Below, piece after piece: positions 1 through 64,000 of a stretch of 64,000 bases of DNA. Both the position numbers and the translations under genes were made by a program. The notes under the pieces were generated by a model. That model was not told the origin of the DNA. It was given only the letters and a program-made list of their open reading frames with translations, and did not search any database. Each line of letters begins with the position of its first letter. Position 1 is the stretch's first letter. Source of the stretch: an uncultured Acidobacteriota bacterium (GTDB taxonomy: Bacteria > Acidobacteriota > Blastocatellia > Pyrinomonadales > Pyrinomonadaceae); contig CAVRHB010000007.1 of NCBI GenBank assembly GCA_963720905.1, positions 608,698-672,697 on the forward strand. Direction: 5' to 3'.

Positions 1-588
1 GAGTCCGGATAACCCATATGCAGCCGCAGCATAAAGCGGTCGAGCTGCGATTCGGGCAGCGGATATGTGCCGTGATGTTCGGACGGATTTTGCGTCGCGA
101 TCACCATAAACGGCAGCGGCAGATGCCGCGAACATTCCATCGACGGTGACCTGTTCTTCGGCCATTGCTTCGAGCAATGCGGATTGCGTCTTCGGCGTCG
201 CCCGATTGATTTCGTCGGCGAGAACGATGTTTGAAAATATCGGTCCGGGCTTCCATTCAAATTCTCCGCTCTGCTGATTAAAGATCGAAAGTCCGATCAC
301 ATCGGACGGCAAAAGATCGGACGTAAATTGGATTCGCTGAATCGAAAGATCAAGAGCACGGGCAAGGCGTTGAGCGAGCGTCGTTTTGCCGATGCCCGGA
401 ACGTCTTCGATCAAAAGATGGCCTTTCGCAAGCAAAGCGACAAGTGCGAATTTCACGGTTTCGGATTTGCCGCGGATGACGTTTTCGATCATCGCCTGCA
501 ATTCGGCGATCTTTTCGAACGGGATCGAATTCTGCAGCGGCGGCCGAGTCTTCGTGTTCGCTGTTCTTTCTGCTATCCAATCTCTCAT
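1..588 (-). CDS. MoxR-family AAA+ ATPase, N-terminal part. It runs off the window start, and the frame appears to shift near 120-141.
   Basis: Reverse translation from the ATG at 588 gives MRDWIAERT...[23 protein letters not shown] (Walker A) and ...[31 protein letters not shown]. The expected continuation [39 protein letters not shown] is encoded at 1-120 but in a different frame. Confidence 0.8.
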
Positions 589-822
589 CATTTGGCTTTG
601 CGGAGCATTTTGAAAACAGCTCACTATTTCATTCTACAAGATAACTATTGAACCTATTCTACATTTTTTGCGAAGCTTTCATTTTTAGCGCGAAGAGTCT
701 TGTCCGGCGGAAATTTTGTTCTGCGGGTTCGGCTTGCAAATTCAATGTATGAAACATTCTAAACTTTTGAAACTTAATCCTAATTTTTGCGTGAAATCGA
801 GTTAGGAGAAGCTTTAAACATT

Positions 823-1304
823 ATGACAAATTTACCCCAGAAATTACGCGACCAACGCGGATTTAACCTGATCGAATTGATGATCGTTATCGCGATCATC
901 GGCTTGCTGATCGGTGTCGGCACTGTTGGCTGGCAATCAATGATCGTTCGGGAAACGAAACGACCGCGGCTCAATCAGATGAAGCAAATACAGACATTAT
1001 CAAGCTCAGTACGCCTCGCGAAAAACAAGGGAAAATTCGCCTCATTTGACGAACTTATCTCCAGTGTCGGTCTCGACGAAACATATACCGGCGAGAATCC
1101 TGTAATAAACGGTTATGTTTTTACGATGACGGTCGAGGAATTCGGCGAGTACAACCGCCCTTCTATTCGATAACAGCCGATCCGCAGGTTCCCGAAGGAA
1201 TTACCGCCACAGGAACGCGGCATTATTATACCGATTCGTCGCTCGGCACAATAAAAGCCACCGACGAGAACCGTCCGGCAAAAGCCGACGACCCAGCTTT
1301 GTAA
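823..1304 (+). pseudogene. Type IV pilin-like protein with a prepilin N-terminal cleavage/methylation motif. The frame is interrupted near 1155-1161 as sequenced.
   Basis: The N-terminus reads MTNLPQKLRDQRGFNLIELMIVIAIIGLLIG, a G/F-x-LIEL class III signal. The listed ORF stops at 1173, but another frame continues FYSITADPQVPEGITATGTRHYYTDSSLGTIKATDENRPAKADDPAL to a stop at 1302-1304. That tail is typical of the C-terminus of this pilin class. Confidence 0.8.
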
Positions 1305-1316
1305 ACCTCGAATAAC

Positions 1317-1391
1317 GCCGACTTAGCTCAGTGGTAGAGCACTCGCTTCACACGCGATAGGTCACAAGTTCAAATCTTGTAGACGGCACCA
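1317..1391 (+). tRNA. tRNA-Val (anticodon CAC), with the CCA end encoded.
   Basis: Manual cloverleaf: acceptor GCCGACT/AGACGGC with one A5:A68 mismatch. D arm GCTC-AGTGGTA-GAGC. Anticodon stem-loop CTCGC-TTCACAC-GCGAT. T arm ACAAG-TTCAAAT-CTTGT. 3' end ACCA. Confidence 0.85.
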
Positions 1392-1465
1392 ATGATAGGA
1401 CGGGTTGGGAACCACAAATGTAAACAAGATAAGACCCGTCGCAAGTCTGTTTACCAAGGAAACTT

Positions 1466-1864
1466 ATGAAAGGCTTTAACTCAAACATCGAACAGGACAC
1501 TTTAGAAAACACCGATTTTCGCAGAGTTCTATACACGTCTAAACATTGCCAGTTGGTACTTATGAGTCTCAAGCCAAAGGAAGAGATCGGGCTCGAAACT
1601 CACGAAGAAAACGATCAGTTCTTACGGTTTGAAGGCGGAACCGGGGCGGTTCTTATTGATGACAATAGATATGAAGTAAAAGACGGCGATGCTGTAGTTG
1701 TACCCGCCGGCGCCCGACACAATGTCATTAACTTGTCGGACACTGATCAATTAAAGATCTATACGATCTATTCGCCGCCACATCACAAGGACGGCACGAT
1801 TCACGTCACGAAAAAAGACGCGGAAGAGAGCGACGAAGAATTCGACGGCAAAACGACGGAGTAA
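1466..1864 (+). CDS. Cupin domain protein.
   Basis: 132-aa ORF with an AAGGA RBS. The cupin core reads GLETHEENDQFLRFEGGTGAVLIDDNRYEVKDGDAVVVPAGARHNVIN. Confidence 0.8.
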   Translation: MKGFNSNIEQDTLENTDFRRVLYTSKHCQLVLMSLKPKEEIGLETHEENDQFLRFEGGTGAVLIDDNRYEVKDGDAVVVPAGARHNVINLSDTDQLKIYTIYSPPHHKDGTIHVTKKDAEESDEEFDGKTTE

Positions 1865-1933
1865 ATACCGCTCTCGGCGGAAATCGCGAGCCAGTGAAGA
1901 TCTCGATACGCAAAACGCTGCGTTACGTGTTCC

Positions 1934-2222
1934 TCATCTGGCTCTGTCGCTGTACCGGCAGCGGCACCAATTAACTGATCTTGTTGTGCCGCCAAAGTAA
2001 ACCAGTATGAGAACGATCAAATGAGCGGCGAACCAAATGTTGTTATATCCCATATTTTGATAAATAAAGATCAAGATTAGAATTCGCGGAATGAAGATCG
2101 CCAACAACACGTCGCCAATAAATCGGGATCGTGCTTTGGGGAAAATGTCCCTGAAGCAGGAAATACACCAATAGAACGATACGCGGGAAAAACAGAGAAA
2201 AGAGTAAGAAATAAAAGTCCAT
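1934..2222 (-). pseudogene. Small multi-pass membrane protein, probably frame-shifted near 2130 (tentative).
   Basis: A strong RBS (TAAGGAGG) lies 10 nt before the ATG at 2222. That start gives MDFYFLLFSLFFPRIVLLVYFLLQGHFPQ. The hydrophobic continuation RFIGDVLLAIFIPRILILIFIYQNMGYNNIWFAAHLIVLILVYFGG is in the frame of the listed 1934..2251 ORF. Confidence 0.35.
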
Positions 2223-2304
2223 CGGATCAAAACCTCCTTAATTTTAGGCAAGTTTGATAATTATCTCACAAGAAGGTTACTAGCGGAAATCAGTCAAAGG
2301 TCGC

Positions 2305-3042
2305 CTAATGCACTTCGCCTTTAAATGGAATATCGTATTCACGTCTGATCGTTTCATAACATTCGCAGGCAAAATGTTCGAGTTCATCGCGGTCGGTGAT
2401 GGTTATTAGGCCGCGGGAATATTTGATCATTCCTATATTTTGTAGGGTGATCGCCGACATCGTAACCGTTGCTCTGTTCGTGCCCAACATGATCGCGAGA
2501 AATTCTTGTGTAAGTCTGAGCTTATCTGTTTCAGACCGATCATGACACATCAGCAGCCATCGTGCGAGTCTTTCCTCGACGGTATGAAGCCTATTGCACA
2601 ATGCCGTTTGGCTTATCTGAAGCATAAGCAGCCTCATAAATTGGAGCAAAAGATCATGAAGTGCATCGGCTCTCTTAAATTCTCGTTTTACCGCATCGAC
2701 GGACATTCGGAGAGCACCGTTCGGAAGCTGTATTACATTTTCATTCAGCGTATTGTTGCTTCCCATCAAGACCTCAATTCCGGCCATACCTTCGTTTCCA
2801 ATAACACCTGCCTCTGCACATTGTCCGCTGATGGTTGTCGCAATAACAGAAACCATTGCATGATTCAAAAAGTAAACATGTTTGATCGGATCTTCGGGAA
2901 GATAGATGATCTGACCCAAAACAAGTTCAACTTCTTCGAGGTCAGGCCGAATACGCTCAAAATCTTCATCAGGCAATGCGTTTAATATGCGATTACTTGT
3001 TGAAAGTCTGAATTGGTTTCTGTAATTTGTCTTGTCGTGCAT
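2305..3042 (-). CDS. Crp/Fnr-family transcriptional regulator.
   Basis: 245 aa. It has an N-terminal cNMP-binding-like beta-barrel (VYFLNHAMVSVIATTISGQCAEAGVIGNEGMAG) and a C-terminal HTH (LTQEFLAIMLGTNRATVTMSAITLQNIGMIKYSRG). Confidence 0.85.
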   Translation of the reverse strand: MHDKTNYRNQFRLSTSNRILNALPDEDFERIRPDLEEVELVLGQIIYLPEDPIKHVYFLNHAMVSVIATTISGQCAEAGVIGNEGMAGIEVLMGSNNTLNENVIQLPNGALRMSVDAVKREFKRADALHDLLLQFMRLLMLQISQTALCNRLHTVEERLARWLLMCHDRSETDKLRLTQEFLAIMLGTNRATVTMSAITLQNIGMIKYSRGLITITDRDELEHFACECYETIRREYDIPFKGEVH

Positions 3043-3191
3043 AATCTGGCCGGCAGCTTTTCATGTTTGGAATCCGCGAGATCCATTAAGCATAAATGGG
3101 GCTGCAAACTTTTAAATTGCATTACCAAGTCCAAAATGATCAGCCTATCCGTTAAGTGCAGTTTATCACGATAGATATATGAAAATCAGCC

Positions 3192-3677
3192 CTAAAATAT
3201 TCGGTCGCCATTTTCAACAGGTTTGAAAGCGGGCAGAATACCTTCGGCTGAACGCCTCCGGAGAGTTTCCAAACCAAACCCGGGAGGCATTTGGCCGCCG
3301 GCATCATCCAAAAGTCGCGTGATCGTTCCGATCATGCGTTCTAGATCATTGGGCTTAACCAAGTATTCATTTGCTCCGGCATCTTTTGCTGTAAGAAGAT
3401 CGACAGGCCTAGACATTGCAGAATAAAAAATTATCGGAACGTTCCGATTCATCCGTCGCACTTGTCGGCAGAGTTCAGTTCCGGTGCCGTCGCGAAGTGC
3501 GTAATCGAATATGTAAAGATCAAAAGGCCTCTCGGCTATCAAGGCAGTTGCCTCAGCAATAGTCCTAACCGATCTGACCTCGAATTCATCGTCTGTATGC
3601 CGAAGCATAAACTCCATGAGGTCACAAGAATCCCGATCATCATCAACAAAAAGGATACGTGCAATAGGAACGGCCAT
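3192..3677 (-). CDS. Single-domain response regulator (CheY-like receiver).
   Basis: Motifs ILFVDDDRDSCDLM...FDLYIFDYALRDGTG...IIFYSAMSR...GANEYLVKP are present. There is no output domain and no adjacent histidine kinase. Confidence 0.85.
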   Translation of the reverse strand: MAVPIARILFVDDDRDSCDLMEFMLRHTDDEFEVRSVRTIAEATALIAERPFDLYIFDYALRDGTGTELCRQVRRMNRNVPIIFYSAMSRPVDLLTAKDAGANEYLVKPNDLERMIGTITRLLDDAGGQMPPGFGLETLRRRSAEGILPAFKPVENGDRIF

Positions 3678-3986
3678 ATTTACCTCCGTCAGATAACCAA
3701 ATCCAAACTCCGAAATAACATATTTTCAGGAAAAAAATGCAGGCTAAATAAATAATTAAAGAAGCCTGCACATGGTTTTCACCCAATTTCAAATAAATGA
3801 AAAGATTGTATAAAGAGATATTAGTGGGTATTTTTTTGGGGTTCCGTAATGTGGATAACATACAGAACATTTTTTTTCAGATATCCTTATTCCTAAGTCA
3901 TAAGAGGATAGTCACCAACAAATGCGATTTACCCCCCAGTATCATCGCTTTTCTCGAATGACGGCTTTTTAAGCAGAACAAGGGGT

Positions 3987-4024
3987 AAAGGATGCGCTTT
4001 GAACCATCGCGCATCCTTTTTTTT
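3987..4024 (+). terminator. Strong intrinsic terminator on the + strand with no annotated + strand gene upstream.
   Basis: 11-bp stem AAAGGATGCGC (3987-3997) pairs with GCGCATCCTTT (4009-4019). The loop is 11 nt. A T-run of 8 spans 4017-4024. Confidence 0.6.
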
Positions 4025-4050
4025 ATTAAAAAAGTGACGTCGTGTCGAAG

Positions 4051-4127
4051 TGGTGCTCCCGGGTGGATTCGAACCACCGGCCTTTCACTTAGGAGGCGAA
4101 CGCTCTATCCAACTGAGCTACGGGAGC
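4051..4127 (-). tRNA. tRNA-Arg (anticodon CCT), with the CCA end encoded.
   Basis: The reverse complement is GCTCCCGTAGCTCAGTTGGATAGAGCGTTCGCCTCCTAAGTGAAAGGCCGGTGGTTCGAATCCACCCGGGAGCACCA. The acceptor stem GCTCCCG/CGGGAGC is perfect, and the anticodon loop is CTCCTAA. Confidence 0.9.
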
Positions 4128-4129
4128 AA

Positions 4130-4658
4130 TTATTTAGGAATCGATAGTGCAGCAGCGATCATCACATTATAACCTTCGAATTTATTCCGACCGTTGAGGA
4201 AATCTAGTTCAACGACAAAATTCAGACCGACAACCTCTCCGCCGACGCTTTCGACTAGATCCACAACGGCTCGTGCAGTTCCGCCGGTTGCGAGCAGATC
4301 ATCAACGATCAAAACTTTATGACCTTCGCCGACCGCGTCTTTGTGCATCTCCAATGTGTCTGTTCCGTATTCGAGTTCATACGAGATCGAAACGCATTCG
4401 GCCGGCAAGCTTTTTAGGTTTGCGAACAGGGATAAAACCTGTCCCGAGTTCGATCGCCAGAGGCGCACCAAAAATAAAGCCGCGAGATTCGACGCCGATG
4501 ACCGTATCTATCTGCAATCCCTCGTTCAATTCTTTTAAGAGACGCACCGATTCGCGCAAGCCTTCGGCGTCTTTCAAAAGTGTTGTTATGTCGTAAAAAT
4601 TAATGCCCGGTTTTGGAAAATCGGGGACTTCGCGAATAAGTTTTTTTAAATTGTCCAT
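4130..4658 (-). pseudogene. apt: Adenine phosphoribosyltransferase, split by a frameshift at the T5 run 4411-4415 as sequenced.
   Basis: The N-terminal ORF reads [28 protein letters not shown]...[30 protein letters not shown]. The C-terminal ORF resumes [26 protein letters not shown]...[14 protein letters not shown], which contains the PRPP motif. Confidence 0.9.
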
Positions 4659-4670
4659 TTTCTGAAAATA

Positions 4671-4943
4671 TTATCGTTCGATCCTAAACGTTGAATAATG
4701 TTTGTCGGGGTCAAGAACTATTTCCTCAATTTCATCGACCCGCGAATATCTCGGTCCGGCGGAAATATCATCTCGAAATGCGTCGACCGCTTTCGTGCTT
4801 CCCTGAACCAACGCTTCAACCCGGCCGTCCTCGAGATTTTTAACATAACCACTCACCTGATGCCGGGCCGCAACACGCTGCGTAAAAAATCGGAAACCAA
4901 CACCTTGAACCATCCCTCTGATAAAATATTTGCGTGCGATCAT
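4671..4943 (-). CDS. acyP: Acylphosphatase.
   Basis: 90 aa. Contains the GMVQGVGFRFFT motif and GYVKNLEDGRVEALVQG. Confidence 0.85.
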   Translation of the reverse strand: MIARKYFIRGMVQGVGFRFFTQRVAARHQVSGYVKNLEDGRVEALVQGSTKAVDAFRDDISAGPRYSRVDEIEEIVLDPDKHYSTFRIER

Positions 4944-5054
4944 TCTCTTAAAACATCCGGCGATGTTATTTTGCCAATTTTATTTCGCGGTGTCCAAATC
5001 GGAACCTGAAAACAAATATTTACAATCTGTCGATTACGTGTAAAAATCCTTGTG

Positions 5055-5921
5055 ATGTTTCGTTCGGTCGCTCTTACAATCTTGTTTGCCGTTTCGGCTT
5101 CGTGCATCTTTGCACAACAGCGTCCGCTGTTGACTGAAGATGTGGACACCACGCCGGAAGGCGCGTTCGAACTCGCAGCCGGCGTAGATTTTTTGCAAAA
5201 AGCAAATTTCCCTGTTTCGGGTTACCGCGGCGATCTAACGCGGGTCGGCGATGTTCGCATCAGCGTTGGGTTTTCAAAAAATGTTGAATTTCAGATCGAC
5301 GGCGTGTTGCAAAATTTTCTCTCGATAGATTCGCGGCAACCGATAAATGATCCGGTCGGAATCGCGACCGGAAATTCGACGAACGACGTTGGCGATTTCA
5401 CACTATCGACAAAGATCCGCGTTTTGAATGAGACTCAGCACCGACCGGCCTTCGGCTTCACGGTCGGCTTTCAACTTCCTAATTCGAACCAAGCACGCGG
5501 CATCGGCACTAACCAGATCAATGTTTTTGGTAAAGTTATAGCCCAAAAACGGTTCGGCAGCCGCAGCAAAGGCGTTGCCAAAGTGAATGTTTTTGGAAAC
5601 CTCGGTATTGGGATATTTTCCGCTCCGCTCGCGCCGTTCACCCAGAACGACATGCTGCTTTATGGCCTTGCGGGAATTTATCGGGTCAATGATTCGGTAA
5701 ACGTGGTCGCCGAAGTCAACGGCAGAGCAAATACGCGTCCTGAAAATGTTCCGGTCGGCACCGAAAGCTTTGGTCAATTCCGCGTCGGCACACAGATCAA
5801 AGCCTCTAATCTGCGTTTCGACACCGCTGCGATCTTCGGACTTACCAAATTCACGCCAAAAACCGGCGTAACATTCGGCGTAACATACATCTCGCCAAAA
5901 TTCTTCACTCCGGCTCAGTAA
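5055..5921 (+). CDS. Putative outer-membrane beta-barrel protein.
   Basis: The signal peptide is MFRSVALTILFAVSASCIFAQQ. Alternating hydrophobic beta-strand patterns follow, for example FGFTVGFQL, LYGLAGIYRV and GVTFGVTYISP. The family assignment is uncertain. Confidence 0.5.
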   Translation: MFRSVALTILFAVSASCIFAQQRPLLTEDVDTTPEGAFELAAGVDFLQKANFPVSGYRGDLTRVGDVRISVGFSKNVEFQIDGVLQNFLSIDSRQPINDPVGIATGNSTNDVGDFTLSTKIRVLNETQHRPAFGFTVGFQLPNSNQARGIGTNQINVFGKVIAQKRFGSRSKGVAKVNVFGNLGIGIFSAPLAPFTQNDMLLYGLAGIYRVNDSVNVVAEVNGRANTRPENVPVGTESFGQFRVGTQIKASNLRFDTAAIFGLTKFTPKTGVTFGVTYISPKFFTPAQ

Positions 5922-6723
5922 GCATCGTTTCGCCATCGATCAAGTGGTTCAGAGGCGGATGACCGCCGCCGAACATTGGCGATGTTTTGATGCCTGTAGC
6001 AACAAATCTTTTTGCAATTCCTATCGCATTCGAAAGGGTTTTGCCATTCGCAACGCAAGCTGTAATGGCTGCTGCGAGCGTACAGCCGGTTCCGTGTGTT
6101 GCGATTGAATCGATAAATTCGCCGTCGAAAATCTCAGTGCCTTTTTGAGTGAAAAGAAGATCGCGCATTCGTTCACTTTCCATATGTCCGCCTTTTATCA
6201 GAACGGCAGTCGCACCCATAGATAATATCTGTCGCCCAGCCGTCTCTATGTCTACTTTGGTTTTAATTGCGATTCCGGTGATCCGTTCTGCTTCAGGGAT
6301 ATTCGGTGTAACGACGATGGCAAGCGGAAATAGTTCCTCAACCAGTGATCTTAGAGCAGCATCATCGATCAGATCATATCCGGAAGTTGATCTAACAACC
6401 GGATCGACTATCAAATTCAAAAACTTTCTTTCTTTCAATATCGCTGCGGTTTCACGGATAACCTCTTCGGTAGGAAGCATTCCGGTCTTTGCGGCATCAA
6501 CCTGCAGGTCGTCAAATATCGGAACAAGCTGCCCGCGAATCGTCTTTGCCGATTGGCTCTCTGAGCCGAAAACCTCCGCGGTATTCTGAAACGTGATCGA
6601 AGAAACCGCCGCCGCTCCGTAACAGCCAAATGCGGCAAACGTTTTCAGGTCAGCGATAATCCCCGCCCCGCCCGAAGGATCAAGCCCGGCTATCGTCAAG
6701 CAAATTTTTTGATCTCGTTTCAT
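5905..6723 (-). CDS. thiD: Hydroxymethylpyrimidine/phosphomethylpyrimidine kinase.
   Basis: The start MKRDQKICLTIAGLDPSGGAGIIADLKTF was chosen at 6723. Motifs VDPVVRSTSGYDLI, TPNIPEAE, VLIKGGH and THGTGCTLAAAI are present. Confidence 0.85.
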   Translation of the reverse strand: MKRDQKICLTIAGLDPSGGAGIIADLKTFAAFGCYGAAAVSSITFQNTAEVFGSESQSAKTIRGQLVPIFDDLQVDAAKTGMLPTEEVIRETAAILKERKFLNLIVDPVVRSTSGYDLIDDAALRSLVEELFPLAIVVTPNIPEAERITGIAIKTKVDIETAGRQILSMGATAVLIKGGHMESERMRDLLFTQKGTEIFDGEFIDSIATHGTGCTLAAAITACVANGKTLSNAIGIAKRFVATGIKTSPMFGGGHPPLNHLIDGETMLTEPE

Positions 6724-7339
6724 TACAAATTCTATACAGAGTTGCCTTGTCTTCCAAAGATCGGATCGCCGCAAAACCCACCGCACCAGATTCTAATAAA
6801 TTTCGCCAATTGCTTTCGTCGATCCCGCCCAAAGCCAAAAGCGGAAACGCGTCAAGTTCTTTAGCGATCGACAAAAACTTTTCCGGCCCGATCGGTTCCC
6901 CTTTTCCCGGTGTTGAAAAAACCGGCCCTAGCACAGCAAGATCGGCTCCGTTCTTTTTTGCGGTCGCAGCTTCTTGCTGACTATGCGTCGAAACTCCGAT
7001 CAAAAAGCCATCCGGAACAGATCGCCGAACCACATCTGCTGGGATCGAATTCGCCGTCAAATGGACTCCGTCCGCACCAGCGGCAACCGCTATATCAAAT
7101 CTATCATTTACGAGGATCGCTGTCCGCGAACCGCGAGCAATATCAACCACAGCTATCGCGAGTTCGACAACCTGCGACGCGGTCAAATTCTTCTCGCGTA
7201 TCTGAACCATCGAAACACCCGCTTCGACAGCTGCAGAAATATGCTCGATCAATTCTATTTTGTTTTTATTGAAATTTGCGGGCGTCGAGTGGCCCGGCGT
7301 GATTAGATAAACGATCGGCTGCCGAAGCGGCGTTTTCAC
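6680..7339 (-). CDS. thiE: Thiamine-phosphate synthase.
   Basis: A GTG start at 7339 overlaps the upstream stop (GTGA). Motifs VYLITPG...VSMVQIREK...ILVNDRFDIAVAAGADGVHL...IGVSTH...DLAVLGPVFSTPGK...LALGGI are present. Confidence 0.85.
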   Translation of the reverse strand: MKTPLRQPIVYLITPGHSTPANFNKNKIELIEHISAAVEAGVSMVQIREKNLTASQVVELAIAVVDIARGSRTAILVNDRFDIAVAAGADGVHLTANSIPADVVRRSVPDGFLIGVSTHSQQEAATAKKNGADLAVLGPVFSTPGKGEPIGPEKFLSIAKELDAFPLLALGGIDESNWRNLLESGAVGFAAIRSLEDKATLYRICNETRSKNLLDDSRA

Positions 7340-7635
7340 AGCCTTCCCCGATCTATCTGATGCTCGCTCAGGGCAGCAACGCTGTTGCGGAAATGTGCGG
7401 CTTCCCAAAATGCGATCATCAGATTCAGAACTCCCAAGCCGGTTACCGCTCCGCGAAACCATGTCGATGCGACGATCTCACGCAAACCCGGCCATTTCAC
7501 AAGATCGGCGATAAATACAAGCACGTAATTTTCGCCCCAGCTTCCGAAGAGCGTATCCCACGGAGCCAAGATCAGATAAAACCCCAGCAGCAGACAAAGC
7601 ATTATGAAAAATATAACGGTAAGACGTTCAACCAT
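7336..7635 (-). CDS. Small membrane protein (hypothetical), first gene of an apparent operon with thiE-thiD.
   Basis: 99 aa with hydrophobic segments VIFFIMLCLLLGFYLILAPW and GAVTGLGVLNLMIAFW. Its stop overlaps the thiE start. Confidence 0.5.
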   Translation of the reverse strand: MVERLTVIFFIMLCLLLGFYLILAPWDTLFGSWGENYVLVFIADLVKWPGLREIVASTWFRGAVTGLGVLNLMIAFWEAAHFRNSVAALSEHQIDRGRL

Positions 7636-7740
7636 AATGAGCTGCTACAATTTGGAGTTTCCTTTTATATTGGATTTCACAACCATGAATAGGAAAAGAG
7701 TTTATAACAGGTTTGCTGGTTTCGGCAATTTCCACGCGCG

Positions 7741-7771
7741 AAAAGACGGCACCGTTTTGATACCGTCTTTT
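7741..7771 (-). terminator. Hairpin downstream of the Pro/Lys-rich peptide gene. It is a possible bidirectional terminator.
   Basis: 9-bp stem AAAAGACGG (7741-7749) pairs with CCGTCTTTT (7763-7771). The loop is 13 nt, and the U-tract is partly inside the stem. Confidence 0.4.
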
Positions 7772-7790
7772 GATTCAATTTTCCTTTTGA

Positions 7791-8003
7791 TCAAACCAGA
7801 TCATTTCGCGAAACCGCTATCGATTCGACAAAAGCGTATCCTGGCTTCTGAGGCTTTTCCGGCGGCTTTTCAGGTTTGCCTGGTTTTACCACCGGCGGCG
7901 GATTCTTCGGCGGCGGCTTTTCCGGCTTCTGTTGAGCTGAAGCCGCGGCCGAAAGGCCGACAACCGCGATCAATGTAAATAAAAACTGTTTCATTAACTT
8001 CAT
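7791..8003 (-). CDS. Small secreted Pro/Lys-rich repeat protein (hypothetical).
   Basis: An AAAGAGGA RBS precedes the ATG at 8003. The signal peptide is MKLMKQFLFTLIAVVGLSAAASAQ, followed by QKPEKPPPKNPPPVVKPGKPEKPPEKPQKPG. Confidence 0.5.
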   Translation of the reverse strand: MKLMKQFLFTLIAVVGLSAAASAQQKPEKPPPKNPPPVVKPGKPEKPPEKPQKPGYAFVESIAVSRNDLV

Positions 8004-8245
8004 TATCTTATACCGTCCTCTTTCCTTAATACTTTCTACGCAGTGGGGAAGAAGGAAAGTGCGTCGCTTATTTAATATGCAATACTGATGCCACAACCGT
8101 TATTCATCAATAATCACAATATAACCAGAGTTTTAATATCGAATTTATAACATTTTCAACAGATCGTTAACCTTTTCGGCGAACTTCATACGAAAACGTC
8201 TATTGTTTTCGGCCAACTAAAGCAAACATTGCTATAATCGAAATT

Positions 8246-9010
8246 ATGTCAGATCCGAGATCAAATAGTGACCTTTTCCGCGCCATACTCGTTATTGCCG
8301 CGACCGTTGGAACGATCGCTGTGAATTTCATGGCATCAACCGGTAAATTCGGCGGCGTTTCCGTCGAAGCGATATCCGCCAAATATCCGACGCCAATTAC
8401 GCCCTCAGGGTTTGCTTTTACTATTTGGAGCCTGATCTATTTAGGGCTGCTGGCTTTCAGCATTTACCAGATCGTCGGTAATAATTTATCACGTTTTCGC
8501 TCGATCCGTTCACTTTATATTCTTAGCTGTGCTCTCAATTGCAGCTGGATATTCTTTTGGGTGCAGGAGAGGATCGATATCTCGTTCGTCATTATAGCGG
8601 CGCTTTTTCTAGTGCTTCTACTTATAAATTCGAGAAGCAATTCACCAAAAAACTATGCGGAATATTGGTCGGTCAAAGCACCATTTGGGCTTTATTTCGG
8701 TTGGGTGACCGCAGCGACCCTCGTGAATCTGGCGGTGCTTTTAACAAGCGTTAACCGACCGATCTCAAGCATTATCGGAGCTTTATTCATACTGGCCGCC
8801 GCCGCGATGGGCATTTTGATCCGCGTAAAATTTACCAGTTATTTATTTCCGCTAGCTGTCGCCTGGGCAGCGACCGGCATCGCCGTTAAACAAAGCGGCG
8901 ACACATGGATCGTCGTCGCATCGGCCGCAGCCGTCGTCGCATGTCTTATATCCGCAATGAGTTTTGTCACAAAATTGCAGACGCGTGCCGAACAGATGGC
9001 AAACGAATAA
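8246..9010 (+). CDS. TspO/MBR-related tryptophan-rich integral membrane protein (family assignment tentative).
   Basis: 254 aa with about 7 transmembrane segments. Motifs YPTPITPSGFAFTIWSLIYLGLL and PFGLYFGWVTAATLVN resemble this family. Confidence 0.55.
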   Translation: MSDPRSNSDLFRAILVIAATVGTIAVNFMASTGKFGGVSVEAISAKYPTPITPSGFAFTIWSLIYLGLLAFSIYQIVGNNLSRFRSIRSLYILSCALNCSWIFFWVQERIDISFVIIAALFLVLLLINSRSNSPKNYAEYWSVKAPFGLYFGWVTAATLVNLAVLLTSVNRPISSIIGALFILAAAAMGILIRVKFTSYLFPLAVAWAATGIAVKQSGDTWIVVASAAAVVACLISAMSFVTKLQTRAEQMANE

Positions 9011-9022
9011 ATTGACCCTTTT

Positions 9023-10528
9023 ATGAACGAAGGCAAGATCTGCGTTTCCGTTATCGGTCAAACCGCCGAAGATCTGTTGGCGAAAGTCGAAGCCGCGGGC
9101 AAAGTCGCCGATATTGTGGAGGTTCGGGCCGATGACTTGGATCCGGCCGAGCTTTCACCACTCTTCGAAAAGCTTTCTTCGGATAAGGTGCTTATTATTA
9201 CTTTTCGCCCTAGATCACAAGGCGGAAGATCACCGGCCGATTTTAATCAGCGTCTTAATTTTTGGATGTCGGTCTATTCCCAATATCATCACGATTCGGA
9301 CACGACTTGGTTCGATAATGAATTGGATCTGCGGGCCGGTCTCGAATGGCCGTCATCGACTGTGGTGGTACGTTCGCATCATGATCTTGAAAATGTGCCG
9401 AACAACATCGATGAACTTTACGATTCCGTTCCGCAACACGAAACCTTCAAGATGGCTTATACCTCTTCCGAAATCACCGACGCCATACCTGTTTTTCAAG
9501 TTTTGGTCCGAGCACGAAAAGATGGCAAACGCCTAGTTCCCATCGCGATGGGCGAAAGCGGAAAGATAACGCGAATTTTAGGACTAGCACACGGAGCAGC
9601 TTTTACGTTCGCTTCACTCGATCCCGGCAAGGAAACCGCCCCCGGGCAGATAACAGCCGATGAAATGACGCATCTCTATCGGGTGAAAGAACTCGACCGC
9701 GACAGTGAAGTTTACGGTGTTATCGCCGGCGACACGAGTTACTCAATGTCGCCGCATTTGCATAACGCAGCGTTTGCAAACGACAAAGTGAACGCAGTTT
9801 TTGTTCCGCTTCAGGTTCGGTATCTTGGTGCTTTTATTTCACGTATGGTGCGTTGGGAAACTCGAGAGATCGACTTAAATTTCAAAGGTTTTTCGGTAAC
9901 AAATCCCCACAAGCAAGAGATCATAAAATATCTTGATGAGATAGATGAAACCGCCGCCGCGATCGGCGCGGTAAATACGGTAAAGCTCCAAAACGGGAAA
10001 CTACTCGGATACAATACTGATGCGCGTGGTTTTATCGAACCGCTAAAAAATGAAACGGAGCTATCTCGCAAAAAAGTCGCTGTCATCGGAGCCGGCGGTG
10101 CGGCTAGGGCGTGTGTTTTTGCACTTCTACGCGAAAAAGCTGACGTTACAGTTTTCGCCCGCGACAATGAAAAAGCTCGCATCCTCGCAGATGACCTTGG
10201 AGCCGATCACGCTCGTTTTGAGCGCGGCTTAAATTTTGAGGGCTTTGATATAGTAGTTAATGCGACTCCGGTCGGCACGAAAGGTTTCGATCAGACCGAC
10301 AGTTTGATCTCTTCAAATGCACTCTCAGGTGTAAAGATCGTTTACGATCTCACCTACAATCCGGCACGAACAAATTTGCTGATCGAAGCCGAAAATGCCG
10401 GAGCAAAAACCATAAACGGTTTGGAGATGTTGATCGCTCAGGCTGCCGAACAATACAAGATATGGACTGGCAGAACAGCTCCGGTCGATATAATGAAAAG
10501 TGCAGCAACACGCTATCTGAAAATATGA
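9023..10528 (+). CDS. Bifunctional 3-dehydroquinate dehydratase (type I) / shikimate dehydrogenase fusion.
   Basis: The N-terminal half reads ICVSVIGQTAEDLL...IVEVRADDL...MAYTSSE. The C-terminal half reads VYGVIAGDTSYSMSPHLHNAAF...FKGFSVTNPHKQ...GAVNTV...GYNTDARGF...VAVIGAGGAARA. Confidence 0.85.
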   Translation: MNEGKICVSVIGQTAEDLLAKVEAAGKVADIVEVRADDLDPAELSPLFEKLSSDKVLIITFRPRSQGGRSPADFNQRLNFWMSVYSQYHHDSDTTWFDNELDLRAGLEWPSSTVVVRSHHDLENVPNNIDELYDSVPQHETFKMAYTSSEITDAIPVFQVLVRARKDGKRLVPIAMGESGKITRILGLAHGAAFTFASLDPGKETAPGQITADEMTHLYRVKELDRDSEVYGVIAGDTSYSMSPHLHNAAFANDKVNAVFVPLQVRYLGAFISRMVRWETREIDLNFKGFSVTNPHKQEIIKYLDEIDETAAAIGAVNTVKLQNGKLLGYNTDARGFIEPLKNETELSRKKVAVIGAGGAARACVFALLREKADVTVFARDNEKARILADDLGADHARFERGLNFEGFDIVVNATPVGTKGFDQTDSLISSNALSGVKIVYDLTYNPARTNLLIEAENAGAKTINGLEMLIAQAAEQYKIWTGRTAPVDIMKSAATRYLKI

Positions 10529-11244
10529 AACCTCAAGCGTTAAATTGTCCCAATTGCGGAGCGGCAGTTTCGAGCGATAAAACTCAATGCGAATTTTGCA
10601 AAAGCCGCCTGAAAACCATCGGCTGCGAAAAATGCTTAAATTTGATGTTTCTCGGGAATAAATTTTGCGGCCATTGCGGGGCGTCGGCAGTCGCTGCACA
10701 AATATCGGACGAAACCAAATGCGGGAACTGTCCGCGGTGCAAAACGGATCTCGAATTTGTCACTATCGGTTCGAACAATATTCGCGAATGTAATCGGTGC
10801 GGCGGATTTTGGACAAATGCAGCAACATTTGAAAATATCTGCGCAAACCAAGAAGAGCAGTCCGCAGTTCTGACATTTATCGCCAGCGATGCTCATCCGG
10901 ATTCGCATCCGGCGAAGATCAGCTATGTGCCGTGTCCAGATTGTTCCCAGCTAATGAACCGCAGCAATTTCGCCAGATCGTCCGGCGTGATCATCGATAT
11001 GTGCCGAAATCACGGTGTATGGTTCGATGCCGACGAGCTGCCCAAAATAATCGAATTTATTAATAAGGGCGGACTAACGCGTGCACGCGAAAAAGAAAAG
11101 ATCGCACTCGAAGACGAACGCAGAAAACTCCGCGATGACCAACGCAGAATGACCCAAATGGAAAGCCGTTCAGGCGGCGGCCGGTTCGAGAATGGCGACA
11201 ATAGTTCGATCCTGGATGGAATTCTTAGGGTATTTTTTGATTGA
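10525..11244 (+). CDS. Zinc-ribbon protein with TFIIB-type zinc-finger (zf-TFIIB-like) repeats.
   Basis: The start overlaps the aroDE stop (ATGA). CxxC pairs include CPNCGAAV...CEFCKS, CPRCKTDL...CNRCGGFW and CPDCSQLM...CRNHGVWFDADEL. The C-terminal tail is charged. Confidence 0.7.
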   Translation: MKPQALNCPNCGAAVSSDKTQCEFCKSRLKTIGCEKCLNLMFLGNKFCGHCGASAVAAQISDETKCGNCPRCKTDLEFVTIGSNNIRECNRCGGFWTNAATFENICANQEEQSAVLTFIASDAHPDSHPAKISYVPCPDCSQLMNRSNFARSSGVIIDMCRNHGVWFDADELPKIIEFINKGGLTRAREKEKIALEDERRKLRDDQRRMTQMESRSGGGRFENGDNSSILDGILRVFFD

Positions 11245-11266
11245 TTCGTGTGTCAAAATAAGAACA

Positions 11267-12283
11267 ATGAACGAGCGTTACAGCCGACAGATTTTATTTC
11301 AAGAGATCGGAAAAGAAGGCCAGGAACGGCTGGGAAATTCGCGAGTGCTTTTGGTTGGCTGCGGAGCTCTTGGTGCGGCACATACGGAGGCGTTGGCTCG
11401 AGCCGGTGTCGGATCTCTGCGAATAGTTGATCGGGATTTTGTAGAAACGACCAACCTTCAGCGGCAGACGCTTTTTGACGAATCGGACGCAACGCATCGC
11501 GTACCGAAAGCGGCAGCGGCAAAGCGTCGTATTTCAGAAATAAACTCCGCGATAGAAGTTGAACCGGTCATTGCCGATGTGAATAATTCGAACATCGAAT
11601 CACTGATCGAAGGCTGCGATCTTGTCATCGACGGAACCGATAATTTCCAGATCCGTTATCTCGTCAACGACGCGTGTGTGAAGCACAAAAAAACATGGAT
11701 CTACGGCGCGGCCGTTTCCAGTTACGGTTCGACAATGACAATAATTCCCGGCGAAACGCCTTGTTTGCGATGCATTTTCGAAGAAATGCCGCCAGCCGGT
11801 TCGGCTCCGACATGCGATACGGCCGGCGTGATCATGCCGATCATCACCTCGATCTCGGCTGTTCAAGTCACCGAAGCATTAAAACTTCTCACAGGCAACC
11901 AAAAGGATCTGCATCGTTCGCTAATGCAGATAGATGTTTGGAACAACATTTCGACAAAGATAAAACTCGGCAAACCCGAACCGGATTGCATTACTTGCGG
12001 TAAGCATATTTTTGAGTTTCTCGATTCCGAAACACCCGAATTTTCGGCTGTGCTGTGTGGAAGAAACGCGGTCCAGATCGCACCACCGACAACCGAGATA
12101 GACCTCGATCAATTGGCCGACCGGATCAAATTTATTACATCTGTAAATCAAAACGAATACCTACTTCGTTTTAGCACCGATGGTTTGGAAGTAACAGTTT
12201 TCCGCGACGGCCGTGCGATAATTCGCGGAACTGACGATACCACAGTTGCTCGATCCGTGTATGCCAAATATATCGGCACTTAG
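11267..12283 (+). CDS. ThiF/MoeB/HesA-family E1-like adenylyltransferase with a C-terminal extension.
   Basis: Motifs MNERYSRQILFQEIGKEGQERLGNSRVLLVGCGALGA...IVDRDFVETTNLQRQ...DGTDNF and the CxxC pairs CLRC and CITC are present. The tail reads VTVFRDGRAIIRGT. Confidence 0.8.
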   Translation: MNERYSRQILFQEIGKEGQERLGNSRVLLVGCGALGAAHTEALARAGVGSLRIVDRDFVETTNLQRQTLFDESDATHRVPKAAAAKRRISEINSAIEVEPVIADVNNSNIESLIEGCDLVIDGTDNFQIRYLVNDACVKHKKTWIYGAAVSSYGSTMTIIPGETPCLRCIFEEMPPAGSAPTCDTAGVIMPIITSISAVQVTEALKLLTGNQKDLHRSLMQIDVWNNISTKIKLGKPEPDCITCGKHIFEFLDSETPEFSAVLCGRNAVQIAPPTTEIDLDQLADRIKFITSVNQNEYLLRFSTDGLEVTVFRDGRAIIRGTDDTTVARSVYAKYIGT

Positions 12284-12291
12284 GAGCTTTT

Positions 12292-12885
12292 ATGAAAGTT
12301 TTTTCCATTATATCGACTTTTGCTTTTCTCATAATGGTTCAGGGCCTGCATGCTCAAACCAACGATTTTGATTACTTGGAAATATCGAAAAATACAGTTA
12401 GATCTACACACGGAACCAACTACAAGATTAAGGTCGATCGATCCTTTAAACTGCTAGGGGAATTTTCCCATCAACCAACATATGGCGAGAATCAATTCAA
12501 TGTTTCTTTCGCAGCATATTCCGACGAAAACAATTTGATAATGATCCATGCCGAAAAGCACACGGACGGATCAGGCGGACTTGATTACAGCGAACTATCA
12601 CCGACCGAACTTAATGGCATTAAATTCACCTCTAGAACCCAATGCGCCGAGCCCGAAGATGACGCCGAACTCGAAGCGAACCCGGAAATACTTTTCGTGC
12701 GCAAGCAAGGCTTCGCTCTAAAAACGCCATTTTTCATTAAGCAATATTTTGTGACCGACGTGGCTGGAACTGCGGAAGTCGTCATAAGCTATGGCAGAGC
12801 CGTCAGTGACTGTTCCAAACTGCCAGATAAATTCGAACAGGAATTAGTAAAGGAGATCTCGAACAAGATACGCGTTAGTAGATAG
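12292..12885 (+). CDS. Secreted hypothetical protein.
   Basis: 197 aa. The signal peptide is MKVFSIISTFAFLIMVQGLHAQ. I recognise no family. Confidence 0.5.
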   Translation: MKVFSIISTFAFLIMVQGLHAQTNDFDYLEISKNTVRSTHGTNYKIKVDRSFKLLGEFSHQPTYGENQFNVSFAAYSDENNLIMIHAEKHTDGSGGLDYSELSPTELNGIKFTSRTQCAEPEDDAELEANPEILFVRKQGFALKTPFFIKQYFVTDVAGTAEVVISYGRAVSDCSKLPDKFEQELVKEISNKIRVSR

Positions 12886-12928
12886 GACCCTAACTTGTCA
12901 TAATTGGTTGTTATCTTCGAGGTTATTA

Positions 12929-14272
12929 ATGAAAGAGCCTAGGAAAAAAGTTGCGATCATCGGCGGTGGTTTTGGCGGCCTTTCGGCGGCAAAGGCATTG
13001 GCTCGCACGAACGCAGACGTGATCTTGATAGACCGCAAAAATCACCATACTTTTCAGCCGCTTTTATATCAGGTTGCGACGGCCGTTCTTTCGCCCGGTG
13101 AGATCGCGTCGCCGATCCGCCGAATTCTTCACCGATTTGAAAATATCGAGGTCGTGTTGGGTGAGGTCGATGGCTTTGATACATCTGATAAAACTATCCA
13201 TCTCGAAGACGGAACGAAAGTCCCATACGATTATTTGATCGTCGCCGCCGGAGCTAGGCATTCATATTTTGGCCACGACAATTGGGAAGCGGCAGCTCCG
13301 GGTTTGAAAACTATCGAAGACGCTCTTGAAATGCGGCGGCGGATCTTGCTCGCGTTCGAATTCGCCGAAAGGCAGGCTTATCTAACCGGCACGCATGATC
13401 CGATCACCTTTGTCGTTGTCGGTGCCGGACCAACCGGCGTCGAGCTTGCCGGCGCTATCGCCGACATTACTCGAAAAGTCCTCGCTGAAGATTTCGAGAT
13501 TATCGATACCACCAAAGCACGCGTGCTTTTATTCGAAGGCTCTGATCGCGTTCTCGGAACTTTCGACAAATCGCTTTCTGAAAGTGCGAAGCAGCAGCTT
13601 GAGGATATCGGCGTCGAAGTTTTCCTAAACAGTTTCGTAACCGAAATTGATAACGGTCGTGTAAAGGTTGGCGACGATTGGTATGAATGCGACGTTGTCC
13701 TTTGGGCAACCGGGGTTGCCGCTTCGCCGATCGGGAAAGCTCTCGGCGTCGAAACCGACAAAGCCGGACGTGTTTTTGTCGAACCCGACCTTAGCATCCC
13801 CGGCGATAAGAATGTTTTTGTGATCGGTGATATGGCCTCGATCGAACAGGCCGACGGTTCGCCTGTACCCGGAGTCAGCCCAGCAGCGATGCAGATGGGT
13901 GAACTCGCCGCTAAAAACATTCTGAACGACATCAAAGGTAAGCCGCGAACTGATTTCATTTATAACGATAAAGGCTCGCTCGCGACTATTGGGAAAAGCA
14001 AAGCTATTGCCGACATCAAGGGCTGGCGATTCAGCGGCTTTGTTGCGTGGATGCTTTGGTTGATGGTGCATATTTTATTTTTGATCGGTTTCCGAAATCG
14101 ATTGTCCGTTCTGGCAGCGTGGCTGTGGGCGTATCTCACACGAGGCCGAAGTTCGCTGCTTATCACCGGCGATGCAGAAGATCTGCGTGATGCGGTCGCC
14201 TTTATGGAAGGCGAAAATGCAGGAAAACTAATGGACAAGATCGCCGAAAGAACACATCCGAAAAAGAAATAG
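12929..14272 (+). CDS. ndh: Type II NADH dehydrogenase (NDH-2).
   Basis: Motifs KKVAIIGGGFGGLSAAKAL...HHTFQPLLYQVAT...VVVGAGPTGVELAG...FVIGDMA are present. There is a C-terminal membrane-anchoring helix. Confidence 0.85.
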   Translation: MKEPRKKVAIIGGGFGGLSAAKALARTNADVILIDRKNHHTFQPLLYQVATAVLSPGEIASPIRRILHRFENIEVVLGEVDGFDTSDKTIHLEDGTKVPYDYLIVAAGARHSYFGHDNWEAAAPGLKTIEDALEMRRRILLAFEFAERQAYLTGTHDPITFVVVGAGPTGVELAGAIADITRKVLAEDFEIIDTTKARVLLFEGSDRVLGTFDKSLSESAKQQLEDIGVEVFLNSFVTEIDNGRVKVGDDWYECDVVLWATGVAASPIGKALGVETDKAGRVFVEPDLSIPGDKNVFVIGDMASIEQADGSPVPGVSPAAMQMGELAAKNILNDIKGKPRTDFIYNDKGSLATIGKSKAIADIKGWRFSGFVAWMLWLMVHILFLIGFRNRLSVLAAWLWAYLTRGRSSLLITGDAEDLRDAVAFMEGENAGKLMDKIAERTHPKKK

Positions 14273-14354
14273 TTCGAATAAATTGTTGAAAGCTTCGTTT
14301 TTTGATTAAATAGCAAAGTCAGATCAAATCCTATTACCGGCAGGAAAATTGAAT

Positions 14355-14840
14355 ATGTTCGAACAATATAATGGCCAAGCGGCGGCTTCCGCTTCCGAAG
14401 ACACGATCGAACTTCAGCAAAAGCTTTCTTCGGGTGCTAACTGGTTCTACTGGATCGCCGGTCTTTCTATTGTCAATTCTCTTTTTAATTTTTTTGAGGC
14501 TCAGTGGAACTTCGCGATCGGCCTTGGAATTACACAGTTTTTCGACGCTATCGGTGTGTATCTGCGTTCCGAAGGTGCGAGTCAAATGATCTCAGTCGGC
14601 ATTTTTGTCATTGCACTGGTAATTGCCGGTTTATTCTTCGTGCTCGGCGTTTTTGCCAATCGCCGGATCTTGACGGCTTTCGTTTTCGGGATCGTACTTT
14701 ACTTTGCCGACGGAATTTTAATGTTATATTTTGGCGATATTCTCGGGATCATAATCCATGTTGTCGCTTTGATCTTTATTATCAGAGGCTTTCTCGCCGC
14801 TCGACAGCTCGCAAAATTTGTACCTCCGCCAAGTATCTAA
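14355..14840 (+). CDS. Integral membrane protein (hypothetical).
   Basis: About 4 hydrophobic helices, for example WFYWIAGLSIVNSLF, ISVGIFVIALVIAGLFFVLGVF and GIIIHVVALIFIIRGF. The stop abuts the next gene's start. Confidence 0.5.
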   Translation: MFEQYNGQAAASASEDTIELQQKLSSGANWFYWIAGLSIVNSLFNFFEAQWNFAIGLGITQFFDAIGVYLRSEGASQMISVGIFVIALVIAGLFFVLGVFANRRILTAFVFGIVLYFADGILMLYFGDILGIIIHVVALIFIIRGFLAARQLAKFVPPPSI

Positions 14841-16985
14841 ATGAAATTTTATATAACTCGAATTATCTTCGCCGCCGCTCTTTTAACGATCGCGGCACCG
14901 CTTTTTTGTTCTGCACAAACCAGTATTTGGACGATAAATTCACGGGACGAGGTGATCAAAGGCGACGCGAACGGAGTTTCGATCGCTTCAAATGGAGCTA
15001 TTACGCCTGCTCCACAACTCGCTGAGGTTTTTGGGACCGGTCAAGCCTACGTCTGGTCTTCGGCGATAGATCGATCTGGAAACGTCTATCTCGGAACCGG
15101 CGGCGAAGGACGCATCTATAAAGTTTCATCGGACGGCAAAAGCTCGCTTTTCTGCGATCTTGCTGAGTTGAATGTCTCAGCTCTTGTGATCGGAAAAAAC
15201 AACGACCTTTTCGCCGCAAGCTCCCCTGACGGCAAAGTTTATCAGATCGACAGCTCTGGCAAAGCGACTCCATATTTCGATCCGAAAGAAAAATATATTT
15301 GGTCGATGGCGATACTAAAAGATGGCAGTCTCGCCGTCGGTACCGGCGAAGGCGGAAAAATATTTCGCGTAAAAACGGCAAACTCCTCACCCACAGATTC
15401 GCTCTTTTATGATTCAAGCGAATCGCACATTATAAAACTCGCGACAGATAATAGTGGCGTCCTTTATGCAGGAACCGATTCGAGCGGTTTGGTACTGCGA
15501 CTTGATGATCAGGGTAATGCGTTCGCTGTTCTCGATTCGCCGCTTCGCGAGATTCACGACATTGCATTTTCGCCTGACGGTTCTGCATATGTTCTGGCTG
15601 TGGGCGAATCGGCTGCGGCTGCGGCAACTCCGGCCGCAACACCTACACCGGCCGCCCCGGCTAAAGCCACCGCACCTAAGGGCAAAAGGCCTGCCGCCGT
15701 TCCGGCTGTAAAAAGCCGTTACGACCTGACATCTGCAAGATCCGCTGTTTATAAACTCGAGCCTTCGGGTTCGGACCGCATCATCTGGTCGTCGTCCGAT
15801 GTCGTCGGATTTTCTCTTAGTGCGCCTGAGAACGGCCACGTTCTGCTCGGCACTTCCGACAAAGGCCGGATCTACCGCATCGCAAACGACGGTAGCGAAA
15901 CCCTTCTGCTCCAATCGAACGCGGGACAGATATCGACTCTAAAAATCTCGGGGAAAACGATCTTTGCAACATCAAGCAATGACGGAAGGCTTTTCCGTTT
16001 TGGTTCAGAAACTGTCGATCAAGGCAATTATGAATCACCGGTTTTGGATGCCGGTTCGTTTGCCGGTTGGGGACGTATTTGGTGGAATGCATCCGGGAAC
16101 GTTCAAATTCAAACCCGCAGCGGAAACACCGAAAAACCCGAAGCGACCTGGAGCAAATGGTCGGATGTTCCTGTGACAGACCGCTCTGCTCAGATCACGA
16201 GTCCGGCGGCTCAATTCCTTCAGTGGCGTGCGATATTGAAATCCGGAACTTCGCTCGGCGAAGTGAACGTCGCTTATCTCGCAAAAAATATCGCACCCGA
16301 AGTTTTGACACTCAATATTTTGCCCACGAATATAGGCCTCGCCGCAAATCCGCCGGTTCCTATCGATCCTAATATAGCAAGCTCGGGTTTAGACCCGCAG
16401 GATTTTGGTTTATCGACAGCGATCGCTCCGCCGCGAAAGATATATCAGCGCGGTGCGATATCGATCCAATGGACGGCCGAAGACCGAAACGATGATAAGC
16501 TTGTTTACGATGTTCTTTACAAAGGTTCTGGCGACAGCGTTTACAAACCGCTCGCGACCGACATTCGCGAGAATTTTTACACTCTCGACGGACTTGCATT
16601 GGCGGACGGACAATATACTGTAAAGATCCTCGCACGCGATATTTTGTCGAATCCCGCCGATGCGGCCCTTGCGGGCGAAAAGATCAGTGAGCCGTTCGAC
16701 ATCGATAACAGCCAACCGGTCGTTACAGTTATAGGACAGCCGGATGTCAGAAACGGCCTAGCGGTAATAAAATTCAAGGCCGAGGACCGCAGCGGATATA
16801 TTGTTCGGGCGGAATACAGCGTCAATGGGGGCGAATGGAAGACGGCTTTACCGGACGATGGTATTTCGGATTCGTCTGAGGAAATTTATACGATCAAAGC
16901 GGTTGCAGGAGCTGAAACGAGTGTCACGTTGCGGGTCTTTGATGCAAACGGCAACGTCGGCAACGGACGAGCCATAGTTAAATAG
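14841..16985 (+). CDS. Large secreted beta-propeller-repeat protein (hypothetical).
   Basis: The signal peptide is MKFYITRIIFAAALLTIAAPLFCSAQ. Recurring units include GEGRIYKVSSDGK, PDGKVYQIDSSGK, EGGKIFRV, DKGRIYRIANDGS and NDGRLFRF. An Ala/Pro linker AAAAATPAATPTPAAPAKATAP is present. Confidence 0.55.
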   Translation: MKFYITRIIFAAALLTIAAPLFCSAQTSIWTINSRDEVIKGDANGVSIASNGAITPAPQLAEVFGTGQAYVWSSAIDRSGNVYLGTGGEGRIYKVSSDGKSSLFCDLAELNVSALVIGKNNDLFAASSPDGKVYQIDSSGKATPYFDPKEKYIWSMAILKDGSLAVGTGEGGKIFRVKTANSSPTDSLFYDSSESHIIKLATDNSGVLYAGTDSSGLVLRLDDQGNAFAVLDSPLREIHDIAFSPDGSAYVLAVGESAAAAATPAATPTPAAPAKATAPKGKRPAAVPAVKSRYDLTSARSAVYKLEPSGSDRIIWSSSDVVGFSLSAPENGHVLLGTSDKGRIYRIANDGSETLLLQSNAGQISTLKISGKTIFATSSNDGRLFRFGSETVDQGNYESPVLDAGSFAGWGRIWWNASGNVQIQTRSGNTEKPEATWSKWSDVPVTDRSAQITSPAAQFLQWRAILKSGTSLGEVNVAYLAKNIAPEVLTLNILPTNIGLAANPPVPIDPNIASSGLDPQDFGLSTAIAPPRKIYQRGAISIQWTAEDRNDDKLVYDVLYKGSGDSVYKPLATDIRENFYTLDGLALADGQYTVKILARDILSNPADAALAGEKISEPFDIDNSQPVVTVIGQPDVRNGLAVIKFKAEDRSGYIVRAEYSVNGGEWKTALPDDGISDSSEEIYTIKAVAGAETSVTLRVFDANGNVGNGRAIVK

Positions 16986-16996
16986 AGGAGATTAAA

Positions 16997-17257
16997 ATGG
17001 ACGAGATCAAAGAAGGGACAGCGGTAAAATGCGGAATATGTAATCGCGATACGACGGTAAAATTTGCCACCGACCGCGAAGGCAAGATGGCCTACGACCT
17101 AAATTGTCAGCACCGTAACACGATATGCGAAAAATGCGGCAATATGGTGCGTGATGCAAGCGATGATATTGCTAAGGCTGTCGCCCATTGCGAAGATTGC
17201 GACGGTTCTTATTACGAAGATGAAGAAGATGAGGAAGAAGCCGAAGCTGCGGCTTAG
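16997..17257 (+). CDS. Small Cys-rich (zinc-ribbon-like) protein with an acidic tail.
   Basis: 86 aa. Contains CGICNRD...CQH...CEKCGN...CEDCDG and ends YYEDEEDEEEAEAAA. Confidence 0.45.
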   Translation: MDEIKEGTAVKCGICNRDTTVKFATDREGKMAYDLNCQHRNTICEKCGNMVRDASDDIAKAVAHCEDCDGSYYEDEEDEEEAEAAA

Positions 17258-17784
17258 GCGTCGTCTTCTTCTAAAAAGGTTTTCTTCTCTGCTTTTTCCA
17301 GGTCGAGCAAGCGGGTCGTGCCTTCGGTGACGCTCGGCGGAACGAGATCGCCGGTTCTATAATTTATATTCGGTTCAATAAAATCGGCCCGCTGAGGTGG
17401 TAGGTCCCGCTGTTCCGATCCGCCAAGATTAACTGTCGCCGGGCGAAACCCCAATTTCTGCTCCTGTTCCCGGCGGCGAAGCTGCATGAATTGCGCGACG
17501 CCCGTTCCAATACACGCGAAAGCTGGTATCAGCATCCAAAACCACCAACCTCGTCCCGAACCGCTGAAAGCCAATATGATCGAAATGATCAGAAATGCCA
17601 GGCCCGTAAAGAAAGTAGATACAGCTCCTTCCCACCTGATCGGTTTACCTTTTTTATCGACCAGCGGCGTTTGATCTATACGGCCGGTTGCCAATGCCTT
17701 TGAAACATTATCAAGATCAGTTCCGCAGCTTCGGCAATAGATACCCGTGTCGGGATTTTGTTTTCCGCATTTTGGACAATACAT
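17254..17784 (-). CDS. Zinc-ribbon domain membrane protein.
   Basis: MYCPKCGKQNPDTGIYCRSCG is followed by two transmembrane helices, FFTGLAFLIISIILAF and WWFWMLIPAFACIGTGVAQF. Confidence 0.6.
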   Translation of the reverse strand: MYCPKCGKQNPDTGIYCRSCGTDLDNVSKALATGRIDQTPLVDKKGKPIRWEGAVSTFFTGLAFLIISIILAFSGSGRGWWFWMLIPAFACIGTGVAQFMQLRRREQEQKLGFRPATVNLGGSEQRDLPPQRADFIEPNINYRTGDLVPPSVTEGTTRLLDLEKAEKKTFLEEDDA

Positions 17785-17787
17785 AAT

Positions 17788-18609
17788 TTAATCGGCACGT
17801 TCATTGCGCTGCCGGCGAGCTTCAAAAAGGATTACGCCCGCAGCGACCGAAACGTTCAGTGATTCTATCTTTCCATACATCGGAATTTTCACCAAGGCGT
17901 CGCAGTTTTCCGAGATCAAACGGTGCAGACCGCTTCCCTCGCTGCCTAATACAAGCGCCGTCGGCTGTGTCCAATCCCATTCGGTGTAATCCATTTTTGC
18001 ACCACCGCCTGCACCAACAACCCAAACATTTCGCGACTTCAGATCTTCGATCAGTCGGTTCAAGTTCGTGACCTTCGCAACTTTTACATATTCCGAAGCA
18101 CCTGCGGACGATTTAGCGACCGTTTCCGTCAATCCAACAGCACGCCGGTCCGGAATAACGACACCATCGCCCCCCGCACATTCAACCGTTCGCAAGATCG
18201 CACCTAAATTGCGCGGATCTTCGATGCCGTCGAGAATAACGAATAGCGGATTCTCATCAGCGTGCTCAAATATAGCGTCTATATCAACATATTCCGCCGC
18301 CGCCGCGAAAGCGACAATTCCCTGATGATTCGAGCCCGATTCCACCAAACGGTCTAGATTCTCACGCGTAACTTTGTTTACCGGAATTCCGTTTTCGCGG
18401 GCGAGCCCAACAATATCCGAAAGCCTTTTTTCACCCGCTCCTTCGGCGATAGTTATTTTCTCGATCCGCCGTGAGTTCGCTCGCAAAGCTTCAAGTACCG
18501 GCAGAACGCCGAAGATCACTCCTTGAGCGTTCGGTTTTTCGTCGTGAGAATGTCGCTTTGGCTGAGCTTCGCGTGGTTTTCGATTGTGAGGTTTTGATCT
18601 AGGCTTCAT
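17788..18609 (-). CDS. rlmB: TrmH/SpoU-family 23S rRNA 2'-O-methyltransferase (RlmB-like).
   Basis: Motifs ILDGIEDPRNLGAILRTVECAG...ALVLGSEGSGL...IPMYGKIESLNVSVAAGVILFE are present. The N-terminal extension is basic. Confidence 0.75.
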   Translation of the reverse strand: MKPRSKPHNRKPREAQPKRHSHDEKPNAQGVIFGVLPVLEALRANSRRIEKITIAEGAGEKRLSDIVGLARENGIPVNKVTRENLDRLVESGSNHQGIVAFAAAAEYVDIDAIFEHADENPLFVILDGIEDPRNLGAILRTVECAGGDGVVIPDRRAVGLTETVAKSSAGASEYVKVAKVTNLNRLIEDLKSRNVWVVGAGGGAKMDYTEWDWTQPTALVLGSEGSGLHRLISENCDALVKIPMYGKIESLNVSVAAGVILFEARRQRNERAD

Positions 18610-19630
18610 TTAATATTCTGTTCAAACGCGAAAATTTTGTAAATTGATTTAGGTTGTTGCTCGTCGCGACGCTTTCAAAAGCTTTACGGGCAAAACCGCT
18701 TCGCTGCAGACCGTAAGTATCCTTGCGGCTTTCCATCTGCCAGATCTCGCTTAGCCGATCAATATTCTGGTTATAATTATCGATATATTTTGCCCCTATG
18801 GCCGTTTCACGAAGCTTTGCACTAAGCTGCTTCATATTCTCGCCGGCGAGCAAAGTTTTTTCCGCCCCCAAACACGAAAAATCAAAACCGGTGGAAGAAA
18901 TTCGAAACCCCAAAGCATCGCCGCGAATATAGATATCGATCAACGACTCGTCGGACGAAGTTTCAGTTTCGCTTAGAATTTTTGGCTCTTTTTTCTTTCT
19001 GCGTTCCTCGCTTAGTTCGGTTCGGGCAGATAAATGTTTGCCGATAACAATGAGTTCTATGTCGCTGCAAGCAGTTTCGATCTTTCGCGACGTATTAAAA
19101 TCGATTAGCGTTATCTTAGCCGATCCGAATTCCAACCCGCGAAGCCGCACCGGAAGGTCCGCCGGTCTAAGATCCGAGTCCGCCACGATAACTTGGCGCA
19201 CGCCAAGTTCGGCAAGTCTTTCACCGACCATCTCCGCCGCATTCCGCGACTTAAAGCGGGCAAGCGGCAACGGCCCTTTTACTTGTAGAAAATTCGTAAC
19301 CAATTCGGGATCTAGGTGGACAAGTTTTCCGACTTTGGCAAAATTGACATAATCTCCCGTTGTTGAAATGAAGACCACATTAAAGCCATTTTCCCATAGC
19401 TCCGGCTGTATTCGATCGATCGACACCTTCGCTTTCACATCGTCGAGACCGAGAACGGTTCCACAATAGATACATTCAAACCGATCTGGCGAATTTGTCC
19501 GTGCACACTTTGAGCAGGTCAGCAGCTCTTCGCGATCAAAACCTAATTTCTCGGATCGAACCGGCAGGTCGCCGACCTTTTCGGGATCGCTCTTCTTTTC
19601 GTCTCGTAATGTGTTGCCAAACTCCGACAT
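18599..19630 (-). CDS. Hypothetical protein with an N-terminal zinc ribbon.
   Basis: 343 aa. Contains CSKCARTNSPDRFECIYCG. The 3' end overlaps the rlmB start by 11 nt. Confidence 0.5.
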   Translation of the reverse strand: MSEFGNTLRDEKKSDPEKVGDLPVRSEKLGFDREELLTCSKCARTNSPDRFECIYCGTVLGLDDVKAKVSIDRIQPELWENGFNVVFISTTGDYVNFAKVGKLVHLDPELVTNFLQVKGPLPLARFKSRNAAEMVGERLAELGVRQVIVADSDLRPADLPVRLRGLEFGSAKITLIDFNTSRKIETACSDIELIVIGKHLSARTELSEERRKKKEPKILSETETSSDESLIDIYIRGDALGFRISSTGFDFSCLGAEKTLLAGENMKQLSAKLRETAIGAKYIDNYNQNIDRLSEIWQMESRKDTYGLQRSGFARKAFESVATSNNLNQFTKFSRLNRILNEA

Positions 19631-19930
19631 CGGAAAATTTTATCACTATTCCAGCCGAAATGCTTGACCGTTCGTCATTCAAGATGCAAACTATTGATTA
19701 AGCTTTATTGCTTGCGAATGCGTTTATTTTGAACAGATATAGCAAAATTTCAGTATTTATTTATTTAAGAAACCGATAGTTTTTAGAATCAGATAGATTA
19801 ATTGATCAGTTTATTTGCCCGACAAGAAACTTAGAGAATATTGTTCAAACCATCGACGCAAACTGCTTGCGAATGGAGCCTTTACATAAAGCCTGACCAT
19901 GAAGGAATGGCCCGTTTACGAGGTACCAAA

Positions 19931-20551
19931 ATGCAGTTTGACACGACCACAAGCTCCTCATGGAAATTTGGTCATCGCGGCAGGGTTGCCGTTTTTATTG
20001 ACGGAAACAATCTGTTTCACGCCGCCAGATTTCACACTATCGATATCGATTACAATAAATTGCTCCGGCTTTTGCTCGGCGATGGAAGGTTGCTTCGCGC
20101 ATTCTTTTATACGGGCGTGGATACCGGTGCGGAACGCCAACAAGGCTTTCTTCTATGGATGCGACGAAATGGTTTTCGCGTCGTCCAAAAAGAATTGAAG
20201 ACATTTTATGACGGAACACGTAAAGCAAATCTGGATGTCGAGATCGCCGTCGATATGCTCAGCCTTGCAGGCCGTTATGATACCGCCGTCTTGGTTTCGG
20301 GCGACGAAGATTTCGTCTATGCGATCAACGCTGTAGCCTATAAAGGTTGCCGCGTAGAGGTTGCCGGCTTTCGCTCAAACACAGCTCCGCGGCTTATCGA
20401 CGTGGCCGATTTTTTCATAGATCTCGGCGACATAGCCGAATTGATCCGAAAAGATCATTCGCAGTCTGACGAATACGACGTACCATCATTCTTTTCGCCG
20501 GATGAAATGCCGGTTCCCGATATTTTACGAAATACCGAACGCGACGATTAG
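19931..20551 (+). CDS. NYN-domain (LabA/DUF88-like) putative RNase.
   Basis: Motifs RVAVFIDGNNLFHAA...RAFFYTG...KANLDVEIAVDML...AVLVSGDEDFVYAI are present. The start was chosen at MQFDTT with a GAGG RBS. 19907 and 19841 are alternative starts. Confidence 0.75.
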   Translation: MQFDTTTSSSWKFGHRGRVAVFIDGNNLFHAARFHTIDIDYNKLLRLLLGDGRLLRAFFYTGVDTGAERQQGFLLWMRRNGFRVVQKELKTFYDGTRKANLDVEIAVDMLSLAGRYDTAVLVSGDEDFVYAINAVAYKGCRVEVAGFRSNTAPRLIDVADFFIDLGDIAELIRKDHSQSDEYDVPSFFSPDEMPVPDILRNTERDD

Positions 20552-20553
20552 CA

Positions 20554-20937
20554 ATGAAGCTTTTTACGATAACAGAAGCGAACGACCTTTTGCCGCATGT
20601 TAGGGAAGAACTCGAGCGAATGCGATCGTTGTATGCATCGATCGCCGGACTTCGCGAATCTGCAAAAGCGGCGGCGACCGTTTCTAATTTCGGCGGCGGC
20701 ATGATCGGCGGTTCGAATTATGTGCAGAACCTATATGAGGTCGGAAAGATCACGACGGAACTGCACGAACTTGGTGTTCAGCTAAAAGATTACGAAAGCG
20801 GTCTCATTGACTTTCCAGCGATGCACGAAGGCCGTGTCGTTTTGCTCTGCTGGAAACTCGGCGAGCCTGAATTTATCGAATGGTTTCACGAAATCGACGA
20901 TGGTTTCGCCGGCCGCAAGCGAATCGGATCAGACTGA
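20554..20937 (+). CDS. DUF2203-family protein.
   Basis: 127 aa. Contains MKLFTITEANDLLPHV...GLIDFPAMHEGRVVLLCWKLGEPEFIEWFHEIDDGFAGRKRI. Confidence 0.7.
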   Translation: MKLFTITEANDLLPHVREELERMRSLYASIAGLRESAKAAATVSNFGGGMIGGSNYVQNLYEVGKITTELHELGVQLKDYESGLIDFPAMHEGRVVLLCWKLGEPEFIEWFHEIDDGFAGRKRIGSD

Positions 20938-21111
20938 TCGATTTCCACAAATTTTTCCACAAGTTCTCTATCTTCAACATTTTGCGTGTACCAGGCCGGT
21001 AAGGCCTAGAGTTTTCTGCGCTTTACTGTTGACTACTTAAAGTAACTTCTGATATTATCTGCTGGATTTGACCGTGCCAGAAATTTAACAACCAATTCAC
21101 TTAAAATTAAT

Positions 21112-22461
21112 ATGAATTGTCCTGTTTGCAACCGACAGCTCGCCCAAACGTTATCAATCTGTCTTACGTGCGGAACGATGATGAACGATAGCGTACGCGA
21201 AGAAGTCATTTCTAATGGTAATTTGCGCTCGTCGCCCGGGAGTTTGATGGAACAACTAATGATGCCTGAAGTTGAGATGGCGACCATCTCGGCGGCCATT
21301 GCCATCATCCCATCTAGACCGGCGAGAGTTGAGCTTCCCCCGAAACCGCCGGAGCGACCAGTGAGGACTGAAACCATGGAGTTCGAATCGAAAAAGACTA
21401 GTCAGACACTGAAAGATTTTCAGAACAAGAATGCGGCAATGCCGGATTGGCGGATCCAATTGCAAAATTCCGTACGTCAGCGAAAAAATGCAGATGACGA
21501 GAACGCTCGAGGCGAAGGCATCACTGAGATCAAGAAGAAAACCACAACGAGCGGAGCAAATGCCCTAAAACCGCAGTTCGTTGAAGAGACGATCGAGATC
21601 GAGCACGAAGACCCGCGTGTTGCAAATGCCCTGAAACGCATCGAAGAATCGAGGCGTGCCTTTATGCGTTCGCAGGAACCTCATACAAAGTTGCCGCCGC
21701 CGCGACAAGCAAAGCCTAACTATCCTTTTAATGTAGTTTCGCGTTCACCGTCCGTCGAGCCGCTGGAAAATAAAGCGGAGCCGGCAGCTGAAGCAAAACC
21801 AAACCGAGTCTCATCGCTTCGAATCGAGAAGAAAAATTTTGATACTAATAAACTGCCGAAAATTCCAAAACCTGTCGAGCCGGCTTCCGCTTTTGAAAGG
21901 CCGCAGCTGATCGAAAGCGCTAATATCGCCGAGGCGAAAATTCACCTTGGCAATGAGCCGAAGTTGGACGAAGCCGCGATGAAGGAACTCGATGATCTGC
22001 ATTTCGAAATGGAGAGCCAGATCGACGCGGTAACAGCAAAAGAAGAAACTGACGATCTGGCAACAATTTCAATGCGATTCGGTGCAGGTCTTTTTGATGC
22101 GATCATCGCTGGATTTGCCGGGCTGATATTTCTATCGCCGTTGGCGTTCAGTGCCGAAAGCTGGTTTACCACCGGCGGCCTTCTTGCGTTTGCTGGTGCG
22201 TTCTGCATGATGATGTTCTTATATTCAACTGCGTCGCTTGCCCGATTCGGCAGAACGATCGGAATGAAACTTTTCGGGATTGAATTGATCGACGTTTCGG
22301 ATAATGTTTATCCGACGTTCCAACAATCGGCAATTAGTTCTGGTGTTTATTTAGCATCGCTGCTGCTTGCCGGCATTGGCTTTGCACCGATGATCGTTAA
22401 CCGCGAAAAACGAGCTCTTCACGATCTGGTTTCCGGAACGATCATAGTCCGCGAGGTCTAA
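21112..22461 (+). CDS. Zinc-ribbon plus RDD-domain membrane protein.
   Basis: The N-terminus is MNCPVCNRQL...CLTCG. The middle is long and disordered. The C-terminal RDD-type region contains RFGAGLFDAIIAGFAGLIF...GRTIGMKLFGIELI...RALHDLVSGTIIV. Confidence 0.65.
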   Translation: MNCPVCNRQLAQTLSICLTCGTMMNDSVREEVISNGNLRSSPGSLMEQLMMPEVEMATISAAIAIIPSRPARVELPPKPPERPVRTETMEFESKKTSQTLKDFQNKNAAMPDWRIQLQNSVRQRKNADDENARGEGITEIKKKTTTSGANALKPQFVEETIEIEHEDPRVANALKRIEESRRAFMRSQEPHTKLPPPRQAKPNYPFNVVSRSPSVEPLENKAEPAAEAKPNRVSSLRIEKKNFDTNKLPKIPKPVEPASAFERPQLIESANIAEAKIHLGNEPKLDEAAMKELDDLHFEMESQIDAVTAKEETDDLATISMRFGAGLFDAIIAGFAGLIFLSPLAFSAESWFTTGGLLAFAGAFCMMMFLYSTASLARFGRTIGMKLFGIELIDVSDNVYPTFQQSAISSGVYLASLLLAGIGFAPMIVNREKRALHDLVSGTIIVREV

Positions 22462-22485
22462 TTTTTTACGACTAACATTTTTCCT

Positions 22486-22530
22486 GTCCAGAACCGAAAC
22501 ACCAACGGTTTTGGACTTTTTCTTTTTTTT
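22486..22530 (+). terminator. Intrinsic terminator after the RDD gene.
   Basis: 11-bp stem GTCCAGAACCG (22486-22496) pairs with CGGTTTTGGAC (22506-22516). It is followed by TTTTTCTTTTTTTT. Confidence 0.7.
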
Positions 22531-22547
22531 ATACATAGAATTAAAAC

Positions 22548-23988
22548 GTGGACATTGCGACGATCGCAGCGGTAACCGAAGAACTTAAGCAACGCCTTGT
22601 CGGCGGCATCTTTGCCCGCGTCTTTCAGCTTTCAAAATATAGTTTCGCGATCGATCTGCAGCTGACGAATTCCCTGTATCTTTTCGTTAGCGCGGAAGCT
22701 TCCGAACCGCGAGCCTATCTAATAAGACGGCGCCAACGCGATCTGGAGCGTTCGAGCGGAACGCCCGGACAATTTGCTTTATTGATGCTAAGGCGTTTGT
22801 CCGGAGCGGTAATTAGTATAGTAGAACAGATCACTGACGAACGAATTGTTAAAATAGGCTTTGCTGAAGCGGGAGAATTAGCCCGGAATGAAAAGCTAGA
22901 TCTGATCATCCAACTAACCGGCCGTTCGGCAAATCTTTTTCTCCTTGATGCCGAAGGTTTCATCATCGATTCGGTTCGTGAAAATCACGGTGCCGGCCAA
23001 GAGATCGGTACAAAATTTGCACCGCCGGAACGCCCGCTTTTACAAAAACAGGCCGAGCAGATCGAACCGGCGAAAGGTTCTATTTCCGCCGAACTCGATG
23101 ATTATTATTTAGATCAAAAAGCTGAACGCGAATTTCGCTCGCTTGCCGGATCGGCCGAAGCAAAACTTTCGGCCGAGATCGCAAAAAGAAAAAAGCTCAT
23201 CCGCAATTTGAAACAAGATCTTGTCCGACACGGCGACGCCGACAAATGGAAACGCTACGGCGATCTGCTGTTGGCAAATGTCGCGACGGCAAACCGCATG
23301 GATGGAAAAATAACGGTTGTCGATTATTTTGACGAAGATCTCGCGGAAATTTCGATCGAAGCCGACGAGAACGAATCGATCACCGAGGCGGCGGAAAATT
23401 ATTTTAAGCGGTACACAAAATCCCGTAATGCCGCCGAAGAGATCGCTGCTTCGGCTTAGCTCTGTGACAAAAGAGATCGATCGGTTAGATAGCAAAATGG
23501 TCGAGCTGCAAAGCGCCATCGAAACCCGCGATGTCGATCGGCTCTCCGAATTCGCCGGCAAAACCGGACGAGCCGGCGAACGAAAAGTCTCAAAGAAAAA
23601 GCCCGAGACCTCGAGCGAATACCGTGATTTTATTTCGTCCGACGGGTTTGAAATTTTGGTCGGGAAAAAAGCAAAGGACAATGATTTCCTTACGTTTCGC
23701 TTAGCAAAATCGCTTGATACTTGGATGCACGCGGCTGATTATCCGGGCTCGCATGTCGTAATTCGCAATCCGAATCGAAGGGATATTCCGCAGCGAACGC
23801 TACTCGAAGCTGCAAAATTGGCGGCCTTTTACAGTCAGGGTAAAACCCAAACAAAAGCCGCCGTCCATTACACTCAAAAGAAATTTGTCAATAAACCAAA
23901 AGGAGCCGCACCTGGTTTGGTCAGTTTGGCAAGTTTTAAAACTCTGCTCGTTGAACCGGGTTTTCCCGATCTACCGGAAAAGAAATAA
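22548..23988 (+). pseudogene. rqcH: RqcH/NFACT-family (FbpA-like, DUF814) ribosome quality-control protein. The frame is interrupted near 23450 as sequenced.
   Basis: NFACT-N reads MDIATIAAVTEELKQRLVGGIFARVFQ...LIIQLTGRSANLFLLD. The first ORF ends ...AAEEIAASA*. The second frame resumes RLSSVTKEIDRLDSKM and carries FEILVGKKAKDNDFLTF...WMHAADYPGSHVVI. Confidence 0.75.
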
Positions 23989-24558
23989 CTAGTGTGCTGC
24001 GGTAACGACCTTGCCAACAGTGGCTTTCATCTTCGCTATCTCAGATTCGGAACCGCCAAGAAACACACCGCGAAGAGTGCCGTCGCGACCGATCAGAAGG
24101 CTCTGCGGAATGCCTTCATTTTTTGTAAGTTTAACGATATCCACCTGCATCGCCGTTGGTGCCAGCGTTAATGTGTAATTCAGATTTTGTTGCTTAGCGA
24201 ACGCTTTGATCATATCCGGCGTATCGCCATCGTTCGTGTTCAGCCCGATGATCTCAAATCCCTGATCGCGATATTTATCCTGCAATTTTACAAGTTCAGG
24301 CATCTCATCGCGGCACGGTCCGCACCACGTCGCCCACATATTTAATAGCAAAACGCTACCTTTTTTATCAGCAACCTTAAATGTAGATCCATCTAAATTT
24401 TCAACATCTGCCTGCGCGATCGACGCCTGCAAAGGCGGGTAATCCGAACTCGGCTGGTCATTAGGCGCAGAGCTTGCCCCACCGCATGACGCAGCAAAAA
24501 CAGCCGCCAAAACAAAAACCGCAATCAATATTATTTTTGTAAAATTCATGTATTTCAT
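23989..24558 (-). CDS. TlpA/ResA-like thiol-disulfide oxidoreductase (secreted or lipoprotein).
   Basis: A signal peptide with a Cys (VFAASCGG) is present, along with WATWCGPCRDEMPELVKL. The start overlaps the stop of the upstream ABC gene. Confidence 0.8.
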   Translation of the reverse strand: MKYMNFTKIILIAVFVLAAVFAASCGGASSAPNDQPSSDYPPLQASIAQADVENLDGSTFKVADKKGSVLLLNMWATWCGPCRDEMPELVKLQDKYRDQGFEIIGLNTNDGDTPDMIKAFAKQQNLNYTLTLAPTAMQVDIVKLTKNEGIPQSLLIGRDGTLRGVFLGGSESEIAKMKATVGKVVTAAH

Positions 24559-27119
24559 CTTATATCTCTGATCCTAAGCACGATCGCCGTACCGAAGACC
24601 GTAAATAAAAACATTAGCATCAATACTATCTGATTTAAAACATCGCTCATCCACGGATGCAAAAATGTTACGTATCCGCTTAGATTCTCCGGTAGTTTTT
24701 TTGGTTCGCTCAGATCTGGAATATCAGACATCATCGGGGCAGACATAGATGAGCTGTCGCGAAAATCCTGTTGCGCTTTTTTTCGGAGATCATCAAGTTC
24801 CTGCCGCGATTCGGCGATCGAAGCATCGTTTTCCGATTCGATAAATTTATAAAGCCCAAGGCCTTTTGTCGCTCCGTTATGTTTTGCTCCTTCGGGTTCT
24901 AAAGTGTCGAGCGTCGAAAACCGCTTGATCGTATCGAAGGACCACGCGCCCGGCATAGCCATACTCACGACCTTGGTCGCCCCGGTCGGAACGCCCGCCA
25001 AGCCTGAGAATAAAAGCTGCGGTATCAATATCAACGGCACAATACTGGTCGCCATTTCCTGCGTCCTCACGATCGCCGAAACGAATAATCCGACGGATAT
25101 CCCAACCGCTGCCGTCAAGAGCATCGCCCAAAATTGGGGAATTCCGAAAAGCTCGCCCGGCATAAAGATCACACCCGCAAGATCCAGCAATTTCAGAGGG
25201 ATAAAAACAAGTGAACATTGGATCGCAACAATTATTGCTATTACCGTCAGTTTTGAGAACAGATACGGAAGCACACCCAGATTGAACATTCGTTCGCGGA
25301 TATAGATCGGTCGTTCACGAACGATCTCACGTGCCGAAACCGAAGTGCCGAACCAAACTGCGACGATCGCGATAACAAAATAGAGAAAATCCCTCGGCCG
25401 ATCCGGGTCGGTTACGATGAACGTCATGAGCGCCAAGACTGGAGCCTGAGCGATCAAAATGAACAGATTCAAACGGTCCTTGAGAAGCACTTCCAAGTAC
25501 CGCCGCGAAAGTAAAAGCCATTGCCGGATCGCACCGAAAATTCCGAGCCTAGATTTTTTTCGCTGACCGCCGGCGCTGTTTTCCTTGCCGATGCCGGCGA
25601 GTGGTTTTTCGATCAGTTCGGTAAACTCGGGGGTTGCGGCAAAGCGGTGTTTCAATTCTTCTGCGTTCGTTTCCGGAGCTTCGATCTTGTCATAAAGTTC
25701 ACGAAGATCCGTTGCTCCAAAATAACCCAACGCGTCGCTTGGCTTTCCATAAAATGCGAGCTTTCCGCCCATCAGCACGACGATCTTGTCAAAAAGCCGC
25801 ACATTTTCCATCGCGTGCGTTGTCATAACAACAGTTCTGCCTGATTCCGCGATCTGGCGGAAAAGCTTCATGATCTTTGCTTCTGTCGAAGGATCCAGAC
25901 CTGAGGTCGGTTCATCAAGAAAGATTACGGACGGCTTTGTGATCAATTCCACAGCGATCGAAACACGTTTTCGCTGACCGCCCGAAAGAAGCTTGACCGG
26001 CGAATCACGTTTTTCCGTTAATCCGGTCACATCCAAGATCTCTTCGATCAGCTGCTTTATCTCTGCGGTCGAAACATCGCGCGAAAGCCGCAATTTCGCA
26101 ACATAAAAAAGCGTGCGATAAACGCTCAATTCGCGGTGTATAATATCTTCCTGCGGAACATAGCCGATTGCTTGTTTGAGCGAATCAAAATGACTGTAAA
26201 GGTCGAGATCGTTGATCCGCACGCTGCCGCTGTTTGCCGGACGCATGCCGTTCAGAGCTTCGATCAACGTAGATTTGCCCGCACCCGACGGACCGAGAAT
26301 ACCAATAAATTCATTCGGTTCGATCGCCAGCGAAATGTCGTCAAGCAGTCGAATTTTTCCGGCCGTTCGGACAAGGTGTGCGGCATCCACACGCGTCTTT
26401 GATCGCGAATCAAAAACACCCGCCGTTCCCGATGCATCAATGCGGATAACGAAAGCGCCGATCTGGATCGAATCTTCCGGCGTGATGGCCGAGCTCGAAA
26501 CGCGCGATCCATTCACGAAAACACCGTTCGTCGAATTTAGGTCCTCAACAGAAAACCCGCCTTGGATCTGTTTTAGCCGGGCATGCTGATTCGAGATGCC
26601 TAAGCCGTCCAGCGGAATATCATTACTTGCGTCGCGTCCGACCGTTAGAATGCCGTTATGTCCGAAGTTTAGAGATCTAATTAATTTTGGCTGCCCGCTT
26701 TTTTCAAGTTTAGAGGAAATTGCGGTCTTTTCGAGGTTAAAGACCATCGTTTTCGAAGCATCAATAGTGGCGGGTGTTTGCTTCGGCATCGCGCCCGTTT
26801 CACGAAGATGAAACTTCAACACCGGCCCGCCTAACCCCAACTGAACCTCGTCGCCATCCGAAACCGCAGTCGGCGACGATATCCGCTGACCGTTCACCAA
26901 GGTTCCGTTAAAGCTATTGTTATCGACGACCCGGCACAGCCCGTCGGAGAATTGGATCTCGGCGTGCTTGCGCGAGACCGTAACGGCGGACGCATCGAAT
27001 GTGATCTCGCATTTCGGGTCGCGGCCGATCCAATTTGAACTTTTTTCGAAAGAAAACGGCTCGCGACCGGGGATGTTTTTAAATTCTATTGAACGCATTC
27101 CGTTTGCGGGACACGGCAT
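24555..27119 (-). CDS. ABC transporter with two N-terminal FHA domains, one NBD and a C-terminal ABC-2 type permease.
   Basis: FHA1 reads WIGRDPKCEI...VSRKHAEI...NSFNGTLVNG. FHA2 reads TVGRDASNDI...ISNQHARL...NSTNGVFVNG. The NBD has GPSGAGKST, LSGGQRKRVSIA and IFLDEPTSGLD. About 6 C-terminal transmembrane helices follow. Confidence 0.85.
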   Translation of the reverse strand: MPCPANGMRSIEFKNIPGREPFSFEKSSNWIGRDPKCEITFDASAVTVSRKHAEIQFSDGLCRVVDNNSFNGTLVNGQRISSPTAVSDGDEVQLGLGGPVLKFHLRETGAMPKQTPATIDASKTMVFNLEKTAISSKLEKSGQPKLIRSLNFGHNGILTVGRDASNDIPLDGLGISNQHARLKQIQGGFSVEDLNSTNGVFVNGSRVSSSAITPEDSIQIGAFVIRIDASGTAGVFDSRSKTRVDAAHLVRTAGKIRLLDDISLAIEPNEFIGILGPSGAGKSTLIEALNGMRPANSGSVRINDLDLYSHFDSLKQAIGYVPQEDIIHRELSVYRTLFYVAKLRLSRDVSTAEIKQLIEEILDVTGLTEKRDSPVKLLSGGQRKRVSIAVELITKPSVIFLDEPTSGLDPSTEAKIMKLFRQIAESGRTVVMTTHAMENVRLFDKIVVLMGGKLAFYGKPSDALGYFGATDLRELYDKIEAPETNAEELKHRFAATPEFTELIEKPLAGIGKENSAGGQRKKSRLGIFGAIRQWLLLSRRYLEVLLKDRLNLFILIAQAPVLALMTFIVTDPDRPRDFLYFVIAIVAVWFGTSVSAREIVRERPIYIRERMFNLGVLPYLFSKLTVIAIIVAIQCSLVFIPLKLLDLAGVIFMPGELFGIPQFWAMLLTAAVGISVGLFVSAIVRTQEMATSIVPLILIPQLLFSGLAGVPTGATKVVSMAMPGAWSFDTIKRFSTLDTLEPEGAKHNGATKGLGLYKFIESENDASIAESRQELDDLRKKAQQDFRDSSSMSAPMMSDIPDLSEPKKLPENLSGYVTFLHPWMSDVLNQIVLMLMFLFTVFGTAIVLRIRDIR

Positions 27120-27255
27120 GATATAGACCGGTTGCCGCTTTCATCTCTAGTAGTTAGTGCAACGACGGCTCATCTCAGATCCCATTTTAGATTTTATTGA
27201 TAGATTTCGGATCAGATATAGAAAAAAAACGAAAACCTTGTAACCCGCAACCTGC

Positions 27256-29511
27256 TTAAAGCGGTTGCACAAGCCTGAATCCCAAATTCTTTTCCTTTTG
27301 ATCGACCGGAACATCGGCACGGAATGTGGACGTAATGCTCAGCTTTGCCGGATTTTCATGTGCAGAACCGCCGCGGACAACAAAACGTTTTTCCGTTACA
27401 TTTTCAAGTACCGCATTGCTGCCAGGATATGGTTTGATCACCGAACTGGTCCACTCCCAAACGTTCCCGATCAGATCGACGACGCCGAATTCATTTGCCC
27501 CGTCCGGTTTTGATCCAACGGCGGTCGGTTCCGAATTTTCGATGTTCATCACGACTTTGGCATCATCAAACTTGTCCCCCCAGGGATAAAGCGTGTCCTT
27601 GCTGCCGTTTCGTGCGGCGTATTCCCATTCTTCTTCGGTAGGCAGGCGATACGTTACGTTGTCGCGTTTCGAACGCCACTTGGCGAATGCCATAGCATCC
27701 TCGGCCGAAACGTAACTGACCGGCCGGTCTTCGGTTCCCGGCAGCGGGCGTCCTTCGGACCAGTTACTCGGTGTCACGTGTTTAGTGTCTTTGACGAACT
27801 GCATATATTCGGCATTCGTAACTTCGGTCTTATCCATTTTGAATGCCGCAACCGTTACGTCATGCTCAGGCCGTTCGCCGGGCTCGCCGTCATTGCGGCC
27901 CATCTTGAACGTGCCGCCGGGCAGCGAGATCATTTCGGGTTTTACCGTTTGAACTTTGCCGGGTGAAGGAACAGGTGTCGGCGTAGTTGCCGGTGTTTCA
28001 GCATTGGCGATAGTTTTGCCGCCGCCGCCGATCCAGCCTGCCATGTACGCACCGCCGATACCCAAACTCAACAGCACGAACAATCCGATCAATCCTATCG
28101 CGCCGTAAACGAAAGGCATTGCCCCACGGCTCGGTTGCGAAGATATGGAGACCTCGTGATTTCCGGTTCTTTGGGAATTACCCGTCGTTCGCGGATCTTG
28201 CCGATCCATAGTAGATGGAAATCTATTGGAGTTCGAAATGTTTCCGGATGATGTAGAGCCGGATTCGTAGCCGATAGAAGCTCCGGGTTTTGGAATGGCT
28301 TCGGCTCCAAAACCGCTTGTCAGTTCCGCAACGATCTCTTGCGGCGAACCGTCACAAACGACATTTCCTACCCAATCGTGAAAACCGTCGTGGCTGATGC
28401 GCAGCATATGATTCCCGCTCTGAACGCCTTCAAGCGTAAGCCGACCGCTATCTTCGCTAAGTCCAACCGCAACATTATCGACAAAAACTTTTGATTGCGG
28501 CGGGATCGTTTGGATCCTAAGCGAGGATGTCGGCAAAGCTCGTCCAGCAGTCAGGTGCTGCGTTCCGGTGGTTCCCAGCACCGCTTTCGTCAGGTCGTCG
28601 ATCATCGCTTCGACCGTCGGCGTGCGTTTTTGCGGATCTTTTTCGAGTGTTCTCGCAACAGCAGCCTCCAGTTCAGCCGAGGAGGCAACCCCATAAGAAG
28701 CTATCGTCGGCGACGCATCGCTGATGTGCTTTTTCATTATGGCCGGTATCGAACTTCCCTTAAAAGGAACGTCGCCGGCAAGCATTTGAAAGAGCATTAC
28801 GCCAAGCGAATATATGTCTGAGCGTGAATCGACCTCGTCATCAGCCCATTGCTCCGGAGCCATATAATAAGGCGAACCCATCAAACCGGTCGTCTGAGCC
28901 TGAACAAAAGATCCGAGCAATTCGCCCGATTTGATTTTAGCCAAGCCGAAATCCAGGATCTTAACCGCCTGTGACATATTCGGTTTGTCGTTACAGATCA
29001 TAATGTTCAGCGGTTTCAGATCGCGGTGAACAATGCCCTGATGATGAGCGGCTCCGACGCCGTTGGCTATTGCGGTAATCAGATCGAGAGCTTCGGATGC
29101 GGAAAGGATCTTTTTTCGAGCTAAAAGGTCGTGGAGCGATTCACCATCGACATATTCCATTACAAGAAAAGGAATTTGTCCGTTGATGACGCCGTAATCT
29201 GTAACGCCGACAACGTTTTGATGCCGGATCGCCGCCGCGGCCAAGGCTTCCTGCCGAAAGCGCGTCACGAGCTGCGGATCGTTCCCGACCAGATCCGGCA
29301 AAATGATCTTTATCGCTAACTGAGTTTTAAGAAAAGCGTGCCGAGCTTTGTAAACAACACCCATTCCGCCCTGTCCCAAGCGGCATTCAAGATGATATTT
29401 GCCCTCCAAAACTGGCTCGCCCGTGATCGTGTGCATCGTCGGCATACCATCGTTCGGGCATGTTGCCACGTCGTCGGTAAAGCAATTCTTACAAAGTTGG
29501 CATTCTTTCAT
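27256..29511 (-). CDS. Membrane Ser/Thr protein kinase with a PEGA domain and an extracytoplasmic FGE-sulfatase (SUMF1/EgtB-like) domain.
   Basis: The N-terminal Cys cluster is CQLCKNCF...CPNDG. Kinase motifs are GQGGMGVVYKARH, HRDLKPLNIMI, DFGLAK and APEQ. The PEGA-like stretch is LRIQTIPPQSKVFVDN. The transmembrane helix is FVYGAIGLIGLFVLLSLGIGGAY. The C-terminal domain contains EVTNAEYMQF...EWEYAARNG...NVWEWT...RGGSA. Confidence 0.85.
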   Translation of the reverse strand: MKECQLCKNCFTDDVATCPNDGMPTMHTITGEPVLEGKYHLECRLGQGGMGVVYKARHAFLKTQLAIKIILPDLVGNDPQLVTRFRQEALAAAAIRHQNVVGVTDYGVINGQIPFLVMEYVDGESLHDLLARKKILSASEALDLITAIANGVGAAHHQGIVHRDLKPLNIMICNDKPNMSQAVKILDFGLAKIKSGELLGSFVQAQTTGLMGSPYYMAPEQWADDEVDSRSDIYSLGVMLFQMLAGDVPFKGSSIPAIMKKHISDASPTIASYGVASSAELEAAVARTLEKDPQKRTPTVEAMIDDLTKAVLGTTGTQHLTAGRALPTSSLRIQTIPPQSKVFVDNVAVGLSEDSGRLTLEGVQSGNHMLRISHDGFHDWVGNVVCDGSPQEIVAELTSGFGAEAIPKPGASIGYESGSTSSGNISNSNRFPSTMDRQDPRTTGNSQRTGNHEVSISSQPSRGAMPFVYGAIGLIGLFVLLSLGIGGAYMAGWIGGGGKTIANAETPATTPTPVPSPGKVQTVKPEMISLPGGTFKMGRNDGEPGERPEHDVTVAAFKMDKTEVTNAEYMQFVKDTKHVTPSNWSEGRPLPGTEDRPVSYVSAEDAMAFAKWRSKRDNVTYRLPTEEEWEYAARNGSKDTLYPWGDKFDDAKVVMNIENSEPTAVGSKPDGANEFGVVDLIGNVWEWTSSVIKPYPGSNAVLENVTEKRFVVRGGSAHENPAKLSITSTFRADVPVDQKEKNLGFRLVQPL

Positions 29512-29660
29512 CGCGCGTTTCGAACCAGATCAGAATAACGGGGAGAAACCTTTCCAAACATATTGACAGATTTCGGGTGAACTTTTTGCACAACACCAAA
29601 TAATAGATTCTATTGCTTTTAACGTTTTCAAGCAAGGTAAAGTTATTATTCAGGCCTAGA

Positions 29661-32274
29661 TCACTTGACAACAACATTGACAAGCCGCTTAGGAACGACC
29701 ACGACCTTTACGATCTGTTTCCCATCGGTATATTCGCGAACCTTTTCGTCGGCAAGAGCCATTTTTTCCAGTTCACTGGTTGGCGTTTCCGGAGCGGCAT
29801 TGATTCGGCTGCGGAGTTTGCCGTTAACCTGGATTGGGATCTCGATCTCGTTTTCTTTCGCGATCTCAGCGTCGAATTCGGGAAAGCTCGCCCCATTTGC
29901 GATCAAGCCGTCGGTGTTGCCGACGAGCGTTGCATAAAGCGCTTCTGCCGTGTGCGGAGCAAAAGGAGCGAGCATCAGAACGAGACTCGTCAAAGCTTCT
30001 TTCACCACAAATTTTTCGTCGTCTGACGCCGTCTCTGGCTCGGCCTCAAGGTCATAGATGGAATTGAGCAATTCCATCAAAGCCGAAACCGGCGTGTTGA
30101 ACTGGAGCGAATCGAGCGCGTCATCAACGCGTTTGATAGTTTGATGAGTTTTTCGCAACAAAGTTTTCGCGCCCGCTGAACTCCCGCCGCGGCCATTTTC
30201 TGAGTTCAACGAATCGTGCCATTTCCATACAAAACGCCAAACACGCTGCAAAAATCTGACAGCTCCTTCGATGCCGGCTTCGTTCCAAACGAGTTCATTC
30301 TCGACCGGAGCCGCAAAAAGTATGAACAGCCGAGCCGCATCGGCGCCGTAAATATCGATCATCTCGTCCGGATCGACGCCGTTGCCTTTCGATTTCGACA
30401 TACGCTCGATCGCGTATTTCAATTTAGTGCCGTCCTTTGCGGCCGCCCCAGTGATCTTTCCTTTCGCGTCGCGTTCGATCGGTGACTTCCGTCGCCGGAA
30501 AATAGATCCGTTTGCCCGATTCGTCATCAAAGAACGTTTCGCCGACAACCATTCCCTGCGTCAACAACCGCTTCACCGGCTCGTCGAAACTAACAAGCCC
30601 AATGTCACGCATCATTTTTGTCCAGAAACGCGTGTAGATCAGATGCATCACTGCGTGATCGTCTCCGCCGACGTATTGATCGACCGGCGCCCAATACGCC
30701 GCTCTTTCTATTGAAAAAGGCTGATCGGAATTCGCCGGGTCAAGATACCGGAAATAATACCAGCTCGAATCGACGAACGTGTCCATCGTGTCGGTTTCCC
30801 GCTTAGCGTCTTTGCCGCAGTTAGGACATTTTGTTTCGTAAAACTCGGGAACTTTTGCCAAGGGCGATTCGCCCGTGCCGGTAAACGGAGCAGTTTCCGG
30901 CAATTCGACCGGGAGATTTTCAAATTTTTCGGGAACCGCACCGCAATCGTCGCAATAAATTATAGGTATTGGCGAGCCCCAAAATCTCTGCCGCGAAACG
31001 CCCCAATCGCGCAAACGATACGTCGTAGCGGTTTCGCCGAAATCATTTGCTGCGGCAAACGCGGCCATTTCGCGTTTCGCGTCTTCGCTGCTTTTACCGT
31101 TCCAATCGCCGGAATTTATCAACACGCCGTAATCGCTGGCAGCTTGCTTGATGGGTTCGTCGTCCAACGATTCGCCCTCCAAGGCGACAACCTTCCTCAC
31201 CGGCAGATCAAATTTCTGTGCAAATTCCAGATCACGTTGATCGTGGGCCGGAACGCTCATAACGGCTCCGGTGCCATATTCCATCATCACGTAATTGCCA
31301 ACCCAAACCGGCAATTCTTCCCCGTTGAACGGATTGATCGCAAAGATACCTGTGTCAATGCCGTCCTTATGAGCTTCGGCTTCGTGATCGGTCGGATTCA
31401 TTTGAGCGGCTCTTATTTCCTGCACTTTCGCCAAAACTCCATCCGAAAGCGAGGACGAGTGTGCGATCAAAACCGGATGCTCCGCCGCGACAACTATTGC
31501 GTTCGCACCATAGATCGTATCGATCCGCGTTGTGAAAACACGCACTTTTTCGGTCGAACCTTTTACGGCAAAATCGACAAAAGCTCCTTCCGAACGCCCG
31601 ATCCAGTCACTTTGTCGCTTCAGCACATTCGCGGGCCAACCATCTTCGATCTCGGCCATGTCATTCAGAAGTTCGTCAACATATGCCGTCGTTTTGAAGA
31701 ACCATTGATCAAGATCTTTTTTCGTAACTGGATTTCCGCAACGCCAGCAAATGCCGCCGCTCGCTTGCTCATTAGAAAGCGTTGCCTGGTCGGTTTCACA
31801 CCAATTGACCTGCGTAAGCTTCTTATAGGCCAGGCCTTTTTCAAGCATTTTTAGGAAAAACCATTGATCGAACTTATAAAATTCGGGCTTGTGAGCATAG
31901 ATCTGGCGTTCCCAATCGTAGCTGATCCCGAGCCGCTGCAGTTGCCCGCGCATAGCTTCGATATTTTTTTCCGTCCATTCGCGCGGATTAACGCCGCGTT
32001 TTACCGCAGCATCTTCGGCCGGTTGTCCGAACGAATCCCAGCCGATCGGATGCAGTACGTTAAAACCCTTAAGTCTTTTATACCAAGCAATTGCATCGCC
32101 GACCGCATAATTACGGACGTGTCCCATATGCAGATTTCCCGACGGATACGGAAGCATTTCAAGCTGATAGAATTTCGGCTTGTCGTTACTTTCGCTTACG
32201 CTGAAAGTGCCGCTTTCGAACCACTTCTTCTGCCATTCGGCTTCGATCTTTTTTGCAAAATATTTTTCGTCCAT
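29661..32274 (-). pseudogene. leuS: Leucine--tRNA ligase, split by a 1-nt frame shift near 30480 as sequenced. This is almost certainly a functional gene.
   Basis: The N-terminal ORF has PYPSGNLHMGHVRNY (HIGH) and ends ...YFPATEVT. The C-terminal ORF resumes IERDAKGKITGAAAKDGTKLKYAIERMSKSKGNGVDP (KMSKS). Confidence 0.9.
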
Positions 32275-32526
32275 GTTTGAGAACCGAAATTTTCATTTCT
32301 CCTTGTAAAACAAACAATTCTAACGGATAAAACAAATTTCAGCCAATTGCAAGAATCTTTGAATATGACAAGAAAATTATGCTAAAATATCTGGACTGTT
32401 TAATTCGGGAGATTTTTTACGATCAAAACACGACAAAATATGATCAAAGCTACAATGCAGATGCACAAAACCTGATCTTTTTTCGTCACGGTCAAACGCG
32501 TCTGCCAAGCTATCGGAGGCAAGACG

Positions 32527-32745
32527 ATGACCAACCTACCTAATTCAAACCACGCAAATTTATCTAAAGAATTACGCGAAAGCGATCACACTAATTCCCG
32601 AACTCGGCAACACAATCAACGACCGGAAACGTTTACGACCGATGATATTATCGGCTCGCTCGCGAACGCATACGAGAACAAGCGTCCGCGTCAGGTTTTC
32701 GAATGGGAAATCAACCAGCATTCAAAACTTCGCCAAACGGTTTAG
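32527..32745 (+). CDS. Hypothetical small protein (weak call).
   Basis: 72-aa hydrophilic ORF in a 475-nt gap between leuS and the HEAT-repeat gene. I recognise no family, and it may be non-coding. Confidence 0.25.
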   Translation: MTNLPNSNHANLSKELRESDHTNSRTRQHNQRPETFTTDDIIGSLANAYENKRPRQVFEWEINQHSKLRQTV

Positions 32746-32749
32746 GCGA

Positions 32750-33605
32750 ATGAAAACTTTTGCTCCAAAATTATTTCTAGCCGCAGGTCTTTGCGTGATG
32801 CTTTCGGCGATCGCATCGGCTCAAAACCCGCAAAAATTTGAAGAAGCGATACGCAATGGCAATTCGGAACAGCAGCGTGAAGCGTCTTTTTGAATTAAAG
32901 AAGATCGGAACCGCCGAAGCCTCAACCGTCGCATTGCCCGCATTGAAAAGCAACGACGAACTCGTCCGAGCAACCGCCGCTTCGGCCGTGGTCTGGCTTC
33001 CTGGGAATGAAGCCGTCGCTGTTTTGCTGCCGTTGCTTGCCGATAAAAGCGAATTCGTTCGTCGCGAAGGATCGCTCGCATTGGGCAAAGTCGGCGATCC
33101 AACCGCCGCTTTATCGCTTATCCAACTCGCCGAAAATGAAAAGGTTCTCGAGGTCAAAAACGCTGCGATCATTGCCCTGGGAAATATCGGCGAGTCTCGC
33201 GCGATCAAACCGCTCGTCGAAATATTAAGCGAAAAACCAAAAGAAGACGCCGAAGTTACACGCCGTTCGGCAGCTAGATCGATCGGTCAGATCGCCGCGA
33301 AAATAAACAACGATCAAGAACCGGCGGTTACGCCCAAAAATTTTCTTCCTTTGAAATACAAAGAGATCGAACCCGAAAAAAACACTGCGGCTAGGTCAGA
33401 ATATTTCACCAAAGTCGTTCCTGTTCTCATAAAAGTTCTCAACAATAAAAAAGAAGCCATTGATACACGCCGCGAAGCCGCCGCCGCACTTGGCTTTATC
33501 GCCGACCCTGCGTCATTCGCCGCAATAAAGATCTGCTCGCAAAGCTCCGATCCGTATCTCGCTGAGATCTGCAAAGAAGCGATATTACGGTTCGGCGATC
33601 GATAA
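32750..33605 (+). pseudogene. Secreted HEAT-repeat protein. The frame is interrupted in or next to the T5 run 32887-32891 as sequenced.
   Basis: The signal peptide is MKTFAPKLFLAAGLCVMLSAIASAQ. The first ORF ends ...NGNSEQQREASF*. The next frame resumes LFELKKIGTAEAS and carries HEAT/PBS-type repeats such as DELVRATAASAV, SEFVRREGSLALGKVGDP and LEVKNAAIIALGNIG. Confidence 0.7.
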
Positions 33606-33653
33606 ACACTCAAAACTCTTTATATAACCCAAATAATTTGCTTTAATAAAAGA

Positions 33654-34847
33654 ATGCTAACTGCCGAAGCCAGAGATGCTGAAAAGCCTCGCTATGCCGT
33701 ATTGCGCGATCGATTTTCCGAAGTCCGCCAGCATACGGTTTACTTGTGTGAACCCCTTGAGATCGAAGATTATATTCCGCAGCCTTCCGTCGATGTTTCG
33801 CCTGCTAAATGGAACATTGCTCATACGACATGGTTTTTCGAGGAAATGATCCTCAAAAATTTCTCGCCCGGTTACAAACAGTTCGACGAAAATTTCGGTT
33901 TTCTGTTTAATAGCTATTACAACTCGATAGGCGAGCGAACCGTTCGCGAAAATCGTGGCGATCTGAGCCGTCCGACCGTTGCTCAGGTTTTCGAATACCG
34001 AAAACATGTCGATGATAAAATTCTTGAACTCTTATCGAATGAGGTTCCTGCCGAATGCCTCGAACTGGTCGAACTTGGCCTCAACCACGAACAGCAACAT
34101 CAAGAACTTCTTGTTACGGACCTGAAATTCAGCTTTGGCCTCAATCCGATCTTCCCGGTCTACCGGGAAAACTATTTCCCCGAAGAAATCGCCGACATAG
34201 ATATCTATGGGAAGTTTGAGGTCGAAGGCGGTGTTTACAAGGTTGGCCACGAAGGTAACGGCTTTTGTTTTGATAACGAACTGAGCCGCCATGATGTTCT
34301 GGTCGGCGATTTCGCGATCTCGCGAAGTCTCGTAACGAACGCCGACTATCTCACGTTCATCGCGGACGGCGGTTACAAAGATTTTCGCTATTGGCATTCC
34401 GAAGGTTGGGATTGGGTCACAAAAAACGCGATCGACAGTCCACTTTATTGGCATAAGAAAGATAATGAGTGGTTTACATTCACGCTCGGCGGTTTGCGTC
34501 CGCTGGATCTGAGATCTCCGGTTTGTCACGTTTCTTTTTACGAAGCATATGCCTACGCAGAATGGCGCGGAATGCGTCTGCCGACCGAATTCGAATGGGA
34601 AATTGCTTCGAACAAATTCGATTGGGGCAAACGCTGGGAATGGACCGGCAGTGCATATCTTCCCTATCCCGGTTTCGAGAAAGGGCCGGGAGCCGTAGGC
34701 GAATATAATGGCAAATTTATGATCAGCCAAATGGTCTTGCGTGGGGCTTCTGTCGTCACGCCCGAAGATCATAGCCGGAACACTTACAGAAACTTCTTCA
34801 ATCCTCACTTGCGTTGGCAATTCACCGGAATTCGCTTGGCAAAATAA
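33654..34847 (+). CDS. egtB: Ergothioneine biosynthesis sulfoxide synthase EgtB (DinB_2 plus FGE-sulfatase domains).
   Basis: Motifs WNIAHTTWFFEEMIL...LGLNHEQQHQELLVTD... are present. The C-terminal part reads VTNADYLTFI...EFEWEIA...WEWTGSAYLPYPGF...RGASVVTP...YRNFF. Confidence 0.85.
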   Translation: MLTAEARDAEKPRYAVLRDRFSEVRQHTVYLCEPLEIEDYIPQPSVDVSPAKWNIAHTTWFFEEMILKNFSPGYKQFDENFGFLFNSYYNSIGERTVRENRGDLSRPTVAQVFEYRKHVDDKILELLSNEVPAECLELVELGLNHEQQHQELLVTDLKFSFGLNPIFPVYRENYFPEEIADIDIYGKFEVEGGVYKVGHEGNGFCFDNELSRHDVLVGDFAISRSLVTNADYLTFIADGGYKDFRYWHSEGWDWVTKNAIDSPLYWHKKDNEWFTFTLGGLRPLDLRSPVCHVSFYEAYAYAEWRGMRLPTEFEWEIASNKFDWGKRWEWTGSAYLPYPGFEKGPGAVGEYNGKFMISQMVLRGASVVTPEDHSRNTYRNFFNPHLRWQFTGIRLAK

Positions 34848-34850
34848 ACT

Positions 34851-35822
34851 ATGAAGGCTTCAAAATCTACCGAAACCAACACGTTTGCGTCCGATGTGCT
34901 TACGGGTCTGACGTCCGAACCAAAAGAGTTATCCTCGCGTTATTTCTACGACGATGAAGGTTCGCGGCTTTTTATGGAAATAATGAAGCTGCCCGAATAT
35001 TACCTCACGCGTTCGGAACTTGAAATTTTTACCGACCAGACAGACGCGATCTACCGAGCTTTTGCCGATGGGACGGGATCTTTTGATCTGATCGAACTCG
35101 GAGCCGGTGACGGCACAAAAACTGCCGTTTTGATCGATCATTTTCTACAGCATGATCCGGAATTCAAATACTCGGCTATCGATATTTCACGCGAAGCTTG
35201 CGATGCTTTGTCGGCAAACTTCGAGGCCAAATTTCCAAAGCTCAACCTGGAAACCCGGCAAGGCGATTATTTTCAGATCCTAGAATCGCTTTCCGCGGCC
35301 GACGAGCGCCGCAAGATCCTTTTGTTTTTAGGCTCGAACATCGGCAATTTCAGCCGAGCCGGCGCCGTCGATTTTTTCAAAAGTCTTCACCGCGTAATGA
35401 ACGCGTCGGATAAATTATTCATCGGATTTGACCTCCAAAAAGATCCGCGCGATATTGTCCGTGCTTATGACGATCCGAAAGGCGTAACAGCGGCGTTTAA
35501 TCTGAATCTTTTGACGCGCATTAACCGTGAGCTCGGCGGACATTTTGATGTCAGCAAATTTTCGCATTACGCCGTTTATCGCCCGATCGAAGGAGCCGCG
35601 CGTTCTTTTCTGATCAGCCGCGAAAAGCAAACCGTAAGGATCGACGCGTTCGACCGAAGCTTTGATTTTGATGCCTGGGAACCTATTTTCATGGAGATCT
35701 CGCAAAAATACAGCGAGAGGCTGATCTCAGAACTCGCCGCCGAAAGCGGTTTCACGGTCGAGCATAATTTTTACGACAGTCGACATTTTTATTGCAATTC
35801 GCTCTGGAAGCCGAATGCCTGA
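34851..35822 (+). CDS. egtD: L-histidine N-alpha-methyltransferase EgtD.
   Basis: Motifs SRYFYDDEGSRLFMEIMKLPEYYLTRSELEI...LIELGAGDGTKT...FLGSNIGNF are present. It starts 4 nt after egtB. Confidence 0.85.
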   Translation: MKASKSTETNTFASDVLTGLTSEPKELSSRYFYDDEGSRLFMEIMKLPEYYLTRSELEIFTDQTDAIYRAFADGTGSFDLIELGAGDGTKTAVLIDHFLQHDPEFKYSAIDISREACDALSANFEAKFPKLNLETRQGDYFQILESLSAADERRKILLFLGSNIGNFSRAGAVDFFKSLHRVMNASDKLFIGFDLQKDPRDIVRAYDDPKGVTAAFNLNLLTRINRELGGHFDVSKFSHYAVYRPIEGAARSFLISREKQTVRIDAFDRSFDFDAWEPIFMEISQKYSERLISELAAESGFTVEHNFYDSRHFYCNSLWKPNA

Positions 35823-35825
35823 ATT

Positions 35826-36569
35826 ATGAATTTCACCATCCTTCGCTTTGATACGCTCGAATCGACAAACAACGAAGCACGCGATCAAGCAAAGGTCGGA
35901 GCTTCTGAAGGATTGTGCATAGTCGCTCGTCAGCAAACCGCCGGCCGCGGCCGCAACGGAAGAAACTGGATCTCAGAAAAGGACGCCGGTTTATTTTTCA
36001 GCCTTGTTCTCCGTCCGAAATTCGATACTAAATTTTTATCATTGATCACACTTGCGGCTGGCATCGCGGCTTATGATGCGCTCTGGTCGCTCGGCATCGA
36101 ACCGGATCTAAAATGGGTAAACGATGTCATCATCGGCGGAAAAAAGATCTGCGGTATATTGGCCGAAACCGTTGATACACCGAGCGGTTTGGCTGTCATT
36201 TTGGGAGTCGGAATAAATTTGCGTTCGGCCAATTTTCCGCCTGAGATAGCCGAGATCGCCACTTCAATCGAGGCTGAAACATTAGAGCGAGCCGATGCGA
36301 CCTCATTGCTCGAAAAATTTGCGTCGCACTTTGCCGAAATTTATTCCGAACTTTCAGATCCTAATGGTGCAGCTAAAATTTTAGAACTTTGGACCGAACG
36401 GTCAACCTATGAGAACGGCAGACTCGTTCAGGTTAGATTGGAACATGAAACATTTGAGGGTATAACTGAAGGACTGGAGCCGAACGGAGCTCTCCGCGTC
36501 CGAATGGATAACGGAGAACTCCGCATAATTACGGCCGGCGATGTAAAAAAGCTTAGGGCCGCAAATTGA
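35826..36569 (+). CDS. birA: Biotin--[acetyl-CoA-carboxylase] ligase (class I, no HTH).
   Basis: Contains ARQQTAGRGRNGRNWIS (GRGRxGRxW) and WVNDVIIGGKKICGILAE. Confidence 0.85.
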   Translation: MNFTILRFDTLESTNNEARDQAKVGASEGLCIVARQQTAGRGRNGRNWISEKDAGLFFSLVLRPKFDTKFLSLITLAAGIAAYDALWSLGIEPDLKWVNDVIIGGKKICGILAETVDTPSGLAVILGVGINLRSANFPPEIAEIATSIEAETLERADATSLLEKFASHFAEIYSELSDPNGAAKILELWTERSTYENGRLVQVRLEHETFEGITEGLEPNGALRVRMDNGELRIITAGDVKKLRAAN

Positions 36570-36581
36570 ACTCACGAATAT

Positions 36582-37400
36582 ATGTCGAAAAGACTTTCGG
36601 AAATTCATCCACTTGTTTACCACACACGCATTCATCAAAAGCGTCTGTTCCGCCGCATTATCGATCTAAAAAACACCGGTCGCTTTGCCCGTGAGCTCAG
36701 CGCGGACGAACTCCTGTTTACCTGCAAACGGCATCAATCTCTGCTTCGGCGAAGACTCGGAAATTCCGAACCCGAATTGCAGGAAAATAAGATCGCAAAT
36801 CTACTGATCGCCTGTCCAACGATCGATGGGCTTCTGATCAAACCCGGCCAAACATTTTCATTTTGGAAATGTGTTGGAGAGGCAACGATCGGGAAAGGAT
36901 ATTGTGAAGGGATGCAGCTTTCACGCGGCGAGGTTATTCGCGGTGTCGGCGGCGGTTTGTGCCAGCTCGCGAATCTGCTCTATTGGATGGCACTTCACAC
37001 ACCGCTCGAAATAGCCGAACGTCATCATCATAGCTTCGATCCTTTTCCTGACGAAAACCGAGTTCTGCCCTTCGGAAGCGGTGCCGGTGTTTTCTATAAT
37101 TACGTCGATCTGAGGTTCTTCAATCCGACCGATATTACGTTTCAGATCAAGCTGTGGCTGACCGATAAACACTTGAAAGGAGCGATATATTCGAATAAGG
37201 AAACGCCGCACACTTATCATGTTTTCGAAAAGAATCATCGTTTTACCGTACAAAACGGCAAAAACTTCCGCCAAAATGAAATATGGCGCGAAGCCATAGA
37301 CCGACGCACCGGAAACCGCGTCGGCGAAGAAATGCTTGTCAAAAACTTTTCCGAAGTAAAATACGAATTGAACTTTAAGCCGCAAGAGTGTAACTTGTAA
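36582..37400 (+). CDS. VanW-family protein.
   Basis: Contains GYCEGMQLSRGEVIRGVGGGLCQLANLLYWMALHTPLEI...HHHSFD. Confidence 0.8.
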   Translation: MSKRLSEIHPLVYHTRIHQKRLFRRIIDLKNTGRFARELSADELLFTCKRHQSLLRRRLGNSEPELQENKIANLLIACPTIDGLLIKPGQTFSFWKCVGEATIGKGYCEGMQLSRGEVIRGVGGGLCQLANLLYWMALHTPLEIAERHHHSFDPFPDENRVLPFGSGAGVFYNYVDLRFFNPTDITFQIKLWLTDKHLKGAIYSNKETPHTYHVFEKNHRFTVQNGKNFRQNEIWREAIDRRTGNRVGEEMLVKNFSEVKYELNFKPQECNL

Positions 37401-37430
37401 TTACGGCCTTATTTTTTCGGTCTTTAGTTT

Positions 37431-37751
37431 ATGTTTGATGAATTTGAAGAATTAGACGATTTTGACATCGACGAATTTGATGAAGAGTTTGACGAACTCG
37501 AAGAATTCGAAGATCTTGAGGTCAATGTGCGAACGGCAGTTCTACAAAAGAACAACATGGTCGCATTGCTTTGCTATAAAAGTGCCGCTCAGGGCGCTGC
37601 TATTTGCCGCGTCGATCCGCGCGAAACAAAACCTTCCGTTCAGATCTATGACGATCCGGCCGCCGCTCTCGAATGGTTTACAAAAAGCCTTCGTAGCAGC
37701 AGCGAGAACGGCTGGAACATAATTTACGACGGACTCCCGCTCCAAGGCTAA
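37431..37751 (+). CDS. Hypothetical protein with an extremely acidic N-terminal 30 residues.
   Basis: MFDEFEELDDFDIDEFDEEFDELEEFEDLE is followed by a globular-looking 75-aa region. I recognise no family. Confidence 0.5.
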   Translation: MFDEFEELDDFDIDEFDEEFDELEEFEDLEVNVRTAVLQKNNMVALLCYKSAAQGAAICRVDPRETKPSVQIYDDPAAALEWFTKSLRSSSENGWNIIYDGLPLQG

Positions 37752-37765
37752 ACGCAAAGATCCAG

Positions 37766-38503
37766 ATGCTTCTCGCCGTTGACATCGGAAATACTTCTGC
37801 CAAATTTGGCTTATTTGACGGCACCACACTTCTCGAAAAATTCACAATTCCAACCCAACGAAACGCCGACTCTTCGTTTTTTAAGAACGAGCTTGCACCG
37901 CGCCTTCATTTCCTCGATTCGGCTATTGTCTCTTCGGTAGTTCCGGAATTTGATGAGCCATTGTCGAAATTTTTGAACGGTGCGTTTGATGTTGAAACGA
38001 TCCGCGTTGACAGTACATTCGATCTCGGCATGACCATTCGCTACGAACCGTCAATGGCCGTCGGCACTGATCGCATCGTGGCAGCTTCGGCCGCCATGAA
38101 ATACGGAACGCCGGTGATCGTTTGTGATCTCGGAACCGCGACAACAATTGATGCTGTGGATCACGACAAAAAGTTCCTTGGAGGAACGATCATTCCGGGA
38201 ATGCTTACGATGGCTTCGTCGTTAAAACAAAAAACGTCGAAACTGCCGGATATTCAGATAGAGCGAACCGAAAACGTCATTGGCAACACGACCGAACTAT
38301 CGATCCGTTCTGGTATATTTTGGGGTTATATTGGCCTCGTAGAAGGATTGGTCGCGCGGATAAGAACCGAACTCGGCGGTTCACCAAAGGTCATTGCAAC
38401 CGGGGGTTTTTCAGAGATGATCGCCGCCGAGACCGACTGCATCGACATCGTCGAAACCGATCTTATCCTTCGCGGCCTCGCGGAGATCGCCACAAAACTT
38501 TAA
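37766..38503 (+). CDS. coaX: Type III pantothenate kinase.
   Basis: Contains MLLAVDIGNTSAKFGLF...VGTDRIV...VCDLGTATTID...GGTIIPG. Confidence 0.85.
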   Translation: MLLAVDIGNTSAKFGLFDGTTLLEKFTIPTQRNADSSFFKNELAPRLHFLDSAIVSSVVPEFDEPLSKFLNGAFDVETIRVDSTFDLGMTIRYEPSMAVGTDRIVAASAAMKYGTPVIVCDLGTATTIDAVDHDKKFLGGTIIPGMLTMASSLKQKTSKLPDIQIERTENVIGNTTELSIRSGIFWGYIGLVEGLVARIRTELGGSPKVIATGGFSEMIAAETDCIDIVETDLILRGLAEIATKL

Positions 38504-38504
38504 C

Positions 38505-40085
38505 CTATTCGTCGTCAGACAGGAATTTTGGTTCACGGCGTGCCTTCGTCATTTGTTCAAAGGCATACGCAAGTTTGATCAGCGTGCTTTCCGTAAACGC
38601 TTTCCCAAAAAAAGAAACGCCGATCGGGATCTCGCTGACAAAACCGGCCGGAACGGTAATACTCGGATAACCTGCGACCGCCGCAAGCTGCGAACTCGAA
38701 ACGTAACTTCCGCCGCTGTCGCCATTCAGATGATCGGTCAGCCAAACCGGCCCGTTCGAAGGAGCAAATATCGCATCCAAAGCGTGTTTCGCCACTATTG
38801 CGTCAATGCCATTGGTCTGCGAAGCGAGCTTCGCTTTTTTCAAAGCCTGTTGATATTCAGGCGTGGTGAGCGAACCGCGTTTTGCCGATTCTTCAAATAT
38901 CTCTTGCCCAAAGTACGGCATTTCGCGGGCACGATTGTCTTCGTTAAATTGGATCAGATCGTCGAGAGTCTTATGTTCAGCTTTCCTCGCCTTCAGATAT
39001 TTTTCAAGGTCAGCTTTGAATTCAAATTGCAGTATCCGGTTTTCGGCTCCGCCTAAACCCTTCAGGCTCGGGAATGTTACGTCTATAAGTTCCGCTCCGG
39101 CCGCCTTCATTCTCTCTAGGGCCGCATCGGTGATCTCATCGACAGCTTTGTTCGTTCCCCAATAATCGCGAGCAACACCGATCCTTGCTCCTTTCAATCC
39201 GTCGGGTTTTAGGAAGATCGTGTAATCCACTTTTTCACGTTTACCGTTGACGGTCGTCGCTTTGTCTTCCTTGTCCACGGCGTCGAGCACATTTAATAAA
39301 GCCGCCGCATCCGCAACTGTCCTCGTCATCGGTCCGGCCGTGTCCTGTGTATGCGAGATCGGAATGATACCGCTGCGCGAAACCAAACCGACCGTTGGTT
39401 TTAGACCGACAATTCCGCAAACAGACGACGGGCAAATGATCGAACCGTCTGTTTCCGTGCCGATGCCGATCGCCGCAAAATTCGATGAAACGGCCGCACC
39501 TGTTCCCGACGATGAACCGCACGGATTTCGGCTCAGAACATACGGATTATGCGTCTGTCCGCCGCGGCCGGACCATCCACTCGAAGAATTCGTAGAGCGA
39601 AAATTCGCCCATTCACTCAAATTGGTTTTTGCGAGAATTATCGCCCCTGCTTCGCGCAGTTGTTTGACGATCGCCGCGTCTTTTGCGGGCTTCGGTGCGT
39701 GAACGAGCGCAAGACTTCCGGCCGTCGTCAGCATCTTATCAGCGGTATCGATATTGTCTTTTATCACGACCGGAATGCCGTGCAGCGGTCCGCGAACTTT
39801 GCCCGCCTTGCGTTCTTTGTCGAGCGACTTTGCGATCTCCAGTGCATCCGGATTGATTTCGATGATCGAATTCACCGCTTTGTCGAATTCGGCAATGTTA
39901 TCGAGATAAGCCTTGGTGATCGATTCGGCAGTCATTTCGCCCGATCCCATTTTTTCCCGCAACGACGCAACTGTTTCTTCGCTAAGCCTTTGTGTTTTCC
40001 GCATTGTGTTGATGGCAGGCATTTTAACGGTCAAGAGCCCGACCGCTCCCAGCATTCCCGTTCCGACAAATTCGCGACGCTGCAT
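38505..40085 (-). CDS. Amidase-signature family amidase with a Tat-type signal.
   Basis: The N-terminus is MQRREFVGTGMLGAVGLL. Contains GIPVVIKDNIDT, the amidase signature around CGSSSGTGAAVS, and GTETDGSIICPS. Confidence 0.8.
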   Translation of the reverse strand: MQRREFVGTGMLGAVGLLTVKMPAINTMRKTQRLSEETVASLREKMGSGEMTAESITKAYLDNIAEFDKAVNSIIEINPDALEIAKSLDKERKAGKVRGPLHGIPVVIKDNIDTADKMLTTAGSLALVHAPKPAKDAAIVKQLREAGAIILAKTNLSEWANFRSTNSSSGWSGRGGQTHNPYVLSRNPCGSSSGTGAAVSSNFAAIGIGTETDGSIICPSSVCGIVGLKPTVGLVSRSGIIPISHTQDTAGPMTRTVADAAALLNVLDAVDKEDKATTVNGKREKVDYTIFLKPDGLKGARIGVARDYWGTNKAVDEITDAALERMKAAGAELIDVTFPSLKGLGGAENRILQFEFKADLEKYLKARKAEHKTLDDLIQFNEDNRAREMPYFGQEIFEESAKRGSLTTPEYQQALKKAKLASQTNGIDAIVAKHALDAIFAPSNGPVWLTDHLNGDSGGSYVSSSQLAAVAGYPSITVPAGFVSEIPIGVSFFGKAFTESTLIKLAYAFEQMTKARREPKFLSDDE

Positions 40086-40103
40086 ATCTGATCTCCTCTG
40101 ATG

Positions 40104-41617
40104 TCATCGTGAATAAAAGGCTGACAAATTTCGTAGCCGTTCTAATAATTTTTCGGTCAAAGCATCGGGCTTCATTCTCCACGCCCAATTCGAACCCATC
40201 GAAGCCGGCAAATTCATTCTTGCTTTATTATCGAGCCCGAGCACGTCTTGCGTAGGAATTATAGCGATATCCGCGACGGAAGCGAATGCCTCGCGGATCA
40301 TATCCCAATTTATCTCTTTGCCGTCCGTTCGCAAATATTCCAGGCAATGCGTATAAGCCGCATTCGGCGGCTGGCCGCGTTTCTTTTTCTTTATATTTTT
40401 GAACCAACCGACGACCGTGTCGTTGTCATGCGTGCCCGTGTAAACAACCGAGCTTTGGTCGTAATTGTGCGGCAGATGAAGATTTCCCGCATCGCCGCCG
40501 AACGCAAACTGCAGTATCCGCATTCCCGGAATGTTATTATCATCGCGAAGCCTTTCGATATTAAGTGTCATTTCACCGAGATCTTCAGCGATCAGCGGCA
40601 TTTCACCAAGCGCATTGTGTAACGCCGCGAATAATTCCTCGCCCGGAATCTCGACCCATTCGCCGTTCTCCGCCGTTTTATCCTCGCCGGGAACTTCCCA
40701 CGCGCGGCCAAGCCCGATAAAATGGTCGATTCGGACGATGTCGAACATCTTCAGATTAAACCTGATCCGCTCGGTCCACCAGTGAAATCCGTTGGCTCGC
40801 ATCTTGTCCCAATCGTAGATCGGATTTCCCCAAAGCTGGCCGGTTTTGCTGAAATAATCCGGCGGTACACCGGCGACGACCTTTGGCTTTCCGTCTTTAT
40901 TCAGCTTGAACAAACTTCTATTACACCAGACATCCGCGGAATCGAACGCAACATATATGGGCACATCCCCAATGATCGAAATGCCTTTTTCGTTTGCGTA
41001 AATATGAAGCTTTGACCATTGATCAAAGAAAGCGAATTGGTAAAATTTCTGGGCGAAGATCTGTTCGTCCAGCTCTCCGCGTGCTTTCGCCATCGCTTCC
41101 GTTTCGCGCGATCTGACATCTTCATTCCATTCGTGCCAACCCTTAAAATCGTGTGCATCGCGATACGCCTGAAAGAATGCATAGTCTTCGAGCCACCAAT
41201 AGTTTTCATCGCAAAACGCATGAAACTCTGCAGCGATACTGTCATCGTCCGTACTTTTGAATTTCTCAAAAGCCCGCCAAAGGAGCTTCTTTTTATGATC
41301 GATCGCCGAACCAAAATCCACTGTATCCGGCGGAAAGTCGGGCTTATCCGCCAGATCGCCGTCATCCAGAAACCCGCGTTCGGCTAACGAGTCCGGCGAT
41401 ATCAGATAAACATTTCCGGCAAAAGCCGAAAAACATCCGTATGGCGAGTTGCCGTAACCCGTTTGACCAAGCGGCAATATCTGCCAATATTTTTGTTCCT
41501 AGCTTCCTCCAATTTATCGACAAATTCAAACGCCGCCGGACCGAGATCGCCAATGCCGAATTGCGATGGCAGTGACGTAATATGATGAAGCAATCCTGAA
41601 CCGCGATTGAATTTCAT
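40104..41617 (-). pseudogene. malQ: 4-alpha-glucanotransferase (amylomaltase). The frame is interrupted near 41498-41503 as sequenced.
   Basis: The N-terminal ORF reads MKFNRGSGLLHHITSLPSQFGIGDLGPAAFEFVDKLEEA. The next frame resumes (E)QKYWQILPLGQTGYGNSPYGCFSAFAGN...RIDHF...GTHDNDT. Confidence 0.85.
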
Positions 41618-42702
41618 AGGTCTATATTCTCGTTTATCGTGAGTACCTTTACCTTGCTTTCGATTCCCGCTTCTCGAGCCTCTTCCATCAAATTTCTAAG
41701 AGGCATGCTCGGCGGCTCATCCGAAAGATCAAATCTGCCGAAATGCATCGGAACCATCGTCGTGGCTTTAGATTCCAGAAAAGCCTTTACAGCTTCAGCC
41801 GGCGAATTGTGGTTCGGTTCCATTATCCAACGCGGTTCAAAAGCTCCGATGCCGATCAGAAAATAGTCGATCTTCGGGAAAAGCTCAGCCGTTTCGCGAT
41901 AATGATCTCCATAGCCGCTGTCGCCGCCGAAATAGATCGTCGTACTTTCGCTTTGAATAATAAATCCGCCCCAGAGTCGATAATTCATATCGGACAGACC
42001 ACGACGCGACCAATGCCTAACCGGAACAAAATATATTTTCACATCACCGTCAGCCGCAAACTGCTCGTACCAGCCGGCCGTCACCGCTCGATGCCGATCG
42101 CCGATCCATTCGCTCAAAAGTTCGTCAGAACGAAGACCGGATAAAAATACTGCGTTCGGAAATTTTGCCGCGATCGCTTTGATCGTCGCTTCGTCCATAT
42201 GATCGCGATGATCGTGCGATATCAGAACATGGTCGACATTCGGTATCAGATCGAGCGGAGATTCGACTGCAATATATTCGGTGATAAGCGGCGGTTTGCC
42301 AAGAACCGGATCGACCAATAGTGATTTTCCACCGAGCCTTATAAGAAACGACGCGTGTCCGAGCCAAAGTATGCCATCGCGTCCGCTTTGCAAAAATTCT
42401 TTTGGGTCAAGAACTTTCAGCCGTGCGTCATCTTTTGCTTTTTCGTCGGCGAATTCGTTCGGCAATACAGTCCATTTAATCAGATCGAACGTCTTTGGAA
42501 GGTTCGGAAATTCCAAGTTCATAAAGCGTCCGCGCTGATCGACCGGCGTTCCCGGAAAATCCGGTTTTGCGAGCCGCGACCTATCGCCAAAAACGCGCTT
42601 TTCTTCGATGGTCGAATCCCAATCGCTCCAGATCACCGCCGCCGCTGCGAGCGAAACCAACGCTCCGGCCGCTATCCCAAACCTTTTCAACCATTTCCCC
42701 AT
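41614..42702 (-). CDS. MBL-fold metallo-hydrolase (NAPE-PLD-like).
   Basis: The N-terminus is MGKWLKRFGIAAGALVSLAAAAVIW (an alternative start is at 42732). Contains WLGHASFLIRLGGKSLLVDPVLG and ISHDHRDHMD (HxHxDH). Confidence 0.75.
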   Translation of the reverse strand: MGKWLKRFGIAAGALVSLAAAAVIWSDWDSTIEEKRVFGDRSRLAKPDFPGTPVDQRGRFMNLEFPNLPKTFDLIKWTVLPNEFADEKAKDDARLKVLDPKEFLQSGRDGILWLGHASFLIRLGGKSLLVDPVLGKPPLITEYIAVESPLDLIPNVDHVLISHDHRDHMDEATIKAIAAKFPNAVFLSGLRSDELLSEWIGDRHRAVTAGWYEQFAADGDVKIYFVPVRHWSRRGLSDMNYRLWGGFIIQSESTTIYFGGDSGYGDHYRETAELFPKIDYFLIGIGAFEPRWIMEPNHNSPAEAVKAFLESKATTMVPMHFGRFDLSDEPPSMPLRNLMEEAREAGIESKVKVLTINENIDL

Positions 42703-42755
42703 TGCTCTAACTATAAGATAAATGTCCGGCATCGTTAAACTTGCCGGCTTTAATA

Positions 42756-42761
42756 TATAAT
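42756..42761 (+). promoter_or_regulatory. Candidate -10 hexamer, positioned for a leaderless transcript of the helicase-fragment gene.
   Basis: TATAAT at 42756-42761 ends 7 nt before the ATG at 42769. There is no Shine-Dalgarno sequence in between, and only a weak -35 (GTTAAA, 42733-42738). Confidence 0.3.
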
Positions 42762-42768
42762 CTCAGCA

Positions 42769-44598
42769 ATGGATCCGAACCGCGCGGAAATTCCGCCGCA
42801 CAAATTAATATCAACTCTTCGAGGCTATAATTTGCTGCCGGCGATAATTTTTATGCCGACACGGCGAAAATGCGACGAGGCTGCGAGCGAGGTCGCTTTG
42901 GATAGATCACAGCGAACTGATCAAGATAAACTTGCTCAGCGACAGGCGATCTTTGATGACTTCGCTGTCGAAAATCCAGAAATACTGAAACATAAACACC
43001 GGAAGATATTGGTCAATGCCGGCGTCGGCTCTCACCACGCCGGACACATTCCGCCGTGGAAATTATTGATCGAAAAAATGATGTCGGCCGGTTTGCTGAA
43101 TGCGATATTTGCCACATCGACCGTCGCGGCCGGTGTTGATTTCCCTGCCCGAACAGCCGTTATTGTCAATGCCGACACCCGCGGAAACGAAGGCTGGCGG
43201 CCGCTTCGCGCAAGCGAATTACAGCAAATGACCGGTCGTGCCGGACGCCGCGGCAAAGATAAGGTCGGGTTTGTCGTGCTTGCTCCCGGACAGTTTCAAG
43301 ACCCGAAAAAGATAGCCGAATTACTAAAAGCACAACCCGATCCGCTCGAAAGCCGATTTCGTGCGACTTACACAAGCTTGCTAAATCTGCTCGATGCTTT
43401 TGGAAACTTCGACCAGATCCGCGAGATCGCCGAAAAAAGTTTTGCATTTCGAAAGACCGCGAAGACTATCGGTGACCTCCAACGCCGCCGGACTAACGAA
43501 ACTGCTCGCCTCGCCGAAGTGATCGCCAAAACTGAATATTCTATCGAAGACGTTCGCGGTTTTGAGAGGCTTGTTTCGGCACGAAATCGCCTGCACGAAG
43601 CGATTCCTGTTACGCGTGCGGAAATGCGCGATAAATGGCTTCGCGAAAATGCGGTTCCCGGCCGGATCGTCAGTCAAGGACGGAGCGGAAAGCGGCTTTA
43701 CATGGTCATCAATTCGCACAGCGGCAAAATTTCCGCGATGCGTGACGATGGCGGCGGAACGAGTTTTGAGCTGGCAAGAGTTAGCCGCATCTATAAAAAT
43801 ATTTACGCCTTAAAAGCCGATTCGATCGAGCAGGCTTTCTTCGACGTTTTCGAAAATAAAAATCCACCGCTGGCCGAACCGAAACTTTCATTCGAACGCG
43901 AAGGATCGGACGATGCTTCAAAAATGTTTGATGACTTGATCGAAAAATTTGGTCAATCGCAAAAAATTCTTTGGGAAACGCAGGCCGCTGCGGAAAAGCT
44001 TGAGAAGATCGACCGCGATATCGCTTTTCTAAAAGACGAGATCTGGCAGCCGTTCGAAGACCGTGCAAAAGTGCTAGATCATTTCGGCTATATTGATTTC
44101 GTCGCTCAGAAAGCGACCGAGAGTGGTAAATGGCTCGCCGATCTTCGCGTCGATCGACCGTTGCTTATTGGCGAAGCGCTTCGCTCGGGGATCTTTAACA
44201 ATATGACGCCAAAACTCGCTGCCGGTTTTATGGCCGCTTTAACGGCCGATGCCGACCGCAACTACGGCGAGATGCATCTATCCGATAAGCTCCTCGAAAC
44301 TATCGAGTTTTTCGATCAAACGATCCACGATGTTGCACAGGTCGAGAGAAAATACCACATCGATGCCGCCGAAGAAGTTAATTTCTCTGCCGCATCAGCA
44401 GCCGAACGTTGGGCCGGCGGAATGGCCTGGGACGACCTCGTAAAACGCTCCGGCGCCGAAGAAGGCGACCTCTTCCGCCTGCTCTCACGCACCGGCGAAG
44501 CTCTTATGCAGATAGCCCACCAAAAGGGCGACAACACCGCCGCCGCCCAAATCGCCCGCCAAGCCGCCGAATCCATCCTCCGCGAACCGGTGCGTTGA
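42769..44598 (+). CDS. Ski2/HelY-like helicase, C-terminal part only (RecA2 plus C-terminal domains). The N-terminal DEAD/RecA1 domain is absent.
   Basis: The ORF starts at LLPAIIFMPTRRKCDEAA (motif IV region). It contains GVGSHHAGHIPPWKLLIEKMMSAGLLNAIFATSTVAAGVDFPART (motif V) and QMTGRAGRRG (motif VI). The upstream 36 nt abut a divergent gene. Confidence 0.75.
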   Translation: MDPNRAEIPPHKLISTLRGYNLLPAIIFMPTRRKCDEAASEVALDRSQRTDQDKLAQRQAIFDDFAVENPEILKHKHRKILVNAGVGSHHAGHIPPWKLLIEKMMSAGLLNAIFATSTVAAGVDFPARTAVIVNADTRGNEGWRPLRASELQQMTGRAGRRGKDKVGFVVLAPGQFQDPKKIAELLKAQPDPLESRFRATYTSLLNLLDAFGNFDQIREIAEKSFAFRKTAKTIGDLQRRRTNETARLAEVIAKTEYSIEDVRGFERLVSARNRLHEAIPVTRAEMRDKWLRENAVPGRIVSQGRSGKRLYMVINSHSGKISAMRDDGGGTSFELARVSRIYKNIYALKADSIEQAFFDVFENKNPPLAEPKLSFEREGSDDASKMFDDLIEKFGQSQKILWETQAAAEKLEKIDRDIAFLKDEIWQPFEDRAKVLDHFGYIDFVAQKATESGKWLADLRVDRPLLIGEALRSGIFNNMTPKLAAGFMAALTADADRNYGEMHLSDKLLETIEFFDQTIHDVAQVERKYHIDAAEEVNFSAASAAERWAGGMAWDDLVKRSGAEEGDLFRLLSRTGEALMQIAHQKGDNTAAAQIARQAAESILREPVR

Positions 44599-44622
44599 CT
44601 CGCTTCGACTCACTTAGACAAT

Positions 44623-45391
44623 TCAAGCTGATCGCATGTTGAGTTCCTTGTGAAATTCGCGCGGTTGGGCCAGATAACCCACGAGCATTTCGCGGTCTTT
44701 CCTCCATCTGATCCATGCGAATTTGTCTCTCTCGGATTGGACCTTCAGCCAATCACCATCCACTTCGGCTACTTTCAGATCGATGGGCCCAGGATCATTG
44801 AATATTATTTCTTTGATCACTTTGCCCTCAGGACGATCCAATAATCTAACCGGACTGCAAGCCCATACTTGCGAGTTTGAAGAATAAAAAATTCCCAACT
44901 GACTTTTTCCCAAGTATTGTTGCTTTTGGTATATATTTTATCTCACGCGTTTTTTCGTTAACTTCTACTCGATACCAGTTCTCAGATTCACCGGTTATCC
45001 GCATTGCAGTCGCGTCGCTCGGACCATATCGAAATGGTTCGAATCCTATCTCTTTTGACAAACGGAATTCAACATCATTGGGACGTCCCCAGGGCAGGTC
45101 GAACCAAATCGTTCCGTCTTCGTTATATATATAATAAGTCGGATTTGAACCATATTTTTCATTCTTGCCAAAGTATAATGTTTCGCAACCGGGCTTTACC
45201 GCGATCAAATGTTTTTCCCATGAGTAGCACGAGGCTTGAGATCTACTCGTGGCGATTCCAGTCGCTGCCTGAAAACTCTCCTCGGCCGGAGGAGCTAATT
45301 TTTCTGAATCGATCGCTTTATTATCCTGAGCAATGCCAAACTTCGCACAGCAACAAAGCACTAAGAACATCAAATATATTACCTTTTTCAT
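44623..45391 (-). pseudogene. Secreted hypothetical protein (SH3-like repeats?). The frame is interrupted in the A6 run 44886-44891 as sequenced.
   Basis: An AGGAG RBS precedes MKKVIYLMFLVLCCCAKFGIAQ. The first ORF ends ...KKSVGNFLFF..*. The second frame resumes (F)YSSNSQVWACSPVRLLDRPEGKVIKEIIF...VAEVDGDWLKVQ. Confidence 0.5.
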
Positions 45392-45647
45392 CTTGCTCCT
45401 TTTTCCCATCATAGATCGCGACAATTCTTTAAACCGGATCAGATACTTACGAAAGTGTCTAAAACCTCTCGCAGAATTTCTTCTTTAGAACAGTTTATTC
45501 CGACGCTTTCCAGTAGAGTCGTTATAAACAAAAGCCGGGACAAAAGCTATCGGCAACTGGTAATTTGCCTGCCAAAAACTGAAGTGGGCGACTTATTCGC
45601 AGCGATTAACTATTATTTGATCAACCCGACGGTCCAGAAGATTCTCT

Positions 45648-46100
45648 TCAACATTCGTGACTCGAAATATCTCTTGCAATCGTTCGCAATAATTTATCGA
45701 TATCAGATAACGTCTCTGGGTTAGAGACATGTTTTTTAAGATCTTCGAGGAAATAAATACTGTTAGTCGGTTTTTTGTTTTCGGCCAATTCGATCATATC
45801 TATATCCATGAACGATTCTCGGATGATCGGTAGGTAGAGTTTTACATTCGAAAGTAGAAATAGATCTTTTCTCGGAAATACTTTAACTATACCGTCCGCG
45901 ACTCTGTCGCCGAGCATTCGATTGTCTTTCTCGGACCACGAGATATAAAGACTGTTCTTTTGCTGTTCAACAAGATTCGCCACGACTTTCACACATTCCT
46001 TATCGCAGACATCCGTTTTCTGGCCGTTGACAGCGATCGCCAAACCAACGCATATCAGAAGTATAAGACCAAGTAATATCGGTTTGTGCTTTTCTTTCAT
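45648..46100 (-). CDS. Hypothetical membrane-anchored or secreted protein.
   Basis: 150 aa. The N-terminus is MKEKHKPILLGLILLICVGLAIAVNGQ. I recognise no family. The overlapping 90-aa ORF 46000..46272 upstream may be a separate gene or a frame-shifted N-terminus. Confidence 0.45.
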   Translation of the reverse strand: MKEKHKPILLGLILLICVGLAIAVNGQKTDVCDKECVKVVANLVEQQKNSLYISWSEKDNRMLGDRVADGIVKVFPRKDLFLLSNVKLYLPIIRESFMDIDMIELAENKKPTNSIYFLEDLKKHVSNPETLSDIDKLLRTIARDISSHEC

Positions 46101-46373
46101 TGTCTATTTGTTGCCGGATGAGCTCGATCAGTTGGATTTGCAACCGAATCAATTTCGCGCCAATATTAGCATAGGTCTCCGCAATCGCTGAGTTTTTTGT
46201 CAAAGTCAGAACCGCCTGTGTCAGCGGAGTCGGTCGCACTTTGGACGACATAAAATTTCGACGTTGTTGCACAAATAAAACTATTTACTATACACGCAAG
46301 TTATGTTATATTTTGCTTGGGTCGATGTTCGCACCGACCAAGGAATAGGCGGGTTTTTGAAAATTTAGCGCGA

Positions 46374-46405
46374 GTGGGACACTGGGACAGCGGGACAGTG
46401 GGACA
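46374..46405 (+). repeat. Tandem octamer repeat, 4 x NNGGGACA.
   Basis: The units GTGGGACA CTGGGACA GCGGGACA GTGGGACA are contiguous. The array is intergenic, 119 nt upstream of ispH. Confidence 0.9.
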
Positions 46406-46420
46406 GATCGGAAGAAAAGG

Positions 46421-46436
46421 TGTTCTTCTGTTCTTC
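46421..46436 (+). repeat. Tandem octamer repeat, 2 x TGTTCTTC.
   Basis: TGTTCTTC TGTTCTTC lies 15 nt after the first array. GAAGAA (46411-46416) can pair with TTCTTC (46423-46428). Confidence 0.85.
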
Positions 46437-46523
46437 TGACATTATCGAATAATGATCCGCTATTTACCGTTTTACGGCGGATTTGATACGATTAGAGTTG
46501 GTAGAGTAGTTGGAAAATAAACG

Positions 46524-47363
46524 ATGCAGGTATTACTGGCAGACGAATATGGTTTTTGTTTCGGCGTTGAGCGTGCCGTGGAGATGGTCGAAGAGGCCGT
46601 CGGCGCGGGCGATACGGTGCGAAGCCTGGGACCGCTTATTCATAACGAGCAGGAGATGCAGCGGCTCGGTCAATACGGCGTAACGACGATCAGCGAACCG
46701 GTGCAGATCAAACGCGGCGAAACCGCCGTAATACGTGCTCATGGCGTCACGCCGCAGGTTCAATCCCAACTCGAACAGATAGCATCAAAGGTTGTCGATG
46801 CCACCTGCCCGTTCGTCACACGCGTTCAGAAGCTTGCGGCTCGTGCGGCTGCTGAAAACAGACACGTTGTTATAATCGGCAATCCCGATCATCCGGAAAT
46901 GATCGGTGTTCGCGGTTATGCACCCGATCATGCTTTTATCGTTCGCGACGAAAGCGAGGTCGCACAGCTTCCTCAGCTAAGAAAACCACTCATCGTCGCC
47001 CAAACAACGATCAAGGTTCAGACATTTTTCGATACTGCCGAAGCCGTAAAAACAAAAACAACCGATGAAGTGCAGATCGTAAATACCATTTGTTCGGCAA
47101 CAAAAGACCGCCAGGAAGCCGCACGAGCACTTTCAGGAATGGTCGATGCTTTTTATATCATCGGCGGCCGACATTCATCGAATAGCGTAAAATTGCTTGG
47201 TGTCTGTAAAGAAAATTGCGAAAAGAGCTTTTTGATCGAAACCGAAGACGAGATCGATCCGGCTGATCTGATCGGAGTCGAAAAGGTGGGCTTGACTGCC
47301 GGAGCTTCGACACCAAGCTGGCTGATCAAAAAGATAGCAAAACACCTTGGATCGCTCAATTGA
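46524..47363 (+). CDS. ispH: 4-hydroxy-3-methylbut-2-enyl diphosphate reductase.
   Basis: Contains MQVLLADEYGFCFGVERAV...GPLIHN...DATCPFVTRVQ...IIGNPDHPE...NTICSAT...GGRHSSNS. Confidence 0.9.
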   Translation: MQVLLADEYGFCFGVERAVEMVEEAVGAGDTVRSLGPLIHNEQEMQRLGQYGVTTISEPVQIKRGETAVIRAHGVTPQVQSQLEQIASKVVDATCPFVTRVQKLAARAAAENRHVVIIGNPDHPEMIGVRGYAPDHAFIVRDESEVAQLPQLRKPLIVAQTTIKVQTFFDTAEAVKTKTTDEVQIVNTICSATKDRQEAARALSGMVDAFYIIGGRHSSNSVKLLGVCKENCEKSFLIETEDEIDPADLIGVEKVGLTAGASTPSWLIKKIAKHLGSLN

Positions 47364-47394
47364 TATTTGAAATTAAAATTCGTTGTGGAACTAA

Positions 47395-47422
47395 AAGAGC
47401 CGGAGCAGTTGCCCCGGCTCTT
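47395..47422 (-). terminator. Intrinsic terminator for the LysM gene. It could act bidirectionally for ispH.
   Basis: 9-bp stem AAGAGCCGG (47395-47403) pairs with CCGGCTCTT (47414-47422). On the minus strand the hairpin is followed by TTTTAG. Confidence 0.6.
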
Positions 47423-47443
47423 CCGATCTCAGATCGATATTCC

Positions 47444-48344
47444 TTATTCAGGAATGATCAATTCTTGCCCAACGCTGATCGCACTCGGGCTCGATAAACG
47501 ATCGCGGTTTGCGTCGTAGATCCTCAGGTAACCGTTCGCCGTTCCGTAAAAACGGACACTGATCTTTCCAAGCGTATCGCCCGGTTGAACAATGTAGGTT
47601 CTTGATCCGCCATTGTTGGTCGCATCCGGATATTCGGTTCGTTCGGTCCTTTCGCCAAATCGCGGAAGCGAAATTCCTTGATTCAGAACAACGCCGAATT
47701 CGGTTCCGGATTTTACCTCTGCATTTTCGCCTTTGGTAAAACGTTCGCCAAGCAAACCTGCTCCGGCTCCGATCAAGCCGCCGATCAAAGCACCTTTGCC
47801 GCCGCCGATCGCGGCTCCGAGAACCGCGCCGCCTGCGCCGCCGCCGCCGATAAAGATGATCTTGCGATGCTTCATCTTATCGCCCGAAGCCGTGCCTTCG
47901 TTGTCGCTCTTCGCATCATCAGCATCAAGATCGGTAAGTGAGCCGTTGATGCGACGCGATGTGCCGTTCGGCAGATCAAGCTTAATAAAGCTTACATCGA
48001 TCTGGCCCGGATCTCCCCCTTTTTTGGCTGGGGTCACCGAATCGATCCGGCCCGTGACCTTGCTGCTTTGAGGTATGACGATCACACCGTTGTTCGAATA
48101 AACGTCATCGGTGACGGTTGCGGTAAAAGTATCGCCAACCTGCGAAGCTTTCGAATTGATCGTTTGATCGATACGAACACGCAATCGGGTACCGCTTGCA
48201 ACGTTAAAGCTTTGCCGCACGTGTCGGAGTCGTGCGTCTTATCGTGGGTTTTCGCTGAGCATCGATATTTATCGCCGTTAGCGAAACCATCAATGCGAAA
48301 AAAAGCGAAAGAACGCCCAAATTCCTAATATTCTTCATAATCAT
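47444..48344 (-). pseudogene. Secreted glycine-zipper plus LysM domain protein. The N-terminal signal peptide is out of frame: one shift in the A7 run 48298-48304 and a second near 48225.
   Basis: An AGGAG RBS precedes MIMKNIRNLGVLSLFF. The frame then shifts to ALMVSLTAINIDAQRKPT, and shifts again to the listed ORF (RQSFNVASGTRLRV...). The glycine zipper reads IGGGGAGGAVLGAAIGGGKGALIGGLIGAGAG. The C-terminal LysM domain reads YIVQPGDTLGKISVRFYG...IYDANRDRL. Confidence 0.65.
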
Positions 48345-48630
48345 CTCCTGTCTTTTATCAACCAAAATAGAACTTCGACGTGATTTGCTAAGGAAAATGC
48401 TCAGCTCACGAATCGAAAATTTAAATACACCTTATGAATATAGTTTAGCATTTTACTCAACACGGTAAAAAACTTTTGGAAAACGGTTCAATTAAAACTA
48501 TAATACATACACATAGTCAGTTTTTAGATGTTCCTTTACTTGACCGCCGTTGGCTTTGAATAACGGCTGCGGAATGTTTTCGATTTGTCAGGGAAAATTA
48601 TGCATTTGGTAAATCAATCAATTTTATTGT

Positions 48631-48957
48631 TTGCGTCTGAATTTGCTTGATGCTCTTTTGACAATATTTTGGGTTCGCAACGGGATCGCAACCGAAGGCA
48701 ATCAGCTGATGGCACGGCTGCTCGACATAGGCGACCTCACTTTTCTTTCGGTAAAAATCGCGATCGGAGCAACCGCCGCAATCGTCCTGTTGCTTTGGGG
48801 AAATCGAAAGATAGCCCGTTATGGCGTGACGGTTGCCATAGCATTGTATATTAGTCTGATGGGTGTGCATCTATATACCGGCCTTTCCGCAGCCGGAATA
48901 GTTTCAAACGCTTCGATCACAAATTTCTTCAGCGGCATCACACATTTCTTTTCTTGA
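48631..48957 (+). CDS. DUF5658-family small membrane protein.
   Basis: Contains LNLLDALLTIFWVRNGIATEGNQLM and three hydrophobic helices. The true start may lie upstream (ATG at 48600 in another frame). Confidence 0.6.
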   Translation: MRLNLLDALLTIFWVRNGIATEGNQLMARLLDIGDLTFLSVKIAIGATAAIVLLLWGNRKIARYGVTVAIALYISLMGVHLYTGLSAAGIVSNASITNFFSGITHFFS

Positions 48958-49105
48958 TCACCTTAATTTAAAATGATCCTCTCGGCTTTTATTCTTACCT
49001 GAACAAGATGCCGATCTCTCGCGTATAAATAATGTATAAATGCACAACGCGAAAGTATAGCGTTTGCATCAAATGAACAATTCGTACTAGTTAGAGGAAT
49101 TATTT

Positions 49106-50284
49106 ATGAAAACGAAATCTGTTTATAGTTTATCCGCACGGCAAATACTTTTGCTTTCGTTCGCTACGTCTTTTATCGCCATCGGAGTAGTTATCGGTGC
49201 CTATCTGGTGGTCACCGGCTGGCATTCAAATAGTTCAGCAATGGAGATCGCGGCATCAACGCCAAGCGGTATCAGTGATCCCTCGGCTGTTTCCGACGAG
49301 CAAAATAGCATCGAAGTTTACAGAGCCATTTCGCCCGGAGTAGCATTTATAAATACAACATCATACACGCAAGATTTCTGGGGAGATGTTCAGGAAGGCC
49401 GCGGCAACGGCTCCGGTTCCGTAATTGATAACGAAGGTCACATTCTGACAAATTATCACGTGATCGAAGGTGCACAGAAGATTACGGTGAATTTTGGCGG
49501 CGAGAAGGTTTATCCCGCAAAAGTTGTCGGAGGCGACCCTGATACTGATCTCGCTGTGATCAAGATCGACGGCGCAACAGGATTGACGATCATACCGCTT
49601 GGCGATTCAGATCAGCTTTCGGTCGGCCAGAAAGTTCTGGCTATAGGTAATCCATTTGGATTGGATCGTACGCTGACTACAGGCGTTATCTCAGGCCTTC
49701 AGCGGCCGATCAGAGCCCGCAACAATCGCCCGATCGATGCCGCGATCCAAACGGACGCATCTATTAATCCGGGAAATTCTGGGGGTCCGCTTTTGGATAA
49801 ATTCGGCAAAATGATCGGCATTAACTCTCAGATCCTCGCTCCTGCCGGCGGTTCGGTTGGCGTTGGTTTTGCTGTTCCGGTCAATACGGCAAAACGCGTA
49901 ATCCCGCAGCTTCTAAAGTTTGGCTCGGTGAGCAGACCGAATATTCGCGTTGACGGCGTCGGAGTCGAATCGCTGGCCGATCGCGGTATTAAGCTTCCTG
50001 TTTCTAAGGGTTTGCTTCTGTATTCGGTTTCTCGGGGCGGCCCTGCAGACCTTGCGGGACTGCACGGACTTTCACGAGATTCATCGGGACAGTTAGTGCT
50101 TGGTGACGTTATCACGAGCATTGATGGAACGCCGATTGGAAGTCTCGACGATCTATATAGGGCTCTCGATAAGAGAAAAGTCGGCGAAAATGCCCAGCTC
50201 GAAGTGTTTCGTAACGGCCAAACCCGTAAGGTTACAGTTACGCTAGCAGCGTCTAGAGACTCCGATCGTTCTCGACAGTTCTGA
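49106..50284 (+). CDS. HtrA/DegP-family (S1C) serine protease with one PDZ domain.
   Basis: An N-terminal transmembrane anchor is present. The catalytic triad context is TNYHVIE, DLAVIK and GNSGGPL. The PDZ domain reads GLLLYSVSRGGPADLAGL. Confidence 0.85.
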   Translation: MKTKSVYSLSARQILLLSFATSFIAIGVVIGAYLVVTGWHSNSSAMEIAASTPSGISDPSAVSDEQNSIEVYRAISPGVAFINTTSYTQDFWGDVQEGRGNGSGSVIDNEGHILTNYHVIEGAQKITVNFGGEKVYPAKVVGGDPDTDLAVIKIDGATGLTIIPLGDSDQLSVGQKVLAIGNPFGLDRTLTTGVISGLQRPIRARNNRPIDAAIQTDASINPGNSGGPLLDKFGKMIGINSQILAPAGGSVGVGFAVPVNTAKRVIPQLLKFGSVSRPNIRVDGVGVESLADRGIKLPVSKGLLLYSVSRGGPADLAGLHGLSRDSSGQLVLGDVITSIDGTPIGSLDDLYRALDKRKVGENAQLEVFRNGQTRKVTVTLAASRDSDRSRQF

Positions 50285-50290
50285 GTCAAT

Positions 50291-50321
50291 AAAGAGCGGG
50301 CCTTTATCGGCGAGCTCTTTT
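50291..50321 (+). terminator. Possible terminator after the protease gene.
   Basis: 7-bp stem AAAGAGC (50291-50297) pairs with GCTCTTT (50314-50320). The loop is long (16 nt) and the tail is T-rich. Confidence 0.35.
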
Positions 50322-50324
50322 ATC

Positions 50325-50564
50325 ATGGTCAAATTACAGAATTTTTTTAATGACGGCTTTGGCTGGCAATGTCGCCCATGCACCCATGAATTGGGCGATG
50401 TCATTCAAGAAGCTGAAGGACTGTCGCGAATAATGTCCGAAGGCGAAGCCGAAAGCAAGACACAATCGCTCTCGCTACCGGCATTGGCAAAATGGACCGA
50501 TCTTGCACACCGAAGTCTGATATGTCCACGGTGCGGCATAACCGAATTGTACGACAAATCGTAA
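50325..50564 (+). CDS. Small zinc-ribbon-like protein (hypothetical).
   Basis: 79 aa with two CxxC pairs (CRPC ... CPRCG). Confidence 0.45.
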   Translation: MVKLQNFFNDGFGWQCRPCTHELGDVIQEAEGLSRIMSEGEAESKTQSLSLPALAKWTDLAHRSLICPRCGITELYDKS

Positions 50565-50594
50565 TTGGATCGCTGCTATGTTAGATTTTACATA

Positions 50595-51458
50595 ATGCTC
50601 GAAACCGAACTTGAAACTGTCATCAGCCTCGCTAGAAAAGCCTCAAAACGAATTCTCGAATATTACGACGGACAAATAATTGCCGAAGAAAAGATCGGAG
50701 CGGATAGCTTTGCTGAACCGGTAACAGCAGCCGACCGAGAAGCAAGCCAGATCATTGTTAAAGGGCTTTCGAATGCTTTCCCGGCGGACGCTATTCTTTC
50801 CGAAGAAGAAACCGATGACACAACAATGCGGATGAAAGCGGAACGGGTCTGGATCATCGACCCGATCGATGGAACGGCAGGATTCATTAAGCAAGATGGA
50901 GATTTTGCCGTCCAGATCGGCTTGGCTGTTCGCGGCGAAGCTGTGCTCGGCGTGGTCCTGCTGCCGTTCCATCAAAAACTTTATTACGCAAAGAAAGGCT
51001 GCGGAGCATGGATGACCGTCGGAAATTCAGAGCCGTTAAGAATGACGGTTTCCGATACAATTGATATTTCTGAAATGACGATCGCGATATCAAAGAATCA
51101 TCCAAGTGCTCGAATGGGAAGAGTGCTTGATGGATTAGATTTTCGCAAAAGCGTCAGCCGCGGTTCGGTGGGCCTAAAGGTTGGATTGATCAGTGAAAAC
51201 GAATGCGACGTTTATATCCATTTATCGCCGAGGACAAAAATGTGGGATACATGCGGCCCGCAAGTCATTTTGGAAGAAGCTGGCGGAAAACTGACCGACC
51301 TATACGGAAAAAAATATAAATACGACAGGATCGATGTTCAAAACTTCGGCGGGATAGCCGCTTCGAACGGCTATTCTCATGAAAACATTATTGCAGAATT
51401 AAGGCCGATCCTTGCTGAGATCGGCCGCCCAAGATTTTCAGCTAAAATGCGTGGTTGA
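50595..51458 (+). CDS. Inositol monophosphatase / CysQ-family 3'(2'),5'-bisphosphate nucleotidase.
   Basis: Contains ILSEEE...VWIIDPIDGTAGF...WDTCGP. The start was chosen at MLETELE. Confidence 0.75.
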   Translation: MLETELETVISLARKASKRILEYYDGQIIAEEKIGADSFAEPVTAADREASQIIVKGLSNAFPADAILSEEETDDTTMRMKAERVWIIDPIDGTAGFIKQDGDFAVQIGLAVRGEAVLGVVLLPFHQKLYYAKKGCGAWMTVGNSEPLRMTVSDTIDISEMTIAISKNHPSARMGRVLDGLDFRKSVSRGSVGLKVGLISENECDVYIHLSPRTKMWDTCGPQVILEEAGGKLTDLYGKKYKYDRIDVQNFGGIAASNGYSHENIIAELRPILAEIGRPRFSAKMRG

Positions 51459-53048
51459 TCATTTGTTTGAGCCGCCCTCAGCGATACTTTCAGATTCAAA
51501 GTTCGCAATTAATTTTGCTTCGGCTCGCTGTCGTTTCTTCGCTCGTCTCCAAGTTCCGATCCCTTCGCTGGTCAGACTGAATATCGACTTGCGATTATCA
51601 AATAACAATTTGAGCCAGGCCGCTTTGCTCATCTGCGGAAAATAAATACCGCGAAAAAATAATCTCGCGACCAGATGACTTATTCTGACATCGATCGGCG
51701 GATTTTTTATGGAGCTGATCGCTTCGAAATTTCGTTCCGGGCTGTAGGATCGAGACCATGCATCGAACGTCTCAGATTTAGCATCTTCGATCGTCATCTT
51801 CAGCGGGTTATGTGCCATAACGAAAGGGGCGAATTCTAGCCAATGCTTCGGTCTATGAAGCCTTCCGGCTTTCTGCAAACGATCATACAAAGGTGTAGAA
51901 GGAAATGGAGTTAGCTGACCAAACACCGGTAATCCAGGAGCCCAGCTTTCGATCTCATCTACAGTTCGGTCAGCGACGCCGACCGTATCATTATCCATTC
52001 CGAAAATAAACGATGTGATCGCATAAATATTTCGACGAGCTAGGCCGTCAAGCACACCTTGATAATTTGCGGGCTTCGAGAAAGTTTTATTAACGTCCGC
52101 CATATTTGCCGGATCGATCGATTCCATCCCGATAAAGATCCATTTTGCACCGGCGTCTGCGATGAGATCGACGAGTTCTTCATCAGAGAGCAAATTCGCA
52201 CTGATCTGGGCAACCCACGGAAGCTGGGCACCGGCGGCTATGATATCCCGCAGTAGTGACTTCAAACGCTTCTTATTTATCGCAAGATTGTCATCGATAA
52301 AGAAAACAGCTACCTGTCCCTTTTCCCGTTTCGCACGAGCTTTCAATCTCAACAGTTCTTCGACAACGCTCTCGTTTGAACGAAAACGTATGGAGTCGCC
52401 AAAGAATCCGGTGACCGTACAAAATTCGCAACCATACGGACAGCCGCGGCCGGTTTCGATCGGAACTACAAAGAATTTGCCCCAGCCTTCGCCAAATTTT
52501 GACATCAATGGGCGAAGAAATGTCGGAACCAAACTGAATTGCTCCAGATCGACCGATTCCCAAGGAATGTGTGGATAAGGCTGTAAGTTCGGTTTTTTGT
52601 CGTTTCCTTTCGGGTCGATCTCGGGAGTATAAATCTCTTTTAACTCGCCTTTCGCCGCATCAGAGACCATCAAATGCCAAGTCTCATCGGCTTCGCCGAG
52701 TGCTACCGCGTCCGCGTGTTTCGGCCCGCCGTCTTTGCCCAAAGCTTCGTCGGGACATTCCGTAACATGAGGTCCACCCATTACGACGGTAATTCCCGCG
52801 GCTCGCAAACCGTCCGCCATGTGATAAGCACGAGCGACCATGCGCGTCATCGCTCCGATTCCGACCATGTCAACTTTTTCTTCTTTGCAATATTCAACCA
52901 ACTCCTCACGCGTCATTGCCTTTGCGTTTCCATCGATCAATATAACTTCATGTTCTTTGGGTGTTAATGCCTGGAGCAAAAACATCCAAAGATGCGGCAT
53001 AAAATTGCGCGTGATTCCGTTGTCAGGATTGTAGAGTAGAATTTTCAT
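51459..53048 (-). CDS. B12-binding-domain radical SAM protein of unknown substrate.
   Basis: The N-terminal cobalamin-binding-like fold reads MKILLYNP...VDMVGIGAMT...VVMGGPHVT. The radical SAM cluster is ETGRGCPYGCEFCTV. A long C-terminal extension follows. Confidence 0.8.
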   Translation of the reverse strand: MKILLYNPDNGITRNFMPHLWMFLLQALTPKEHEVILIDGNAKAMTREELVEYCKEEKVDMVGIGAMTRMVARAYHMADGLRAAGITVVMGGPHVTECPDEALGKDGGPKHADAVALGEADETWHLMVSDAAKGELKEIYTPEIDPKGNDKKPNLQPYPHIPWESVDLEQFSLVPTFLRPLMSKFGEGWGKFFVVPIETGRGCPYGCEFCTVTGFFGDSIRFRSNESVVEELLRLKARAKREKGQVAVFFIDDNLAINKKRLKSLLRDIIAAGAQLPWVAQISANLLSDEELVDLIADAGAKWIFIGMESIDPANMADVNKTFSKPANYQGVLDGLARRNIYAITSFIFGMDNDTVGVADRTVDEIESWAPGLPVFGQLTPFPSTPLYDRLQKAGRLHRPKHWLEFAPFVMAHNPLKMTIEDAKSETFDAWSRSYSPERNFEAISSIKNPPIDVRISHLVARLFFRGIYFPQMSKAAWLKLLFDNRKSIFSLTSEGIGTWRRAKKRQRAEAKLIANFESESIAEGGSNK

Positions 53049-53169
53049 ATTTAAAGTTAAAGCCTTTGGGCGTCTATCTTGCCTCAGGTTACTGAATAAC
53101 GAGAGGACGGTTGTTAGCCAGGAAGATCAGGTATAGAAAACATATTATCTCACTTATCGCGAATTTAGG

Positions 53170-53979
53170 CTATTTGGCGAGCGAGTATTTAACAATTCTG
53201 AAAAGAGCCGTGTCAGGTAATAGTTTGCGGGCGGTCAAGATTCCTTTCGTGTTCACACCATATCTGAATCTCTCCGAACTGTCGCTCGCCGCGTCGTAAA
53301 TAGTTTGGGCAACAACACTTCCGTCGGGAGCCGTCTCTGCCGATCTCTGCATATTTTCACGAACTTTGGTTACGAATGTGTCATAGTCAGCCGCAGCTTC
53401 ATTTGTAGCTTCGTCTTCGGATCGTCCATAGAAATCAGTCTGGATCGGTCCCGGCTCAATTAGTTTCACCCGAATGTTGAATTGTTTGAGTTCGTATCTG
53501 ATCGATTCCGAAAATCCTTCAACCGCAAATTTTGAGGCACAATAAGCGCTTGCGGCGGGAAAAGCCACCCGCCCTCCAATAGACGAAATATTAATTATGG
53601 TTCCCCGCTTTTGTTCCCGAAAATACGGTAGTACCTCGCGGCAAACATTCATCAAACCGAAAACATTTGTGTCGAATTGGCGCTGGAGTTGATCTGGCGA
53701 TGCCGCTTCGAATGCACCGAACAGCCAATAACCTGCATTATTGATGACGGCATCGAGTCGCCCGAATTTTTCTATCGCGTCTGCAACTGCTTTTTTGATC
53801 GAATCAACTTCTGTTACATCAAGCCGGAAACATTCGACGTCCGCGATCCTCTGCAGGTCTTCGGAGCTTGAAAGATCACGCATCGTTGCGGCAACCTTCC
53901 AATTCTTCGTTTGAAACAATTTCGCTGTTTCCTTGCCGATGCCGCTCGATGCACCGGTTATCATGACTACCTTTTCCAT
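53170..53979 (-). CDS. SDR-family oxidoreductase.
   Basis: Contains VVMITGASSGIGKETA (TGxxxGxG), NNAG and SAYCASKFAVEG (YxxxK). Confidence 0.85.
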   Translation of the reverse strand: MEKVVMITGASSGIGKETAKLFQTKNWKVAATMRDLSSSEDLQRIADVECFRLDVTEVDSIKKAVADAIEKFGRLDAVINNAGYWLFGAFEAASPDQLQRQFDTNVFGLMNVCREVLPYFREQKRGTIINISSIGGRVAFPAASAYCASKFAVEGFSESIRYELKQFNIRVKLIEPGPIQTDFYGRSEDEATNEAAADYDTFVTKVRENMQRSAETAPDGSVVAQTIYDAASDSSERFRYGVNTKGILTARKLLPDTALFRIVKYSLAK

Positions 53980-54043
53980 TCGACAAATTTAACATATTAG
54001 ATCGTCGAATGAACCACGAAAAACTCTATGGTAAAATTCAACT

Positions 54044-55315
54044 ATGAAGTTTCTTCATATTGCGGATGTGCATCTGGGTTGCACACGTTATCAGCTTCCC
54101 GAAAGCCCGCGCGATTTTTTCGATGCTTGGATCGATGTAATTGATCGATACGCGATCGATGAAAAAGTCGATTTCGTGATAATGTGCGGCGATTTCTTTC
54201 ATAAAAAAAATGTGCCGCCCGAAACGATGAATTACGCCTTCGCCGGTCTTTCGCTTTTGAAAGATGCTGGAATTCCTGTCGTAGCGATCGAAGGAAATCA
54301 CGACGCACGTTTCCATGACAGTGACTACAGTTGGTTGCGTTCGCTAAGTAATTGGAATCTGATATACCTTCTCGAACCGACAGTGATTGACGGAAAATTT
54401 CATTACAAACCGTGGGATGAAGATGAAAAACGAGGCGGATTCATAGATATCGGCAGGGCACGAATTTTTGGCTCGCAATGGTTCGGAACATCTGCGAACA
54501 CGGCGATTCCGATGCTGACCGAGGCGATCAAAGAAAATCACCGTGAAGGAGCATTTCATATTTTGATGCTCCACACAGACGTTGAAGGCCATCAGACACA
54601 TCCTATCCCGGCTCTTTCGATCTCATCGTTAAAAGAACTCCGGTCGGTGACCGATTATGTCGGTCTCGGACACACTCATATGCATTACGAGATCGAAAAC
54701 TGGGCATTTAACCCGGGTTCAATAGAAGTTACGAATGTTGCAGAATATAAAGAAACGCGCGGTGTTTTTGTCGTCCAGGTTGATGACAACAACAATGTGA
54801 CCGCAAAGCATATCGAAGATTACCGCTATCGGCCGTTTCAGCGAATTCCATTTGATGTTACAAAATTCGACGACACGAAAAAGATCACCGAAGGTGTAAT
54901 AGATCTTGTAAAGCAAACTGCCCGTGTGGCTGAAACCGATAAGCCGGCACCCATAATCGAGATCACTTTGAAAGGCCGGTTGGGTTTCCCCAATTCACTT
55001 TTGGAGCAGCAATTGATTCGCGATACGGCGAAAGAAATAACCGGTGCTTTACATATCAGGTTAAAAAACCATACGGTTCCGGTAGAATTTGCGGTCGCCG
55101 CTGATATCGATGACGAAGCGGGACGCGAAAAACTCGAACGCCGCGTCATTGAAGATCTCGTCCAGCGGGATGCTCGATTCAAGTCTCGTTTCGAATCTTT
55201 ATCCGATGCTGTTGTCGGGGCGAAACGGCTTGCTCTCAGTGACGAATCACCAGAAATGATAGCCGATTTTATCGCGGAAAGATCTTTGGAAGAAGGCGAA
55301 ACGCTCACTTCATAA
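54044..55315 (+). CDS. SbcD/Mre11-family metallophosphoesterase (DNA repair exonuclease-like).
   Basis: Contains MKFLHIADVHLG, MCGDFFHK, AIEGNHD, MLHTDVEG and GLGHTH. The C-terminal region of about 170 aa is of unknown function. Confidence 0.75.
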   Translation: MKFLHIADVHLGCTRYQLPESPRDFFDAWIDVIDRYAIDEKVDFVIMCGDFFHKKNVPPETMNYAFAGLSLLKDAGIPVVAIEGNHDARFHDSDYSWLRSLSNWNLIYLLEPTVIDGKFHYKPWDEDEKRGGFIDIGRARIFGSQWFGTSANTAIPMLTEAIKENHREGAFHILMLHTDVEGHQTHPIPALSISSLKELRSVTDYVGLGHTHMHYEIENWAFNPGSIEVTNVAEYKETRGVFVVQVDDNNNVTAKHIEDYRYRPFQRIPFDVTKFDDTKKITEGVIDLVKQTARVAETDKPAPIIEITLKGRLGFPNSLLEQQLIRDTAKEITGALHIRLKNHTVPVEFAVAADIDDEAGREKLERRVIEDLVQRDARFKSRFESLSDAVVGAKRLALSDESPEMIADFIAERSLEEGETLTS

Positions 55316-55316
55316 T

Positions 55317-56018
55317 ATGTCGGATCAATTAAATAAGCTCAAAGACGTCCGTCAGCTGCCGATCTTTCCTTTGCCGCTGATCCTGTTGCCGAACGAAACA
55401 TTACCGCTGCATATTTTCGAACCGCGGTACCGGCAGATGCTGACGGACGCACTCGGCGGCAATAGACTTTTTGGAGTTAGCTATTTCGATAGTGAAAAAG
55501 CATTTGCGACGCGGCCCGAAGCCGGTTCGGTCGGCTGTGCGGCCGAGATAAAAGAGGCCATTGTTTTGCCTGACGAACGATCGAATATTGTTACGACAGG
55601 TGTTCTTCGTTATCGCATTCTGAATTACATAGATACCGAAAAACCTTACCTTTTGGCCGAAGTTGAGTTTTTCGAAGACACCGCCGAATCAAAGCAAAAT
55701 GCAAAAGGGATCGCAAAAGAGGTGTTCGAACTTTTCGACCGGATAGCACGAGCCGCGTTCAAGCTTTCCGGTGACCGCAGAAAATATGAAACCGTAGAGC
55801 AAAATGATCCGGAAGAGCTTTCATTCCTTGTAATGGCGGCATTCAATCTAGATATCGAACTGAAATATGAATTGCTTAAAAGTATTTCGACCGCAGAGCG
55901 GCTAGTCAGACTTCGTGAGGTTCTTGTGGCTGTCGTTCCGAGCATTGAAGAAAACTCGGACCTTATCCAGGTTGCGCAAAAGAACGGCCATAGTAAAAAG
56001 CCGATCGAGATAGAATGA
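55317..56018 (+). CDS. Stand-alone Lon protease N-terminal (LON substrate-binding, PUA-like) domain protein.
   Basis: Contains LPIFPLPLILLPNETLPLHIFEPRYRQMLTDAL. The ATG is 1 nt after the upstream stop. Confidence 0.75.
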   Translation: MSDQLNKLKDVRQLPIFPLPLILLPNETLPLHIFEPRYRQMLTDALGGNRLFGVSYFDSEKAFATRPEAGSVGCAAEIKEAIVLPDERSNIVTTGVLRYRILNYIDTEKPYLLAEVEFFEDTAESKQNAKGIAKEVFELFDRIARAAFKLSGDRRKYETVEQNDPEELSFLVMAAFNLDIELKYELLKSISTAERLVRLREVLVAVVPSIEENSDLIQVAQKNGHSKKPIEIE

Positions 56019-56021
56019 ATT

Positions 56022-56981
56022 TTAGGAAAGTGATTCCTTAAAAAAGTCTATTATCCGCTGGTCGTATGCGGCTGAAATATCGATCGAAGAATTAACGATG
56101 CCAATTCCCGAAGGACTTAGATCGGTTTTGACCGTCACAGACGAATCCGGAGCAAAGCACTTCGCAGCTTTCGAGGTCGAATCTTGAAAATCGGGAGCAT
56201 CAATTCCGGCGAGCAGCAGCACCTTTCGGCCCGATATCTTTCTTGCCGAATCACACGCCGAATCCTTTGAATAGCATCCGTCAAAAAAGTATCCGTATGC
56301 GCCAAGCTGAGCCAGCTTGGCAGTGATCGAACTCGCGAATGGGAATCGCTGAGCTACGGCCGAGGCCGCAACACTATCGGAACTTTGAGGAAGCGAATCT
56401 AGAGCGAGAGCTTTGATATCCGGATTCTGAGCCGCCGCTTTCAATCCGGCGATCGCACCCATCTCGACTCCATAAATACCGATCTTTCCGTTTACGATAG
56501 TTGCGGAATCGGCCGCTTTTAGCCCTTTCAAAAATGCGATCGCCGCCGCTGTGTCACCTGCCTCACAGCCGCCGAAAGAACATGTAGCCGTCGTGGGCGA
56601 GCTTCCATGGCCGCGTTGATCCGGCATCAAAACTGTATAATTCGTCGCTTCATTTAATTTTACACCGAGATTCAGCAAGTACGACCGGTTCGTTCCATAG
56701 CGATGCAAAAGGATGACAGCCGGTGCGTTTTTGTCGCCGCGTAAAAGCCAACCGCCTGCTGTTGTTCCGTCTTGGTTTTGCCACGTTTCATCCGTAACTT
56801 GCGATGCTCGGGCGCTCAGCCATCCGTATTTTTCAGGCGTAACGATATAGGGTGTTGTCGGCGGATGTGAAAGCTCTTGAATAAGCCAAACCGATGAAGC
56901 GCTGACTGCAAGTAAGATCAATAGCGCAACTGGAAATAATAACCGGTAGAACCCTTTTATAAGTCGTGTCGTTTTTGCCAT
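56022..56981 (-). CDS. Alpha/beta-hydrolase-fold protein, membrane anchored. The nucleophile elbow is atypical.
   Basis: The N-terminal transmembrane helix is FYRLLFPVALLILLAVSASSVWLI. Contains VILLHRYGTNRSY...LMPDQRGHGSS. The elbow reads GIYGVEMGAIAG (GxExG instead of GxSxG). Confidence 0.6.
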   Translation of the reverse strand: MAKTTRLIKGFYRLLFPVALLILLAVSASSVWLIQELSHPPTTPYIVTPEKYGWLSARASQVTDETWQNQDGTTAGGWLLRGDKNAPAVILLHRYGTNRSYLLNLGVKLNEATNYTVLMPDQRGHGSSPTTATCSFGGCEAGDTAAAIAFLKGLKAADSATIVNGKIGIYGVEMGAIAGLKAAAQNPDIKALALDSLPQSSDSVAASAVAQRFPFASSITAKLAQLGAYGYFFDGCYSKDSACDSARKISGRKVLLLAGIDAPDFQDSTSKAAKCFAPDSSVTVKTDLSPSGIGIVNSSIDISAAYDQRIIDFFKESLS

Positions 56982-57120
56982 AGTAAGATGCGGCTGCCGA
57001 AACGCTGCAACCGTTAAGCGAAGAATTGAATCGTAAAATGAAGCTAATAGGAAAAAAGCTTCGGAAATGCCACTTCAAATGTTACCATAAAAGCCTCATA
57101 CAAAGGAAGAAGTTTTTACA

Positions 57121-58992
57121 ATGATAAACACTCGCAAACTCTCAATTTTTCTGACGATCGGCCTTTTTTGCTCTCTTTCATTCGCTCAAAATATTGCTTT
57201 GAATACCACATCTTCTGAGCGGTCAGCAGCAGCTAATCAAAACTTTCTGCCCTTAGTTCAGGTCAAAGAAGGTATGCGCGGAACCGCTCGGACAGTTTTT
57301 CGCGGTACGGAGCCCGAAGAGTTTTCAGTCGAAATACTTGGCATAGTTCCGGGAGCGATCGGACCAAAGCAAGATATGATCGTCGGCAAAATAAGCGGCG
57401 GACAAGCCGATCGTACCGCAGTTTTTGCGGGAATGTCGGGTTCACCGGTTTATATAGACGGCAAGCTGATCGGTGCAATTTCATATAGTTTTCCATTTGC
57501 AAAAGAAGCGATCTGCGGCATTACACCGATAGAACAAATGATCGCTATATTCGAAAAAAATCAGCCCGACACAAAAACGGTTCGCGAAATTCGTAGCGTT
57601 TCATTTGCCGAACTTGCGAGCGTTGATTGGAACACGACCGCTCCCAATTCAACTCGCTCCGGCGTTATCAGCGGCATGCAGCCGAATTCTCCGCTGATGA
57701 GTGTTGCCGGGCAAACCTTTCAGCGGATCGCAACGCCGGTTTCATTCACAGGTATCTCGCAGCAAACTCTTGACGTATTCGCACCGCAGCTCATACAAGC
57801 CGGGCTTTTGCCGATCGCTTCGGTTGGCGGTTCGGCGGCGATCTCGCCGATGAAAAAAGCGAATGACGACACGTTAAAAGGCGGTGCGTCTGTTTCGATG
57901 CAATTGTCCCGCGGCGATTACAGCCTTGCCGCTGCCGGAACCGTGACATATCGTGACGGCGATAAAATATATGCATTTGGCCATCCATTTTTAAGCCTCG
58001 GAATGTCCGATCTGCCGATGTCCGAATCGCATGTCGTGACCGTTATTCCGAACGTCAACAATTCATTCAAGCTCGCGGTTCCTGATGCGATGGTCGGCAC
58101 GATGACTCAGGATCGTGCGACCGGAGTTTTCGGTAAACTCGGCCAGGCTCCGAAGATGATACCTGTCAAGATCGAGCTCGACACGAGCCTTGGCAAGAAG
58201 GAAACGGTTAATTTGGAGGTAGTTCGTGATAATTTCCTCACACCTATGCTCCTTAATATGTCGATCTACAACACCGGAGTTGCACAGGAACGGACGGTGG
58301 GTGATACAACGGTTCGTGTTGTTGCCGATGTTGAGATCGAAGGCACTAAACCGCTTCATATCGATCGTAGGTTTACCGGCGGGCAATCGACTCAGTTCGC
58401 GTCCGCAGCCGTCGCGATGCCATTCGTTACACTTTTCCGCAGCGGATTTGAGGACCTGAAGATCAAGAGCGTAAACGTCAAGCTCTATACCGAAGACGGC
58501 AGCAAAACCGCGGTGCTTGACCGGATGTCCATCGACAAAGCCGAAGCAAAAGCAGGCGATACGGTTGAGGTTCAGGCCTTTGCTAGGACTAATACCGGAC
58601 GCGTCGTTGTTCAAAAGATACCGCTGACGATCCCGGCTGATACGCCCGAAGGCCCTATGTCGATCGTGTTGGCCGATGGGACAACGATGCAGAAAAACTC
58701 GTCCAGTCAATATTTTGTTCCGGCAACTTTGTCGGAACTGATCTCCACGATGAACGATATCAAGCGGCCCGATCTGCTCTATATTAAATTGATGCGGACC
58801 TCCAAAGGAGCGATCATCGGATCCAGCGAGATGCCAAATCTGCCGCCTTCGATGTTGGCGACACTGAATAACGAACGGACCACCGGCGGAATTAAACCTG
58901 CTGTTCAAACTGTCGTTTCCGAAAATGAGATAGCACCGTCGGAGTTTTTGATCAGCGGAGAACAGACGCTGACGATCAATATTGTTCGCTAA
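57121..58992 (+). CDS. Secreted SpoIVB-like peptidase S55 domain protein.
   Basis: The signal peptide is MINTRKLSIFLTIGLFCSLSFAQ. Contains AVFAGMSGSPVYIDGKLIGAISYSF and GDKIYAFGHPF. Confidence 0.6.
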   Translation: MINTRKLSIFLTIGLFCSLSFAQNIALNTTSSERSAAANQNFLPLVQVKEGMRGTARTVFRGTEPEEFSVEILGIVPGAIGPKQDMIVGKISGGQADRTAVFAGMSGSPVYIDGKLIGAISYSFPFAKEAICGITPIEQMIAIFEKNQPDTKTVREIRSVSFAELASVDWNTTAPNSTRSGVISGMQPNSPLMSVAGQTFQRIATPVSFTGISQQTLDVFAPQLIQAGLLPIASVGGSAAISPMKKANDDTLKGGASVSMQLSRGDYSLAAAGTVTYRDGDKIYAFGHPFLSLGMSDLPMSESHVVTVIPNVNNSFKLAVPDAMVGTMTQDRATGVFGKLGQAPKMIPVKIELDTSLGKKETVNLEVVRDNFLTPMLLNMSIYNTGVAQERTVGDTTVRVVADVEIEGTKPLHIDRRFTGGQSTQFASAAVAMPFVTLFRSGFEDLKIKSVNVKLYTEDGSKTAVLDRMSIDKAEAKAGDTVEVQAFARTNTGRVVVQKIPLTIPADTPEGPMSIVLADGTTMQKNSSSQYFVPATLSELISTMNDIKRPDLLYIKLMRTSKGAIIGSSEMPNLPPSMLATLNNERTTGGIKPAVQTVVSENEIAPSEFLISGEQTLTINIVR

Positions 58993-59423
58993 GCGGCGGG
59001 TTGGCCGACCCATTCTTCGCCGCCGTCTGAGTACACCTCCTTTTTCCAGATCGGAACTGTTCGTTTCAGTTCCTTTATCAGCCATTCGCACGCCTCGAAG
59101 GCGGCTTTTCTGTGCGGTGCGGCGACCGAAATAACTACACTTGTTTCGCCGATCTCCAATTTGCCGATGCGATGGACGATGCCGACATTCGCGACCTCAA
59201 ATTCCCTTTTGGCCTGCTCGATCAACTTCTCCATTTCCTTTAATGCCATCGGCTCATAGGCTTCGTAAACCAAATACTGAGTTTCGCGGCCCTTTGTAAA
59301 TTGGCGAACATAACCATCAAGCGTCACCGTCGCTCCGCATTCCGGCGGCACAACACGCCTAGCGACACTCGTTATATCGATCGGTTCAGTTGTGATCTCA
59401 AAGAAATCCATGAAAAATAGCAA
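58989..59423 (-). CDS. moaE: Molybdopterin synthase catalytic subunit.
   Basis: Contains CGATVTLDGYVRQFTKGRETQYLVYEAYEPMA...GIVHRIGKLEIGETSVVISVAAPHRKAAFEACEWLIKELKRTVPIWKKE. Confidence 0.85.
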   Translation of the reverse strand: MLFFMDFFEITTEPIDITSVARRVVPPECGATVTLDGYVRQFTKGRETQYLVYEAYEPMALKEMEKLIEQAKREFEVANVGIVHRIGKLEIGETSVVISVAAPHRKAAFEACEWLIKELKRTVPIWKKEVYSDGGEEWVGQPAA

Positions 59424-59433
59424 GTGTTATGAT

Positions 59434-59970
59434 CTAAGCCTTTGGTTTTTCTATCTCCGATCTTAGATCAGAAGGTAAACCTTGCCAGAGGTCCGGATGG
59501 GATTCGACGAGGCGTGCTATATCAGCAAGATCTTTAATGCGTTTACTTTGCCGTCGTTTCGGGTCACTCCAGGCTCTAATTTTTCCCGTCATTGTATCCT
59601 CAAGGGACGCAACACGCATCAAAATTCCATGAACATCCGCGGCTATACCTCGCGAAGCGAAATCACGATACATATCTTCGGTTGTGAGCTGTATTGCTAC
59701 TTTGGACTTTCCCTTGAAATTGATCGACCACTCAAATGTTTCCGGAACAAAGCCAACCTCTTCCAGAGCCGACACGGCTTTTTCGATCGAATCTGCCGCG
59801 ACAACAAAATCTACATCTTGTGTAACCATTTGCTCCGCCGCCCAATGGTTTACCGCAACACCGCCGATCGCACACCACAAAATATCGGCCCGCTCCAGCG
59901 CATTTATAAAACGCATAACATCATCGGTACCGCCGTGTGTTTGCCAGTCGTAGAATTGTTTCTCTGTCAT
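59434..59970 (-). CDS. Nucleotidyltransferase-fold protein (pol-beta superfamily), inserted between moaD and moaE.
   Basis: 178 aa. Contains WCAIGGVAVNHW...QDVDFVV (a G[GS]-x-DxD-like NTase core) and a C-terminal RIKDLADIARLV helix. Confidence 0.55.
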   Translation of the reverse strand: MTEKQFYDWQTHGGTDDVMRFINALERADILWCAIGGVAVNHWAAEQMVTQDVDFVVAADSIEKAVSALEEVGFVPETFEWSINFKGKSKVAIQLTTEDMYRDFASRGIAADVHGILMRVASLEDTMTGKIRAWSDPKRRQSKRIKDLADIARLVESHPDLWQGLPSDLRSEIEKPKA

Positions 59971-60033
59971 AATTTTCTAAGCAAAATATTAAATCATAAT
60001 CCCTGAGGCATGGAGATCCATTCACAAATGGTC

Positions 60034-60274
60034 TCAGCCTCCCGACACGGCAGTAAAGACCGCTACTTCGTCGCCGTTATTCAACATCGTCTCTGCGTCC
60101 GCATATTTTTCGTTGACGGCTATTAGCAGCCGCAACGACGAAAGAGCCGGATATTCTCCTCGCAATTTGTCAGTAAGCGATGCAGCGGAAAAGTGCTCGT
60201 CTATCACAAGACTAATTTCGCCGGAACCGACAATGTCCGCAGGTGAATCCAAAAAAAAGCACTTTTACTTTCAT
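60034..60274 (-). pseudogene. moaD: MoaD-family sulfur-carrier protein. The frame is interrupted in the A8 run 60251-60258 as sequenced.
   Basis: The ATG at 60274 gives MKVKVLFF. The listed frame then resumes LDSPADIVGSGEISLVIDE...LIAVNEKYADAETMLNNGDEVAVFTAVSGG, which has a C-terminal GG. Confidence 0.7.
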
Positions 60275-60298
60275 ATTAAAACTTTGGCCGCGGCGATT

Positions 60299-61072
60299 CT
60301 ACTTTATCGCCCCCGCGATCGGGCTTGATGCTGATGCGTATAGGCGTTTGGGCATACGTCCGGCGAGGTATGCGAGGCGTCCGGCGCGGACGGCGTAGTT
60401 CATCGCTTCGGCCATTTGTGCGGCGTTGGGCGATTCGGCGATGGCGGTGTTCATCAGGATCGCGTCGGCGCCGAGTTCCATCGCTATCGCGGCATCCGAA
60501 GGCACGCCGACTCCGGCATCGACAATAATAACGGCATCCGGAAGCTGCTCGCGGATTATGCGGATGTTCGACGGATTTTGGATTCCCATACCCGAACCGA
60601 TCGGCGCGGCCAATGGCATCACGGCGGCGCAACCGGCATCCAGAAGCTTTTTCGCCATGATGAGATCGTCCGAAAAATATGGCAGCACGACAAAGCCTTC
60701 TTTTACCAAGACTTTTGCGGCTTCGAGCGTTTGCTCGTTATCCGGCAAAAGCGTGACAGGATCGCCGATGACCTCGAGCTTTATCCATTCCGTTTCCAAA
60801 GCTTCGCGGGCGAGCCGTGCGGTTCTGATCGCGTGGTCGGCGTCATAGCAGCCGGCCGTATTCGGCAGGATCTTCATTTCCGGATCGAGGTGATCGAGGA
60901 AAGATTCCGTCGCACGATCAAGCGGCACGCGGTTTACCGCAACCGTCACCATCTCCGCACCCGAAGCCGTATGCGCCGCCTTCATCTCTTCATTCGAACG
61001 ATATTTTCCGGTCCCGATTATCAACCGCGAACCAAAACTCTTGCCGTGTAGTGTAAATATGTCTGTGATCAT
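60299..61072 (-). CDS. thiG: Thiazole synthase.
   Basis: The start is [24 protein letters not shown]. Contains VTVAVNRV...ILPNTAGC...IKLEVIGD...VLPY...[12 protein letters not shown]...IVDAGVG. Confidence 0.9.
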
Positions 61073-61159
61073 TTGTTTAATTTTCACGCAAACCGCGCTA
61101 TAAAGCAACGGAAGAGCAAGCGATAGGAAACCGGCTTCTTGGATCTGTTCGCATTTAGT

Positions 61160-61215
61160 GTTTGTTCAAGGTTTGTCCATGGCTTGTCCAAAGCTTGTTC
61201 AGGGTCTGTTCAGAG
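61160..61215 (+). repeat. Five direct repeats at an exact 11-bp period (iteron-like or winged-helix-regulator-like array).
   Basis: TGTYCA cores start at 61163, 61174, 61185, 61196 and 61207. The units are gtTTGTTCAag, gtTTGTCCAtg, gcTTGTCCAaa, gcTTGTTCAgg and gtCTGTTCAga. Confidence 0.85.
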
Positions 61216-61297
61216 GTTTTGTGAACGCGTAAGTTATTGGTAACACTGAGTATAGGAGTTTGTCTTCGATCTTTTTGGTTTGTTTTAAAATAAAGTG

Positions 61298-61325
61298 TTG
61301 ACATTTCTTTCATTTCATCTATAAT
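61298..61325 (+). promoter_or_regulatory. Consensus sigma-70-type promoter upstream of the RepA-like ATPase gene.
   Basis: TTGACA (61298-61303), a 16-nt spacer, then TATAAT (61320-61325). The ATG is at 61356. Confidence 0.6.
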
Positions 61326-61355
61326 ACATTGTGTCATACAACGTATGGCTGAATT

Positions 61356-62678
61356 ATGTCAACGAATGTTACAGAAGTCAAGAAAATAGATGCGGCCGTT
61401 TGGCGGGCGAAAGATCGTATTGCGGAGCTAAAGGCAGCGAAACCGGCGGACAGGCTGTTCGATGAATTTTGGCGCGAAGGCGAGCTTGCGTTGTTTTTCG
61501 GCCCGACCGGAAAAGGCAAAAGCGTTTTGGCCGTACAGATCGCAGATGCTCTCGCACGCGGAACGGCGATGCACGGATTTGCGATGCCAAAGCGTCGTAA
61601 AAAGGTTCTGTATGTCGATCTGGCACATTCGGACGCTCAATTTCTGGAGCGATACAGAAAGTATAAATTTGCTCACGAACTTTTTCGCGGCCAGCCGGAC
61701 GAAGACGTCGATCTTTTCGAATGGATCAAAGCGGTTGTCGAAACGAATGATATTGAGGTCGTCATCGTGGACGACCTTGCGGCGGTAAAGCAGACGAACG
61801 AAGGCGTCCGCGAAACTCTTTTGCTTATGCGGAATTTAAAACGATTGTGCCGCAGCCGGGGACTTTCTGTGCTTGCTATCTCCGATGCATCCGAGCCAAA
61901 GAACAAACGCGAAAGCGAGAAGGATCTGAATACATCGAAGGTTCTGTGCCGTGTCGCCGATAGTGTTTTTTCGATCGGAAGCGCGTCCTATCAGGGCGAC
62001 CGGCGGCGGATCGCTCAGACGAAATCACGCAGCGGCAAACTTTTCTGGGATCTGGATAATTCTCCGAAAGGCGATGTTAAAAGATTCGATTCGGGCCTGC
62101 TCGGGTTCGAATTCGACGAACGTTTTGCGGCAAAGCCGGACAAGGAAAAATGCCGTTTGATCAATGATATTCATTGGCGGCACGAAGACGGACAAACATT
62201 TCGGGCGATCGCAAAAGAGCTCGGCATGCCGACATCGACTTTGTTCTGTCTCTCCAAAAAATGGACGCCGGCAATGGGCGGCAAACCAGAACCGCCAAAG
62301 ATAACCTATGAACCGCCGTTCTACGACGACCCCGAACCGCAGTATTCCGAAGAGTCCAGTATCTGGCTTGACATCGAGCGCGAACAAGCCGAACGCCGGG
62401 CCAACGGCGGCGAAGATGTCGTTGCGGTCGAGGAGGCCGAGCCTGATACACGCCCGCCAAAGCCGAGTTCGATCTATGACCTCGAGCTGGATTTCGACAG
62501 TTACGCCGGCAAGATATACGTCGAATCGCGCGACGAATTTTCCCGCAAACCGACCGTCTGGTACAAACCCGCAGATTCGGGCCCGATAACCAAATGCACC
62601 CGCAAACACGGCTACATAAACGTCGAAGTCTTCAAAACCGATCCAATAACAGAGACATTCGCCAGAGCCGGCCCGTGA
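61356..62678 (+). CDS. RepA/AAA_25-like RecA-fold ATPase with an internal HTH and a C-terminal region of unknown function.
   Basis: Walker A is LALFFGPTGKGKSVLAVQIADALARG. Contains VLYVDLAHSD. Walker B is VVIVDDLAAV. Contains SVLAISDA. The HTH-like stretch is DGQTFRAIAKELGMPTSTLFCLSKKW. A Pro/Glu-rich linker is present. Confidence 0.65.
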   Translation: MSTNVTEVKKIDAAVWRAKDRIAELKAAKPADRLFDEFWREGELALFFGPTGKGKSVLAVQIADALARGTAMHGFAMPKRRKKVLYVDLAHSDAQFLERYRKYKFAHELFRGQPDEDVDLFEWIKAVVETNDIEVVIVDDLAAVKQTNEGVRETLLLMRNLKRLCRSRGLSVLAISDASEPKNKRESEKDLNTSKVLCRVADSVFSIGSASYQGDRRRIAQTKSRSGKLFWDLDNSPKGDVKRFDSGLLGFEFDERFAAKPDKEKCRLINDIHWRHEDGQTFRAIAKELGMPTSTLFCLSKKWTPAMGGKPEPPKITYEPPFYDDPEPQYSEESSIWLDIEREQAERRANGGEDVVAVEEAEPDTRPPKPSSIYDLELDFDSYAGKIYVESRDEFSRKPTVWYKPADSGPITKCTRKHGYINVEVFKTDPITETFARAGP

Positions 62679-62780
62679 TATTATAGGGTTTTCGTTTGAA
62701 AATTTGCCCGACAACCTGCCTTGGCGGTGGATCAGGTTCAGGCGTGCAAAAAAATATCGGATATGGAATAAAGGCGAGTT

Positions 62781-63302
62781 ATGTTATTTGAAAGTTTTCA
62801 AGATCTACTGCGAATTTTAGTCAGCGCGATCATCTCTTATGCCGTTATTATTGTGTGGCTGCGCGTAGCCGGTAAACGCACTCTCTCCAAATGGAACGCA
62901 TTTGATTATATAGTGACCATTGCTCTCGGCTCCATTCTAGCCTCAATGATACTGTCAAAAGACGTAAAAATGGCCGATGGCATTTTGGCATTCTCTCTGC
63001 TGATGCTTTTTCAATTCAGTATCACATTTCTGAGCTCACGATTTTCAGTGTTCGATAAGATCATAAAAGCCGAACCAAAGTTTCTGTATTGTGACAACCG
63101 TTTTCTGGAACAAAATATGAAAGCCGAACGGGTGCCAAAGCCAGAGATCTTGGCAGCGATCCGTTCCGCAGGCATCTCCGCTTTGGACGATGTTAGAGCC
63201 GTTATTTTGGAAACCGATGGCAGTTTTAGCGTAGTAAAAAAATCAGACGATAGATCGGATTCTGCACTTTCGGATGTCCAAGGCAGGGAAAACTTTAATT
63301 GA
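62781..63302 (+). CDS. DUF421 (YetF-like) membrane protein.
   Basis: Contains LLRILVSAIISYAVIIVWLRVAGKRTLSKWNAFDYIVTIALGSILASMIL and a soluble C-terminal domain. Confidence 0.7.
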   Translation: MLFESFQDLLRILVSAIISYAVIIVWLRVAGKRTLSKWNAFDYIVTIALGSILASMILSKDVKMADGILAFSLLMLFQFSITFLSSRFSVFDKIIKAEPKFLYCDNRFLEQNMKAERVPKPEILAAIRSAGISALDDVRAVILETDGSFSVVKKSDDRSDSALSDVQGRENFN

Positions 63303-63435
63303 AAAATTAAAGTAATGGAGCAAACAGAATGTTTTCAGTATTCTATATTGTATCGTTTTTCCATCGTTGATCAGAAACGGCTATCTGCACGCCTCTGTGG
63401 TATATTGAAAAAACCGTTAAGATCTTTATTTGGCG

Positions 63436-64000
63436 ATGACAAAAGACGATCCTCAACTCCAGATCGATGTTCTTCAGAGCATCCCGGCGACGGCTTGGAC
63501 AGTTACGCCGGATGGGCAACTAGATTTTGTCAATCGTTTTTACCTCGAGATAATGGGGCAAACTCTTGCCGATTGCAGTGTTCCGTTGGAACAATGGAAT
63601 AAGAGCGGCAGCGAACTTCCGCCATTTCTCTCAAATCTTCATCCGGACCACAAAGAACGTATTCGCGAATTGTTCTGGCAAGGCGTCAGGAATGGTCAGG
63701 GTTGGACATTTGAAGCGCCGTTTCTGCACGTTTCCGATAACAGATACCATTGGCACATTGATAGAGCTGTGCCGCTTCGCGATAAAGAGAACAACATCAT
63801 CAGATTTGTGGGCACTTGTGCCGATATCGATGAACTGAAACGATCCGAGAATAAACACAAAGCACTTCTTGATATCAGTAATCTGATGGTAGGAAATCTG
63901 ATGGATCCGGAGTTGATCTCCTCGATCTATGAAGTTCTTGGCCGAGTGGTCAAACTAGATTCGGCCGGATTGGTTCTTTTTTCACCTGATAAAGATAGTT
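63436..64000 (+). CDS. PAS-domain sensor protein, N-terminal part (runs off the window end).
   Basis: The ATG at 63436 gives MTKDDPQLQIDVLQSIPATAWTVTPDGQLDFVNRFYLEIMG...RYHWHIDRAVPLRDKENNIIRFVGTCADIDELKRSE. A GAF-like start follows (LLDISNLMVGNL). Confidence 0.7.
   Translation, partial: MTKDDPQLQIDVLQSIPATAWTVTPDGQLDFVNRFYLEIMGQTLADCSVPLEQWNKSGSELPPFLSNLHPDHKERIRELFWQGVRNGQGWTFEAPFLHVSDNRYHWHIDRAVPLRDKENNIIRFVGTCADIDELKRSENKHKALLDISNLMVGNLMDPELISSIYEVLGRVVKLDSAGLVLFSPDKDS

Follow-up and report, generated by a model that had tools for sequence, protein, structure and literature searches.

Phased repeat arrays that dock oligomeric DNA-binding proteins are already well known, with iterons, parC and DnaA boxes as examples. 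DnaA is an ATPase with a C-terminal HTH that oligomerises on sites of one orientation, spaced by roughly a helical turn, and it also represses its own promoter. In iteron plasmid replicons, specificity diverges between co-resident copies. SaPI/PICI Rep, SV40 large T antigen and papillomavirus E1 carry a sequence-specific DNA-binding domain on a ring helicase, which assembles on short repeats beside an AT-rich region that overlaps a promoter. Convergent sigma-70 promoters with mutual interference and overlapping 5' ends are found in IS10 (pIN/pOUT) and coliphage 186 (pR/pL). In the parC/ParR system of plasmid R1 and in tubC/TubR, phased direct repeats lie beside the promoter of the binding protein's operon; the protein binds them cooperatively, and they serve as its operator as well (PMC2241845; PMC6009700).

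The locus described here was found in a window of 64,000 nucleotides, meaning the whole stretch of DNA that was analysed, and consists of the features below. The domain layout of the protein was derived from Pfam, protein alignment, an AF2 model and Foldseek.

61145..61151, plus strand: partial copy CTGTTCG, read directly, displaced by 17 bp from the array phase
61160..61214, plus strand: five direct 11-bp units with the core TGTYCA at 61163, 61174, 61185, 61196 and 61207
61221..61226, minus strand: inverted copy GTGAAC (reverse complement of GTTCAC), read directly
61227..61297, no strand: AT-rich spacer of 71 bp (GC 0.32 against 0.48 for the window), ending in an A-rich UP-like tract
61229..61239, plus strand: conserved box GTAAGTTATTG immediately behind the inverted copy; consensus in the family G[TCG]AA[GA][TC]N[AG]TTG
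61298..61325, plus strand: sense promoter of the ATPase gene, TTGACA-16-TATAAT, 12/12 consensus matches
61323..61348, no strand: two conserved, operator-like palindromes at the -10/transcription start
61353..61381, minus strand: antisense promoter TTGACT-17-CATAAT, facing the sense promoter
61356..62678, plus strand: gene for a 440-aa protein that joins a RecA-fold (KaiC/DnaB-like) ATPase and an HTH
aa 35-230 of the protein: RecA-fold ATPase, AAA_25
between ATPase and HTH: linker GLLGFEFDERF
aa 263-301: three-helix HTH, then an acidic spacer
aa 372-428: C-terminal five-strand beta module

The R1 centromere is similar in repeat layout, its sets likewise consisting of five 11-bp direct repeats beside a promoter. 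ParR, however, is a small RHH dimer with a separate motor ATPase, ParM, whereas here a RecA-fold ATPase-HTH fusion is encoded by a single gene. Moreover, two sets flank the parC promoter, whereas here one array with an inverted copy lies about 70-135 bp upstream, on a chromosome. Iteron replicons (pPS10, pSC101, R6K, F) share with the locus helically phased direct repeats, an inverted repeat that separates array and gene, an AT-rich stretch and a cognate gene downstream. Their units, in contrast, measure 17-22 bp and lie about two helical turns apart, against 11 bp here, and their initiator is a Rep_3 winged-helix protein, whereas Pfam found no Rep_3 domain in the 440-aa protein, which is itself an ATPase. 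They are also extrachromosomal or integrative and carry one or more DnaA boxes, whereas this locus is chromosomal and vertically inherited, and no DnaA-box-like site with up to one mismatch occurs in 61073-61355.

DnaA resembles the window protein in joining an ATPase to an HTH, with oligomerisation on phased sites being predicted here, but it is an AAA+ rather than a RecA-fold protein, the 9-mer boxes that it reads share a single universal specificity, and it is an essential protein with one gene copy; no relationship between the two sequences was found. The initiator-helicases belong to SF3 or other types and to mobile or viral genomes, whereas the window protein is a candidate helicase by fold similarity. 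The IS10 and 186 switches differ in that the predicted start sites of the sense and antisense promoters here (about 61332 on the plus and 61346 on the minus strand) lie only about 14 bp apart, and the phased array and the ATPase-HTH protein have no counterpart there.

The nearest relatives outside Acidobacteriota are ATPases that combine AAA_25 with an HTH and are encoded by mobilisable transposons of Bacteroidota (Tn4555, NBU1, MTnBf8 type); they have been annotated only (PMC13597742). One protein of this type (L085; AAA_25 E = 9.6e-17, HTH_23 E = 7.6e-7) aligned to the window protein in BLASTP with 31% identity (E = 9e-27) over aa 34-296, which covers ATPase and HTH. The Bacteroidota proteins have the same order of AAA_25 and homeodomain-like HTH but lack the C-terminal beta module. 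Their genes are flanked by an excisionase-like HTH gene on one side and a primase-like gene on the other, within integrase/Mob elements, unlike the Acidobacterial loci, and no period-11 array was found upstream of them. In MTnBf8, the Zn-ribbon/DUF6371 neighbour is a Toprim primase.

The repeat array and its module in Acidobacteriota

The initial annotation had described five TGTYCA hexamers at an exact 11-bp period, which was confirmed by the sequence and by TRF (61160-61219, period 11, 5.4 copies). The units (GTTTGTTCAAG, GTTTGTCCATG, GCTTGTCCAAA, GCTTGTTCAGG and GTCTGTTCAGA) are imperfect, with 73% matches. TGTYCA alone occurs at background frequency in the window (53 observed, 47.9 expected). 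The spaced pair TGTYCA-N5-TGTYCA occurs four times, always inside the array, and not once in 100 dinucleotide-preserving shuffles, and the array is the sole period-11 chain of at least four units within the 64 kb. Counted from the T of TGTYCA, the units begin at -135, -124, -113, -102 and -91 relative to the -35 (-134 to -90 if counted from the G). The distances given earlier are also correct, at 91-140 nt to the thiG ATG (61072) and 86-135 nt to the -35 (61298), and a 60-aa shadow ORF on the minus strand (61155-61337) is, as stated, the only ORF that overlaps.

Both additional copies near the array were found where they had been reported. The partial copy CTGTTC at 61145-61150 is present, though 17 bp off the array phase; a close relative (L001) has it as well, but it is not a general feature of the family. 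The inverted GTGAAC is a conserved family feature and forms an imperfect palindrome with the last direct copy. A degenerate copy proposed downstream of the gene (GGTTCAGG at 62735) did not survive, since it is at chance level, with the octamer occurring 3 times and GTTCA 131 times in the window. The box GTAAGTTATTG was recognised by eye at about 25 loci of differing motif classes and at two arrays that stand without the gene (L161, L098). It is a candidate for a DNA-bending or IHF-like site.

A common layout is shared by about 30 homologous loci from MAGs of Pyrinomonadaceae and Chloracidobacterium, thiG being absent from most of them. It consists of 2-5 direct copies spaced by one helical turn, a single inverted copy, the box, an AT-rich spacer and a near-consensus promoter. 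The earlier proposal, in which an iteron-like array belongs with the RepA-like ATPase-HTH gene beside it, is thereby upheld, as array, inverted copy and promoter recur upstream of homologues at these loci. The co-occurrence of array and homologue, which had been suggested as a check in related genomes, is present, and the motif shifts with the protein. At L003 and more than 30 further loci thiG is missing, yet phased repeats, inverted copy and promoter precede the homologue. Of the promoter-upstream regions, 36% contain period-11 chains of at least three hexamers, compared with 0.5% of 660 control windows, while other periods stayed near background, the largest being period 10 (6% vs 0.2%). 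The period is 11 throughout the family and rarely 12.

The geometry between array and promoter is fixed to a few bp across the family. In 27 of 29 loci the inverted copy lies -89 to -98 from the -10 start (-94 in the window), and the last direct copy lies mostly at -111 to -118 from it, regardless of motif sequence. The register of about -113, -102 and -91 relative to the -35 recurs in loci with other motifs. Deviant layouts were seen at L007, L032, L034 and L036, and family-type arrays without a downstream ATPase gene at L161 and L098. A metagenome scan for four TGTYC at period 11 gave at least 120 rows, and among the matches listed the family ATPase never appears; many other iteron systems show this pattern too, so that the frequency of orphan family-type arrays is not measurable by it. 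The stand-alone HTH adjoining two arrays (L153, L144) has no detectable homology to the HTH of the ATPase.

A functional link between array and thiG is not borne out, as just 3 of about 42 Acidobacterial loci have thiG beside the module. Upstream neighbours are divergent and co-directional about equally often, and half of the loci have no divergent gene. On these sequence comparisons, the array is part of the module of the downstream gene and not of thiG. The whole seems to be a conserved single-gene module of soil Acidobacteria which apparently had not been described before, and no description of the protein family or module was found in the literature.

In the window, the ATPase gene is neighboured by thiG and yetF, and synteny with thiG and S55 was seen in three genomes. 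The contig measures 679 kb, and the locus is chromosomal and vertically inherited, with host-like composition. Among 40 Acidobacterial loci there are no conserved neighbour genes beyond shadow ORFs, and no primase, integrase or further mobile-element gene is conserved nearby. Neither circular contigs nor viral relatives of the module were found. An IS200-like Y1 transposase gene was observed downstream in 5 of the 40 loci. A TPP riboswitch (RF00059) or other known RNA before thiG was rejected, as there is no Rfam match, two tRNAs alone reaching the gathering score in the window. For the idea that the family is the initiator of Chloracidobacterium chromosome 2, the genome paper is silent on replication genes.

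Motif classes and the recognition helix

The repeat motifs fall into at least seven classes, which include TGTYCA, TGTCCGG, TGTCCCRC, TGTCCAC, GTTCCG and GTTTCA; one homologous locus (L013), for instance, carries TGTCCCAC, of another class than the TGTYCA of the window. Paralogues within one MAG also differ in class (L021 vs L023; L031 vs L034), and a syntenic orthologue whose ThiG is 90% identical (L004) shows TGTCCACACC with a period of 12. Identity in the recognition helix is 0.52 within motif classes vs 0.44 between them (permutation p = 0.0015, phylogeny being only partly controlled), and the identity of the ATPase is 0.47 both within and between classes. This comparison shows that the motif co-varies with the HTH recognition helix, with a modest effect, and indicates that specificity is encoded by the locus itself. 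The module offers predicted natural orthogonal protein/site pairs, in at least seven classes and paralogue-specific, as a tractable model for the divergence of DNA-recognition specificity.

The ATPase-HTH protein and its promoters

The AAA_25 match of the protein is above the Pfam gathering score (E = 3.7e-15, 56.5 bits vs a cut-off of 27). The HTH gave weak Pfam matches (HTH_SB, HTH_38, HTH_23), and Pfam gave no match to Sigma54_activat (PF00158). In the alignment, G49, G54, K55 and D139 never vary and S56 hardly does, with Walker A and B intact, and the QxR motif is invariant or nearly so across the family. Foldseek matched KaiC, DnaB, RadA and Twinkle at E values of about 1e-9 to 1e-10. From its conserved motifs and from the modelled fold, which is that of oligomeric RecA-fold ATPases, the ATPase looks active and oligomeric. 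The C-terminal module is modelled confidently (pLDDT 82), yet its best PDB fold match has E = 0.9. Three family proteins (L024, L027, L035) are without this module, and full arrays are retained at their loci. A PDB sequence search with the protein returned only weak RAD51/RecA matches and a marginal one to SpoIIID, and the defence-system libraries returned a weak P-loop match to mad8 and nothing else. PHROGs matches were to DnaB-like helicases and primase-helicases.

The sense promoter is kept at the nucleotide level in about 32 loci (nhmmer), whereas the spacer at 61227..61297 is conserved across the family in length but not in sequence. The first palindrome reads AATACA-T-TGTGTC (GATACA-N-TGTATC in the family) and the second TCATAC-AAC-GTATGG (CCATAC-AAC-GTATGG in the family). 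The antisense promoter reaches at least 10/12 consensus matches in 18 of 21 loci vs 1.5% of shuffles, with an offset of 34 nt in 12 of the 21 (range 29-38), and the predicted antisense transcript would run across the array toward thiG. RNAalifold gave no consensus RNA structure for the conserved leader, and single-sequence folds had a mean z of -1.0; the conservation of the leader is better explained by the antisense promoter and the DNA palindromes than by RNA structure. With its 12/12 sense promoter, operator-like palindromes and conserved antisense promoter, the region looks regulated. A sigma-54 enhancer was considered and rejected, as the best -24/-12 candidate lacks the GG, 9% of random windows do equally well and the promoter is of sigma-70 consensus.

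Judged from sequence, the repeats are most likely docking sites for the neighbouring ATPase-HTH protein and not a thiG or phosphate-regulon element. With moderate confidence, we further read the array as the distal portion of the region for control and assembly of the gene at 61356-62678, on which the protein would oligomerise and from which it would control the face-to-face promoters. The HTH would read the TGTYCA units, and a dimer would nucleate on the palindrome-like pair that the inverted copy makes with the final direct one. More protomers could then join on the same DNA face, one for each helical turn, to build an ATP-dependent oligomer. This assembly would sit at a fixed site 90-135 bp upstream of the -35 and act across the AT-rich, probably bent spacer on the face-to-face promoter pair, most likely repressing its own near-consensus promoter. 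The binding and the arrangement of the oligomer are inferred here, as are the direction in which the promoters are regulated and what the ATPase does biologically.

Several features of the family count against this docking model, the few deviant layouts and the modest size of the co-variation among them. The number of direct copies varies from 2 to 5, which implies no fixed stoichiometry, and six sites per hexamer is ruled out by the 3 to 6 copies per locus. The palindromes at the -10 are conserved across motif classes, so that a second reader would be needed, which could be a host factor or a different region of the protein, and the main operator might be something other than the array. The existence of the orphan arrays L161 and L098 implies that the sites are not strictly self-regulatory. 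What appears to be new is a stand-alone chromosomal RecA-fold ATPase-HTH gene with its own co-evolving array at a base-pair-fixed distance from face-to-face promoters, in a module that is widespread in a major yet little-studied soil phylum. The module also gives a handle on the ATPase-HTH proteins of resistance-carrying mobilisable transposons of Bacteroides.

Other readings of the locus

An origin-like loading site is rather unlikely, but comes next in probability. In such a site, an initiator-helicase positioned by the repeats would melt the AT-rich spacer, the module would be a domesticated mobile-element replication unit, and the antisense transcript might help opening or priming. The fold matches to the replicative helicases DnaB and Twinkle and also to RadA, together with the PHROGs matches, point in this direction, as do the 71-bp spacer of GC 0.32 next to the array and the similar 11-bp TGTCC iterons within phage O-like replication genes beside dnaB (L120, L154). 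Paralogues in the same genome differ in specificity, as incompatibility avoidance predicts. In addition, the closest relatives of the same architecture adjoin a Zn-ribbon/DUF6371 protein in Bacteroides mobilisable transposons (PMC13597742). The chromosomal, syntenic location and the host-like composition argue against an origin, as do the intergenic region without a DnaA box, the lack of a conserved primase, integrase or mobile-element gene nearby, and searches in which neither a viral relative nor a circular contig was found. The spacing to the promoter is kept to the base pair without sequence conservation, which suggests a transcription-linked geometry, and an unregulated additional chromosomal origin would be expected to be harmful.

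A more specific version, which we regard as improbable, holds that these are self-specific chromosomal initiator-helicase/iteron modules, vertically inherited and domesticated from mobile-element replication modules, each loading at its own array and opening the AT-rich spacer. The face-to-face promoter switch would then serve as control, with the antisense transcript crossing the array. Such modules would be conditional extra origins of replication or local amplification, or helicase entry sites, to which the orphan arrays would add further ones. Were helicase loading indeed the role of the array, this would bear on whether bacterial chromosomes can carry additional regulated origins.

It is quite improbable that the array is a centromere-like or chromosome-organising site, on which the oligomer would form a segregation or compaction handle with autoregulation as a by-product. 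The idea draws on parC of plasmid R1, whose sets of five 11-bp direct repeats by a promoter are operator and centromere at once (PMC2241845), on the comparable TubR/tubC (PMC6009700) and on the arrays that exist without a gene. The module, however, has no partner motor or adaptor gene, with no ParM, ParA or TubZ nearby, and the ATPase and the DNA-binding domain form one polypeptide here. We know of no partition system with an ATPase fused to a DNA-binding domain. The single chromosomal copy with its variable neighbours likewise suggests no obvious cargo.

Direct repeats spaced by 11 bp are typical of OmpR/PhoB and SARP sites, and the array lies between two divergent genes, both of which would suit a regulator unlinked to the locus, for example a winged-helix protein of the OmpR/PhoB type, that binds the array and controls thiG, the ATPase gene or both. 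Such a regulator is nevertheless very unlikely. A Pho box is 18 bp long, with two CTGTCAT direct repeats and an AT-rich 4-bp spacer, and it replaces or overlaps the -35, whereas the array does neither, lying 86-135 bp upstream of a perfect TTGACA. The Pho-box reading of the initial annotation fails on the motif as well, since the best intergenic match has 7 mismatches, lies outside the array and is equalled by 83% of random windows. Its suggested comparison of thiG upstream regions also goes against a Pho box, as the motif is not shared between the window and the syntenic L004. Motif and period both differ at that locus, where the site of a host regulator should be conserved, and the array accompanies the ATPase gene into unrelated contexts.

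Equally hard to credit is an element acting at the RNA level, in which the repeats within the antisense transcript, in this window a potential 5' leader of thiG, would be a phased protein-binding RNA motif. The conserved antisense promoter would indeed transcribe across the array, and into thiG in the window, L001 and L004; in the window no TPP riboswitch lies before thiG. The HTH domain and the conservation of the inverted copy, however, suggest that double-stranded DNA is what is recognised; a divergent gene is missing from half of the loci, and short-leader loci without a detectable antisense promoter retain their arrays.

Functionless tandem duplication by replication slippage is least probable of all and effectively refuted by the comparative data, for although short tandem repeats do originate in this way and the units are imperfect, layout, phase, inverted copy and position are kept in about 30 diverged loci with differing units, and the core hexamer is constant within each array while its flanks vary.

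Phased repeats and their gene

Five copies of TGTYCA precede the ATPase-HTH gene at an exact 11-bp period, as the initial annotation had proposed; the sequence, Tandem Repeats Finder (61160-61219, period 11, 5.4 copies) and shuffling agree on this. Taken singly, the hexamer occurs in the window at background level (53 observed vs 47.9 expected). TGTYCA-N5-TGTYCA occurs four times, always within the array, and in none of 100 shuffles, and the 64-kb window contains no second chain of at least four units with a period of 10 or 11. The inverted GTGAAC at 61221-61226 was also found in the sequence. A partial CTGTTC at 61145 exists but is 17 bp out of phase with the array, and GGTTCAGG, put forward as a degenerate downstream copy, is at chance level (three occurrences in the window). 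Other short tandem repeats in the window are an 8-bp unit, AGTGGGAC, at 46373-46406 (4.2 copies) and a period-12 chain at 47803-47851.

60299-61072, minus strand: thiG (Pfam ThiG, E = 9e-105)
61163, 61174, 61185, 61196 and 61207, plus strand: starts of the TGTYCA cores, read from the sequence
Five repeat units in order, read from the sequence: GTTTGTTCAAG, GTTTGTCCATG, GCTTGTCCAAA, GCTTGTTCAGG, GTCTGTTCAGA
61356-62678, plus strand: ATPase-HTH gene, 440 aa (Pfam AAA_25, E = 3.7e-15; weak HTH matches at aa 270-303)

A protein search returned about 170 relatives of the window protein, nearly all from Pyrinomonadaceae or other Acidobacteriota MAGs and on long contigs. The thiG neighbour is retained in the homologous loci L001 (68% identity) and L004 (51%) and is absent from L003 (49%). 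Phased repeats occur in each of the three, about 90-135 bp upstream of a promoter that hardly varies.

L001: four TGTYCA units at period 11, with inverted TTGAAC
L003: four TGTCCGG units at period 11, with inverted CGGACA
L004, 4783-4818: three TG(T/C)CCACACC units at period 12

Scanning GTDB species genomes added 39 loci from Acidobacteria, together with a group of more distant relatives in Bacteroidota; most of the Acidobacterial loci have two to five direct copies, one inverted copy and the common promoter. It is to the ATPase gene that the array belongs, a tie already suspected from the window, since the repeats persist in L003 without thiG and likewise in most Acidobacterial loci. Variant layouts include five to six GGAAACC units at a 12-bp period in opposite orientation (L007, ~4690-4760), arrays in inverted orientation only (L034 and L036) and an array between promoter and start codon (L032).

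The gene upstream of the module diverges from it in 17 loci and is co-directional with it in 14, and the proximity of thiG is therefore incidental. No Rfam family matched the thiG/ATPase intergenic region, and there is therefore no TPP riboswitch. In the window, L001 and L004, thiG and the module remain together while the neighbourhood is in flux. An AbiEii-like nucleotidyltransferase gene lies between moaE and moaD in the window (59434-59970; Pfam AbiEii, E = 4.6e-9; PADLOC AbiEii); the syntenic L001 lacks it, carrying PLD and endo/exonuclease-phosphatase genes instead, in the interval from moaD to thiG, and in L004 an NgoMIV restriction-modification pair follows the module. Directly upstream of the thiG start, AATTTTCACGCAAACCG (61079-61095) is conserved in the same three, and many loci have tracts like TTTCACGCAAA or TTTTCAAAAAAC ahead of the -35 in the ATPase promoter; the AATTTTCACGCAAACCG-type tract may be a lineage-typical promoter-proximal element. 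Five of 40 loci have an IS200-like Y1 transposase ORF (Pfam Y1_Tnp, E = 4e-24), in either orientation, just downstream of the ATPase gene (L003, at 6498-6941, L007, L023, L034 and L036), which may be coincidence or a real association.

Fixed geometry and opposed promoters

An nhmmer profile of promoter and leader matched about 32 loci and served as the anchor for upstream measurements. At least three hexamers were chained at period 11 in 36% of the 260-nt upstream regions vs 0.5% of 660 control windows, and other periods were near background, the largest being period 10 (6% vs 0.2%). When each locus is scored with its own core motif, the inverted copy falls at -89 to -98 from the -10 start in 27 of 29 loci, and the last direct copy usually falls at -111 to -118. 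A further proximal copy, at -44 to -50, occurs in nine loci. The window fits this geometry exactly (direct copies -156 to -112, inverted copy -94). Across homologous loci the array-promoter spacer keeps its length but not its sequence; the window's own spacer is AT-rich (GC 0.32 vs 0.48 for the window as a whole). In most loci the inverted copy is followed by a box, G[TCG]AA[GA][TC]N[AG]TTG (61229-61239 in the window), with a possible likeness to the CAA-N4-TTR core of IHF sites.

61298-61325, plus strand: sigma-70 sense promoter, TTGACA-16-TATAAT, 12/12
61323-61348: two palindromes conserved in every motif class (type of repeat core), GATACA-N-TGTATC overlying the -10 and CCATAC-AAC-GTATGG where the transcript begins
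61381 to 61353, minus strand: antisense sigma-70-type promoter, TTGACT-17-CATAAT, overlapping the ATPase start codon and opposing the sense promoter

The family form of the antisense promoter, TTGAC(A/T)-17-CATAAT, reaches at least 10/12 in 18 of 21 loci vs 1.5% of shuffles; 12 of these 21 loci share an offset of 34 nt, and the range is 29-38. It accounts for the strong nucleotide conservation of the leader and first codons; that conserved stretch is non-coding in several loci. RNA structure in the leader was not supported on testing. Given the divergent/co-directional split of upstream neighbours, it is not dedicated to a divergent gene. The predicted start sites, ~61332 (plus) and ~61346 (minus), are face-to-face and about 14 bp apart, so two RNA polymerases should exclude each other. 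Both palindromes look like operators, and their putative reader must be something conserved, in contrast to the variable array. Neither a sigma-54 promoter nor a DnaA box turned up when looked for explicitly.

Locus-encoded specificity

Motif classes across loci include TGTYCA, TGTCCGG, TGTCCCRC, TGTCCAC, GTTCCG, GTTTCA and TGTTCGA, among others, and paralogues within one MAG can differ (L021 GTTTCA vs L023 GTTCCG; L031 GTCCAC vs L034 GTCCCA). Among three syntenic loci, identity to the window is 90-93% for ThiG, 70-90% for the S55 peptidase, 70% for MoaE, 58% for the PAS regulator and 51-68% for the ATPase, which is consistent with vertical descent in place, protein and site diverging together. 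Alignment A1 divides the protein as follows.

aa 35-230: ATPase; Walker A G49, G54 and K55 invariant and S56 nearly so; Walker B D139 invariant; Q221/R223
Linker: GLLGFEFDERF
aa 263-301: three-helix HTH
Between HTH and beta module: variable acidic spacer
aa 372-428: conserved beta module

Identity in the recognition helix (aa 291-303) is 0.52 within vs 0.44 between motif classes (permutation p = 0.0015). In the same comparison the ATPase domain stands at 0.47 both ways, no effect is seen in the linker, and that of the C-terminal module is only marginal (p = 0.06). Because helix identity tracks motif class, and because full arrays persist in loci whose short proteins lack the C-terminal module (L024, L027, L035), the HTH is the likely reader of the repeats. 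The AF2 model (pLDDT 76) matches KaiC CI, DnaB, RadA and Twinkle (E ~1e-9 to 1e-10), all of them oligomeric RecA-fold ATPases; the C-terminal module modelled alone (pLDDT 82) had no fold match in the PDB.

Proposed role and related systems

On balance, the sequence comparisons lean towards the adjacent ATPase-HTH protein recognising the repeats as its cognate sites. It would assemble on a single DNA face, nucleating where the last direct copy pairs with the inverted one; the complex, in its fixed position, would control the face-to-face promoters, with the protein's own promoter most likely being repressed. With this predicted pairing, the module amounts to a genuine protein/site system, conserved and open to testing, in a phylum that has been little studied; a literature search found no paper describing it.

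The main rival, an origin-like helicase-loading site from a mobile-element replication module, is unlikely, though it deserves weight. PHROGs matches of the protein are DnaB-like helicases and primase-helicases. Its only plasmid or phage matches are Bacteroides "plasmids", circular forms of Tn4555-type cfxA mobilisable transposons, whose ATPase likewise has AAA_25 and HTH_23 (31% identity, E = 9e-27) and is flanked by an excisionase-like gene and a Zn-ribbon/DUF6371 gene. MTnBf8 is annotated with a similar order of HTH, AAA, Toprim primase and Mob (PMC13597742). Unlike these relatives, the Acidobacterial module has no conserved neighbour gene, no viral relative found, no circular contig among its carriers and host-like composition, and no period-11 arrays were found upstream of the Bacteroidota relatives. 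A centromere-like role is a good deal less probable; the closest known system in form is parC of plasmid R1, whose 11-bp iterons come in sets of five and double as operator and centromere (PMC2241845). Iteron replicons and DnaA are closest in logic and the Bacteroidota transposon proteins in ancestry, yet in each case, parC included, the module lacks features that define the family.

Binding by an unlinked OmpR/PhoB-type regulator, the Pho-box reading that the initial annotation offered beside the iteron one, is highly improbable: the explicit Pho-box test was negative, and the site of a host regulator would be expected to stay constant, unlike the array motif. An RNA-level role of the repeats is equally hard to credit. 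A functionless duplication is the least credible reading.

Scanning metagenomes for four TGTYC units at period 11 gave at least 120 matches. None of the matches listed has the family ATPase, so such arrays are a generic form used by other systems. At L120 (3240-3290) and L154 (9594-9650), 11-bp TGTCC iterons lie inside phage O-like replication genes adjoining dnaB; at L153 (~4195-4250) and L144 (~1938-1985, oriented), an 11-bp TGTCC array immediately precedes a small HTH ORF that has a MobF-like relaxase on one side and a tyrosine integrase on the other. The family-type layout of four to six direct copies, an inverted copy and a GCAAGTCATT-type box recurs at L161 (1507-1580), L098 (900-975) and L163 (2082-2150). 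The L163 contig stops too close to its array to show what follows; L161 and L098 have no ATPase gene downstream, and orphan family-type arrays thus exist.

Follow-up and report, generated by a model that had tools for sequence, protein, structure and literature searches.

The window (the whole 64-kb stretch of DNA that was analysed) carries at 61356..62678 on the + strand an open reading frame encoding a 440-aa protein made up of an ATPase domain, a helix-turn-helix (HTH) and a C-terminal domain (CTD). The neighbouring genes encode ThiG, a ThiS-family protein, an AbiEii-like nucleotidyltransferase (NTase), MoaE, a DUF421/YetF protein and a PAS protein; thiG is divergent from the ATPase gene, and the two have a common intergenic region of 283 bp. 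The original prediction named thiG and the DUF421 gene as neighbours and saw no integrase or primase here, and both statements are correct: no gene of the kinds carried by integrative mobilizable elements (integrase, HTH_17, primase-like, relaxase) adjoins the ATPase gene. The closest orthologue (locus L001) is 68% identical and lies in the same synteny, and its adjoining genes are 72-91% identical to those in the window. A genomic island was ruled out by the lack of any tRNA gene found near the ATPase gene, by the G+C content, which is ordinary around the locus save for an AT-rich intergenic dip, and by flanks that are syntenic with the relative. The imperfectly similar words TGGATCTGTTC (61140-61150) and TGGATCAGGTTC (62728-62739) had been noted as flanking the gene; they are present, but as element ends they fail, since an equal match arises in 26% of shuffles and they are not conserved in the syntenic orthologue, and we rejected them as att sites or target duplications. 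GC skew gave no origin signal at the locus and is uninformative, and the best of the sequencing runs sought for coverage and transcript starts contained at most 12% of the sampled words.

The protein is a true AAA_25 ATPase with a DnaB/T7 gp4/KaiC-like fold and an HTH, as had been proposed from its Walker motifs. The Pfam AAA_25 family (PF13481), which is also annotated on its homologues, matches residues 25-175 with 56.5 bits (E 3.7e-15; gathering threshold 27 bits). In an alignment of 25 homologues G49, G54 and K55 of the Walker A motif GPTGKGKS (residues 49-56; 61500..61523, + strand) and D139 of the Walker B motif VVIVDD (residues 134-139; 61755..61772, + strand) are invariant. The protein also has an ADSVF motif resembling H4 and a QTKSR motif resembling an arginine finger, the latter type being invariant or nearly so; in the same alignment Q221 is invariant and R223, A201, D202 and S203 are nearly invariant. 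Foldseek matched the model to DnaB, T7 gp4, Twinkle, KaiC and RadA (E ~1e-12 to 1e-10), with DnaB, Twinkle and T7 gp4 the best (E 8e-13 to 1e-11), and the features of an SF4-type helicase (RecA-type fold, Walker A and B, H4-like and arginine-finger-like motifs) are all found in one protein. A DnaB_C-like stretch at residues 125-227 scores 25.5 bits, slightly under the 27-bit Pfam cut-off, and Pfam KaiC (PF06745) scores 17.8 bits, below its cut-off of 26.6. When PDB sequences were searched with a profile (E <= 0.1), the hits were confined to SpoIIID and chains of the Rad51/RecA type, without RSF1010 RepA, and neither Pfam nor NCBIfam gave a Rep-family match (winged-helix Rep_3, TrfA and similar). 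The RecA-like fold is common to this protein and the KaiC/GvpD/RadA-type ATPases (the structural matches include KaiC and RadA, and JGI names several homologues in this way), but the 440-aa protein has a single ATPase domain, and an HTH and a cis repeat array are not characteristic of those families. The protein would be oligomeric in the manner of DnaB or RepA, with a putative hexameric state and unwinding function.

The HTH consists of three helices (residues 263-277, 282-289 and 293-301; 62142..62258, + strand; AlphaFold2 pLDDT ~79-89) and has weak Pfam matches to HTH_SB, HTH_38 and HTH_23 at residues 270-303; its putative recognition helix is PTSTLFCLSKKW. About 150 residues of C-terminal sequence had been described as unrecognised, and Pfam does recognise no domain past residue 303; the AlphaFold2 model and alignment nevertheless resolve this region into two parts. 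The first is an acidic, variable and mostly disordered linker (residues 305-370; 62268..62465, + strand; pLDDT <50 at residues 313-330 and 351-368) whose length and sequence vary among homologues. The second is a conserved, family-specific CTD of five beta strands and one helix (residues 375-437; 62478..62666, + strand; pLDDT ~90). This beta domain of ~60 aa has no fold match in the PDB (best E 0.65), and its profile found only 301 clusters in 1.84 billion representatives; among the matches listed it lies near the C-terminal end in nearly all rows.

Upstream of the gene lie six direct heptamer cores of the type TGTYCA (61146..61212, + strand), as follows: TGTTCG at 61146, TGTTCA at 61163, TGTCCA at 61174 and 61185, and TGTTCA at 61196 and 61207. 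The last five stand at an exact 11-bp period, Tandem Repeats Finder reports 5.4 copies of period 11 at 61160-61219, and this is the sole TGTYCA cluster within the window. The phased array of the first reading is borne out both by this program and by conservation in the orthologue and the family (below). A single inverted heptamer, GTGAACG (61221..61227, + strand), follows 9 bp past the last direct copy, and then an AT-rich spacer (61228..61297, + strand; G+C 0.39 compared to ~0.50 around it) with a conserved box, TAAGTTATTG (61230-61239; family pattern YAA-N4-TTG in an alignment read by eye). Closer to the promoter the spacer has a degenerate heptamer, TTGTCTTC (61260-61267), and, immediately 5' of the -35 hexamer, an A/T tract. 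This tract is AATTTTCAAAAAMC in 10 loci, and across all loci the motif is confined to that position.

The sigma-70-type promoter itself (61298..61325, + strand) is as perfect as first described, with TTGACA (61298-61303), a 16-nt spacer and TATAAT (61320-61325) agreeing with the consensus at 12 of 12 positions; the extended pattern occurs once in the window, where 0.02 matches are expected. The region from the -10 hexamer into the gene start (61323..61382, + strand) is a leader that is near-identical across the family, even in copies whose proteins share 40-50% identity. Within it, AATAC-att-GTGTC (61323-61335; family consensus GATAC-N3-GTATC) overlaps both the -10 hexamer and the probable start of transcription, the arms ACAACGTATG (61338-61347) and CAACGAATGTTAC (61360-61372) form an inverted repeat, and a GTCAAG box (61377-61382) is retained in differing reading frames among family members. 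A hand-drawn stem in the leader is 74% paired (23-47% in slid controls), but its covariation is no higher than in shuffles and RNAalifold predicts nothing; a structured RNA is not supported by these results, and the leader may act at the level of RNA or of DNA. No Rfam family, including the TPP riboswitch, matched at its gathering score between 40000 and 64000, a range that includes the spacer between thiG and the ATPase gene.

Is this arrangement peculiar to the one locus? The original prediction missed that promoter, leader and array together form a cassette found throughout the family. In it, 3-6 direct heptamers and a single inverted one are followed by an AT-rich spacer, then by a strong promoter with its near-invariant, operator-like leader, and then by the gene; the unit is carried by Blastocatellia (Pyrinomonadaceae and Chloracidobacterium) in several copies per genome and in unrelated chromosomal contexts. 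Upstream phased direct repeats with an inverted copy were found by a strict exact-match test at 17 of 40 loci but in only 18 of 1426 random control segments, and in these 17 loci the inverted copy mostly lies 15-18 bp (range 15-30) past the start of the last direct core. A promoter of the type TTGAC-N16-17-TAYGAT was judged by eye to occupy the same place in ~27 of 40 rows. In the orthologue L001 the heptamer cores and their phase are kept and the spacers differ. The paralogues are 35-50% identical and are old and diverged. Their recognition helix varies with the heptamer class (LGAVNKY with TGTTCAC, SHMKVSRI with TGTTACA and TGTVSRY with TGCTCCA), a correspondence that is confounded by phylogeny and physical linkage; in L022 and L024, two recently duplicated paralogues, both helix and core differ. 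The cassette has apparently been inherited vertically in Blastocatellia chromosomes, where it has given rise to paralogues that differ in heptamer specificity.

The orphan state holds for this copy and for the whole acidobacterial clade: among 129 flanking genes at 38 loci of the long (440-aa type) form there is no integrase or primase. None of the neighbour families of the thiG locus (ThiG, ThiS-family, NTase, MoaE, DUF421, PAS) recurs among these 129 neighbours of 38 clade members, and adjacency to thiG is restricted to the closest orthologue; the gene is thus not a core gene of known function that always accompanies thiG. Just one kind of neighbour recurs, a Y1 (IS200-like) transposase gene, which makes up 7 of the 129 flanking genes and always lies just downstream.

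This last observation could mean that Y1 transposases of the IS200/IS605 or REP-associated (RAYT) type mobilise the cassette in trans, as the whole or a part of a mobile element with a single gene, and that the leader hairpin provides its end or nick site. The conserved inverted repeat in the leader and the REP-like hairpins that surround Y1 genes near family cassettes are consistent with this. We nonetheless consider it extremely improbable. A tblastn search with a Y1_Tnp protein found no such gene in the window, and the unit therefore lacks the Y1_Tnp by which an IS200/IS605-RAYT unit is recognised; the divergence of the paralogues argues against recent transposition, the orthologue is in the same synteny, conserved ends and target duplications are lacking, and comparison of L004 with L005 suggests that the Y1 segment arrived separately and later, by insertion or as a conversion tract.

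The window also contains a second, gene-less array (46352..46405, - strand), in which four TGTCCC cores recur every 8 bp and AATTTTCAAAAACC follows directly. It lies upstream of an unrelated small gene, no family coding remnant was found near it, and outside it the AATTTTCAAAAAMC motif was found in cassettes only; it may be what is left of a paralogous cassette, or else a target site. Its position would suit a protein that serves solely as a transcription factor using ATP, or as a local organiser of nucleoprotein, repressing its own promoter and modulating adjacent genes, here thiG. The array of the cassette lies ~90-150 bp upstream of the divergent thiG start, where no TPP riboswitch is present, and operator and centromere sites, parC/ParR among them, typically show such 11-bp phasing of repeats around a promoter. 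Against this, the neighbours differ in nearly every locus, which argues that there is no common regulated target; when locus-specific core clusters were sought within +-10 kb, the cluster upstream of the gene stood alone in 21 of 21 loci; and a simple repressor would not need fully conserved helicase-type motifs. A purely regulatory role is thus quite unlikely in our estimate. The likeness to parC/ParR of plasmid R1 extends to 11-bp phased direct repeats beside the promoter of the presumed binder gene and to likely autoregulation. However, ParR is a small ribbon-helix-helix protein that acts with the actin-like ParM, whereas the presumed binder in the cassette is a 440-aa RecA-fold ATPase with an HTH; no ribbon-helix-helix or ParM-type ATPase domain was found in the protein or its window neighbours, and the locus has no partition ATPase or partner gene.

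The nearest relatives outside the acidobacterial clade lie beside an integrase, excisionases and a primase-like gene, in agreement with the statement in the original prediction that such proteins normally reside in integrative elements. They form a sister clade of AAA_25-HTH proteins of ~350 aa, borne by integrative mobilizable elements mostly of Bacteroidota, and are 31-35% identical to the 440-aa protein over its residues 34-296. One strongly supported branch of the tree separates this short form from the long form, and midpoint rooting puts the element-borne forms in a nested position next to two long forms from Acidobacteria. The gene order in the elements, which have a circular form, is integrase, HTH_17 (excisionase-type), AAA_25 and Zn-ribbon/DUF6371 primase-like. 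Gene lists of Tn4555-type elements include an AAA ATPase, integrase, excisionase, DUF6371 and relaxase (PMC13183296, PMC13597742); identity of the sister protein with TnpC of Tn4555 was rejected, as PMC13183296 lists TnpC and an AAA family ATPase as separate genes. In the Tn4555-like record CP103138.1 the ATPase encoded between the excisionase and DUF6371 genes has, like the 440-aa form, an AAA_25 core with an HTH on its C-terminal side. MTnBf8, with orf7 (P-loop) and orf8 (toprim primase), is another example of an uncharacterised element ATPase.

The elements also have the array. At least two direct and at least two inverted heptamers were found within 100 bp of the stop codon, mostly at a ~9-bp period, in 27 of 43 sister-clade loci and in 8 of 1679 control segments; CP103138.1 has three TGTCCC and three GGGACA at 1008-1068. 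Thus, in both the element form and the 440-aa form a TGTnnn heptamer array adjoins an AAA_25-HTH gene, in two phyla, and the cores TGTTCA and TGTCCC are common to chromosomal cassettes and element-borne arrays. The two forms differ in several respects. The element form lacks the linker and CTD and is flanked by integrase, HTH_17 excisionase-type, Zn-ribbon/DUF6371 primase-like and relaxase genes, whereas the window form is an orphan. The element array (three direct and three inverted copies) lies at the 3' end of the gene or beyond it, at a ~9-bp period, whereas that of the window is upstream, at 11-bp phase, and asymmetric (5-6 direct and one inverted). Since the 11-bp array presents one face and the 9-bp element array is symmetric, the mode of assembly may differ.

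Shared cores raise the question of whether orphan copies bind the arrays of incoming elements and block their replication or excision, as an anti-mobile-element or incompatibility device. Several paralogues with different specificities per genome would fit such a function, as would the faster evolution of the gene (68% identity) than of its neighbours (72-91%), the presence of short element-type forms in Pyrinomonadaceae as well, and a weak PADLOC match to mad8 (27.8 bits over the P-loop region; TRIP13 gave 13 bits). This match is a generic P-loop one, however, no defence-type partner genes or defence island were found among the window neighbours or the clade flanks, no effector domain is recognised, and each copy keeps its own cis array, which would be needless for a pure decoy. 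We regard this explanation as very improbable.

Among the roles initially suggested (initiator remnant, mobile or defence module, or regulator), the evidence favours an initiator-type, repeat-binding module; the interpretation as a whole is partly supported, and the observation behind it is confirmed. Our most likely reading, which we hold with slightly more belief than doubt, is that the gene encodes an autoregulated protein of the initiator-helicase type predicted to bind its own repeats. The HTH would probably read TGTYCA-type heptamers, with the direct repeats and one inverted copy at 61146-61227 as its cognate sites. The protein would assemble on the array, loop to the promoter-proximal sites and repress its own very strong promoter, and ATP use, in the manner of initiator helicases, would distort or open the adjacent AT-rich spacer. 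The leader and its GATAC-N3-GTATC are common to paralogues with different heptamers, so a second reader (the CTD or a host factor) must exist, and the regulatory model is to this extent incomplete.

Repeats, an AT-rich region and a proximal repeat beside a helicase-like gene are also the layout of the RSF1010 oriV, the SaPI rep-ori and the pentamer origins of SV40 and papillomaviruses. In RSF1010 RepA/oriV, the rep-ori of SaPI and related phage-inducible islands, SV40 large T and papillomavirus E1, a RecA-fold or hexameric helicase-type ATPase is paired in cis with repeats, as in the cassette; in both, short repeats flank an AT-rich stretch and specificity varies between relatives. The cassette differs from these initiator modules in having no primase or separate initiator and in being chromosomal, vertically inherited and multi-copy. 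Against our main reading, too, there is no primase partner, and a stable, multi-copy chromosomal origin would be unusual.

A further possibility is that the cassette works as a minimal replicon or as a secondary origin, with a self-loading initiator helicase that starts replication in the AT-rich spacer; the outcome would be local amplification or one more chromosomal origin, each paralogue serving its own. The Rep-ori type of layout, the intact helicase motifs and the primase-like gene beside the relatives in elements with a circular form all point in this direction. On the other side, a primase is adjacent in none of 38 loci. The long form was found in no plasmid, phage or viral-contig record (plasmids and phages yielded short-form relatives alone, viral contigs no relative), nor in any small circular metagenome contig, none of the seven candidates having a terminal overlap. 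The paralogues are old, their positions are stable, and the GC skew is uninformative. We consider active replication from the cassette unlikely. In a stronger version, each cassette would hold a functional origin together with its initiator at a fixed chromosomal site, giving several extra start or amplification sites, each with its own heptamer code; this we think improbable. Archaeal chromosomes with multiple origins have captured origins beside their own initiator genes, and if the stronger version were true the Blastocatellia cassettes would be their bacterial counterpart.

The analysis links a protein to a type of DNA site: an AAA_25-HTH ATPase resembling helicases is accompanied by TGTnnn heptamer arrays, and the pairing is kept across two phyla. 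In the papers searched we found no description of this pairing, none joining AAA_25 with iterons, and nothing relevant on Acidobacteria, RepA and iterons; the multi-copy chromosomal family of soil Acidobacteria is likewise undescribed there. The pairing is present in a cfxA-carrying, Tn4555-like mobilizable transposon of Bacteroides, and its array is a candidate for the cis site on which the uncharacterised ATPase-primase module of such elements acts. In soil Acidobacteria the form is apparently a stand-alone, multi-copy, vertically inherited cassette with diversified sites, either domesticated or ancestral, and the variation of its recognition helix by heptamer class could serve as a readable code of DNA recognition.

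The window gene at 61356-62678 (plus strand) encodes a 440-aa helicase-type ATPase with an HTH. Both Walker motifs of the original prediction were located (GPTGKGKS, residues 49-56; VVIVDD, residues 134-139), and the AAA_25-type NTPase core was confirmed by Pfam (residues 25-175, 56.5 bits against a cut-off of 27) and by Foldseek searches with an AlphaFold2 model built on 25 homologues (mean pLDDT 76), in which the core fold resembles DnaB, Twinkle, T7 gp4, KaiC, RadA and Rad51 (E 1e-12 to 1e-10). DnaB_C (25.5 bits, residues 125-227), KaiC and RecA matches lay below the Pfam thresholds, and NCBIfam, PHROGs and PADLOC gave only generic P-loop or helicase-type similarities. The model has four parts: the RecA-type core, a three-helix HTH (residues 263-277, 282-289 and 293-301), an acidic disordered linker (about residues 305-370) and a compact C-terminal domain of five strands and one helix (residues 375-437, pLDDT about 90). 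The HTH-like segment that had been proposed is thus seen in the model as well as in weak Pfam matches at residues 270-303; the claim that the C-terminal part is unrecognized stands for Pfam, which found no family beyond residue 303, but the model resolves this part into the linker and the compact domain. In an alignment of 25 sequences G49, G54, K55, D139 and Q221 are invariant and R223 and an ADSVF motif nearly so, and therefore the NTPase site and a DnaB-like H4/arginine-finger region are under selection. The C-terminal domain fold had no match in the PDB (best E 0.65), and its profile found only 301 clusters among 1.84 billion representatives, near the protein C-terminal end in nearly all of the matches listed; the domain is specific to this family. 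In one homologous locus, L004, the linker region of the ATPase gene contains a perfect REP-like palindrome, CTCCTCCTTACGAAGGAGGAG (about 9039-9059), inserted in frame to give the peptide PPYEGGV. Similar linker peptides are present in two other homologues (P0029 and P0056), and a 16-nt match to the palindrome core occurs once or twice each in L007, L009, L021, L027 and L035.

A homologue search gave 170 proteins with E ≤ 0.001, and every taxon-named one is from Pyrinomonadaceae or other Acidobacteria. The closest (68% identical; locus L001) shares its synteny with the window gene, having thiG on one side and a PAS/sigma-54 activator gene on the other, and its flanking genes are 72-91% identical to their window counterparts, so inheritance there has been vertical, with the ATPase gene changing faster than its neighbors; the block of DNA similarity stops exactly at the stop codon. 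The annotated window neighbors are ThiG, ThiS-family, AbiEii-like nucleotidyltransferase, MoaE, DUF421/YetF and PAS protein genes, which include the thiG and DUF421 genes named originally. The nucleotidyltransferase gene (59437-59970, between moaE and the ThiS-family gene) and the DUF421/YetF gene (62781-63302, downstream of the ATPase gene) are missing from L001, in which PLDc and Exo_endo_phos genes instead separate the ThiS-family gene from thiG; the cassette (heptamer array, AT-rich spacer, promoter, leader and ATPase gene) is thus a stable block amid gene gain and loss. The chromosomal surroundings of other family members, on contigs of 0.1-1 Mb, are unrelated; several assemblies have two copies, and one 19.7-kb contig has two copies 9 kb apart. 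Searches of plasmid, phage and viral-contig collections yielded no copy of this acidobacterial long form (440 aa in the window), and no small contig with terminal overlap carried one. Its description as an orphan is upheld by the Pfam families of 129 genes flanking 38 acidobacterial loci, among which no integrase, primase or relaxase recurs and the sole recurrent family is Y1_Tnp (7 of the 129). The Y1_Tnp genes, IS200-like and probably REP-associated, lie just downstream of the ATPase gene, on the same strand in L004 (9498-9941), L005 (9540-9983) and L024 (about 11435-12028) and on the opposite strand in L008 (11462-11911), L035 and L037. Mobility with these transposases, the one recurrent neighbor, strikes us as a very improbable output of the cassette. 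REP-like hairpins surround the Y1_Tnp gene in L004 and L005, and these two loci are 87% identical over an 808-bp stretch (C-terminal domain plus Y1 gene) versus 69% over 703 bp in the 5' half of the ATPase gene, a contrast that points to a conversion tract or to an insertion of more recent date.

Upstream of the window gene, the promoter that had been called perfect, TTGACA (61298-61303), a 16-nt spacer and TATAAT (61320-61325), does match 12 of 12 consensus positions, and its extended form occurs only once within the window. The phased repeats were recovered by Tandem Repeats Finder as an 11-bp array (61160-61219), with direct cores at 61146 (TGTTCG), 61163 (TGTTCA), 61174 and 61185 (both TGTCCA) and 61196 and 61207 (both TGTTCA), and an inverted copy, GTGAACG, at 61221-61227. 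The paired flanking words did not hold up, as 26% of shuffles contain an equal match (chance level). The observation itself is confirmed and its original interpretation partly supported. The 283-bp spacer 61073-61355 is common to the ATPase gene and the divergently transcribed thiG; no TPP riboswitch was detected in it with Rfam, and the heptamer array, about 90-150 bp upstream of the thiG start, could affect the thiG promoter. Pure regulation, including that of thiG from this common region, is in our estimation an unlikely output.

From 320 bp of upstream sequence per acidobacterial copy, the cassette anatomy was read as follows: two to six direct heptamers, mostly of 11-bp period; a single inverted copy, 15-18 bp past the last direct core start in most cases and 15-30 bp overall; a YAA-N4-TTG box; an AT-rich spacer that often holds one further heptamer; an A/T tract, which is AATTTTCAAAAAMC in 10 loci and has no other position in the loci compared; TTGACA-N16/17-TAYGAT; and a leader nearly identical among copies with only 40-50% protein identity. 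A very strong promoter is embedded between the repeat sites. Heptamers vary by copy (TGTTCA, TGTCCGG, TGTCCAC, TGTCCCAC, GTTCCGG, GTTTCA, TGTATCA). A strict exact-match test (at least three direct repeats in phase, together with an inverted copy) was passed by 17 of 40 loci versus 18 of 1426 random segments; the alternation of TGTTCA and TGTCCA cores is the sole reason why the window and its orthologue fail it. In 21 of 21 loci the only cluster of locus-specific cores within ±10 kb was the one upstream of the gene, and the same cassette was found in new loci from metagenomes. The array is cis-linked, its cores and phase being conserved while the spacers drift. In the leader, a GATAC-N3-GTATC-like box (AATAC-att-GTGTC in the window) overlaps the -10 hexamer, a GTCAAG box is kept across different reading frames, and an inverted repeat, ACAACGT...ACGTTGT, has 74% of cells paired versus 23-47% in slid controls. 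Covariation of this repeat was no greater than in shuffles and RNAalifold predicted nothing in the leader, so the repeat may act as RNA or as DNA.

Are such arrays confined to the long form? A genome-collection scan found ~350-aa short-form proteins, mostly in Bacteroidota, with 31-35% identity over residues 34-296 and a conserved Pfam neighborhood (MnmE, HTH_17, Phage_integrase, unknown, HTH_17, AAA_25, Zn_ribbon_16+DUF6371). The 10-kb circular CP103138.1 (Bacteroides fragilis) has the same gene set plus a relaxase and cfxA; its content matches the Tn4555 gene list (PMC13183296), and a similar P-loop and toprim-primase pair is listed for MTnBf8 (PMC13597742). At least two direct and at least two inverted heptamers lie in the 100 bp past the stop codon in 27 of 43 short-form loci, versus 8 of 1679 random segments, mostly with a period of about 9 bp (typically 3 x TGTTCAC then 3 x GTGAACA, or 3 x TGTAACA then 3 x TGTTACA), and they share the TGTnnn core type with the acidobacterial heptamers. 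The CP103138.1 array (1008-1068; 3 x TGTCCC and 3 x GGGACA) falls within the annotated 3' end of that record's AAA family ATPase gene, ends 34 bp ahead of the DUF6371 gene and is missing from the feature table. Exclusion of incoming elements whose arrays match is an improbable output. In the window itself, four TGTCCC heptamers of 8-bp period (46352-46405, minus strand) resemble that array in spacing and are directly followed by AATTTTCAAAAACC, an A/T box otherwise confined to cassettes of the family; neither a promoter nor an ATPase-family gene follows, the next gene encoding a 150-aa protein with no Pfam match, and the site may be what is left of a paralogous cassette after decay, or a target in trans. 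In a maximum-likelihood tree one branch (support 99/93) splits long from short forms, and midpoint rooting places two long and three short acidobacterial forms at the base of the Bacteroidota short forms, which therefore allows either domestication or recruitment into elements. One short-clade Pyrinomonadaceae gene (L042, 9035-10888) encodes a 617-aa protein that joins a DnaG-type CHC2 zinc ribbon to AAA_25 and HTH_7, a primase-helicase-like architecture, and is followed by 3 x TGTAAC and 4 x TGTTAC.

The presumed recognition helices go with heptamer classes: LGAVNKY with TGTTCAC, SHMKVSRI with TGTTACA, TGTVSRY with TGCTCCA and KGTVSKY with TGCCCAC. The window, L001 and L026 long forms have a TST helix and TGTTC cores in common, and L022 and L024, paralogues from a recent duplication, have neither helix nor core in common. 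This pattern, confounded by phylogeny and linkage, is what direct HTH read-out would produce. The two forms differ in geometry: by arithmetic, each site would be rotated by about -51 degrees from the one before it at 9-bp spacing, which would fit a ring or spiral around the DNA, and 11-bp spacing would keep them on one DNA face.

The AAA_25 superfamily and the general logic of an initiator-like protein with cis repeats are already known; the stand-alone chromosomal cassette, its conserved promoter and leader, the C-terminal domain and the family-wide heptamer arrays, including that of the Tn4555-like record, appear not to be described in the literature searched. We propose, as the most likely mechanism, that the protein would oligomerize on the heptamers through its HTH, contact the promoter-proximal half-site and leader boxes, repress its own promoter, and use ATP to distort the AT-rich spacer in the manner of an initiator helicase; origin firing as the output is a doubtful but tenable reading. 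Paralogues with different heptamers have the leader in common, and therefore a second, conserved reader is needed, for which the C-terminal domain and a host factor are candidates. Gene and array occur as the same pair in two phyla, even though the array has changed its place.
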